Below, in pieces: positions 1-64,000 of a DNA stretch of 64,000 nt. Both the position numbers and the translations under genes were made by a program. The notes under the pieces are model-generated. The model saw nothing but the letters and a program-made list of their open reading frames with translations. It had not been told where the DNA came from and did not search any database. The stretch is from assembly GCA_039545335.1 (NCBI GenBank), contig BCIN01000002.1, positions 819,118 through 883,117 on the forward strand. The letters are read 5' to 3'. This stretch comes from Kondoa subrosea (Eukaryota). Each line of letters starts with the position of its first letter. The stretch's first letter is position 1.

Positions 1-1919
<1,919 letters not shown>

Positions 1920-2014
1920 TTGAGAGAAATGCAAAACATTCAATTTTTTGCTGCTGAAAGTCCGAAAACAACGATAAGACACTCTAATTGAGCTATATAC
2001 ATGCCAGGGATGTA

Positions 2015-4174
2015 CTAGAATCCATTTGACTGGCAGCTGAACGCTCCAGCTATTTTTCCGGATGCATAGTCAGCGATGACTATAAGTATCAGACATTAGA
2101 TTTGCGCAAAAGATTGAGCTCCGATGGAAATCAACTTACTTGCATCGATCGAACTGTAGCAACCTCCGACCAAAATGAACAGTCCGCAGCCAATGATGAT
2201 GATGTTGAGTATGGATTCTGCTGTTCTTAATGGACTAGTAAAACGCATGCCTTGCTTATATAGACTAAAGAAGGCGATGCCCCTGTGGCAGTCAAAAAGC
2301 ATAGACATGAGCGAACGAAGTTGCTACTGAAGACGCTCTTTACATACTCGAGCACGAAGCCAAAATACCAATCAAACAAGGAACTCTGTAGGTTCATTGA
2401 TTAGGATAAAATCAATAAGTGAACAACAATTCGATTTACCATAAGAGACAAAAGTTCCTTCGCATCAAGTTAGTTGCAAGTTTTGAGATATTGACAATAC
2501 ATGACATACGTTGAAGAAAGGGATACCTGACTGTGGTAGTAAAGGAAATATAAGCAAAAGAAAGGACGAAAAGGGGCTTTTGACATACTCCAATCAGCCA
2601 AGAAATCACATAGCCTGTCACGACAATTGCAATCCATACTGCCCATCCTTTGACGGTGTGCTCCAATCGATGAACAGAGTCGGCTTTGAAAATGCGCAAG
2701 AAGATCTGCGAAACGATCAGTCCCACAACAAGATGTTCTTATTCTTTCCCTCACGAATCGGGAAGTAACTTGAGAGTACAGTACGCCCACGGCGATGAGT
2801 GTAGGCAGCGTGAAAGCAGCGACGATCTTGACAAAGGTGTTGGACAATGCCCCGTAGCATGGCGAGACCATATATTCATCGCCAATGTAATCTGAGTGCA
2901 GTATAAGCTGAATTCTACGATGAAAGGTTGTCACTTACGATAGCCGATCGCTCCACCAAGCGTGAACAAAATAATCTCAAAGAATGTGCAGAGATATAGC
3001 GCCTTAGGAAAATCCTCTGGCTTCTTCATGCTTCAGACAATGGTCAGCATATGATGCATAGCCAAGAGTCAAAAAAACTCACTCTGCTACATATGTGGGG
3101 ATTAAAATTTGCCCAACATAGGTATAGGTGATGTTGAGTACAGCATTAAAGCCAGTAGTGAAGGAAGTGCTACAGGCAGGTTCAATGAGTAAGAGCACCG
3201 TGAACCTAAAGGCCAACTTACCCAGGTGCAGCCCAAGCTCGAACAGTAAAAGGCATACCGGGCGAATAACCGGCTGGCTTTCCGTCGATGCCCAGGAAGA
3301 TAAGACATAGTAGGAAAGCAATGAACATGGTCCCAGCTGCAACGAAGCCAATTACGGCGACTTGGTTTAGCTCTCGGAAGAGAGACAGAGAAAGCATGAT
3401 CAGAGTCATAATGATGGTCCAGACGACTGTGCAGAGTCCGTGATCCGATAAAGTATTGAAAGCTACCGAGCCGGACAGAGTGTGAAGTCCCATAATGACT
3501 AATACCGTTTTTCAATCAATATTTTTTCAGCGAGCTTCTCTGAAGAAACTTACATAGGTTGTTGAGCAAGAACATGGCAGAGACAACGATATAAGCCGGC
3601 TTGCGATACTTGACCGGAAACAAGCGAGTAGACAGGTCGACTATATCTTGCGAGTCGGGATGCTGCATTGCGTATCGCCAAAGCACGTGTGAAGTATAAA
3701 GGACGACCAGGCCGATCAGGATTGTAGCGATAGCTCCTCCTGCCATACCCAGAGCCGAGTAAGAACTTGGCTGCAGAACCGTCAGCTTCCATCGAGTTGA
3801 AATTGAATTATGCTCACGAAAGACAAAATAGCCTGAATAATAAGAAATTTCAACTTGATGTGCAAGTACTTTGCAAGGCAGACGTACGATGACAATGTAT
3901 TCCTGATTATGTCTTACTTTAGCGCACGAAACAACAACGAATTCAAGCTCACGGTGAACATCAAGCAAGCCGCTCCTCTCCAGCCTAGCTGCTTGACCTT
4001 GATGCTTGAGGTAATCGATGCCTCTTCGGCATTGACCATGCCCTCCTTGTCTGTCATCGATTTTGGGCTCTTTTCGCCTTTCTTCGAAGGTGTTTGCAAT
4101 GGATTATCCATAGCATTGCTCTCTACCATCGTTTCATCTGAGTACCGACTCCCGTTTCTTTGCGCTGCGCCCAT
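2015..4174 (-). CDS. Amino-acid permease, Aa_trans/AAAP family (Mtr-like neutral amino-acid transporter), multi-exon
   Basis: QLGWRGAACLMF...PSSYSALGMAGGAIATILIGLVVLYTSHVLWRY, FNAVLNITYTYVGQILIPTYVAE, MKKPEDFPKAL, many hydrophobic segments; ends AFSCQSNGF*. Confidence 0.9.
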
Positions 4175-5361
4175 TTAGTGGGCAACGCGGTTGGATTAAT
4201 TGAAGTAAGAAAGATGAATGCTTTCTGGAGCATAAATTGCTTGCGAGTGATAATAGATTGCTAGATGGAATTGAAATTCTCCTTGTTGTTAAAGGAAGGG
4301 AGCAAAGAGCGGATCTCAGAATAGGTTTTTCGTCCAGGCAGCCGGGAACAAAAGCGGGCAAATTGGATATCAATTAATGACGCGCATGACCGGTAGATCT
4401 GCATACGCGTTTCATGCGAGTTCTTGCTTGAACAACGGATTCAGAATACGCAAAAGTATGTCGAGTGAAAGAATTAATGGGCACATTAATGAAAAGAGAC
4501 GAAGCAAGCATATTCACAGAAAATCCAAACAACGAAAGTGAAGAACAGGATGAAGATCACTAAAGCGCAAGGATAGATCTGCTGTGAAGTCGGAATCACT
4601 GAAATGGCGTACTTCAGTACAATATGGTCGCGCTTGGAGAAGAAATTGCAAATTTTAGTCTTCAGCCAAAGTACCTAGTGCCAAACTTCTCATGCGAAGT
4701 ATTTCCTAGATGCTCGAGAATGCTCGCTTAAATCTTCCCTTGTGCTTTTCGATCTCCTTATCCGTCTTCTTCTCCTGTCGTTTTCTCTATCTCCAGCCTG
4801 CTTACAGACTTCATAAACCTCCTTATCGTTCTCCTGTACACATCTCTGCGGAAGCTGTATCTTATTGTGGTGTGCCTGCAATGTCTCTTGTAGCTGATGT
4901 TGATGCCCTTGCGCTGTTATTGCCTATTGAAGCTTCATAAGTAAGCTTGCTCATGGCATGCCCTTTCCTCTCACTGTTCGTACGCCAAACAGATGTGAGC
5001 AGACTCCGCAGACTCAAGAGCAGACGAGGATCCCGCTTTGACGCGTCTGACACGGTATGTGGAGCTCAAATTTGCTCTGAAGTTCACATACAGAATGCAC
5101 ATTAGTAAGGTCGCGATGTAGCTCCGTATCTTGTGCTGACCAGCAATGCATTTGAGAACTCCTGTTGCCACTTTTCGCAGCATTGACGAAATAAAGGGTC
5201 GCTCGCACACTACCAGCTCGAGCCCCGGTTAGGACTCGACATATACCACAACAGCTGACTTGTTACCCACAACGACTCGTCACGACTTGCCTTCCAATCT
5301 GCCCAAAGGCCTTTCTTTGTCTAGAAAGATTTCCGCACTTGCCTCCCTCGACCAGTAAAGC

Positions 5362-8373
<3,012 letters not shown>

Positions 8374-9069
8374 ATTGATTGCAACAATGGCATTGACTGA
8401 GTGAATCAGCCAAAAGTATGGCATGCGAAGAGATCGGTGTTGTACAGAATTAGTTTGAGCGAGAAAGTATATGCATATTCACATCGTTGCACATATCTTC
8501 TGCTGTGCCCTTGAGCTCTCGGGTTTGCGGCTTACGGTGGCTAGAACGCCTTTTGAGCACATGTGTACTATCTCCTTTGTTCTCTGTCATCATCAACATT
8601 CCTCTGCCAGTTGCCTAGGGAATCCTCGCATCGGAATAACCATATAGCGTGCTTGCGCTGCTCTGTAAGACCTCGGCTCTTGCCTTGTGTCAACGAGCAA
8701 ATTCTTGATCCCCGTCTCTCAAACGCAAGACCTAAAACAGCAACTTTCAACCCAGCCAAGCTCTCAGTGGAGTACTCAGTGTGTGGCACGTAAGCATAGC
8801 AACGGTCCCTCTCTGCCAAAGCGTGTGCCAATTATGTCCGACTTGTGATTTCAAGAAATCTAGTTTCCAAGCCTTTAACGCATATAACCCGTTCAGCAGC
8901 AACAAGACTCGCTTGATCGCGTTGCTCTATTATTCCGATCTCTAATCGGATCTCCTTCTAGCAACTCTAGATTATTCTCGCAACAAGCTCAGTCAGCAGA
9001 CTTTGTCTACAAGCCTAGGCCTTTGCTCGACCTACATATCTCAATCTCTTTTTTTACACAAGCAACAAG

Positions 9070-11982
9070 ATGGTTCCTGATCCAGTTCAGTCGCCGACTC
9101 TAGATTTAGGCGAAGATGATGGACTTGCTTCAGCTGCGAGTACAATTGATTTGAATGAAGCTCCTCGAAACGAAACGGCTGAAGAAACTGAAGCTCGGCA
9201 TAATTTAAGAGCTCAGAGGATCAGCTCAGGTATTCGATTAACGGAACGAGAGCAGTTTCAGATGTACAAAGCAGAAACCGGTAAATCATTATTCGCCGCC
9301 TGGAAAATGACGGTCGGAGCTGACTGATCTTAATATTTGCAGGACATGGTGCCAATGTCATCAACCTACGTCCTCATAGGTCAGTTGAAGCATTATTAGC
9401 CGATAGTGACTGCGCGGCGAGATTGATTTATCTTCTCCTTGAAATAGACATCCCGATCAAGATGCACCTCTCAAGATCTGCAAACCTTCTGATATCTCTT
9501 CCCCTATTGAAGGTCATCCAATCACATCACCTTCCGCTGCAAACGGCAACAATATCAATGAAGCTAGTCCTGATGCCATCGCATATGGCCACGCAGGCGG
9601 GTTTCATCCGGTCACTTTAGCTGACAAGCTAGCTGCTCATGAAGCTTCCGCTCGCTCTGACTCACCTTCTTCCAATGTCAGCAACCGCGCTACTCCTGGA
9701 AATCTGACTCCTCACGGCGATTACACTCGAAACGCTTCGCCCGGTTTCCCCTTTGGTGCGGAAACTTCAAGGGATGCCAGTCCTGGTGCAGGTCATCACT
9801 TGGCTCCAACCGATAGTAATGGCAGCAGCGCTTTCTCTAGTCGAGCCCCTACTTTGTCAACTATGGGCGATGTTTCTCCTTCTCTCGATCGCACTCAAGG
9901 CAATTACTTCGAAAGTGGTCAAGAACGTAGTCCTGTCAAAGGTTCTTTGGCTGACAGCACTACTTCTGATGCTACCGTCCGACAACCTGTTGTTGCTTCA
10001 CCTATTTCTAGTCCCTCGCGAGTCAATGACAATAATGCTCAACAACTATCTTCTGTATCTCCAAACAAACCTTCTCAAGCTCCTCCTGCTCCTACAGCAG
10101 CAAGAACTCCAAGTCAAACTCGTCCTCCTATGGCGGAAAAGAAATCAGTCTTGGGTAAATTGTTTCCTGGTAAAGAAGAAAAGAAAGAAAGGGAACGAGA
10201 AAGAGAACAGAAGAAGCAAGCTCAATTGCAAGAACAAAGAGAACAGAGAGCTGCTGCAAATGGTGGAAATATAACTTCTGAAGATAGTGGTGCTGAAAGT
10301 GAAACTACTTCTGAAAAAGGTAGTAGCAGATCATCTGGCTTTGGAAGGTTGGGTAGAAGAATGTCTGGTTCTAAGAAGGATAAAGAAGCTGCTGGAACTC
10401 CTGATACTTCGCTCAGTCGACCTACTTCTAGAACGGAAGATACGGGTAAATTGGAGAGGAAAGCCAGCCAGAGCAAAGAAGGTGGCACCTCCCTGAGGGA
10501 TATGGTCTCCAATAGTATGACTCGCAAACTAAGCACTACCTCGTATGTGATGCTCGTAACGGATACCAGTCTTGTACTGATGTTGAAATTGCACCTCATA
10601 CAGGCGCAAATCCGATGATGGCAAGTCTGACACTGAATCACATCATGGCAAGAGCGACAAAGGTGGAAATCAGTAAGCTATGGTCCTATACTGACATGAC
10701 TTTCACTTATGTGCTCAAGCAGAACCAACTCTTTGCTCAAGAAGTATGGTGCCTGTGAGAAGACTGCCATTGGTAAAGGTGCTACAGCTGTCGTTCGTCT
10801 TGCGCACAAGTGGGATAAGTCGACCGAGAAGCTCTATGCTGTCAAGGTTTGTCTTTTTCTTAGATGCGCATGATCGATGCTCATCTAATCACGGCTTGCA
10901 GGAGTTCCGCAAACGTCGCAAGAATGAAACAGAGAAAGAATACGTCAAGAAATTGACCTCTGAATTCTGTATTTCGTCAACTTTGCATCATCCAAATATC
11001 GTTGAGACTGTTGATCTGGTACAAGATGAGAACCATCATTGGTGCGAAGTCATGGAGTACTGCCCGTACGTGGGCAAAGAGCTTCGCACTGTTCTGTGCT
11101 CACTCTTCCTGATCCATCGCACAGCGGAGGAGATCTCTACGGCGCTATCAAGAAAGGTGGCATGACAGAAACCCAAATCCGATCCTACTTTTACCAAATG
11201 ATTGCTGGTGTCGCTTACCTGCACTCAATGGGCGTCGCACATCGGGATATCAAGCCCGAAAACCTGCTCTTGGATGTCGACAATGTGCTCAAGATAACCG
11301 ACTTTGGGGTTTCCGACGTGTTCAGGATGTGTTGGGAAAAGACAACGCATTTGAGTAAAGGTCTGTGTGGTAGTGAACCCTACATCGCTCCGGAACAATT
11401 TGAGCCGAAAGGTGAGCATGCATGCGACCATTTCAAGCGGTGGCTGATGTTTCTTGCAGCGGAATATGATGCCCGATTGGTTGATGTCTGGGCCTGCGCT
11501 GTAGTGTTCTACTGCATGCAGGTGAGTAACGGCGATCTCATAGTCTCTCGGACATTTTGATTTGACTGTGAACTCACAGCACGAAGAATTACCTTGGAGA
11601 GTAGCCAAAGACTCTGATCCCTCCTATGCTCTCTTCCGAGACGCTTACCCTAACTCATCTTCACCCCCTGTATGCTATTCTTTTATTTTGCTCTATGAGG
11701 ATTTTATGCTGATTTGTCCGATTTCAGCCTCTTGGTGATCTGCACCCAAAAGAATGCCGAGCGATTGTCAAACAAATGCTCAACCCGAATCCCAAGCTGA
11801 GAGCGACTACGGATCTGATCTTGAAAGATCCTTGGATGATCAAGATCAGTCAATTAGCACCGGCAAGCTGTAATGTTGCACCAGCAAAGATGCCTGGTAA
11901 TCCACAAGTCAAGACTCCTGCCGCTTCTATCGCTCCTGTTGCTGCTGTCCCTGCTGGCGAAGCTGGTGCAACGAATGCTTGA
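9070..11982 (+). CDS. NPR/HAL-family Ser/Thr kinase (Hrk1/Ptk-like) with long Ser/Pro-rich N-terminus
   Basis: [80 protein letters not shown]. Confidence 0.93.
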
Positions 11983-12226
11983 TTTGCGTATTAAGGAAGT
12001 AATGATGTGTTGAAGAAGGGTCGATGGACATCTTTCACTATATTCATTTTTTAGTTTGAGGGTCTCGGTTTGGTTCCTTAGAGCTGTGTTATGTGCAATC
12101 GCGAGCCATGCCATGTGTGTAATACAAAAGAATTAAACAGAAGTTATTGTTACAAAACTGAAAGTTACTGCCTCGAAATTGTCCCAAAGAGTCCGAGAAG
12201 ATGGCGTGTATCGATTCCAGATGGAA

Positions 12227-13062
12227 TTATGCTGTATTGGCTGACATCTTGCTTATCCTGCGACTTGACTTTGGACGAGCCTTGCGAGAATTGCCTTCAG
12301 ACATTGTTTCGGCAGGTTCTGCAATTCCAATTGAGCAAGGTCTACGATAATAATAAGATTGAAAGACTCACGATATGAATACTTGACGCGAGAGCCAGCT
12401 GATTTATCCGAAAAGAGCACTGAAGGAGCTGTTCCATCACTTCCTGAATCTTGATACCGAGGATCAAAAAGAAGTTCTTCCTTCTTGCGTCTTGTACTTC
12501 TTGAAGATGAGGACGAGGAAGACTTAGGCTTGCCTTCCAGTCTGTTGCTACCAAACAACAGATCACCATCTGCATCAGCTCCTTGAATCCCTTCCCCGTC
12601 ATCATCTTCGGCTTCGGTGGTAGCTAACGATTCCTCTTCCCATAAAGTCACATCTACAGGAGCAGACTCTTCATCCCTGTAGCTTGCTGCCCTTTTCGCT
12701 CTTCTTCTAGCTTTCCGTTCAGCTTTCCTTCGCGCTGCTTCCTCTTCAGCGTCTATCCGTAAGTCCTCATCTCCTCTATCTTCCCATCGCGATAGATCAA
12801 TGATCCTCGCATCCTCTTCACTAGCATTATCATCCGGCGGCAAAGCTAGTCTAGGTGAAATGCAACCAAAGAAAGTTTTGATCCAAGAAAGTTGAGGAAG
12901 AGGTTTCACTGTCTGTTGTTGCTGAGAATGATGATAGTTTGAATGCAAACTGAGAGCATCATCTTCTGCTATTCGATAGAGATCGGTCTGTGAGTCCAAT
13001 GAAATCCGAGATGTAGAACAGCAAAGAAGTGAGCGAATTCGGTCTGTATTCGAGAATTCCAT
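12227..13062 (-). CDS. Hypothetical low-complexity protein (acidic and Arg/Ser-rich)
   Basis: 269-aa ORF with N-terminal LLCC; a probable intron (gtgagt near 12370 to ...gcag) leads to a last exon ending at TAA 12227-12229. No recognisable domain. Confidence 0.65.
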
Positions 13063-13372
13063 AGAGCTGGCTCGAATGAATTGGTCTATACAGCGGCTGT
13101 TAGAGAAAGATGCCTTGAAAGTCCTCGTCCGAAATCAACAAAACATCGAATTCACGTTGAAAATTCATGAAACGCGTCGAAAGAAGAAACAGGCTCAAAG
13201 ACCGAACGAGATTCATCTGATTGCATGTAGGTCTGCCACAGTAAATCTGAAATCATATTGACAGGAGCGCGCTACCGGCGCAAGTAAAAACAGGAATTAT
13301 CCGTACAAAGTGATAAGCCTGCTCGGGCCCACAATCATCACTCTGACTTCACGAACTTTCACCGGGCTTCAT

Positions 13373-14902
13373 CTTACGTCGCATCCGTATCATAGTCTCG
13401 GATTTCTTGCTCGAAATCTAAAGTCTTCCTCGTTTCCTCATCATTGCCATGATAGATGATCCACCTTGAAGCAAGCTTTATGTTGCGGATGCTTGAGTTC
13501 CTGTTCCGTTGCAGCTTCTGGCTCAGAACGTCGGCGTGCGCCGCCAGTCCTTGAAAGCGCTTTTCGGGCTAACTTAGCCGCTATTTGTTTTCGAGGTGCT
13601 TTGCCTCCGAAGCTTTTTCTCGCTGTGCGTACACGTGCTGCACGTGGTGGTGAAACATATCCAACTAGTCTTCCGTCCACCCATGAGCAAGTTCTCGGCA
13701 CATCGTCCATGCGAGCATAGCACTGGAAAACAGCCAAGTTTCGTAACACTGGTTGCAAGTGAATGAGATATGTATCAGAAATGATCAGAAAGCGGCGAAG
13801 CTAGAGAGATTGTAGGCTGTTGCATTGTTCTACCGCACTTTGTAATTCATCAGTCAAAGCGGATAAAGTAGTCCAGTCTCCTCTTCTGTGACCAGATCCA
13901 CCATCCAAATGCAAGAGCTTCAAGGACGGAGCTAGAGCGCAGATAATTTGGCACTTCAGTGTTTCTACACCTTCTTCATCGAAGTCGATAATCATGAGCT
14001 CGCTGAGTCTAGGACAACTTTGGAAAGCAGTTTGCAGCTCCTTGTATGTTGGTTGATCATCAGACGCAAAGATGGAAGATAGCTCCAAACGGCGTAGTCT
14101 CGGACCGAGAAATCGAGTTAGATCGATTGAAGAAACAGATAGTTGCCAATCCAGAGTCTTCTGAGCTCTTCAACAGGCTGACTGATGGCTGGCAGAAAAC
14201 TACCATATTCTCCTGCTAATCCGAGATATTGCAGCGGTTTCCGCTTGTTTATTGCGTCGATATGGGCCGACATGTCTTCACTCGAGACTTCGGTGAGTGC
14301 TCTTGCTTGTAGACCGACCAGGTTAGGACAGAGCTGAAATCTAAAAACGCCTTTTCGGATCGAAAGCTTCTCAGCAGCAATACATATTGACCTACAGCTG
14401 AGCGATTCGCTCGCTTGTGAAAGCGGATCTATTTGCTGCGATGCGGGTAGTCAGGGAATCCATCTTCCAAGCATCAATAAGCATCGATCCAGTCTCTAGA
14501 ATGCTAGTAAATACTCACATCAATACATTTAACGTAATCACCCAATTCACGGTAACGCTGCTTCTCACTAACCACCTTATGATCTCCCACCAAAGATGCA
14601 CTGGCCAAGGTATCTAGAAACTGTTCGAGGTTCTTTTCGGTTAATCTGACTGTTCTGTACAGGGCTCTTCTGCCAATATCGAGCCACGCCTTGCAGACCA
14701 GAGGAAAAGGTAAACAGTCAGAAGAAGCCATCGGTCCTGCATGGCCTTCGTCCTTGTCCAGCGCATCGAAAGGTTTAAGACATTTGCGGCTTCGATAATT
14801 GTAGCCATCTTCAGCTACTGAGTCGAGTATTGATACCCAGATATCAGTCGGTACACGAGAGGAGAGCGCTTCGGGCAGAGACTCAGAAGCTGGACTTGAC
14901 AT
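13373..14902 (-). pseudogene. Disrupted F-box/LRR(RNI)-like gene with an embedded histone H3-tail-like segment
   Basis: F-box-like RVPTDIWVSIL...LVCKAW...ALYRTVRL and two introns matching those of the paralog at 25398-26774. Lesions relative to the paralog: frameshift near 14146, in-frame TAG at 13801-13803, frameshift near 13478. The TARKSFGGKAPRKQIAAKLARK motif lies at 13561-13626. Confidence 0.8.
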
Positions 14903-15034
14903 GACTGTCTGGGGAGAAGGGTCGGCCTGAAAATACGCATAAAGTCAGGCATGATTAATCTGCCAATGGCGAGGGAGGGAGCTGGTGTGAAGATGAATGA
15001 ATCGTGCTGTTGAATGCAAAATATACAAAGCCTT

Positions 15035-16709
15035 TTATGCAAGCAAACCCTTGACCCGATCTCTTTCACTCCATGGCTGCTTCTCCCATTCTTTTGCCAG
15101 TTTCCCACTCTTCCCACTCGATTGCAACAACACTTCATCATCCCCTAAGAACGAGCTTCCTTCTTCCGGTAGAACCCAATCTAGACCAGCCAGACTATCA
15201 CTCGGTACTTCTTTCCCTGAACCATTCTTTGCAAGGTAGATTCGCCTTAATGCATCTTCTGCTGCTCGAAATTCTGCCATTTTAATTGATGAACCTAGAC
15301 CTTCGCCTAGTTTGTAATTCGGTCGCGATGAGGTAGATGAGGTGAAGATGCCAACAACGAAGAGAGGTGACATGGAACCTCGACCTGATTCTTTCAGTAG
15401 TCTGCCACATGGCCCATGAGGGAAGATTAGACGGAAATGCGAGAAAAACTTACCTAGCCTGCGCTTGACCTAAGGAATATTTTTGCATAGTTGCACTGAG
15501 AATAGCTTTGGGGTTTTCGAATTTGAGTATTGAAGCTATGTCTGCTTGACGAGAGAAGAAATGTGCTCGAACGAAATTACGAGCTGCTTCAAATCCCTGT
15601 TCGCACCCTTAACGTGTTAGCTGATGTATACAGCCAATCATCAAGAACACGAACAGCTTGTGAGTATATCGCACCGACGAAGGCTCTTGCTGTGCATGCC
15701 ATCGCGTCTTCGAAGGTTTTCCCTTCGCTTTTGTATTCTGATAGACCAGCATCTGGTAACCTTGGTGAAGTATTCTCCTGTAGGCAATCGTGCTCAGAAT
15801 GAGAGTACACTCAATCTGCATCCGAACTCCTCACCTTGCGAGACCATCTCAGTACACCTACACCAGCTCTTCTCCCTTCGTTAACACCTCTATTCGATTT
15901 TCCCTGATTCGAAGCTATTGTTGTCTTCATCCAATGTTTAGGGTCTTCTGCTTCTGGAAAGACTTGATGACTTGCTTGACCAGGTTGTATACCCCATCGT
16001 CTTGCTACATCTGCGAGAGTATTTGGTCCAACATACATTGTGACTGCTGCTTTGGTCACGCTGTGCGTATAGGGTTGGAGATGAGCTCCTGTATTATAGC
16101 CTGAAACAATACCATCACGCACTTGAGAGGTAGATGAGGCCATCGATGAGATATGAACTCTGCAGCTAACATGCCCAGCAATTCATTTCCCACAGAAGCG
16201 AGCGTTTGATTATCGCTCATATTCTGATCTTGATAATGAGTGTATGCAGCATCTTGTGGTCTGGGTTTTGTGTCATCCAGCTCATCCTTGTTCTCAAGCA
16301 CTTCCTCCCAAAACGAAGGGCAAGTACAGCATTGCTCTACTAAAGCCAAGTTCTCTTTCATTGATTCAGGCAGGTTCATTCGATTTGCTAGTGCAGCATA
16401 AGAAGCCAAGGCTGGTCTTGTGCCCAATGAGTAGAAGATTGCAAGCGTCTCTTGAGTGTAACGGAAGCCTTTCTTTGGCTTAACGAGCGGTCGATCATGT
16501 ATTATAGAAGCTCCCTTTGACTTTGTAGGTGTTGATATAGGTTCTGGTCGAGGTTTAGCTTCCACAAGACTTTCTTCAGGCGAAGTTGCGAAATTCCGTC
16601 GAAGATTGGCTTTTTTGCGATGCTGCGTTGCAGAAGGTCGACCATGCTTAGCTCGAGTGATTGTACTGAGTAGCTCCTCAAAGTAACCCCGGCATAGCTG
16701 AGAATTCAT
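15035..16709 (-). CDS. MRPL3: Mitochondrial large-subunit ribosomal protein mL44 (RNase III-like plus dsRBD)
   Basis: NQTLASVGNELLGMLAAEFISHRWPHLP, AMACTARAFVGAIY, PLFVVGIF...KLGEGLGSSIKMAEFRAAEDALRRIYL; Arg-rich N-terminus. Confidence 0.88.
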
Positions 16710-16854
16710 GGATTGCAAACAAGAGCAACTTTTTTCTTTGGACCATCAACGTCGCGGATACACAAACAGCTCCTGATCGCGTGTTTGTATGGTCGTTGTT
16801 CAGGACTCTAGTGTAGCTATATGACAATTTAATGCAATTTATACAATTGGGTAG

Positions 16855-19017
16855 CTATACAGGCGACACCACTTTAAGTTTTTTGCGATCGTGATCTTGC
16901 GATGACTTCTCTCCAGTCAGACTTGACTTTCCACTATCCGTTGACTCGCTCGACGCCGTTTCCTTAGGGAAGACGATCATATCTGCACACAGATTAGAAA
17001 AGTCAGAGGCATAAAATCACGACTGACCATCCGTATGCTCTGGCACAGCATCGTCTCGATGTAGACCAGCAGGAGGGAAGAGGTAACTCAAGCCAAGATA
17101 GAAGAGCATAGCCAAAGGTAGACCAAAGAAATATGTCTGAGCAGATGGATCACTTTCATCCTCGCTTTTGAGTCCGTACGGGAAGTTAAACACTCACAAG
17201 ATGGAACAATTTGACCCAGACGGATTCGGTTCGAGCATCTCGGACAATAAAGACGAAGCCAGGCAATAAGAATGCAACAGGTACAGCGAAAGCCAGAACT
17301 GCCCTGAAGTTCACTCCTGCCTGTGGAAGGTATCAGCTATATCTCAGCTATCGCTGGGAAATTCCTACAGTGAACCAGTAAATCGAACTGGGACCACCTC
17401 GATAGAGATCGGTCATGACCAATCGTTTTCGTCTTAAAATGAAGAAACTATCCATCTCATCAGCAAGACTTCGAATTGGCTGTGGGAAAGACATACTCCG
17501 CCCACATGATACCAGCGAAAGGAGCATTAAAGACACCGAAAGCTCCGATAACTGCAAGGAAGGTTCCTGCGTCGTTGAGTAGTCGCCAAGGGTTGACACA
17601 CAAGCCCAATGCAGCTAAAAGATAAGCTCCTCGTCGGATGTTGATGTATCTCTGGAAACCGGTTGCTTAATTACGATCCTGCTCAAGTTAGAGCAAGCAC
17701 TAACTGGAGCTAATGCACTCAAGTCCATTCCAGCAGAAACGGAATTCAACACGATACAGATACCAAGCTGACTGCAGGTACAGCCAATACCCGCGAAGAA
17801 AACAGCAGCACGGATTCTAGGAGAATTGTTGTAGTGATCTTGCATTGCTGTTAGAAGATCGAAAGGTCGCCAGATTAGTATGCCAACAATCTTTGAACTG
17901 GCTGATGTAACGATGATACCGATAGAAGCTGTAAGAATGAGAGTCAAAGGTGCGAATACTACTTGACTGAAGGTAGGCGAGTATTTCCTCTTCGAATATC
18001 GAGTCCAGTCTGATTGACCCCTTGTACCAGCTCCCCACTATTACAGCCAATATTGATGAGATAACCAAAGTACGCAATCGAGAGTCAGCTCACCTGACCA
18101 AGCACAGATATAATTGCTAGCATCATTGACCATGAAGGCTGTTCGGCAGTGTTTTGTTTGTCCCATAACGGTCCCGGACCAGCTTGACTTGTCGACCAGA
18201 TAAGTAAACCAAGCATCGTTCCAGCAAAGAAGCAACAGCTGACAATAAAAGGCTTCGAATAATTGTCAGATTGCATTGCATCGGGAAAGAGATGCGCATA
18301 CTGTTTGTAAGCGTTCTGGCGGTAGATACATGATTGCCAGGAAGAAGATGTAGAAGATGAACATGCAGAGAAGGTCTTTAGCCATTAGAGTACCATCGGC
18401 CAGGTCGTCAGTCCAATTATGGAAGCTCAGCTATGCACACTCAAGTTGAGCAAGGTATCAAATCCATCCTGCTTCACTCACACTCATGGCGCCGATTGAC
18501 ACACGAATCGATTGCGCCCCCAGGTAGGCTTGTACACCATCGAAGAAAGCTGAGGTGAAGACTCGCATGATTGTACAGAAATATACACCTCGCATGCCCC
18601 AAGCTGATCTTGAGACGACAATGTATCCAATATGATGCGTCATACCAGGCCATCCAGAGAGAACAGCAAGCATACCGACCATTACAGCTGCAGCGGACAC
18701 GCATCCTAGAGCTTGTCCTGCTGAAAGACCATATGAGAGAAGACTTGACCCAATAATGTACGCTGAAATGCAGCCGCCAGAAATGAACCAGTAGACTGCA
18801 AAGCTCCAGACTTCATACGTTCTTCGAGCAGCAGGAATAGGTATAAGATCTCGATTAGTCCATTGCTAGCGAGCCTAACTTCAGCCAATACACGGGAAGC
18901 TAGTTTCTGCATATGTTGGCATACATTATTGACATAATCGGCATTTTCGTCCACAGGGCATTGTAATTTGTGCAGCAATCGCTTGAAAGCGCTCTGGTCT
19001 GCTTGTCCCTGCGTCAT
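16855..19017 (-). CDS. NCS1-family nucleobase/allantoin/vitamin:cation symporter, multi-exon
   Basis: RDLIPIP, HIGYIVVSRSAWGMRG, IVTSASSKIVGILIWRPFDLL, NSVSAGMDLSALAP, YWFTAGVNFRA. Start codon uncertain. Confidence 0.9.
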
Positions 19018-19391
19018 CACCTGGAACTCATTTTCAATCTTCTGTCCTTCTTTCAGAGAAGCGAAATGTGTGATGCAAGATGTCTGGAGCCAATGGTACT
19101 TCGCAGATCAAAAGAAGACAGGCAAAGAACAGCTCGAAGGCGCCAAGCCGTGGTGAGAGAAAAAGTGCAATAGTTTTTTTTGCTCGAATTCGTAATGATG
19201 TATAGTGGGGGTGCAGAAGATACGTGCTCCCACGAGCTTAATTTGGTGAAATATTGATTAGGTAAGCGGGACATGAATGCATGAATTCGATCCGAGCGTG
19301 TCTTTCGAAACATCCACGTTCTCAAGATTCAGTCTCTGCGTGTATAGGCCGTCCTTGCTAGAGTAGCCACTGCCTTGATCATTAGTAAACG

Positions 19392-20918
19392 ATGCTGTCG
19401 GAGGAAAACTTGGCAAGCGCAGGTCAAGGCGAAATTCCAGCTATATCTACACCTCCTCCGGAAATCATAGCTGCTATTCTGGACTGTCTGCTTGCTGATG
19501 AAGCCATTCCGGATCTCTGTCGGGTAGCTAGATGCTCCAGTGAGTTATTCTTTTGTCTGTCCCAACAGAGGTCTAACAGCTTCGCGCAGGGGCCTTGCAT
19601 CAGTTTGCAACGCCATTGCTGTATCGTAGCATTCGTTTGGAAGAATCAAGCGTCGACAATATTGAGCAAGCATTCAACTCTCGGAAAGAGCTTGGGTTGC
19701 TCGTTCGAAGCGTGGACTGGGATATTGAAGTTGACTGCTTATGGTCAGTAGCTCTACCACCTGGCGGACGGATATCGTATGAGCACTGACAGCCACCAAC
19801 AATCCAGGTTGCCTGATGAAGACACTTGGTCATATGATCCAAAACAGTATAGCGAAGACACAGCTCAAGCGCTACATGTTCTTCAATTCTGTCAGGCTCT
19901 CGATCATCTGCATATATATATATCAACAAATTCAGAGACCGACCATGGTAACACAGCAGCTCAAGGTCTGCGGACTGATATTCCTCTTCCACGTCAAGAA
20001 ATTCAGCAACTACCCTTCTTCCATACCCTCAGGTCGCTTGCCTTCTCGGCGCAAGAGATGACACTTCGATTCGATAGCTTCGCATTCCTAGATATCTTCA
20101 GCGATGCAGCAAGCTTGAAGAAGCTTTCAATCATACATTTTCCCGACATGGCGAGAATAGCTCAAGCTACCAACATGACATGGACGAATTTGACAGAGCT
20201 CTCCTTCTCAGCCAGAAACACAACTCATGAGGATAACCACGACATCGCAAAATTTGTAGCTCGCTTTCCAAACATCACTCATTTCGATATGGATTTTGAA
20301 TCCTTTTTCGACGACATTGCCTATCGTTCCTTCAGTGAACTATGCACCATCATCTTTAGCAATACTCCAAGGCCTGCAATCAGGTATATAGTTATCAATG
20401 GCCTCAGACCAAGCGGGCATTTTCAATCTTCTTTGGGGACCTTCTTTCCTGGTTGTCAATATCTTGATATCACTCTTATGCAAATACCCTTTGAATCTTG
20501 GGTGAAACATCGGGTAACTCTGGATTTCCTCTTTCCGATCAATCCTCCTGCTTGCTCATTGAGAGACTTGACTATCAGGACCGAAATTCCACATTCTGTT
20601 CTCCAAACCTTCCTCAAGTCTCTTTGTACGAAGCATTGTCCGTCTCTCGAACGTCTTACAGTCAGGTCTGCCCTTCGCAAACCCGAACGAGTAGATGTGG
20701 ATGCGGAACGAGAGCAAATTTGCTTGGAAGTAATAGAAGCCATCAAATCAATGGGTGAGAAGCTTCCAGCGGTCGACATTCAGCTGGAATTTGAACTCGA
20801 TAAATCTGGACAAAACGACTTGAGATCGGTGAGATGGGCTCAAGGGGAAGTATTCGTTGAGCGGAAAATCTATATACGAAATAGGAAGAGCGATGTGAGC
20901 GAATCCCTGGGCGATTGA
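19392..20918 (+). CDS. F-box-like/LRR(RNI)-like protein, apparently intact, 2 introns
   Basis: PPEIIAAILDCL...LCRVARCSRALHQFATPLLYRSIRL, followed by LxxLxL-type repeats (TLRSLAF, SLKKLSI, NLTELSF, SLRDLTI, PSLERLTV). Confidence 0.75.
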
Positions 20919-21207
20919 TATTTGGAACATCCAGTAGGAACGGAGCATATGTGGTCGAACCAGGATATTGAGTGTGCATGACTGTAATCGCTCTTCGGAT
21001 CAGGTTCAGATGTACATTGACCAGGATTTCTGCTTTGCTATAGCCTGCATGAGTCGACGACGCGACTCTTTCATCAGCTCCAACTTTGAAAAAGAAAACA
21101 GTAAATGTCCAAGGTCCTTCTAAACCACCTTTTGACGCGCTACCACTCTTTTACACGCGCAGAAGGCTCTCATACAGCTACACAGTGCTTCCTGGACACT
21201 CGCAACC

Positions 21208-24200
21208 ATGCCTGCTTGCGTTGAAGTCGATACAAACGATTCTCAATTTTCTACACTCTATCCACACATCAGCGGTCTAGTAGCCCTTTCCTACTCCCCT
21301 GATGGGCGGTAAGTCGCTTTCGAGTTGCCCCACGCTTATTTCTGACGCGTTTGTCCTTCTAGCACTCTCTTCACCGGTGGATCTGATTCTTTCATTCGAG
21401 CGCACAATGTCGACAATCCAGCCGAAGATTCTACCTTGATCGAATACTTTGAAGGAGATGTGACTTCTCTAGATTGTTCTTTCGACTCTCTCGTAGCTTG
21501 CGATACAGAGGGTCAAACTGCGTTGTTTGGTTTGGAAGATCAGCACGCTTTCAAGGCTCTTCTGACAAGAGCAGATCCTGGTTCTGCAGCGAGATGTGTG
21601 AGATTTGGTGTAGGAGGAAGGAAGATTGCTGTTGCGACAGATGAACTGACTGTCAAAGTCATTGATGTTCGAACACCTACCGAGAACATTCAGCTACTCG
21701 AAGGTCATACCAAAGCCGTAAAAGCCGTGAGCTGGAACCCGGATGGTTCTCTTCTCACCACGAGTTCTTGCGACGGATCACTTCGCGTTTGGGATATGGC
21801 TTCGTCGCAAACAGATGTCCCTTGCATCAAAGTACTTGATGGTCTTTTCCCTTCGTCGCAACCAAGGTCAGTAGTTGTTAAATGAAAGAGATCTACCTGA
21901 ACAGTAAAATAGCGCAATGCTTCCATATTGTGAAGCACATTGGCATCCAAACGGGAAACATTTCGCTGTCGCTACTTCTTCTCATCGTAAGCAGCTACAG
22001 ACAGAAGTGGCCGTATGTACTCATGAAATAACAGAAATCGCCTTGTACGCTAAGGACTCTTGCACTCGCTCTTCTGCCTTCACTCAAGATGGTCACAACT
22101 CTGTGCGTGTCTCTTCGCAGAATCGGATTCCAGATGACTTATTTGCTACATTTAGGATATCTCTGCCCTTGCTTGGTCACCGAATGGACATTATCTCGCT
22201 TCAGCGGGGACAAACAACACAGTTTTGATATGGGATATGGCTACAATGTCTCCAATCTACCGGACCAAACTCTCTTCCATGTCTGAAGAACCTTCTACTA
22301 TCACCGCTTTAGCATGGAGAACTGCAGATGGCAATTCTCTAAGCATAGCAGATTCAAGCGGAAGAGTAACTCGATGGGATAATGCCATTCCATCCGATTC
22401 TGGTCGACCTCATCCAAGTGAAGGCACTTTATACGGTGTTGCTCGACCGGCAGGTCAACAGCAAGCTCCTAGACCTCAACCTAGAGTCGAGAAAGAAGTT
22501 GCAAAGGGCAAAGGAAAAGCAATAGCCGAAATAGATATTTTCGGTCAAGAGGACGAAGATGATGATGGTTGGATCGATGATGATATGAATGGAGCGTACA
22601 AAGATGGACCTGCTGGCGGACTTGAAGCACCCGAAGCTGAAGAAGAAGGAGACGATGAATTACCTCCGCCATTATTTGGAAACGATGTGCGATCAAAAGG
22701 TTTGGCTTCGTTAAATGTCGCTAGTCATGGTAAGTCAGATCTGTTGATATTGACGACTATGCTGACTGTCAGTAGCTATTGCCGGTCAACCTGCATTTCA
22801 ACCTGGATCTACGCCGTTCAAGGATAAGCGAAGATATCTAGGTTAGATCTTTCATCCCGGTACAAACGCTTACTGATGGACTTGCAGCCTTCAATGATAT
22901 CGGCGTAATTCACATTGTGGACCGAGACTCGCACAACCTTGTGTCTGTGGAATTTCACGATAGATCAGCGCATCAAGGCTATGGTTTCGATGACAATTTC
23001 AAGTTCGAAATGGCCTGTTTGGGTAAGTCGTGGTACAGTTGACAATTATATCACGACTGACGAGCTTTCTAAGGCGAACGAGGCGTACTTTATGCCTGCC
23101 CTGCTCGAGGCGATTTGGCTTCAGTCATCAACTACCGTCCATACAATACTTGGGCTCAAGCAGCAGATTGGCAGCATGAACTTCCAGCAGGCGAATCTGT
23201 TACTGCAATCGGTTTAGGCGGTGTTTCTGCTTTCGATAGCGAAGATCTGTCTCCTGCTCTCGGAACAGGCTGCATTGTAGCAGCTACTTCTGCAGGCTAC
23301 CTTCGCTTCTTCGGAGGCAGCGGTCTACAAACTCATCTCATCGATCTAGGTGAAGAAGTAGTGAGTTTGGCGGTTGGAAAAGAATGGGTCTTTGTGGTGC
23401 ATCGTGCTTCCGCTTCTACTTCGGATGGTCAGTTCAATGCATTGACTGCCTCTTACTAGTCTAACATCCGTATCAGGTCGTCAAAACTTAAGCTATACCA
23501 TCATTGATGCGGACACATTCGAATTTGTTCAGCATGGCCAACTGCCGCTTATGAAGAGGATTACCTTAACATGGATTGGTTTCACCAGCGATGAGGTACA
23601 TCGATTCTGTTTGTCTGTTTCAGCTGCTAACCCGGCTATCTAGATTCCTGCTCTCTACAAGTCTAACGGCGTTCTATCATTACTTTCGAGAGCACGTAGA
23701 CCAGGCCAAGCTCGTTGGGTCGCCGCACTAGACTGCAATACATTAGCAAGAAGGGAAGGCAAACAAGAGTCTTATTGGCCCGTTGGAGTATCTTCAAAAG
23801 AGATGAATTGCGTTATCTTGAAGGTCAGCGATTTGCTCTTGTTGCGGTCATTGCTCATGATACGTTGACAGGGCGAGGAGAAACATCCTTTCTTCCCTAC
23901 TCCCTTACTTCAGGAATTGCCTCTTCAATTGCCAACGCTCAATCTGGAAGGCCAGCAAGGAACACTTGAAGAGAGGTAAGCTGTACTCTCTAGTCTCTAT
24001 GAACTGCGCTCAAAAATCTGAGGATAGCTACCTTCGCGACTCGCTTGTCTCTGGTCATATCAAAGACGGATCTCACCCAGATGATTATTCTGCTCAGACA
24101 AGAATAACTAAAGCTAGTCTGGACATGGATAAGCAACTCCTCATTCTCACTCAAACAGCATGCAAAGCAGAGAAATTGGAACAAGCACTCGAAGCTGCTC

Positions 24201-25276
24201 GTTTAATGAGCCAACCCCAATCCCTCGATGCGGCTATCAAATTAGCAGCCTTCTTCCATTTGCCAGGTCTACAGGAGCGGATAGGTCTCATCAAAGAAGC
24301 TCGAACTGGCGAAACTGCTGTCGATCGAGAGCGAAGAGAGAGCAAATGGGGCCATTTGGTCGATAACCGTACAATTGTCGATTCCAGCTTACAAGTACAA
24401 GATTACACTTCGAATCCTAGAAGGAATGGTGCTTCTACTTCTGCTTCGCTCAGCAAACCGCTTGAATCTGGTTTCCAGAAACGAAGTCTCGGTGATGGCT
24501 CAGCACTTGGGTCGCGACCTACAGTAGCTGCTACCAAGTTATCAAAACGCACTGATTCTGGTCATGGCTCTTCGGAACATGATGTTGACTATGAAGCACC
24601 TTCAGCCATACAAGAAGACGAGTCAATGCAGGACTTGGAAGGAGAGCTTGAAGAAGAGACGCAAGAAGACAATGTCCTTTTCAAGCAGAACGATATGCCA
24701 GCACCGCCTGTAGCCAGACCCAAAGCACATAATCCTTTCGCAAAAACTGCTTTAGCTGTTTCAACACCTCCAACAAGTAGCAACCCTTTTGCCCGCAAAG
24801 GTACAGCTAGTGGGAAAGCAGCGGACTTGAAACGGTCTGAAAGTTTCTTCAATCGAGTAGAAGGGACCGCTTCAACTTCAAAAGAGAAGGGTGAGTCAAT
24901 TGTAACTTTGCTTGACAATCTTCTGATTGATTGACCAGGCAAAGGGAAGAAGGCAGCTGGCAAAGATGGTCCTCGTCAATCTACTCTGTTCGGTCTTCCA
25001 CCTCCAGCAGAAGACAAGGAAAAGAAAGCTACGAAAGGCAAGAAACGAAAGTCAGCAGCTGGCGAACCGGCAGTTGAAGAGACTCAAGACACGCAGAAAA
25101 GTCTAGCATCTTTCCTAGGCAAAGAGAAAGCTCCTCTTGAGGATGAGAGTCAAGAGGAAACGCAACCTGCCGAAGAAGAAGAAGAGCAAAGCAGTAAAAG
25201 GCAGCGGATAGCAACTCCCGAAGAAACTCAGGAAGAGATTGCTGAGACGCCTATGGAAGTAGTCGCCGAGGCTTAA
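21208..25276 (+). CDS. CTF4: Replisome hub Ctf4/Mcl1/SepB (AND-1): WD40 plus SepB domain
   Basis: N-terminal WD40 repeats (GHTKAVKAVSWNPDGSLLTTSSCDGSLRVWD), QPAFQPGSTP, VEFHD, ATSAGYLRFF, YWPVGV and a helical region LDKQLL...ACK; stop TAA 25274-25276. Confidence 0.92.
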
Positions 25277-25397
25277 AGATGGGACCTATGGTGTATCATT
25301 CAGTTTCGTTTCAGTTGTACAATGCATGCCGCTTCCTGTATATCGCATCTGTTGTTTTCAACCTCGACTTGTTGCAGAGCAGGGCATCGGGACTGCA

Positions 25398-26774
25398 ATG
25401 ACTTCCGACTCAGCGCGCTTGCCCTTGGAAATCGAGTACATTACGTATATCTTAGTCACGCATGCAAAGAAACAATTAGGCCCCCATCATGGAAATGTGC
25501 ATCTTGGCCTGCTCAGAGAACAATAACCAATCTCCAGCTATTGCCAGAAACGATGTTTTTCCTGATGCTGATCGCTACTGGGGCACAACACTCAATTATC
25601 ATTCTCATCCTTGCTTTCATCTGCCTCACATCAGCAAGAGTCTGCGTCAAGCTGGAGAAAGAGCCCTCTATGCTACAGTGAGAATCAAGGCGGATGGTCT
25701 CGCAAAGTTGTTAGCTAGTCTGATGGCGCGGCCGAGTTTGTGTGAGTATGTGAAGTGCATCGATGTGAGTTCAACTTTCGATCGATAGAGATCATCTGAC
25801 CGACAAACGAATCAAGCTGGGCAAAGGTTACGGAACGGAAAGAGGAGACCTGGAAGGTATTGACGCGGCGTCAATACAGCAGCTGTAAGCGGGGCCTGAT
25901 TGTCGCAGAGGAAGTCAATACTGACTTTTAGTGTAGACTCAATCTATGTGTCAATTTGAAAGGCTTGAAGACCGCTAATCTGCCAGAAGCGGTCATGCTC
26001 GATTTTGGCACCCAATTGAGTCATTTGGACGATCGCAATTCTCTCTCCTACCTGGCCCTTTCCCACAATCATGGCGATTTCTTGCCGACTGTATCTCGAA
26101 CTCCTCAACGCTTCAGTGGTCTGAAGAGAATGTGGCTAGATGGGCTACAATTACGTTCAACAGATCTCCTACCATACATAGGACCTAATCTGACGCAACT
26201 CAGTCCGAGCTATCTCAAGCATAACGACCAGGCAATTACTATGCAAGAAGCTGAAGTTCTTGCATCAAGATGTCCTAATTTAGTGGAACTTCGATATATT
26301 CAGCTCGAACTAACGGCTAGAAGAAGACCCTCAGAAGAGCTCGCATGCAATCTGATCAATGCCTTCAGTCCACAATTACGCACTTTGCACCTTGACGGAG
26401 CTGCAGAAGTCAATTGCAAATGGAACCGGTACTCTGAACTATCATTTCATTTGCGTTCAGCCATCGGGAACTGCAGCGTCTTGAAGTCTCTTTATCTGCG
26501 TCGTCTAAAGTTCAGAGATTACGATTATCTGGGTGACACGATTCAGCATACACTGGAGTCCCTCACTGTCATTCAATGTTACGTGGCTCATTCGATCCAA
26601 TCCCCCAAAAGGCGCAACAGTCTAGTTTTGACCCCAATAAAGGCAATTGAACACCCTGCATGCCAAAAGTTAACGCAGAAATGGCTCCTTTATACAAATC
26701 AAATGAAAGATAGCCAACACCATTACGACTCGGAAATTTTTCAGGATGAAGCTTTTTCGGGCGGCGAAGATTGA
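25398..26774 (+). CDS. F-box/LRR-like protein, paralog of the 13.4-14.9 kb pseudogene; first-exon structure unresolved
   Basis: RLPLEI...RALYATVRI...YVKCID|intron|68-nt exon|intron|LCVNLKGL...LKRMWL...CPNLVEL...LRTLHLDG...AIGNCSVLKSLYLRR...QCY...HP...KWLLY. Confidence 0.7.
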
Positions 26775-27172
26775 TGAGTGTCGAAAGCGCAATTCTATTG
26801 GTCAAGTGTGAGAGCGCTAGGTTAATGCCTTTGCCTTTCTATACAAGTGACTACTCAATTTAGTAGCTAGGTCGGCAGGCTCTGATGCAATCAGTCAATC
26901 AGGGCACCGTTATACAAAATTCTTCCCAGTGCTATGCCAAATATGTAGGCTTGGTAATGGTCAGGTGATATTGCATAGAGCACATCAAGTGATGCTGAAA
27001 CTCAGTCACAATGGATGCGTCAGATTTCTGGCTAATGTACATTTTCTCTTTTCTTCCTCTACCTGAATTCTACTACTCATGTCTCGCTTCTTTTACCTCA
27101 CGTTGCTGCTTCACTCTTTTCGCTAACCACACATCACTCATTAGTGTTCAACCTTGACTGAATTTCAAAACC

Positions 27173-28437
27173 TTACTCTTCCAAAGGATCGCCAGGTCCA
27201 GCTCCATGAGCTTCCAGCAATTTATCCAGATCCAGTTCTGTGCTCTTCATAGGTTTGATGTGCAACACCCTTTCTAACAGCAATTCGGTGGCTTTCCTTT
27301 CCTCTAATGATGTGCATCCGTGACAATCGTACGGTGCTACAACGCTGATGTCTGTCCGAGCAAGTCAGCTGCAGAATTCATATGAATTGCTTCGAGACGA
27401 ACCGTTCATGTATGCATCTATTCTTGCGATCAGCTGAAGATACACGGTAAGGCAAAAGAAGAAACTCACCATTCGCTGAAAAGAGAACACAAACGTTCCC
27501 TGCGAAGCCGCCTAGGATCAAAGTACGTACTCCCAAGTGTTGCAAAAGTGTGACGAGTGAAGAACCGTAGAAAGCAGAATGTTTGGGTTTGATAAGTTGA
27601 TAATCTGTCAGTCATTTCTTCATTGCATTAACAGACCAAATCTGTGTACGCAAGATGAAGAACTGACCTTTCTCGTTCGGCCCTAAATGATCGCAGAGTT
27701 CTTTTCCAATCCCGCCAGCTTTCCTGACCGTCCTACATGAAACATTCAATATTAGCACATCATCTGACCTTCCACAAGAGTGACTGACTCTCTAATAGCT
27801 GTGAAATCAGATTTCCACTTTCCGAAATTATCCTGGGCGAAAATCTTAATTCGTTCTGTGATCAGCTTTCTCGTTCTTTGTACAGCACAGCTGGGAAAGC
27901 GCACGACCGGAATGTTCTTCTCGTGACATCTCTTTCTTAGAGCTGCTAAAGCAGGTCCAACAGATTTGGCTTCCTCCATCTGATGCATCGCGCGCGGGGT
28001 AAGGATTACGTAATCCACTTCAGGGAAGATATTGAAGAACGAACAATGTATTCATTACCTATCCCAACATGTCAGCTATTGTATGCTAGGACGAATGAGA
28101 TGACTAACCAGGGAAATCGAGCGTGTTGACTTTTGAAAGAAAACGCGTCAGGATCTGAAGGATCGACATAACAAAAAGGGAAGTGAGGAGCACTTACTGA
28201 CATCTACTAGTAATAGTGCAGTAGAGCATCGATCATCTTGTGAAGCTATGTTGCTCTGAGCCTAATACGGATGACACAGATCAAGAAAGTCCGATGCAAA
28301 CTTGAGATCTCAAGATCTGAACTCACCTCTTTCTTGTGCTTCCTGCTCGCAGTGAAGGCTGGACCAGAGAAAGATCGATGCTTGAACACTACGCTCGGTG
28401 CTGGAACTAGTCGAGGAAGTAGACGCACGTAAATCAT
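27173..28437 (-). CDS. Isochorismatase-family cysteine hydrolase (YaaI-like), about 9 introns, putative mitochondrial presequence
   Basis: Spliced: TALLLVDVINTLDFPG...IPVIFAQDNFGKWKSDF...LIKPKHSAFYG...LGVRTLILGGFAGNVCVLFSANDAYM...VVAPYDC; the Asp-Lys-Cys triad is intact. Confidence 0.9.
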
Positions 28438-28682
28438 TGAAAGGCATTTCCCAAATCGTTTGAGGTCAACCAAGGATCTAAAGTGCAGCGATGCGACTGA
28501 TGACGATGTAGCGATGCAAAGTACATTATAACAATCCCCGATCTTGTTCTACTCTGTGTAGAACAATATAAAGTAAGAATACCATGTTTCTCGTAAAACC
28601 GGATTCTACTCGATCGGATAAAAACTTTGAATCGAATGATCTTCCCCAACTTTCCCTAGTCATTTCTCTTCGACCTCAAAGT

Positions 28683-29540
28683 TCATCTTCTTATGATCTT
28701 GACTTTCGGTTTCTTCTTTTTACTTGAATTCGAACCAGTTTTCTCTGTCGTCGCAGCAGATTCGATTTGTGGAGTAGGGGTAGAAGAAGAAGAAGCAGGT
28801 AAACCTGGAGGAGTAGGTATAAGGGAAGGATCATCCACTGCGGATTGTAAGACTCCATGAGAGATCGCTGGAGAATTCGGTGGTAATCTTTCAATGATAT
28901 TTGCAGAGTTTGGTGTTTTCGGATGCAGTTTAGCTATTTCTTTCAATAGTACTGAGCCTGTACATCAGTTACCTTCTTCAGCATAGGTATTAATGCAAAA
29001 GAAGCGATCTGACGCACGATTTGGAATCCGAGCATTGATTGATTTGCCTTTTGAGTTCTTGAGCAACACTCGAATTCTACCGGGGTTCTCCCAATCAGCA
29101 GGATGTCTTTTAGTATTCTAATTCCTCTCTTTCCCCTTAAGCTCTATACTTCTTGCATGGACACACAGAAAGCGCTTACCTCCAAAGTCACTTTAAACCC
29201 TAGTTGACCTGCAGCTAGAGCCATATATCGAGCTAAAGGCCATTCAACGCTATCCTTTTTCGAAACTCTTCGTTCACCAGTCTTCTTTGCTCGTTTAGCA
29301 TCCAAATAAATAGGGTAGAGTATAGTCCAGCTGTTCGCAATCCAGAGCTGCTTAAGGGGTCGAACCTCTTTATGAAGGGAAGGAATGGACGAACCGTTTA
29401 GTATCATCTAAGCTGGTGACCATTGGTGCAGACCTGAAAGCGCTTGAACTGGATTTAGGTGCTTTCGTAGGCGTCGGAGCAGGTGGTAAAGTAGGTAAAT
29501 CAAAGTCCATGTCATCGATATCATCATCTATACGTCCCAT
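28683..29540 (-). CDS. SEC65: Signal recognition particle subunit SRP19/Sec65
   Basis: DDIDDMDFDLP, WTILYPIYLDAKR...GERRVSK, KRHPADWENPGRIRVLLK, basic tail KKPKVKIIRR*. Confidence 0.92.
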
Positions 29541-30687
29541 AGCTGTTGATGTGATTTGAAGGGCTCCGGAGTTGAGGTCTAGCGGTGCGTTGTTGATAAG
29601 ATAGGAATTCGACATGGCTTGGAGAGCTACAGTCATGTGTTCACCTTTTCCTGACCTGCGAGCCGCTGTCACCTGTCCTCTCTGTACTGCGGAGGACTGT
29701 ATTACTCCTTGCTATACTCCCTCTATGCTGCACGGAGCACGACCAGTCGAAAAAAGTCTGAGCGAAGATTTTAAGCAGTGGGTCTGCCAATGTAGCGGAT
29801 TGATACTTCTTCTCTTCTATACTGCTACCTTATCTCGATGTATGGTTTGTTCATAAGCAGCCTAAAGGGCACCTCTTTCCAATTGACCAGTTTCCAGACT
29901 TTGTCTGTTCTACTCGTTCTTACACCTAGAGAAAGGCGTTCATATGATGAGATTTGGTCAGATGTTAGAGTCAAGCACTTAGAGCAGCAAGGCCCTCTTT
30001 TTCTTCTCTCTAAACGAGGCGGGAAAAGGGCGTCGTTTGCAATTGCGTTGCAGAAATCTAAACCAATATTCTGAGAACTTGCCTTCTTCTACCTCTTCTT
30101 CTTCTCCCCAGGGTCCGATCTGGATCACAAGGGGATAATGGATGTTTTGCAATTGGTGAACGGAATCAAGGGAAACATGGGATTGATTCAAAGAGATTAT
30201 ACACTATGCAATACAATCCAGTTTCCACCACATAGTTGCTGTATGCGAGCACGGGCCGTCGCAACCCATAACTAGACATATCTCGCTTGAGTTGTTTTGC
30301 CCAGCTCTTTTGTTTAAAAGCGAAGACTGTCTCTAGCCATGCTCAATCTCGATTTTGCAGTGCAGCTAGCAAAGACTGTGCAGCCGCACGTCCATATACC
30401 CAACCTGTTCTCGCTTTCCGGCAAATCAGAAAGCTTGTTTCGGATTACTTCTCAAGAATTCGAATTGTATATTTCGAAATCAAAGCTCAAAGCACGCTGT
30501 CCCTAAATTCTGCTGCTCTCTTTCCAGTCTAGAACAACATCTTGTGACCTGTGAGCTTCCCTTTGCTCCAGCTCTGCTTCCCTTTCGCTGTATTGAGAAA
30601 TCTGACTGTCAAATGAACAGGAAGCGTGCTCGTTCTATCTCTCCTTCTGATCAATCTAAAAGTTCTCGCACAAGGACAAATCACACC

Positions 30688-33209
30688 ATGTCTGGTTTAC
30701 CTCTCTTCCATGACCTGTCAGTCGTTCTTTACTAGGATTCATGTCATGCGCTTATGCTGAATGCAGAGATCAACAATTACTGGCCAGCTCTTTCGTTCCT
30801 AATTCACCCAAGAAGGAGACCACAAAGCAGCAGCAGCAGCAACCTAGAAGGCATCAGCAACAGCATACGCAGCAGTATAGCAATCAAGAAATGATTCAAT
30901 GTCCCGAGTATGACTATTCGTCTTTGATTGCTACTCCTCCTACTTATGTTCAACAACAAGAGGACTTCTTCAAGCAACCTGATCGCTCGCCTGGACAACA
31001 GCAACGCATTGCCATTCAGTTCCACCAACCTCAGCAATATGCTTATCATCAATCTCCTAAGTCTGATTTTTCTTCTTCTCAAGGCTTCCCTACTCCAGCA
31101 ATGACTTTCTCTCAATCTACTTCTTCAAACAATACAACTAACGAAGCTTTTTCACCTTTATCCGAATTCATGTCACCTGATTTATCATCGAAAGATCAAA
31201 TGTTTTCTCCTCCTTTATCTTTACCTACTACTACTACTAACAATACAACTTCTTATGGCGCTCAACTCAATCCATACACTCAAGGTCATTCACCTGATAT
31301 TTTCTTGACTCCTGGTAATGGAAGTGGAGGTGGAAGTGGTTCAAGTTATAGAGGTTCAACGGATGAATACATGCAAGCTTCTTTAGGAATAAACATGTTG
31401 GCTGGTTTAGGTTTATCTCCTTCTGATCATCATCAACATCATCAACAAAGTCTTTCTACTTCTCCTTCTCAAATATTAGAGCAACAGCAACAATCGGTTG
31501 ATCAAGTTTATTCTTCACCTAATCAAAGTTTAACATCTAGTCCTGTAACACCTGTTACGACATCACCTAAAAGAAGAATCAATACTAGTGGGATTGTAAG
31601 AGAGACCAGGAAAGGACAGGATTTAGGTTTGGAATTGGAAGATTTCGAAATGCTAGAAACATTAGGTGCGTTCTCGGTTCGATCTGCTGCTCTTTGCACA
31701 GAGCTCAGACCTGAATTTGCGAACGTACAGGAACTGGAACTTTTGGTCGAGTACTGTTATGTCGTTTACTAAGGAATACAATGCAAGGTCTACCTCAATA
31801 TTTCGCAATGAAGGTATTGGCGAAATACGAAGTCGTTAGATTGAAACAAATTCAACATATCAATTCCGAACGTGCCATTCTTGGAACTGTTCGACATCAT
31901 GGTATAGTCAACTTGTGCGTTCCAACCCCCCTTTTTTTGTCATATTTTGACTTAAGAGGTTGTTGGAGCACAGATTCTGTACTTTTCAAGACGAACGTAA
32001 TCTCTACATTTTGATGGAATTCGTTCAAGGTGGTGAACTCTTTTCTCACTTACGAAGAGCAGGAAGGTTTTCACCTGATGTTTCTCGGTTCTACGCTGCA
32101 AACATTATTCTCGCACTTGAATACTTGCATGAGAGGGATATCATTTATAGAGATTTGAAACCGGAGAATTTGCTAGTGGATCAACAGGTCAGTTTTAAGA
32201 TCCTTTCGCATATTAGCGTTAATGCTGATTTGGCATGAGTCTTAAATTGACAGGGGTATTTGAAGATTACGGATTTTGGTTTTGCTAAATACGTACCGGA
32301 ACGTACTTACACTCTATGTGGTACACCCGAGTCAGTGTTTGACTTCTCTGAAGTCGCCTTGGTTACTGAATGATCTTTCTTATAGATACCTTGCGCCTGA
32401 GATTGTGAGTGAGCATCAGCTTTCGCATGCTAGATGCTGAGGGGACTGGCTTAACTCACAGATACAATCGACCGGTCATGGTAAACCAGCAGATTACTGG
32501 GTGCGGAAGATGTGTTACAACTTCAGCTTCCTGCTGATGTTGATGAACCATCCCCCGTACAGGCTTTTGGTGTTTTGCTCTTTGAAATGCTCTGCGGCTA
32601 CCCATGTTTCTTTGCCGACTCACCTTTAGGCATCTACGAAAAGATCCTTTCTGGCACTGTGCATTTCCCTTCGCATGTGGATACAGTAGCGAGGGATCTC
32701 ATTACTCGATTATTATCTTCGGATCTATCAAGACGATTGGGTAATCTGAGAGGAGGTGTGAAGGATATTATGAGACATCCTTGGTTTGAAGGAGTGGATT
32801 GGAACATGGTTAGAAGAAGGGAAATTCCTGTAAGTCTCCTGGCGCATTCTTCTGACAGCTCATGAGAATCTTTTTTTGAAGGCTCCGATTGTACCAAGAG
32901 TTCGGACAGCGGGTGATTGTGCTCATTTCGAAAAGTGTGTAACACCGTATCCATTGAAGCAGAAGCTGATACTACGTTCAGATACGAACGATACAACTTG
33001 GAAGCATTACCTGCGCTAGCCCGAGCTCAGAAGAAACGGACAGCAATGCAACAAGGTATCTGGCGGGATCCAAGTGCTGAAGAAGAGAGAATGGAGCAAG
33101 CTAAGAGAGATCAGGTCGATCAATTCAAGGCTTTCTTTCAGGAGTTAGTCAAGAACTCATCTTTGCTTTGTGTTACATTCATCACTGAGTACTCGATCTT
33201 AGGTTCTGA
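30688..33209 (+). CDS. cAMP-dependent protein kinase catalytic subunit (probably the second, Uka1/PkaB-like isoform) with Gln/Ser-rich N-terminus
   Basis: [87 protein letters not shown], terminal FxxF (FQEF*). An upstream intron at about 30551-30620 makes the start uncertain. Confidence 0.93.
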
Positions 33210-34083
33210 TTCATTTAGGGTTGTATATGTATGTGTAGGGTTGCAAGCTGGTTTTGTGACCTTTACATAGTTTCAGTTCGTGGGAATTAATGGGTCTATT
33301 TGGATCATTCAAGTCCGCAATCACTGCATCCATAGTTGGCCTCCGCTCACTGCGTCTAGTCTGCGTCTAGCATTTTGAGCTTCGTATAGATCGAAGGCGC
33401 GCTTATGCTTTAACAGCCAGCATGTTTGCATTTCAGCGAGAATAACGCTATCTTGACCTCTTGACTCGAATTGGAGGGTCATCGCTTCAACAGGAGGACC
33501 TGCCCAGGCAGAGGTTCCAGCCGAAGGAGCGAACAGTGGCATGAACAGAAGCCAGTCGTGATTTCATGCTTGGATCTTGCTTGGATTCGGCTGATCAGAA
33601 TCCCTTCTCGAGTCTTGGTTTCGCGTAGCAAGATAGTCTACTATGTGCTGCAATCGCTCGAGATCTCGTTGTTTCTTTTGCCCATTGTTCCGTCATTGCC
33701 AACGTATATGTCTTTCGCTTCCAGGTGTTGTGTTTGTGCTTTACACCATATGCCTTGGCTTGATGAGCTCACTGCGAAGAGAACCTATATCACATACTCA
33801 TCATAACATGAGATTCGTATATTCATCATAAGATACTCTGATATGAAGTCTTTCCGACCATTTGAATGAAGCACGCAATTTCTACAATCTACTTCATGGT
33901 ATTCTTCTTGTCTTATTCGTCTCCTCGTCATTGCCTGTCCACTAATCCTCTGAATTCCCTTTGTCCTAAAGGTTTCAGACTTCCCTGATCGATATTTTCT
34001 CTTTCTTTCCCAACCGCTACTTTGAATTACTTTCTACTCTCTTCCCTTTTTCGAACCATCAACAGCTTCTAGACCATATTCAT

Positions 34084-37069
34084 ATGAATTATCACGGTAC
34101 GCGAGGAACTGAATAACACTATTCCGAATACTGATTCTTCTCGCATTCCTTCAGGCGCCAGCAGCAGCAGCAGGATTACTCCTCATCCTGATGAAGCCGC
34201 TCGTGTACAGAGAGTTCAGGCATTCGTTCGTCATTTCTTGTTAGACTTGACAAAGGGTTCCAACACAGTTTATTTAGGTCCAAGGAAGGCAAGACGCGAC
34301 GGCAACGCGGGCTTCACCATTTCCTGGATCAAATCATGTTAGTCCAGTCTCTCGTCTAGGTACCTCGTCTCAACGACCACTGACAGGGGACTGCAACGCC
34401 TCCTGTCGCCGCGTCCAGGAGTGAGCTTTGTTCAAACTCACTCTCGCTCGTTCTTTAGCTCAGTACGATCAGTCCGTGATGGTAGTGAACCAGCGGACAT
34501 GCGTGTGAGCGTTCTCTTTGATCTTTTGTGACGCATGTTGACATCTCCCGTCAGCGGAACATCAGCCCGGAATTACATGAGCCGTCTGAGCAGCACATGC
34601 ATCAATTGCTAGTAGCCCTCGTCAAAGAGCAGTGTGGACATGTAGGCGCTCTTGTGACCGGTCGGTTCCTTGATCAGCAGCATTGTCTCATTGCTGAAGC
34701 ATCTGAGCAGATGAGATGCACCAACGACTGATGCAGACTTTCCGCTCAGCCGGTCCTGCTCAACACGTACAAGTCAAGCACATGGAGAACAATGTAGAAA
34801 CACTCTACAAATTCAACAGATATCAGCAATATCAAGATGGTCGTCAGATAAATTATATTGATATTCAAGGTCATCTGTACCACTTCACAGCATGGACAGA
34901 AGAATTCTTGCAAAGAAAGCACATCTACAAACAAAAGTTGTTTGAGGCATACTACGGCACTGTTTGTGATCCGTCAGCAGATTGGTTCCTGCATCGATCT
35001 CTATACGTCTTCTGACCAACGTCTTCTTAGCTGAGACTGCTCGTATGGCGACCGTAACAGATGCTCAGTACAAGAAAGTTCAGATACCTCATGGAAGTCA
35101 GATCTTTATGTTTGGAGTCTACTCGGATACCCAATCTTCTAAGCACTTCGCAAAGATCGACAACCGCATATGCCGTTACGAGCCTAAAGCGGTCATAGCG
35201 CGTCCGGCTGCTCACTTGGTTGGCGCAAATCAGGCAAAGGCGAAAGAGACCAAGGAGCGAGACATCAAGCATTACTCCAGTGCTCTGCTAGATCTCACCA
35301 AGAAAGCGAATGCAGCGCTTGCTCTGCATCGTCTGCATGAGCCTCATTCAGTCGCATCAGACAACGCTGGCCACCCATGCATTCAGATATGGCAGATGCT
35401 TCTTCACAAGGGTCACGATACCGCTTCATTAACTCTCAAAGACCTGTGTCTTTCGATGGTAACTGCTGATGAGGCCGCACGACCCTTGGCATTGCTGCTA
35501 ATCCAATGCCCAAGCGACGCTGGGTTTACACACTGGATCCAACATCCGGCTAGCTCAGAGCCGGAGCGTAAGTCCTCCGCCGATTGTTGTCGATCTCCAA
35601 GCATACTCATTGAGCAATAGTCCTAAAACAGATTTGCACCACATGGTATGCCTTGAACAAGCAGCCAAACAACAATAAAGCGCAAGCCCGTGACGCTTCA
35701 GGCACTGTATCACAACAGAATCAACAAGCAGAGCATACTTCAACGGCGGACACTGCCATGTCTGCCAAGGACTACCTCAAATTAGTGATGAGCTCGCTGC
35801 TGCCACTGAATTTCTTTGATCCTTCGGCCGCCAAAGGGAGTGCCATTGCCCTACTCAACCGTGTTGCCGAAGCAAAATCGAAATCTCATGTAGGCGCTCC
35901 TCTGCCATTCACCGTGAAGGACCCTGTGCCAGCTGCACACACAGTACGTACTAAAGCCCGGCACATTATCATGCTCATGAGTCTATATCGCAGGTCGATT
36001 GGCCTGGTGAACAGATGTTCAATGGTACTGGGGTCTCGACTAAAGAGCGGAGATTGGAAAAGCAAGCCTGGCCTTTTCTTTCAATCCCGGATCAGGTGAG
36101 TAGATTGATATCCCATCAAGCTTTGAAACTCAGCAGTGTTCTATACCAGCATCAAAGACTATTTCGATACAGGATGCTCGCTCAAGCGAAACAACAGGCT
36201 GTAACATTGGTGTCGAATTACAAGGGATCAGCGGACAAAGAGGAACTTAAGGAGATCGCAATACAAAGATGGATGCAATTAGGCACGCTGGAGGCTGTAG
36301 TGAGTATCGGTTCCCGTACAGGATCATTAATTAATCTGGTTGACAGATGATTGATTGCGTATGTCATGTTTTTGCCTTGCATGGCTCCATCTGACAGGAT
36401 GTAGATCGTCTCCAACTTCTTCTCCTGGAGATTAAATGTAAGGTCTGTTGTCACTACCTGTGCTATCTGACACATCAGCATTAGCAAGCCATCAAACTTA
36501 TGAAGCGCAAGGACACAAAATTATCCAGGCGGTTAGAACCAGACGTCTTCAGTTGGGCCCGAGAGCAGAAACGAGCCGCTTTGTTGGAGTTCCCGAATAC
36601 GGTTCTGGAGATTGACCGCAGAAATCGACTTTGGTCAAATGAATTGAGTGTAAGCGATATGATTAATAAGATGTTTCCCTAAACATTGCCTTTTCAGGAC
36701 TGGGAAGACTATCTCCAAAACAGATACCAAACATCCTATTATTGCAAAAGATGCTACAAAATCGATCCTCACGCGCACAATCCTCTGATCCACCCTGGGT
36801 ACTCTTTTCCCAGATCTCCCAATGCCAAATTGTCCGTCTCGGCAATATCTCATATCGCTAGCAAACATCCTAGTATCGTAGGCTACGATGCGCAGGTGGC
36901 CGGTATGGAGACTTCGGTCCATCTGCGTCGAACAATGATTCTGAGCAATGCCAGTACAGAGCAAATGATGCTCGCTTGGAATACGGAAGCGGCAGATCAT
37001 TGGAGAACATTTTGGCCTTTGCCTAGCAACTTCAATCGACCAGAGCATGTACCAGTTAGGCGGACTTGA
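34084..37069 (+). CDS. Orphan multi-exon hypothetical protein
   Basis: Chain of ORF segments joined by plausible short introns (e.g. 34097-34154, 35568-35631, 36301-36347, 36650-36697). The last exon has YCKRCYKIDPH. No family recognised. Confidence 0.6.
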
Positions 37070-37205
37070 AGGACACTCGACGCTTACCTAAAGTTCGTAT
37101 AGCACCATGGACTCGCTTTTGACGTACACAATCATCTCCTTGGCGCAGTCTTTAGTCAAGCAAAAAGAGATACAATTATACATTTTTACCACATTCTTCG
37201 CGCAT

Positions 37206-40200
37206 TTATTCAGATGCCGCGCCAATATGGCAATACAGATGATCTTCCACTTGTTTCTCGGTATCCCTTACTTCACCACACCACTCATTATCTCCTCCGA
37301 TGATCCAACGACAGGTGCGAGCTTTAGTCGAAGCGATTAGCTTGTTCTGAGCGATGACTGATGAGCGCGCAACGGTCGTGGTGGTTGTGACGACTTGCGC
37401 TACATCGCTATCCTCTTCTGACTCAGACTCTTCGCTGCCTGATTCCCGACTTCCTTCTTCGTCTTTAAATGATTCATCATCGCTTTCACTTTCAGCTGGT
37501 TGAATCGCAGCGATGCCTAATGTAGCTTGCTGTTCATATTTGGCAAGTTTCTCGCGGAGATCTTCCGCGACACCAGCATATTCAGCTCCCATGGCTGCTT
37601 GTTGACGAAGGAAAGTAATGTCGCTTTCTCGGAAACGCGTTTGTAGAAGATTGTGCTGAATACGAAGCTTGTTCATTTCGTCTATTTATTTCGATGATCA
37701 GAAAAAGAGCACGGAAATGGGCAGAAAAGCATACCTTTTTGACGCTTCTCTCGAGACTTCTGAAAGAGATCTCGCTGTCGAAGACCATCGCTAAGTTGTC
37801 GCTCCAGTTCAAGAATACGCGCTTCCAGCTCAATGACTTCTTGACCTCTTACGCTGGCAGCATTCGACGCGTCAGCGTAAGCCATTCTGAACTTGTCAGC
37901 GTCTTCTTCTGCGTATCTTCGTGAGCCACGAAGAGAGTCGTTGTCCTTTTGGAGAGCAGCCAGGTCGAGACGCAACGAAGCGTTCTCTGCTTGGAGGGTC
38001 AAAATTGCTTGCAGTTCTACAGTCTGCTCAGACTGAACAGTAGCAATGATTTCGCCGCGTCCAACAGATCGAGCTTCTTGCAAATCGAGTAGGCGAGACT
38101 GGAGATTCTCAATATAGCCGGGTTCAGTAGTGCTTAAAGATCCAGATAAAGCGGGATCATCTGGAAACGATGCTACGTCTTCGCCGACGGCACCCTGCTT
38201 GACTTCAATAAGGTCTGACGCAAGAGGTGAGAATGCCCTTTGCTCTGCTGATGCTGCAATATGTTGCATATTGTTGTCCTGTTGTATTGTTGCAAGATCT
38301 GGATACAAGGACTTCGGTATTTGCGGAGATGCAGGAGCTACAGGTGGTGATGCAAGCGCAGCTTGAGAAAAGGTCAAGGATTCGGCAAAGAAGTCGAAGG
38401 GTGTGTGGGTGGCTTGAGCATTGTACAAAACCTCTTCCGACTTGATGCGAGGCAATTGTTTTGGCTCCCAGGCATCGACGTCTTCGTACTCTGGATATAG
38501 GATCTTGTTGACATCTGCGGCGTTATATCCACTGGTTGAGCTCGCTGGGATGGCATCAGGGTGTGAATGGAAAAGCGGTAGTGGTTGGGGCTGCCATTCA
38601 GCCGGGTGAGGCAAACAAGGGAGAACTAGAAGAAATTTCAGACTTTAGTGACTCATTGAGACGTGCGGGCTTACTAGGTGGTACAGCAGCATCTTCCATC
38701 GATGTATCAGCAAAGTGTGGAGCTTGCGCTTCTTCTTGCATTTCTCGCTGTACCAATGCAGAATCGACCTCTTCTGCTGTGCCTATGACCAGTCTTTCCT
38801 CGTCATTGCCAGGCAAGACGGCTGCTGTTGGGACTGGCTCAACGAGGGGACTAGTCTGAAGCGCAGAAGCTTCAGAACCGCTTGCTAATGCTTTGAGCTG
38901 TTGTTCCGGCACTGATGAAGGCAGAACACCTGAAGATATGGGAGAGGTGCGAGAGTCCAAACCATTGATGGCAGCTTGCTCCGGAACGAGATCTTCCTGA
39001 GTGGTACGACTTTGAACAGCCACCTTTGGATTGGCTTCAGCCTGCTGTATCGAAGCTGAAGACTCTAATTGATCTTCTTCCGCTGATGAATGTTCTTCGA
39101 CTAAGGGATTTTCCGTCTCCTTTTGCGTGTCGTCGATAGGCAACTCGAGTACCGGTTGCGTTGCATACTCGAGCGATTCTTCAGCATTTTGCTGTGATAC
39201 TGGTGCGAAGAGAGGTATTTGTTGATCTTGGTGAGCGGTAGTAGCTTCATGCCGTAAATCTTCAGTAGAAAAGATGGTGGAGAGTATTGGTTGTGGCTGT
39301 GAGAGCGGTTGCGAAGGCATTGGATCTTCCACTTCATCAGTGATCGTGGGAGCGACTACAGCATTATCATCTGGCTTTTCTTGGTTGACTGGTGTTGCAG
39401 CTCTCGACAAACGATCTTCCGTCTCTTCGATGTCGGCTGCGATTTCTAATTCAGCGCCTCCATCTGGTATAGGCGAAGCAACCGGAGAGGTGGAAGGAGT
39501 TCTCAAAGGTTCTAGTTGCGGCTGTTCAATATCTTGTGCTGGATCGAACTCATCTATAGGTAGGAAAGGAGAATCAGGTTCGAGAATATCTTCAGTCGGA
39601 TCACGTAAAGTAGCAGTAGCGACCATGGGCTCTTCTAGTCTAGCCTGATCGATTTCTTCCTCCTCGATCAAAGCATCAATAGCATCTGATCTGAGTGAAA
39701 CCGGATCTCCATCTTCGTGCGGCTTTTCAAGCGCAGATTCTTCCATGTCAAAATCTTGCATAAAGTCCTCTTCATCTTCGCTACTGACTCTTTCTGCACA
39801 GGGTGATAGGGCAAGTCTGTATTTCGCTTCAGGCAGGGAGACTATCAAGACTAGTTCTTCATGTTCTAGGTAAGCGAGATGAAAGGCAAGCGTTTCTAGT
39901 TCCACTCCGGCTTGAATCAGTGCTGCATTAAACCTGTCAGCGTATACTTTAGAGCAAATTCAAAAGCATGCTTACAATCTCGATATGCTTCCGGATCAGC
40001 GAAGAAAGCCTTCAATTCCTCTTTGACTCTTCCATCGAGCAAACCGAGTATTCCTAATCGAGCAGCAGGGGACTGATCATCATCCAACCAAATTTGATAA
40101 GCTGAAAATCCATCATCTTCCCTTTCTTCCTGCTCTTCCTCTTCATTATTATCATCAAGGAAAGGTTCTTGTCTCGCAGTTTCATAGAGTTGAGTTTCTT

Positions 40201-41855
40201 CCGCAATCGACTTCGGTTCTGCCGAATCTCGATTTGCATCTTCCTCCTCTTCTCGATCAAGTAGAGAGTGATCAAAAACTTCTGCTTCCTCTTGTTGTAC
40301 CTCTTGCTCAACATCTTGCGTTAAATCAGTTTGATCAGTAGCATCAGTCGAAATCCTTCTTCTCTTCTTCTTCTTTTTCGATTTGGAAGCCGAACCAGGA
40401 TGAGGACTAATAGCAGGTGGAGGTGGAGGAGATCTGAGTTTCCTCTTTTTAGCAGATCCATCGTATTTCGAAGGTGATTTTGAGACTTCTCTTGTTTCTT
40501 CTTCGTCTTCTTCTTCTTGTTGTTGTTGTTGTTCTACTTCAGGTGAAGTAATTGTAGCCATTTGACTTGTTTCTGGTTGTTCATTCTGATTGAGTTCGAG
40601 TGATGCTACTACAGGTGGTGGTGAAGACGTAGTAGGTTCAATAGGAGAAGTTTCTTTTTCCGTTTGAATTGATCTAAGAAGTCTAACAGAAGGTTGTTGA
40701 ACTTTCTTCATTTCTTTTTCTTTATTCTTCTTGGATAAAAGAGGTTGCTCGTTGGAGGAATCAGGTCGTAAAGCCAATGAAGGATCTTCTTCTTGAGAAT
40801 CAGCAACGACGTCTTCTGTTTCGTTGAAAGTAGCAGTAGTAGGGAAAATGCTTTTCTTCTTCTGATTGCTTTTGCTTCTTGATTTGCCATTTTGTTTGGG
40901 TGATCTTTCTTTCTCCTTTATTACAATAGCAGCTGTAATCTTCTCAGCAGCAGGAGATAATCGAGCTGATCTTCGAACTGGAGAAGGAGGTGGAAGCAAA
41001 CTAGGTAATAAACTTGTAGTAGGTTTAGCAAAGACATCCGTTCTTTGTTGTTCTTCAGCTTCTGTTAGAATAGGAGGTGGTAAGAATATACTGCTGGTCT
41101 GACTCGCATTGAATGATTGACTTGATTCGGGGATTCGTTTGATCTTTTTTGCTTTGGGTGATTTCGACGCAACTCGCTCTTCTGCTTCAGAATCGGACAA
41201 GACATGAACTTTTCTCTTCTTCTGTTCGATAGTGGGTAAAGAAGAACGCAATTTGCTTTTGATCGGTTCAGCTGTTGTAGAGTTTGAAAGAGCTCTTGAA
41301 GTTCTTCTGGATCCAACAGTACTTCTAGGTGATTTGGAAAGCCGGAAAGAAGGAATATCTTCATCTGAAGTAGGAGGAGTACCAATGTCTACTAGTTCTC
41401 GCTTGATGGGAGGTGACTCTACTTTGACTGACCCGTTCATGGAACGTGTCTTTGTTCGAGTATTAGTACCTGCACTTGTTCTGGTACTAGAGCGCGTATT
41501 CTTCTTGTCGCCCATGGCTATTCCGTTTGCAAGCTTGTACTTGAGCAACTTGTTCTTGATTTGAATGGCTCCTTCTGCTTTCTAACCCAGAGTCTAAGGT
41601 ACACCAATAATATGCAGCAGACACCTGAACTAACCCAAGTAGGTTCATAGTCTTGCTTTGTCGAACGATTCTTGCCTTGCCAGCTAACGAGATACTGCTG
41701 AATGTTGTGATGAACACGATGATTGAGAATGTCCTGCATTCGCCGTCTGGTCAGCTCTGCCATCCTCAATCTACCGTGTGCAAGGGTCAGCGCACCTTCT
41801 CTTTGACAGGCGTCTTGGATAATTCCTCGAGCGATAATTCCTCAGACGAATTCAT
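37206..41855 (-). CDS. Large protein: N-terminal chromodomain-like, acidic disordered middle, coiled coil and C-terminal C2H2-like finger
   Basis: Spliced N-terminus VKEKDILNHRVHHNIQQYLVSWQG...YEPTW; heptads LQAENASLRLDLAALQKDNDSL...LEARILELERQL; terminal CRW...C-x12-H-x3-H. Confidence 0.75.
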
Positions 41856-42010
41856 TCACAAGCAAGCCAAAGGAAAGGGGTAGGTATAATCCACACTTCA
41901 CAGTCGCTACGGTATCATCGCCTGGCTTCTGGGTATTGAATCTCTCTCACTCGCCGTTTCCTGAGAACAAAATATAAACCTTGCTTCGAACAGCCGCTGC
42001 ATCCTCAGCT

Positions 42011-42634
42011 ATGATCGGCCTGAAAGCTACCATGGTTCGTGTCAATGGTCTCAATCTGAATTGCAAGGGCTCATCTTTCTGTTTGTAGACGGTGCTGGAC
42101 AACTCTGGCGCTTTACTGGTTGAATGTGTCAATGTACTCAAGAATAAATCTTCCTTTGGTTTAGCAAGAACAGGTCCGTATTGATCTTGGGTGAACGCAC
42201 TATCTTGTGCTCACTCCTTGTTCAACTTCGGACAGGCGATGAAATTGTAGTAGTAGTCAAGAAAGCCAAATCTCTACAAACTTCGAATAACGCAAACTCT
42301 TCCCTAGCAGTCAAAGTAAAACGTGGTGATGTGAGAAGAGCTGTAGTAGTCCGAACAAAGAAAGAGCAAAGAAGAAGCGATGGACGTTATGTTCGATTCG
42401 ATACGAATGCTGCTGTACTATTGAATTCAAAGAAAGAACCGCTGGGGACAAGGATAAATGGTGTAGTTAGTGCAGAACTGCGGCAGGTAAGTGTTCCTAT
42501 GCTACTCCATTGGTCTGCTGTCTCACACTGCTGTTAGCGAGGATGGGGTAGGATAGCGAGTCTGAGCACAAGAGGTTCGTGACGGGACGTTAACAGGCGC
42601 ATCGTCTAGCTGACCTCTATACACAGTGGTCTGA
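42011..42634 (+). CDS. MRPL38: Mitochondrial ribosomal protein uL14m
   Basis: [25 protein letters not shown]...[11 protein letters not shown]...[16 protein letters not shown]...[11 protein letters not shown]...[15 protein letters not shown]. Confidence 0.95.
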
Positions 42635-42676
42635 AACATCTCTTTGCACAAGTCTATTGTATTAGTAGATCTAATT

Positions 42677-44065
42677 CTAAGTTGGTACATGTATACTATT
42701 CCTCAAATCAGCTATAACACGGAATTGAGAACAAACCATACTCACATTCCTCCTTGCTTGATCCAATCGATAAAGTTGTCGTCAATCGTCACAGCACAAC
42801 TCAACCTTGAATTTGGTTGTCTTTGAGGATCTAGTTCGAGCTGATCAAGCTCTTCATCTGACAAATCATCGTCTGATCCGATAGTAGGCTGAAAGATAAG
42901 ATGGCAGGTGGCACACTGTCAATTACATGCCATCAGCAACTAATAGTCAGCATACGAAAATGCTGCTGACCTCCAGATAACCACCACAAGTAGCTTGTAC
43001 CAATCCAGCACGTCTAGCTAAATCTTTGACAGTCTCTCCAATAAAGCCTGACACTTTTTGGACCTGTCCATTCTTCTCAAAAGACAATTCAACAGTTTCG
43101 CCCAATTCCTCAGTCCGTTTCTGTTTCTTCCTATTCAATCTTCTCATTTTGGTAGCTTTCAAAATCTCTTGGTAACTTTTCCCAGTCATATCCATTTTTC
43201 CCGAAGAAGAAGAAGTTTGAGATTCATAAAGTGCTATTTGATCTTCTTTTGCTGATCCTAAACTTCCTCTCCATTTCGACCACCAAACTCCGTCCCCTGA
43301 TTCATTCGAACGAGTATCAAGAACTACATCCAAGAAAGTTGAAGCATCTTCAGCTGATAAAGATCCATACCAATCTGATCGAAATTTGTTATAGACTAAA
43401 GCATTAGCGGCATATTTATGACCACCTATATGAGAGATTTGCATGATTTTGATAGTAGAGTTTAGGTCTCGATTGGAGATTTCTTTAGAGAGATTATCGA
43501 AACTTTGATTTTGGTGTCGAAAGAATTAGCCATGTATAGACAGAGATTGAAATGAGAGACAGACAAAGTTTTGCCTACTATACCACATCTGCAATCCCTT
43601 TGCGCGTGTGTGCAAACCTGATCAAGAACTACTGAGTTTGCATACCGATGACACGAAGAAGATCCAGCTCACGTAGATATGCGTTTCATCGACTGCATCA
43701 TCGCTCGACGGAATGTACGCGGACAACCTTGCAGCACCTTCTTCAGTATCAGAAACCGAGAAAGGAATCTTGATCATCCGCGGATAGAGGTACGCATGTC
43801 CCTCATTTGCGTCTCCGCTGAAAGCGAAACTTCTCAACGCATCGTGCAATAGATGTCCTTCATCCAATGGTCCGAGCTCTTGCAGTAAGGGAGAGTGTTC
43901 CTCTAATTTCGAAGGCCATTGGTCAGGTTGAGTCTTGCCATGGACGACCAAATGATTTGCTGAAGTGGATGCGCTGCCTACTAGTGTACTACTAGAAGAT
44001 CGTCTGATCTGTTGATGTACGCTGAAGTGCTGTACAAATCGCAGAGATCGGATCGCTGTTCGCAT
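42677..44065 (-). CDS. Apd1/Aim32-like (sucrase/ferredoxin-like) protein fused to a C-terminal adrenodoxin-type [2Fe-2S] domain
   Basis: VCTHAQRDCRCG (C-x8-C), SHIGGHKYAAN (H-x3-H), WYG; then TCGGYLE|CATCH...SRLSC (C-x5-C-x2-C-x35-C); presequence-like N-terminus MRTAIRSLRF. Confidence 0.88.
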
Positions 44066-44496
44066 ACGAGTTGCTTATCTGATTACAATGTGCTGTGGTC
44101 TGCTGCTGTGGCTCCTTTAGGCGATTCTTGCTTGGGCCTATTCCGTTTTCTAGCTCTTGGCGTGCGAAAGAAGGGCCCGTTGTGTGAAGTGGACGGAGAT
44201 GACTTCTGACTTAAGTTTCTTGCCTTTTATTTCGGCAGCTATTTCTGTTTCTGCGATCTGTGTGTATAGATTCACACGGTAACAAGTAAAAGTTGGACAC
44301 TAGCGAAAGCGCGGAGTGCAAGGAGTAAAGTGATATCTTCCCTTTGTCGTGTTCGAAAAGGCTCGCTTGCTCCTTCTGATCTACTTCTCTTCTTCCTTCA
44401 CAATCTCATTCTTATTTCTCACCGATCATTCTCTTCTCTTCTCTTCACTCTCAGCACTTCACCTTTACGACCTTTTCACGACCTCGCAACGTTATC

Positions 44497-46186
44497 ATGG
44501 ATATCGTTGTTGACACTCAAACTCACTCTTCGAAGGCACCTTCTCTCGATGAAATGATAGAGGAGATAGCTAGATCAACAGCTGCTCCTACTTCTAGCAT
44601 TGTAATCACTGGTCCTTCGGTTCCAGTCACTTTAGCTACTTCCAGTCCATCTTTGGCTCTTCCTTTGTCCATACCCACTCACAAACACGATGAACATATT
44701 CATTCGCCTGTTCCTCGGTCTCCTAGCTCTCAAACTGTACAGAACCTGGAGAAGGCAGTAGAAGACCAAACCAAAGTTGGTGAACCGGTTAGCAATAGCA
44801 ATGCGATTCTGTGCGACTCTCCCGAAGAAGCACTCGAACGTATCTTGGCTGTCTCTTTGCCCACTACTGACAAGATCGACTCTGATATGCTGTAAGCTTT
44901 TCCTTGCTGTTTGCAATGTACCCGCGGAGCTGATTATTTTCCTCAGAACAACTCCTTTCATCGGGCAACGCTTCAAAAGCAGAGAAGAATTCAAGCAGAC
45001 TTGTCAATCTTACGCTACTGCTTTCTCTGCTGCCAGTCCGGACTCGAGATTTCATTTCGCGACTCGTACTTCTTCCGCTGATCGCTGGCTGTATGTTCAA
45101 TAGTCTATTTACACGTTATGCGCTGATGATCTCACTAGTGTCTTCTCTTGTAATCATCATGTCAAGGGCTGTCCAGTATTAGTCCGAGTTGAGCGAGATC
45201 GTACTGCAAATGACTGGTGAGCTTACTCATTTTGAAATCCTTTGTTCTTGAGTGCGCTCAAACATTGAACAGGGTCATAACGGCTCATCAATATTCTCAC
45301 AAACATCCTCACGGATCAAGTGCATCTTACATCCCACCTCGAGCAGCTGATGCGACTTCTATTTCTCGACCTTCATCAGCAATCAGCAACAAGTCCAGTC
45401 GGAAGTTTACCGTCGTTCGTAAACGCGAGAAGTATGAGGATGAAGATTTCGTCAACGACGACGAAGAAGCTTCGATCGCTTATCAACCTTATGCTCGACC
45501 AAGATCGCGCACCAATGGTCATGTTCAGAAACGGCGTCATTCTTCTGATGGACAAGCTCGTAGTAAGTGAGACCTGACCATGTGAGAGGTTTCGATTCTA
45601 ACACATCTTTACAGCTCGGATGATCATTAAGCACAAACGATCCTTCGAAATCTCAGCAGCTGGTCCAGTAAACAGAGATCGAAACACAATGCAAGACTCT
45701 CTGCTTCCGTTCAATACTCGTGAACAAGGAAGCAACCTTCAGCATACTTATTCTTCCACCCGACGATCCTCCTTCGATTCTGATCATCTTCGTCTGCCTA
45801 GTCCAAGTGGCAGTTGTACTTCAGCTTCATCTACAAGTGTAATGAGCTATCGCTCTCGTGCTCTTTCCATTTCTTCCGCTGGAAGTGAGCAAGCCGCTGC
45901 GCAGATTGAAATACCAAACGGCACACTCGAGCAATATCTGGCCGCTGTCCATCCTCTGTTGGGAGACGAAGAGCTTCTTGAAGCGTTCAAAGTATGTTGC
46001 TTCGTGCTCTGAGTCACAAGTTGTCGCTGATATGAAGGACAGCACGCAGGCATCGAAGACGTCGCAACTCTTCTTTCTCTTGAGCAACCCGAACTCGTTT
46101 GCGTAGTAGATAGCTTTTCAGATGTGGCTGTCAAACCTTTGCAAAAGCTTCTGATCAAGAAGCGAATAACTCGCGCTTTGAGATGA
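44497..46186 (+). CDS. Protein with a WRKY/GCM1/MULE-type zinc-finger domain and a C-terminal SAM-like domain
   Basis: IGQRFKSREEFKQTCQSYA...FHF..., C-x6-C-x23-H-x-H across two introns; C-terminus LEQYL...LLEAFKHAGIEDVATLLSLEQPEL...KPLQKLLIKKRI. Confidence 0.7.
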
Positions 46187-46326
46187 TCCAAACAAGTACA
46201 TTTGGATAGTCAAGGTGTCAAATGATCTGTACTAGACGTGTGCTATAGACCATGAATATGATGCAGGATATGTTTGCTGTACAATAAATGCCTTTTACAA
46301 ATGCTACTTTCTAATCTCTAACATAA

Positions 46327-49300
46327 TTAAGCAAACTGAAAGGCAAAGAGATCAGCTCTGAAAAGACAACGAGCCAAACTGCAGAACTTACACCGAAGCC
46401 AGCAGTCTCCGTGATGGCTAATAATAACATTCTACGCAAGTCTTCATAAGTTGGATATGTAGGCAAATCCAGTCTAAGAGGCAAAAGAATCAGCAGTGCT
46501 CTGGAATAAAATTGGCGTAAATTGACATACTGATTGAAACACGAGTGCGCTGAAGGAAGCGCGCCTGCGCTATGGGCGGCGACAATGGTGAACTTTGTGT
46601 TCCCACTGACACCTTTAGAAACCACGAAGGAGTTAGCCGAATTCTTGAGAAAATGAACATATTACATACCTTGGAGAGCGCCGAAACCCTCTAGCGGAAC
46701 ACGACTTGACCCAGTGACGAATTGGAGCAACTTCGCCCTCTCTTCTTGACTGAATGATCGTACAGCACGCCAGAACCAAACTACAGGCGAACTTGACGCC
46801 GAATATCCTTGAAGGTCGGTATTTGCCCGCCATTCGTCGACATCGATATCAGGCAAGCTACCAAATGTGCATAAGTATTGGATTGGACTAGAACGATAGA
46901 TCTGTGCTTACCCTGAGATGAGCAGCTGGAGTTCCGATGCATTGAAGATAGACACGAGTTCTGTGGGAACAATAGAAGTGAAGCCAGAAACGAAGGCTTG
47001 AGCCTGCTCCTTGATGGAGTTTGTTAGTCGATGCTTGACGAGTAGTTCCACGTATTCGCGCTTGTTTTCGTCATTAACAGGCAGATCACGTCCTCCGGGC
47101 TTAAGATCAATGACTTTGATGACACCCCACTCATCCGCTTCCACACTGAAAGTCAATTCCAGCACACCGTCCTGATCAAGGATCAGAATTATGTCACCAC
47201 TGCATGTGCAAAGCGCTTACAATCGAATTGTCAAGCATCCACTTCAGACTGCGAAAGCTGTCCGGATCAACAGACTCTAGATCGCTAAGATCGACAGGAA
47301 CACCTAGTAGATGTTTGTAGAAGGCCTTTGTGAAGTATGCTTCCAGTAGACGTCCATCATATACAGACTTGCCGATGATTCGACCAACGAAAGTAAAGAA
47401 TGGAAGATGATCAGGCTGGAAACAATCAGTTTAGTCTATAGCTATAAACACAAAACTCACGTTGACATAAGATTGAGGATTAGGCTGATACACTAGCTGA
47501 TCTGCCGATGAGGGTTGGAAAAGAGCGTAGCCAGGGTTGAAAATGGATCTTGCTAGTATCGAATACCATTCTCTAGTAACACCTCCCGCATCCACACCCT
47601 CTTCATCGTAGACTACATTAGATTTATTAGGTCCGAACTGGATTCTAATTGCACAATGAAGCACTCACATCGCACCGAAAGCTTTCCATACTTGAGTTGC
47701 TCTGGTGTCCGCCTTGCTGGATTCAAACTCTGGAAAGAGTCTTCAAATACATACTGCCTGCGGACGTTGACTGGTAAAGTTCCAAAGTGATCACGACTTG
47801 TACGCTTGTGCAGAGCTTGGTTGAAATAGTTGCGCTTGTTTTCAAATTCGAGTACTGCAGGGTTGTGAACGAGAATAGAGAAAGATCCGCCCATCAAAGA
47901 GGGATTCTGTCGCACCATCGCATTCAACAGCTTGCGATGTTGTCGAGTGAATGTAAAGAATAGACTTTCGTCGCTTCCCTTGTTGCTGCTAGGAGACAAG
48001 ACAGTAAGGGCACTGCTGGACGCAGGCGGTTTGGCTTCATGTTTGGAGAGAACCATGAAAGCTTCGATCAGAGGCAGAAGAACGGTACCAATGTGGGTAA
48101 GCTCCTTTTGTTCGACCATAACGAGGCACGCTCCAAGAGTGTCCCAAAGAGAAGAGAAGTTGAAAGCTGCGTAAATTTCTTGAACTCGCCGATCAGCTTC
48201 TGCTGCTTCTTCAGGTTTGTCCTTCTTGTTGGCTGATTTGCTTGAATGAATATAATCAATCGTTTTTAGCACCCGCAACAGTTTAGCTTGAAGAGATGAA
48301 GCTGGCGATAATTTGGCCATAACTGTTCCAGGGATTTCGCCTGAAGTGCTCAAAGCAGCATGTAGCTGTTTGAGATCTGGAAGAAGGTTCTGAGACAGGC
48401 TTTGAGCTCGAGCTGAAAGTTCAGTAGAAATGACTTCGCGAGCTCCTGGCAAATGTGAAAGATGTTGAATAAGGTTAAGGGTTTGTTGAAATGTTTTGCT
48501 TGACACTTCTTTCGCATCCAGAATATTAACGACAGACTTGAGCGCGCTGGTAGGGATACTAGGTGGATCTTCTCGCAGACGCTTTTGCAAGTCTTCTTCT
48601 TCGGATGGCTCTTCCGTCGGCTTCACTTCACTCTTCGGAGCACTTCCTTCAGTGTTAGAAGCTTCAACAGGCGCCATTTCCGAATCGAGAGCTGGAACAG
48701 CAGGTGGATCTGAATTTTGTGGTGTATTAGTTGATGTATCAACGGACGCCATTTGCGGTGGTGCTGATACAGGCAAAGGTGTCGAAAGAATGTGCAGAGG
48801 TCGTGTGATAGTTGCCAACAAGCTGGTCAAAGAGTCCATGACACCAGGAATGCCGAGAAGCATGGGTCTTTCGAGCAGACCCAGCAAAATGACCAGAGGC
48901 AGAACGGAAGTTGGAGGCAAAGCTTTCTCTTTGCCCTTTGTGCTGGCTTTTCCTTTCGATTTGCGGCTGAGATGACCTAGAGATTCTTGTTCTGTCAAGA
49001 AATAATGAGCCACGGACTCATTGCCCTGAACAAGGTGAGCGAAAGCTTCCAGACATCTTTGGGCAACAAGATTTGGAGCACCAGGAGGACCTTCAGTAAA
49101 GCCGGGAAGTTGTATCGATGGAGTGGGTTGTGCAGAGCCTCCACGCTGACGAGCGGAAGCAGGTGTTGTTGCTGCAGTCTTTGGCGTTCCAGCCTTGCTC
49201 GCTTTGGCCGAAACTTGCGTGAAGGTTTTGTCAGCTGAAGATGAGTCCTTCGTGCCATCTTGAAGAATCGTGAGCAGAAAATTGATGATTTCCATTCTCG

Positions 49301-52300
49301 ATTTGGTATGATCGCAAAGATTCAGTAGAACAGTTTGTAATACGCCCTTCTCGAGTTGCTGAGGGAAGAAGAGAAGCCGCACCAGAGTGGCTATAGATGA
49401 CTTGTCGAGGAGCTGTACGGCATGTCGAGGTGTAATCTTTTTCGGAAGAGGCGCACCGGCCCCGAAGAGAGCCGCAAAAGCTTCAGTTGCTTCCATTCCT
49501 CTTCCACTCCCAGGCAAGCGACGGGGACCGCGATTTCTTGCCTGTTGCTGCAGGGCATCTACTTCCGCAAGAAGATTGGGTGGAAGTGTTGCCAGGAAGT
49601 CGCGACCACCATCTTGCAATTGCTGTATCAGAACCTCTCTTCGAAGCTGAGGGTCATGTTCAAGAGTCGCAAGGAAAGTAGCTGGATCCATCTCGGCTGG
49701 GCCAGGTGCAGGTACTTCGCCAGCTTGGATAGCAGCTTGACGTTGACGCTCTCTCTGTTGCCTCTGTTGTTCCAAAGTCTCTTGAAGCATGACTTCAGCT
49801 CGGATGTCAGGCGGAAGAGCATCCAAAAATTCGGCAGAAATTGATGACGAGGAAGCGGCAGGCGCAGTCGAGGGAGTTGAATCATCAGTATTGGTAGCTG
49901 GAGTGGTCTCTTGTGGCGGTGCTGCACGACGGATGTCACGGTAATGCTGATTGATGATTTCTTCCCGCATTTCATCTGGCAGGGCTTCCAAGAATTCTGG
50001 ATCGATACCAGTATCGGTGATATCTACTGTATGGCCGTGAATTTCAACAGTAACTCGAGTTGGACCGGAAGACTCGGCATCTTCGGATTGCGATGCTGAA
50101 GTTGAAGCTTGGTCTGTATCCATAGCTTGAGCATTCTCCGTCGAAGGAACAGGTACTGCAGCAGCGTTACCACCTGCCAAGCTACGTGCTATGGCCATCA
50201 TTGCTTCTAGCGGATCTTCAGGCATAGAAGCAGGTTCGGCAGCTTGAGTTGCAGCTCGTGCTGCCTCTTCTTTAGCTAGACGCTTCTCTTCCTCCCGCTT
50301 TGTTTTAGCAGCAGCAGCTTCAGCCTCTAGGGTTTCTTTGGCCTTCGCTTCAGCTTCTTTAGCAGCTTGTTGTTCAGCTTCGGCCTTTTTGGCATCCTCT
50401 ATTTCTTTTGCTTCCCGAGAAGACTTCTTTGCTTGAGGTAGCAAAGCATTGACTAGATGCGCTTGTAGTGCTGTACAGCGTTCGGTAGTTGGGACACAAG
50501 CCTGGAAAGCCCGAGCTTCCTGATCCCAGCGTAGATGAGTAGATGCAGGATTCATGGCCGAAGACATAGGTCGAGACGATGAGCCAGCCGCTCGAGAACC
50601 AGATCCAGGTCTTCTCATGAGCATGTCTTCGCCATGATGATGATGGTGATGATGATGATGGGGCAAAGCTCCGGGTGGAATGGCAAACATCGGTTGATGA
50701 CCCTCGCGACCGACGCGCTGCATGATACCTTGCTGGCCCATTGCATTGCCAAACATTTGCTCAATGAGCTGGACCATATTGTCACCTAATTGATCGCCAA
50801 TCGCATGTAGAAGAGGAGCGAAGGGACCGGTAATATGATGCGGTCGACGTCTCTCGGTGTGATGATTGTTAACTTCGGGATTCGATGTGTCGACGAGCAA
50901 GCGATGTGGACCAACGTCTCGTACGCCTTGACCAGGTCCTCCAGCAACGAGAATGGCTCTAGGTTCACGACCTCTAGGACCACCTAAGTAGAAGGCTCAG
51001 ATAGAGAAATCATGCATTGTGAGTCTCGGTCACTGACCTATAGTTTCTTGATCCAATGCTATTTGACCAGGTTGCTGATGGCCAAACACAATGTTTGGGT
51101 CAAATTCGAGCATCTCTTCTTCCTCTTCTTCGGCATAATCATCTTCATCAGCTTCGGGATAGCCAAGTTGGGCATCCAACGCGTCATTCGCGTTTCCTGG
51201 CAAGGCTTGGCCAGTGCCTTCGGCTTCAGCCTCTTCTCTTTCTCTTTGAGCTAAGTTCATGACTTCTTGGGCCATTCTTGCATTATGTACTGCATCAAGA
51301 TCTTCTTCGTCGTCGGATAGATCCTGATCTTGATCTGGATCCTCGTCGTCATCTTGCACTAAAGCTTCGAACAGCGATGTCACTTGATTGCCATGAGAAT
51401 GATCGTCGTCTTCGTCGTCCATCATTCCCATATCATCTTCCTCATCGGTGATGATTTCGCCATCAATCAAGTCATTGATATCAATATCATCCTGCAAAGC
51501 GTTTGTCTAGATATTGCAAGTGAAATAGACCAACAAGCTCACCTGGTCATCAATGTCGGCTTGCGAATCGCCTGCATCCGAACGATCATCGTCCATTTCC
51601 TCATCAGGATTACTATGCCGTTCTTCTCCATCGTCATCAGAATCTGGTAAGGGATCAGATCGACAAGCAAAGAGGAAGGAAGTGCATACCATCGTCACTT
51701 AGGTCGCTGACATCACTTGGCACTATCTCAGCAGGGCCTTCCATGTCAACGAAATCGTCCCTGAAAAAATGCAATATGAAGGCACAATAAGCGAAAGAAA
51801 AAGTGAACTGACTCGTCAACGTCCATCCCATTGTCGTCGTCATATCCTTCGCTATCTTCGGCATTGGCACCTTCTAATTCACCCTCATACATGCCTAGAG
51901 CTGAACTGCGATAAAGATCAGGACTGTCACCGATTTCTGCTTGTCGACCAGCGCCCATGTCATCGTCCATATCGGAGCCATTCGATGGATCACTTTGGTC
52001 ATCATCATCGTCTTCACCCTCGCTGGCGCTGAGTACGTCTATTTCTATGCCTCCAAGTTGTTTGATTTCTGCTTTGCTGCCAACACGTTTGACGGCCTTG
52101 GAAAGCATTTGTAAAGGGCGCAGTATCTTATTGATGAGAGATTTGACAGAAGGGAAATTGAGGTCGGCATCGGCGAGCGCACTTGTCAGAAGGCTAGCAA
52201 AGTTCTTCTCGACCATCAATTTAGCCATCTGTTCGTACATTTCGTCCGAGAACTTGGATCGGCGTTGTTGACTTGCAGATGAGGGTGGAGAAAGCAAGCG

Positions 52301-55300
52301 ATAACAAAGATCAGATAGAGAACCAAGTTTTGCATATCGCTGAGCAGTAGGTTCGCTCGATGCGAGAACTTCTTTGATAGCTTTGGCAATCGCGTCGAGA
52401 ACGCCACGGCGAACGGAAGCATAGCTTTCAGCTTCAGCGGAACCATCGACGACCTTGTTGCTAGCTTCAGAGCAAATTGCTGTTACCACCAAAGCCGCCC
52501 ATTCTGAAAGACGGAGTGGTTTGATCGCGGCTGGAAGTTTGTCTTGCATAAGAGCGCCCAGTGGGATGACTTCGTGCAGCAAGAAAGGCAAAAAAGCAAT
52601 GAGAGTTGATCTTTTGTTCGTCGGCAATTTCTGATGGGCAATTGCTTCAAGAGAAACTTTGCAAGATAGATATGAGTACGCCAATTCAGACATGCAGGCC
52701 ATCAGGAATCGGCAGTAAGTAAGCTCTTTGAGATTAGCTTCTCCTTGAGCAAGGCAAGCTGCCAGAAGAGCGCCTTCGGGTTTGTCCGCTGGTTTAGCGA
52801 AAGAAGACGGAACTGAAAGCAGCTGTGTCACCAAGTGCTTGAGCAGATTTTCAACAATGCTGCCACTGGGTGATGAGGCCGCAGTACTAATGTCATCAAT
52901 TTGCATGTCGTTGGTCTTGTTGGCGACTTCCACTGTCTCGCTAGTACCTTGATCCAAGGCAGCACCGGCAGCTTGGATTGGCACAGGTGTTACAGCGGAA
53001 GCGATGATTGGTGAAGTAGTCGAAACTACACTGAGAGCTGAAGCTGAAGTGTTTTGCAATTTGCAAGTGTCTTGAGTAACTTCAACAAAGATTCGTGGAT
53101 CGCGCAAAGCAGCAGACTTCATTGCTTGAACGAAGGCATTGATGTCGCCATTGCGCCCGCGTTGACGGACGAAGTAATCTTGGATTGCGCTAGTCATAAT
53201 ACCCTTGAGCGTAGAAGGCGATTCCACGATGTGTCGCAGGATGAGAATGACAAATTCTTGACTATTTTCACCAGATATCCTAGCATCGGCTGAGATGAGA
53301 AGCGAAAGTCCATCTGCTTGACAAAAGGATTGAGCCATCTCGGGCTGTTTGATCAGCAAGACAAGGATACGTTGAGCTGCGGACAATTGATCATCAGAAG
53401 CGCTTTGTGTTTTCAGAACGTGCAGAGCTAGGTTGAGAGCAGTTGAGCGGGCTTCTTCCAGACCTGGGCCTTGCAAAACAGTTGAAGTATCTAAAACAGC
53501 AGTTTCTTCGATGGCTGCATCAACAGATTGATCTCGAGGGACTTCGGAGACCGAAATGAGATTTTCGACTACCAATAGAAGAGGAGCAGTCCATGCTGAG
53601 ATGTCTTTGGCAGAACTTGATATACCTGCAGCCAGGAATTTCTGCAAGACTTCTGTAATTGCCAAAAGTCGACTACGAACGCGCTGACGGAAGGCCACAT
53701 CGCTTGTCAAGAGGGCCAACAAGCGAAGTTGAGCGGCAACAGCGTTCTCGTCAGTAGCCATGTCTCCTTCCGACAGGCTCTTGAGCAGTAGAGGAATCAA
53801 TGCAACTTGTGGTGTATCGATAGGACTGTCATTCTCAAGAGTACGTGAAGCATCTCGAACATCGAAGATCATTTGATCGTAAATCGAAAGAAGTCCCAAG
53901 GCGGTTTGCAAGAAATCGGTTTTGAGAGCCGAACGAGCCTCATCCAAGGCTTTCTTGATATCTTCCAACTTCTGTTCACTTGATTGTACTTGACTCTCTG
54001 TCGTTGAAGATTCAGCTGTGGTTTGATTAGAAGATTCGGCCATTTCCGCATCAGCGACGGCTGGAGTTGCGGCTCCGCTGGCTGCTTCGTCTCCATCTTC
54101 TTGAACATTTGCGCCTGTTTGCGGCACAGCTGAAGGGGGTTGCGAAATGAGATAGTCTGTAGCTGCTGCCATATTATTACCATATCGCCGAAGCGCTTGC
54201 ACCACAGCCGGACGGGAGAAACCCATGTCAACCAGCTGACGGATACGCTCCTCGGACAGGACTATGCGCCCTCGATCCCTTTGCACCGGAGTAGGAAGAG
54301 AAGAGATGCCACTGTCTGCTGTTTCAAAGTCGGCCGCCAGTATGCTGGTCAGCGTTCTGAAGACCGAGCGCACAACGTTGGGAGGAGCTCGACGGCAGAC
54401 AGGATTGATCCAAGTATCTTTGACTACGTCGAAGATGGCGGCCCTAGCGCGAATGATGTAGGCCGGTAGATCGATTGACTCCGAATTGGACGAATTGTTT
54501 AGCTCGCTGCGATACGATGGATTCAATTCTGGTAGCTTGCGAGCTGCAACTTTCTCCAGAAGATCCAGGGCAATTCGCATCCCGCCAAAAGCTTGCAGAA
54601 CACGCAGCTTCTTTTCCGTCTCAGCAGGATCTGTAGGTGAAGCCAGATCCGCGTGGTTGCCCTCGCTCTCCTGAGCGAAGTTGAAGAATTGGCGATAGAT
54701 GCCGATTAAAGCGGTCAGACCACCAGCTTCTTCAAATTTGACAGCGAGCATAGCTTGAGGATTGGCAGCCCATCGCTCTACAGGGAACATCAGACGAGCC
54801 GGGAGGACAGTAAGTTTCAAGCCTACCTTTGCCGCAAAGGGTAGTCACAGTCTTGATCATGACAATAGCAAAAGCTGCATCAGTAACGGATGCAGCTACT
54901 TCCAAACTTCAGTATGCTCGCCGTAAGCTGCAGGAGCCAGACTTACCACAATCCTTGATATCGAGATAGCCAGCGAAGATAGCACCAAATTTCTTCGCAG
55001 TCAAAGCGGCTTGTTGACGATGTTGAGTATCAGGCGCGCGACGCGGAGGAGGGCGGCCAATTATTCCTAAAAGAGTAGATCAGCTTGCAATACTGCTACT
55101 TTTCCCGAGACACGGACCAGCAAACAGGTTCTGAATTGCTGCCCCAATTTGACTAATCAAATCCTTTAAGGACCGAACATTCTTCTCGACCAGTGTCTTA
55201 TCTGTATCGCAATCGACTTGCTGAGCTTCTTCAAAGACATTATCGACTTGTCTTGGCGGGAAACGACCAACAGAACGAGGTAGAACAGGCGAAGGCTGAC

Positions 55301-58300
55301 CACCAGGATTGACTAGAGCTTGAGTTTGCTCTTGACCAGATAAAGCAGGACTGTCACCAGATAGGCTCTTGAGCAAAATATTTTCCTTCAGACTTGATCG
55401 ATGCAAGAGTCCAAGGTCCGCTAAGGTTTCGGTAGCATTCTCGATCGAGCTTCCTGGGACGGTACCATTGAGGGCTTGCAAAGCTGAAGTGATTACACCT
55501 CGACTGTGAGAGTAAGTGACTTGAGGTATAACTTGCTCCAGAAGTCCGACGAAAGTGCGCAGAACGATAAGTTCTCGGAGCGAGCCATTCGATTTCTCGA
55601 CATCTTCGGTCTCTGTGCACGCCGAATCAGTGAATGAACATGAGAGAAATATTCCTGCTGACCTTTAGGGCTGATCAAGCTCTCAAAGCGGGTAGTTGAT
55701 CCAGTTGAAGGTGAATCCCAAGCGTATTTGGTAGTGTTGAGAATTGATCTTGTTCGAGACAGTAACACAGCTAGTACTGGAACTGGCGTAATTTCACCCA
55801 TTATACGAAACAGAGCAGAAACAGCCAAGGAATGAGGCGAATCATGAAAATGCGCAGGAATGCAAGGTAAAGAGAGGATATCGCAAAGGACTTCGAGACC
55901 AGATCCTTTAGCGAATTCCTTAGCGTGTGTTGCATTTTGTAGGATGCCTTCGAGAAATCGAGCGAAAACGTCGATGTAGCCAAGTACTTTGTTGTCCTTG
56001 TCTCGCTCTTTATCCATCTTGTCTTTGTTTGGAGGGTCAGCCGCACCTTCGTTTGCAGAAGCTGTAGTAATTTCAAGCGGTCCAGGTGGTGCAGTGGACA
56101 TATCGACATCCGTCCGAGCTTCAAGTGCTGGGGCACTGACGGTTGTGCTTGATTTCTTAACTGTAACGAACTTGCCTTTGGCAACACTTGGAGGTTCATA
56201 ATCCTTGCCAAGCTCAATGATTCTTGCCAGAGTAGTATTGACAGCGGTCATGACAGAAGTCTTGAGAGTAGGGTGATGGCGAATGAGTTCATCAATAGCA
56301 GCACCAAACATCGACGCGTTTTCTCGTTCACCAAGTAGATTGGCGTGGCTTTCCAAGGTGAAGAGGTTGAAGAGTTTTGGAATGACTGGAGTCGCATTGA
56401 ACTGATCACGACCGGTATCGTTCAGGCAAAGTGCACCGATGGCATTGGGGATGGCGGCGAAGACATCAAAAGAAGCATCAATGTCTTCCTCCACACTCTT
56501 GTAGAAGACTTCAGGTAAGCCTTGCTCTTGTAGAACCGTCAAACTGGTCGGTTCATTATGAACAAAAGTAGTCATGACGCCCAAAGCAAGAGCGTAGATT
56601 TGGGGACCGAAGATAGTACGGTACTGCATGATAACTTTGATGCTTGCAGGTAAACTTGAGTCAATCAAATTCCTCAGGCCTTCTCCTTGAGTGCCCGAAA
56701 TTGACATTGTTCGAGTAAGGGAACGAAGTAGAGCTTTGAGCAGAGTCGACTCGTTGTAAGCCAAACTCTTCTTGCTGTTCTCCTCTCCAATCGCTTGATC
56801 CACCAAACTCTTGATCCTGTCCACGAAGACCGCAATTCCACCAGCTGCCAGGAATGCATTTGCAGCAGAAGTGTAGCCATAACTGCTGGTATCTAGGAAA
56901 CCAACAGTACGTGTGACTACAGGCGAGTACTCTTGAGTACTAGTCTTGATCAGTTCGACCATTAGAGGGACGATACCGGCACCAACAAGACCGTTACTAC
57001 CAGCAACGTGTGATTGTACAGTTGTAAGAAGCAGGAAAAGAGCGTCTAGATATTCTGTTGAGATCTTGGTCGTGCTTTTGCTTGAAAGATCGGAGACGAG
57101 TTTTCGAACGATGCCCATTAAAATACCGTGATTGACAGAGACATTGATGGCGCTGAAGACTTCTGTGAGACGAGAGCGAGTCTTGCAGAGACCTTCGAGT
57201 GCGTAGAGTGCAGATGCACGAACCGAAAGCGGAATCGCATCTTGTTCTGATGCGCCAGAATGAATTTGGACCAATTCCGCGATCTTGACAATAAGATCTG
57301 GTTCGTAGATGAAAAGTCGACTTGTAAGGCTTGAGTCAGAGGCACCAGGAGCCAGAACTGCCAAGGAGAGAAGACGAATGACGAGCAGCCTTCTTCTATC
57401 GGCCGGTGAACGCAGAGCTTGCGCAATACGAATCTTGTGGAACAAAGCCAAACGATTAGTAGGAGCTATTTGATGTTGTTCTGATACATCAGCGTATATA
57501 TCAGTGGCTGACGAGCGTTCTAATGTAAGTTTGTCGATTTGTACGTTGACCAGACCCTCGAAGGTTTGTTTCGATTGAGCTGGAGCTGAAGTCGTAACGA
57601 CAGAAAGCTTTCCTCTGCTTGATCCTACTGACGGAGTAGCTACTGGGCCCGTTGTAGCGGCCGATGGAGCGCTTTGGTCAATTTGATGATAGTACTGAAA
57701 ATTGACTTGTTGCGCTTCTGGTGGAATAATTGTAGATTCGCGAGCCAAATCAGTCATATGAAGACCATGTTCACGAGCATTCCATGATTGCGATAATTGC
57801 ATTAAGCGATCAGTCGCTGCTGCTTCAGTTTTGCGATAGAGTTGTGCTGGCCGTAGTGCCAGGCGTAGTGTCGCTTCCAGGACATCAAGATCTTGAGTGA
57901 GGTATAAGTCAGCGATGCGCTATCATCTCATACCGTCAGCTGTACTCTTCCCTGATAATCTCAAAGGCGTACATCGTAAGACTGATAGATCTTCTTGTTC
58001 GTAGCGTGCTCGAGCAATAATTTGGTGAAGCTCAAGACAGCGATGACCAGAGACTTGGTCTTTGGAGTGAATTCATTCATTTGAATGTCCCCAGAAGACA
58101 TTTGATAGTCTCGACAGACAGTTTCGAGAATGGCATCGAAGCGATTCAAGACTTTGATCCAATATTGCAAGTCTGTACGTGGCCATGTGTACTCTTTAAT
58201 GGATGTGAGGAGACCGGTGAGTTCGTGGTCTGAAGCTGCTTCTAGCTTTGTAATGAAATTGGACACCTCGGGGTTCTGCCAGTTTGAAACAAGTTGGTGA

Positions 58301-58373
58301 ATGAGCAATCCTGTCAAGCTGAGCGACTCACGGTGGAGTCACCAAGCCCCTTTGGCTGTCGTTTGATGCGCAT
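46327..58373 (-). CDS. TOM1: HECT E3 ubiquitin ligase Tom1/Ptr1/HUWE1
   Basis: N-terminal WPRTDLQYWIKVLNRFDAIL, UBA-like LVDMGFSR, UBM-like IDPEFLEALPDEMREE repeats, EEGVDAGGVTREWY, LLQFVTGSSRVPLEGF, catalytic LPSAHSCFNQ, C-terminal GFGFA*. Confidence 0.96.
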
Positions 58374-58662
58374 GATTCAAGCAGAAAATCAGACGTCCAT
58401 ACGGTATAAGGTCAAGAGAAACAAACTTCGCGCAATTCCTGTCGAAGTCTTATGTCAACTATTCCGTGAGCGAATTTCTTCTGAACTCTCGATAATATGA
58501 TGCAAGATGATATGATAATGACTATTAGTACAAAAGGGGAAAAACAAGTATTATCAATATGAGTAGGAATCAAAGGTTGTACAGGTGAAACATGCTGAAG
58601 AAGATGTTCGGTAGAGCTAGATCATCCCCAAACGGTCTTTCGAATCCCCTGCAAACTTCGTA

Positions 58663-61428
<2,766 letters not shown>

Positions 61429-61642
61429 GTGCAGCAGCAAAAGATCAATGGACCGGGTATCTGTGGTGGTATAAAGTTAAACGAGAGAAGGAAGATGACA
61501 GCAGATGGAAGCAAGGACAGGAGTTTGAATTCGAAGTTCCTCGTGTGCGATTTCAATAACTTACAAATGTCACGTGCTAGCTCTTGATCCTTGGTTTCGG
61601 GAGAACAGCCTCTTTCACTTCGGTAGCTCTCCAGAAACAAAC

Positions 61643-63499
61643 ATGTTAGGCAGATCTACATTGAAACGAGGCCAGGTGCGACCCATGAAAGAATCCGTAG
61701 AGCGCACGCTGAATTCATCAAACAGTCGGCTGTTCTCGCTACTTCGAGGCAGCAACAGCGAAACCTCTCAGTACATGAGTACATAGCCATGGATATGCTA
61801 CGCGTACGCTCCATCCTCATTTGTACTCTCATCTCTCCTGGAAAGCTCACTTCCCGTGTCAACTACAGCGCTACGACGTTCCTACACCTGAATCCAAAGC
61901 TGCCTTCTCAGCAAGTGAAGCAGAAACTGTTGCTCAATCTTTCCCAGATCCAAACTCACTAGTCATCAAAGCTCAAGTCTTAGCAGGTGGAAGAGGTAAA
62001 GGTCATTTTGATGGACCAAATGGTTTGCAAGGAGGTGTACAAATGGTTGATAGCCCTTCAAGTGCCAAGAGCTTCGCGGAACAAATGTTGGGAAAGAAAT
62101 TAATCACTAAACAAACTGGAGCTGCTGGAAGGATATGCAATGCTGTTCGTTGCGGATCTTACTGTTCAGCTTCAAAGTTGATTCGTAGAGCTTTGCATCG
62201 GACAGGTCATGCTAGCTGCTAGAAGGCAACCAAAGAAGGAATACTATGCAGCCATTCTCAACGACCGATCAATGAACGGACCAGCTCTAGTTTCTTCTTC
62301 TCGAGGCGGTATGAACATCGAAGATGTAGCCAGAGATGAGCCAGATCAAATCATTACTACCCCAATCGATTTCCACAAAGGTCTTTCATCAGATCAAGCT
62401 CTAGGTGTTGCCAAACAATTGGGATTCGAAACCGCTTCCACTCAAAAACAAGCTGCCGATATCTTCCAGAAACTGTACAATCTATTCAAGGAGAAAGATG
62501 CGACTCAGATTGAAATCAACCCTTTGGCAGAGACTGAAGATGGTGAAGTACTTTGGTGCGTCCTATATCCCATTCCCTAAGATATTGGCATTGTCAACTC
62601 ATGGCGATTCCTTGTTAGCATGGATGCCAAACTTGGTTTTGACGAGAACGCTGCTTTCCGTCAACAAGAAATCTTCCAAAACTTGCGAGACAAAACTCAA
62701 GAAGACGCAGCCGAGGTCAGTTCTAGACGCTCTACCTATCTCAAGAAAGGGTTTTAAGCTTCTGACGATTGACAGGTCGAAGCTGCCGAACATGATCTGA
62801 ACTTTATCAAGCTCGACGGAGATATCGGTTGCCTCGTCAATGGTGCAGGATTAGCTATGGCTACTATGGATGTTCTCAAACTACATGGTGGTTCACCTGC
62901 AAACTTCTTGGATATCGGAGGTCAGGTGGTTGACACCGCTTTTCAGACTCAAAATCTGATGCGTGGGTACTATCCTGACAGGAGGAGCAACTCCCCAGAC
63001 TGTCAAGAAGGCTTTCGAGATCTTGCTCAAGGATCCAAAGACCAAATCTATCTTCGTTAACGTTCGTCAGGGTTGACCTATGTAGCGTGTCATTCGCTTA
63101 CTGGTATTCCTCCGTGATGAACAGATCTTCGGCGGAATTATGCGATGCGATTATGTAGCAGAGTGAGTCTTTCGCACTTGACGATTGTATCAGTCTGAAC
63201 ATGCTGCTTCAGGGGTATCATTGCTGCTACAAAAGCTCTAGATATGAAAATTCCTTTGATCGTTCGTCTGCAAGGCACGAAAGTGGAAGAGGGAAAGAAG
63301 TGCGTATTGACATAATTCGTAGCATGTCAATGCTTACGTTTAGATGGATACCACAGATTGATCAATGATTCGGGCATGAAGATCTTTGCGTAAGTGTCGC
63401 GCAGCGCAGCATGTTGCATTGCTTATGTTTGGCCGCGACATTCACAGTTACGATGGATTAGATGAGGCTGCTGAAGCTGCTGTGACAAGAGCTGCTTAG
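61643..63499 (+). CDS. LSC2: Mitochondrial succinyl-CoA ligase beta subunit
   Basis: [94 protein letters not shown]. Confidence 0.97.
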
Positions 63500-63715
63500 G
63501 GAATATGTTTTAGATATGGTTGTATGGGTCTTTTGCAAAAAATCGTCGACATGGCCAAATCACGTTCGTCAGCAGTGATTACTATAGAAATCGCTTTGAA
63601 TGTGCATGGTATTAGTACCTCTGATATTACCTGCTAAATGCTATACAACAATAACCACCTTACATTGAAACCCAAAATAAACGAATGTCCACTGTCCCTC
63701 CTTCTGCGAGCATCA

Positions 63716-64000
63716 TTATTTCCCTTTCTCACCTTCTGCCTCGTTCGCAGCAAAGGCTTCATACAGAACAAACGCCTCTGCATCCTTTTCAGCTCTACTA
63801 GTATCCCTTGGTGCCGCGCCAGGAGGCAACAATCCTGGACTTCTCATAGGTTCATTCGTAGTATCTCCCATTTCAGATGGTGTCCGAGGAATAGTAGAAG
63901 AAGCTCTTCTTAGTGGAAACTCTTCTTCGAATTTGATTTTTGCTTTCGAAACGCCGAACCCTATTCCTGATGAAGAGCGCGAGCGTGTTTGAATAGGATC
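63716..64000 (-). CDS. 3' end of a gene extending beyond the window, product unknown
   Basis: Open frame from the window edge, DPIQTRSRSSSGIGFG...AEGEKGK*, with TAA at 63716-63718. Confidence 0.55.
   Translation of the reverse strand, partial: DPIQTRSRSSSGIGFGVSKAKIKFEEEFPLRRASSTIPRTPSEMGDTTNEPMRSPGLLPPGAAPRDTSRAEKDAEAFVLYEAFAANEAEGEKGK

Follow-up and report, generated by a model that had tools for sequence, protein, structure and literature searches.

The ARSK motif of influenza NS1 and the ARKT motif of G9a are short histone mimics. An ARKS mimic has been described in SARS-CoV-2 ORF8 (bioRxiv 10.1101/2021.11.10.468057), and histone mimics are further treated in a review (PMC6028506) and in work on SETDB1 (bioRxiv 10.1101/2025.01.21.634156) and NOP16 (bioRxiv 10.1101/2023.06.13.544862). 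Such mimics are approximately 4–8 residues long, are taken as convergent, and are expressed, with partners shown. No paper on an F-box or leucine-rich-repeat (LRR) protein carrying an H3 tail was found in a literature search.

The DNA analysed here (the window) is a stretch of 64,000 nt from Kondoa subrosea (GCA_039545335.1, contig BCIN01000002.1, positions 819,118–883,117 of the forward strand), and all coordinates below are relative to it. Like these mimics, it encodes an H3-like ARKS motif in a predicted disordered part of a non-histone protein. Here, however, the similarity extends over at least 29 colinear residues and lies in a broken gene, and descent from an H3 gene is its simplest explanation. 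Our preferred reading, which we hold tentatively, is that the locus is the relic of a gene-fragment capture, in which H3 tail coding sequence would have been taken in frame by a living gene that is now dead.

Structure and inactivation of the host gene

The host gene lies on the minus strand, flanked by open reading frames at 12253–13134 and 15035–15469. Exon 1 (14519..14902) is an open frame of 128 codons starting with the ATG at 14902–14900, and encodes an N-terminal region that is F-box-like and contains an inserted loop. It is followed by intron 1 (14436..14518, minus strand), predicted from the sequence by its GTGAGT donor, CTGAC branch motif (14454–14450) and CAG acceptor. The broken exon 2 (13374..14435, minus strand) encodes the LRR repeats, a variable linker into which the H3-like stretch is set and, towards the C terminus, the W..Y and FEQEI motifs; it was read from the open frames, the alignment to five relatives and a paralog in the window, and AF2 pLDDT. 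This diverged paralog (25398..26774, plus strand) is 36% identical over the LRR part and has a short linker without H3 similarity. Its intron (25767–25931; GTGAGT, ACTGAC, TTTTAG) is at the same position as intron 1 of the host gene, after ...KCID.

The C-terminal two-thirds of the host protein matched the relatives P0003, P0004, P0007, P0013 and P0015 from public assemblies (E 3e-15 to 4e-6), as well as the paralog exon at 25932–26774, with 28–40% identity to the relatives and the paralog over the LRR part. The host is a fungal-type gene for an F-box-like leucine-rich-repeat protein belonging to a small, lineage-specific family.

The first-pass annotation had called this protein F-box/LRR-like. 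For the LRR half of that description, AF2 predicted regular strand-helix repeats in both P0004 and the read-through of the target, with pLDDT of 75–93 over the repeats. A Foldseek search of the P0004 model against the PDB returned 54 matches at E<=0.001, and those listed were LRR proteins, with TIR1 (2p1q_B, E 1.1e-5) in first place, Skp2 (7b5l_T) in twelfth and 7sa1_B, an LRR-F-box ligase from a plant, in thirty-fourth; TM-scores were only 0.3–0.4, and generic LRR proteins score alike. No Pfam family reached its cut-off on the host protein, and the profile LRR_At5g56370 matched the relative P0015 at E 2.4e-4 with 21.3 bits, below its cut-off of 27. Tested for the F-box (PF00646 / PF12937), the F-box-like match scored 13 bits (E 0.089), below the cut-off of 24.3, and covered profile positions 20–46 of 47, that is, the second half. 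In the ESM Atlas the top cluster was F-box (score 0.94), with 157 shared features against a guide value of 170. Because the F-box signals are sub-threshold and the LRR fold is shown, the LRR part of the description is established and the whole remains plausible; F-box membership of the host protein is plausible but unproven.

Three lesions interrupt the gene, each at a place where the relatives are continuous. The first is a one-base frameshift at 14140..14150 (minus strand, near 14145), where ...LRRLWIGN is followed by QLSVSSIDLTRFLGP (QLSVSSIDL) in another frame, the original frame ending at the TAA at 14120–14118; relatives read across this point, for example with LRRLWVGDVVLLPGNLESYIGS. 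The second is an in-frame TAG at 13801..13803 (minus strand), at the position of the Tyr of L.SLYLRR in the paralog and in every relative (4/5) but P0004, which has a His there. After it comes the open frame that carries the tail (119 codons, 13441–13800, minus strand), which ends at the TGA at 13443–13441. The third lesion is a second frameshift in the zone 13462..13490 (minus strand), its exact position being ambiguous, either after HPQ or after ACF. Beyond it, the C-terminal motif of the family, RWIIYHGNDEETRKTLDFEQEIRDYDTDAT (RWIIYHGND...FEQEI), runs in another frame to the TAA at 13376–13374, and only 1 of 500 shuffles reached the score of this shifted frame against the paralog sequence QKLTQKWLLYTNQMK.

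The gene was covered from end to end by Logan contigs of two runs (word depths 142 and 54), which showed 0 differences and 0 gaps. Since both read-set assemblies agree at every base, the lesions are not slips of the window's assembly, although the two runs are from the same sample, which is possibly the window's own source, so that the contigs are not independent of it. The copy had already been annotated as broken, and its two frameshifts and one in-frame TAG are identical in the two assemblies: the host gene is a pseudogene in this genome. Lesions 1 and 2 are upstream of the tail, which therefore cannot be translated from the host start codon here. In the preferred reading, the tail would thus be inert in this genome, with translation from the start codon stopping at the first TAA, well before it.

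The H3-like stretch and the linker that carries it

The minus strand of 13531–13638 translates to exactly ARVRTARKSFGGKAPRKQIAAKLARKALSRTGGARR, the peptide of the first-pass annotation. Its core (13540..13626, minus strand) consists of 29 codons that align without gaps to H3 T6–G34 with 21–22 identical residues, in agreement with the 21/29 counted before. Of the 11 distinct H3 tail variants among the matches, nine shared 21–22/29 residues with the core, and the remaining two shared 20 and 12. The residues that had been listed as kept (K9, S10, K14, K18, K23 and K27) and as replaced (T11 by F, S28 by A, K36/K37 by R/R) were all found so in the peptide. The TARKS and GGKAPRKQ blocks are intact, and both a TARKS and a LARKA motif are present.

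When the 119-aa frame was searched against the PDB with phmmer, 138 distinct sequences matched at E<=1, the best at E 1.1e-7. The 60 PDB matches listed were without exception H3-type histones, among them H3/CENP-A chimeras and an entry under the name Cse4, and the alignments began at H3 residue 5–7. A Smith-Waterman alignment of the linker to H3 1–59 scored 113, where shuffles scored 28.5 +/- 5.3 and 0/2000 reached the score. The E value of about 1e-7 against the PDB, the shuffles and the gap-free core together make the H3 likeness real and far beyond chance.

Whole H3 searched against the window with tblastn matched a single site at E<1, the tail itself (E 4e-10; H3 residues 6–69 at 13629–13444). 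As the match is confined to the tail site, no histone fold follows the tail within the 64-kb window at this threshold, in agreement with the first-pass annotation. Pfam returned 0 families at E<=1 for the 119-aa frame, and no histone match.

The linker lies between the QC(Y/F) motif and the C-terminal C.W..Y / FE.EI motifs, and differs in length and sequence in every family member, from ~31 to ~85 residues by hand count from the alignment. Without the insert, the target linker would be ~31–33 aa long by hand count, compared with 31 aa in the paralog and 33 aa in P0015. The earlier measure of this region, 75 aa between the QCY and HP motifs against 23 aa in the paralog, was correct as a count, but the HP anchor is no better than chance: the score of the 16-mer ending in HPQ was reached by 83/500 shuffles against the paralog linker and by 344/500 against P0013. 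AF2 gave the linker pLDDT below 50 in P0004 (residues 246–322) and 26–40 in the target read-through (residues 156–242), which places the H3-like motif in a linker predicted to be disordered and accessible.

The linkers of the five relatives and the paralog showed H3 likeness at chance level, with 289 to 1788 of 2000 shuffles reaching their scores. The paralog linker had been described as without H3 similarity, and its score is indeed at shuffle level. A general H3 likeness of the family linker, as WARKG and RRRDGRKRG might suggest, was rejected on the same chance-level scores.

These results bear on whether the stretch could be H3-like without H3 descent, a basic linker having drifted, or having been selected, into this form. 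Family linkers are basic, one relative has WARKG at a similar place, and known histone mimics are convergent short motifs. Such convergence would here have to produce 29 colinear residues with identity runs of 5 and 8 and an E value near 1e-7 against the PDB; single-copy H3 matches have E values under 1e-3 in a search of 1.84 billion representatives, 0/2000 shuffles reach the alignment score, and the six other linkers are at chance. We consider this reading very improbable. On the strength of the alignments, the stretch is genuine H3-derived tail sequence within a non-histone gene.

The extent of the H3-derived part is clearer at its 5' side. The residues preceding the T6 equivalent are not convincingly H3-like, and PPRAARVR, just upstream of the core, resembles by eye the PRHAAPIR of P0003 and P0007; the 5' edge is therefore placed at about T6. 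On the other side, a possible weaker continuation to about Q55, with a two-residue gap, occupies 13483..13539 (minus strand; ARR followed by RSEPEAATEQELKHPQ), and both HMMER and tblastn alignments reach into it. The score of RSEPEAATEQELKHPQ against the 16-mer RYRPGTVALREIRRYQ of H3 was attained by 69/5000 shuffles in colinear registers. Identity in this possible continuation is 4/19 aligned positions, against 21/29 in the core (p = 0.0009). Within the core, 8/8 basic residues are kept, compared with changes at 8/21 of the others (p = 0.047). GC3 of the core is 0.379 and that of the window background 0.389.

A tandem 9-nt duplication (13632..13649, minus strand), which contains CACGTG and encodes PPR|AAR, marks the 5' border of the H3-like stretch; that it is tied to the insertion is no more than a guess. 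The stretch is also flanked by an imperfect 16-nt pair, 75% identical and 216 nt apart. A target-site duplication was rejected for this pair, given the 75% identity and the position of its downstream copy within family-native sequence (KLASRW). Both the 16-nt pair and the 9-nt duplication may be due to chance. Neither an A-run or poly-A tract nor a clean target-site duplication was found as a signature of capture at the insert edges.

It was also considered that the H3-like stretch is intronic, or that it belongs to a small ORF of its own (ATG 13710 to TGA 13441, 89 codons). A GT-AG pair from 13632 (GTACGC) to 13476 (AAAG) would excise the stretch and restore the downstream frame, and the small frame does begin with an ATG. 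Against the intron, none of the 83 frame-restoring GT-AG candidates has a CTRAY branch motif, while the two clear introns of the gene pair use GTGAGT, CTGAC and YAG, and splicing would not account for an open frame that reads as H3. The other two lesions persist in any case. Both proposals are highly unlikely.

Proposed capture of the tail and death of the gene

According to the preferred reading, ~87 bases, possibly up to ~150, of H3 N-terminal tail coding sequence would have been copied in frame into the linker. The source would be an H3 gene or its mRNA and the route probably templated break repair or retro-insertion, with the landing site in the hypervariable, basic and disordered linker that joins the LRR solenoid to the C-terminal motif. 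Such a linker could tolerate the insert, and the chimeric gene would long have been kept open afterwards, before a recent death by one nonsense mutation and two frameshifts.

The order of these events was assessed from the divergence of the core, which is separated by no fewer than 11 nucleotide changes from every possible coding of the H3 tails seen (~0.17 per non-synonymous site by hand estimate). RIP-type mutation was rejected as the cause of this divergence, several replacements requiring transversions (by eye). A simulation of neutral substitution over 444 codons produced a mean of 8.4 new stops at this level of divergence, with P(<=1 stop) = 0.001, and 0.6–1.2 stops at 1–2% divergence; the simulation covers stops, not frameshifts. 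The host gene has 1 stop, in addition to its two frameshifts. One stop against 8.4 expected implies that most of the tail's divergence arose while the frame was maintained, if the donor was canonical H3, as the timing argument assumes. A GC3 at background level fits a long residence. In the family tree the terminal branch of the target is the longest (1.9, median 0.92), and yet 12/12 invariant family columns are kept, which fits a late death of the gene. Capture thus probably predates gene death, and the latter would be recent provided that the donor was canonical.

The second frameshift complicates this picture, as it falls where the H3-similar zone ends on its 3' side, or no more than ~25 bases away. 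If H3 homology truly extends to about Q55, the second frameshift coincides with the 3' junction, and it may have been the insertion that broke the gene. The insertion could therefore have been the disabling event, which counts against a relic with a working life behind it. Such an alternative takes the stretch as filler DNA in a dying gene: an H3 fragment (T6 to possibly ~Q55) would have been pasted in at break repair with an out-of-frame 3' junction, and the tail would never have been part of a working protein. The H3 similarity that may reach HPQ (69/5000 shuffles), the very point at which a change of frame can be read, points this way, and so do the lack of significance of the HP family anchor, the length of the linker minus the insert, close to those of the paralog and P0015, and the 9-nt duplication at the 5' edge. 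The core, however, has at least 11 changes from every H3 tail seen, and neutral drift predicts about 8 stops where there is 1 (P = 0.001), so that filler DNA would need a divergent donor; no H3 closer than the canonical one was found among 1.84 billion representatives. In addition, the tail frame reads on to ...KACF, similar to the CFW motif that P0003 and P0007 have; the insert would then be flanked on either side by native sequence in one and the same frame. We regard filler DNA in a dying gene as rather unlikely.

The core also shows features that hint at selection rather than mere tolerance, namely that all of its basic residues are kept and that it is better preserved than the continuation. 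These hints are weak, because family linkers are basic anyway and the continuation is possibly not H3-derived. They are nevertheless what would be expected of a selected histone-tail decoy, an SCF-type adaptor whose linker copy of H3(6–34) lured or trapped writers, readers or importers of the H3 tail. Here ARKS would stand at K9 and ARKA at K27, and the decoy would have acted before inactivation or would still act in other strains. Consistent with a decoy are the open frame retained long after capture, the retention of 8/8 basic H3 residues, including K9, K14, K18, K23 and K27 (p = 0.047), the unbroken TARKS and GGKAPRKQ blocks, the much better preservation of the core than of the possible continuation (p = 0.0009), the predicted disorder and accessibility of the linker, and the F-box proteins TIR1 and Skp2 among the LRR fold matches. 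The case against it includes the lack of any other tail carrier among the family linkers (0/6) and the library matches (0/50), an F-box assignment under the curated threshold, three lesions of which two are upstream of the tail, and a retention of basic residues that could reflect the basic make-up of family linkers; being internal, the tail also lacks the free A1 end and K4. A decoy is in our view unlikely.

Function had been expected to depend on intact relatives, and the search for an intact homolog with the tail found none in the five relatives, the paralog or 50 library matches, as far as the data reach. The tail was present in 0/5 known relatives and 0/1 paralog. Among 1.84 billion representatives, the family and the H3 tail were combined in 0/50 proteins at E<=1e-3: five of these were family members without the tail, 44 had an H3 tail without the LRR part of the family (24 of them also with a histone fold), and P0024 had, by this test, neither the tail nor a family match. 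This absence of tail carriers covers public protein libraries, not close relatives. Eight long proteins (P0005, P0006, P0008, P0009, P0011, P0012, P0014 and P0016) were rejected as embedded tails, having whole H3 copies inside, and look from their sequences like run-together histone-cluster gene models.

Word-indexed searches gave the same result. The 119-aa frame against longer proteins yielded 574 candidates, none at E<=0.01; the paralog exon yielded 3031, none of which matched; and the family profile yielded 7774, with P0004 itself as the only match. A scan of metagenomes with the single protein returned 34 loci, all limited to query residues 171–242 (the tail and the part following it), which are taken to be ordinary H3 genes carrying GKAPRKQI. 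With no intact tail-carrying relative found and with the gene broken, the locus looks like a relic and not a working decoy.

Comparison with known systems

Compared with F-box/LRR SCF adaptors of the TIR1, Skp2 and FBXL type, the host protein shares the LRR solenoid and, by weak signals, an F-box-like N-terminus. It differs from them in having no Pfam family at cut-off and in TM-scores of 0.3–0.4, and its family is known only from five assemblies. The bait function proposed for it is possible, but is not supported by the present results. In its fullest form, the proposal is that the lineage had until recently, or still has elsewhere, an SCF-type adaptor with a gene-derived T6–G34 copy in which every lysine and arginine is selected, serving as a pseudo-substrate or decoy through which a ubiquitin ligase would be supplied with writers or readers of H3K9/K14/K27, or with H3 importins; this we regard as distinctly improbable. 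If a decoy did exist, it would be a cellular histone mimic that arose by exon capture, not convergence. An intact copy, should there be one, would serve as a natural test of which factors are drawn to an H3 tail in an ectopic setting.

Known from a single genome, where its gene is dead, the locus is a curiosity of gene-fragment capture and not a working system. The capture is unusual, and suggests that other genes can take up whole H3 tail segments and long keep them in frame. One other tail without a fold turned up in the library, in the springtail Allacma fusca (CAG7786926.1, P0020), likewise on a non-histone protein with H3-tail copies and no histone fold. P0020 is an animal protein with three tail copies, acidic Ser/Glu spacers and no LRR, and its first copy matches the target core at 12/29, more poorly than canonical H3 does. 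To the canonical H3 tail the target remains alike in the gap-free T6–G34 alignment with 21–22/29 identities, in both ARK(S/A) motifs and in the retained K9, K14, K18, K23 and K27, whereas its tail is internal, lacking a free N-terminus, K4 and a histone fold, and its codon use is that of the local background.

The paralog and the repeats around the H3-like stretch

The N-terminal part of the paralog (25398-25788, plus strand), the diverged copy of the broken F-box-like/LRR gene, comprises an F-box-like helix and the remainder of exon 1. The helix, MTSDSARLPLEIEYITYIL, is read from the ATG at 25398 in a frame that differs from that of the remainder, for which a possible start was found at the ATG at 25489. 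A GT-AG intron of fitting length was sought by eye across 25398-25788 and none was found. Possibly this copy, too, is damaged or has no complete F-box.

Two repeats were observed around the H3-like stretch of the broken gene. A tandem 9-nt duplication containing CACGTG (13632-13649) lies at its 5' edge, and an imperfect 16-nt direct repeat (13460-13475 and 13676-13691) flanks it, with the copies 216 nt apart. Both could be repair scars or chance.

Other features of the window

A second TARKS pentapeptide (AGTLQTARKS) is encoded in a different frame elsewhere in the window, at 44896-44925 on the minus strand. No H3-like sequence is present downstream of it, and the pentapeptide is therefore a chance match.

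Directly downstream of the broken gene is a minus-strand open frame of 293 codons (12253-13134), in which low-complexity stretches of acidic and basic residues are frequent (EEEAARRKAERKARRRAKR, as well as runs of Ser); it matched no Pfam family. The neighbouring genes are ordinary housekeeping genes: a Ctf4/WDHD1-like gene with WD40 and Ctf4_C (22156-24934, plus strand), a very large Tom1/HUWE1-like ubiquitin ligase in three long frames with DUF908, DUF913, UBA and UBM (47613-57919, minus strand), and a class II tRNA synthetase fragment (457-1347, plus strand).

Repeated H3 tails in public proteins

Among the public proteins matched by the broken gene's protein, P0005, P0006, P0008-P0012, P0014 and P0016 (models of 135-843 aa) each contain two H3 tail matches. 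Seven of these nine fetched models also include segments resembling H4, H2A or H1, or read-through in antisense, and the nine look like predictions run together across histone gene clusters.

Another match, P0020 (CAG7786926.1, 299 aa), is from the springtail Allacma fusca and contains three H3-tail-like copies, at approximate residues 1-35, 122-160 and 205-245, with acidic spacers rich in Ser and Glu between them. No histone fold was found in it by blastp; P0020 is thus a naturally occurring protein of H3 repeats that consist of the tail only.
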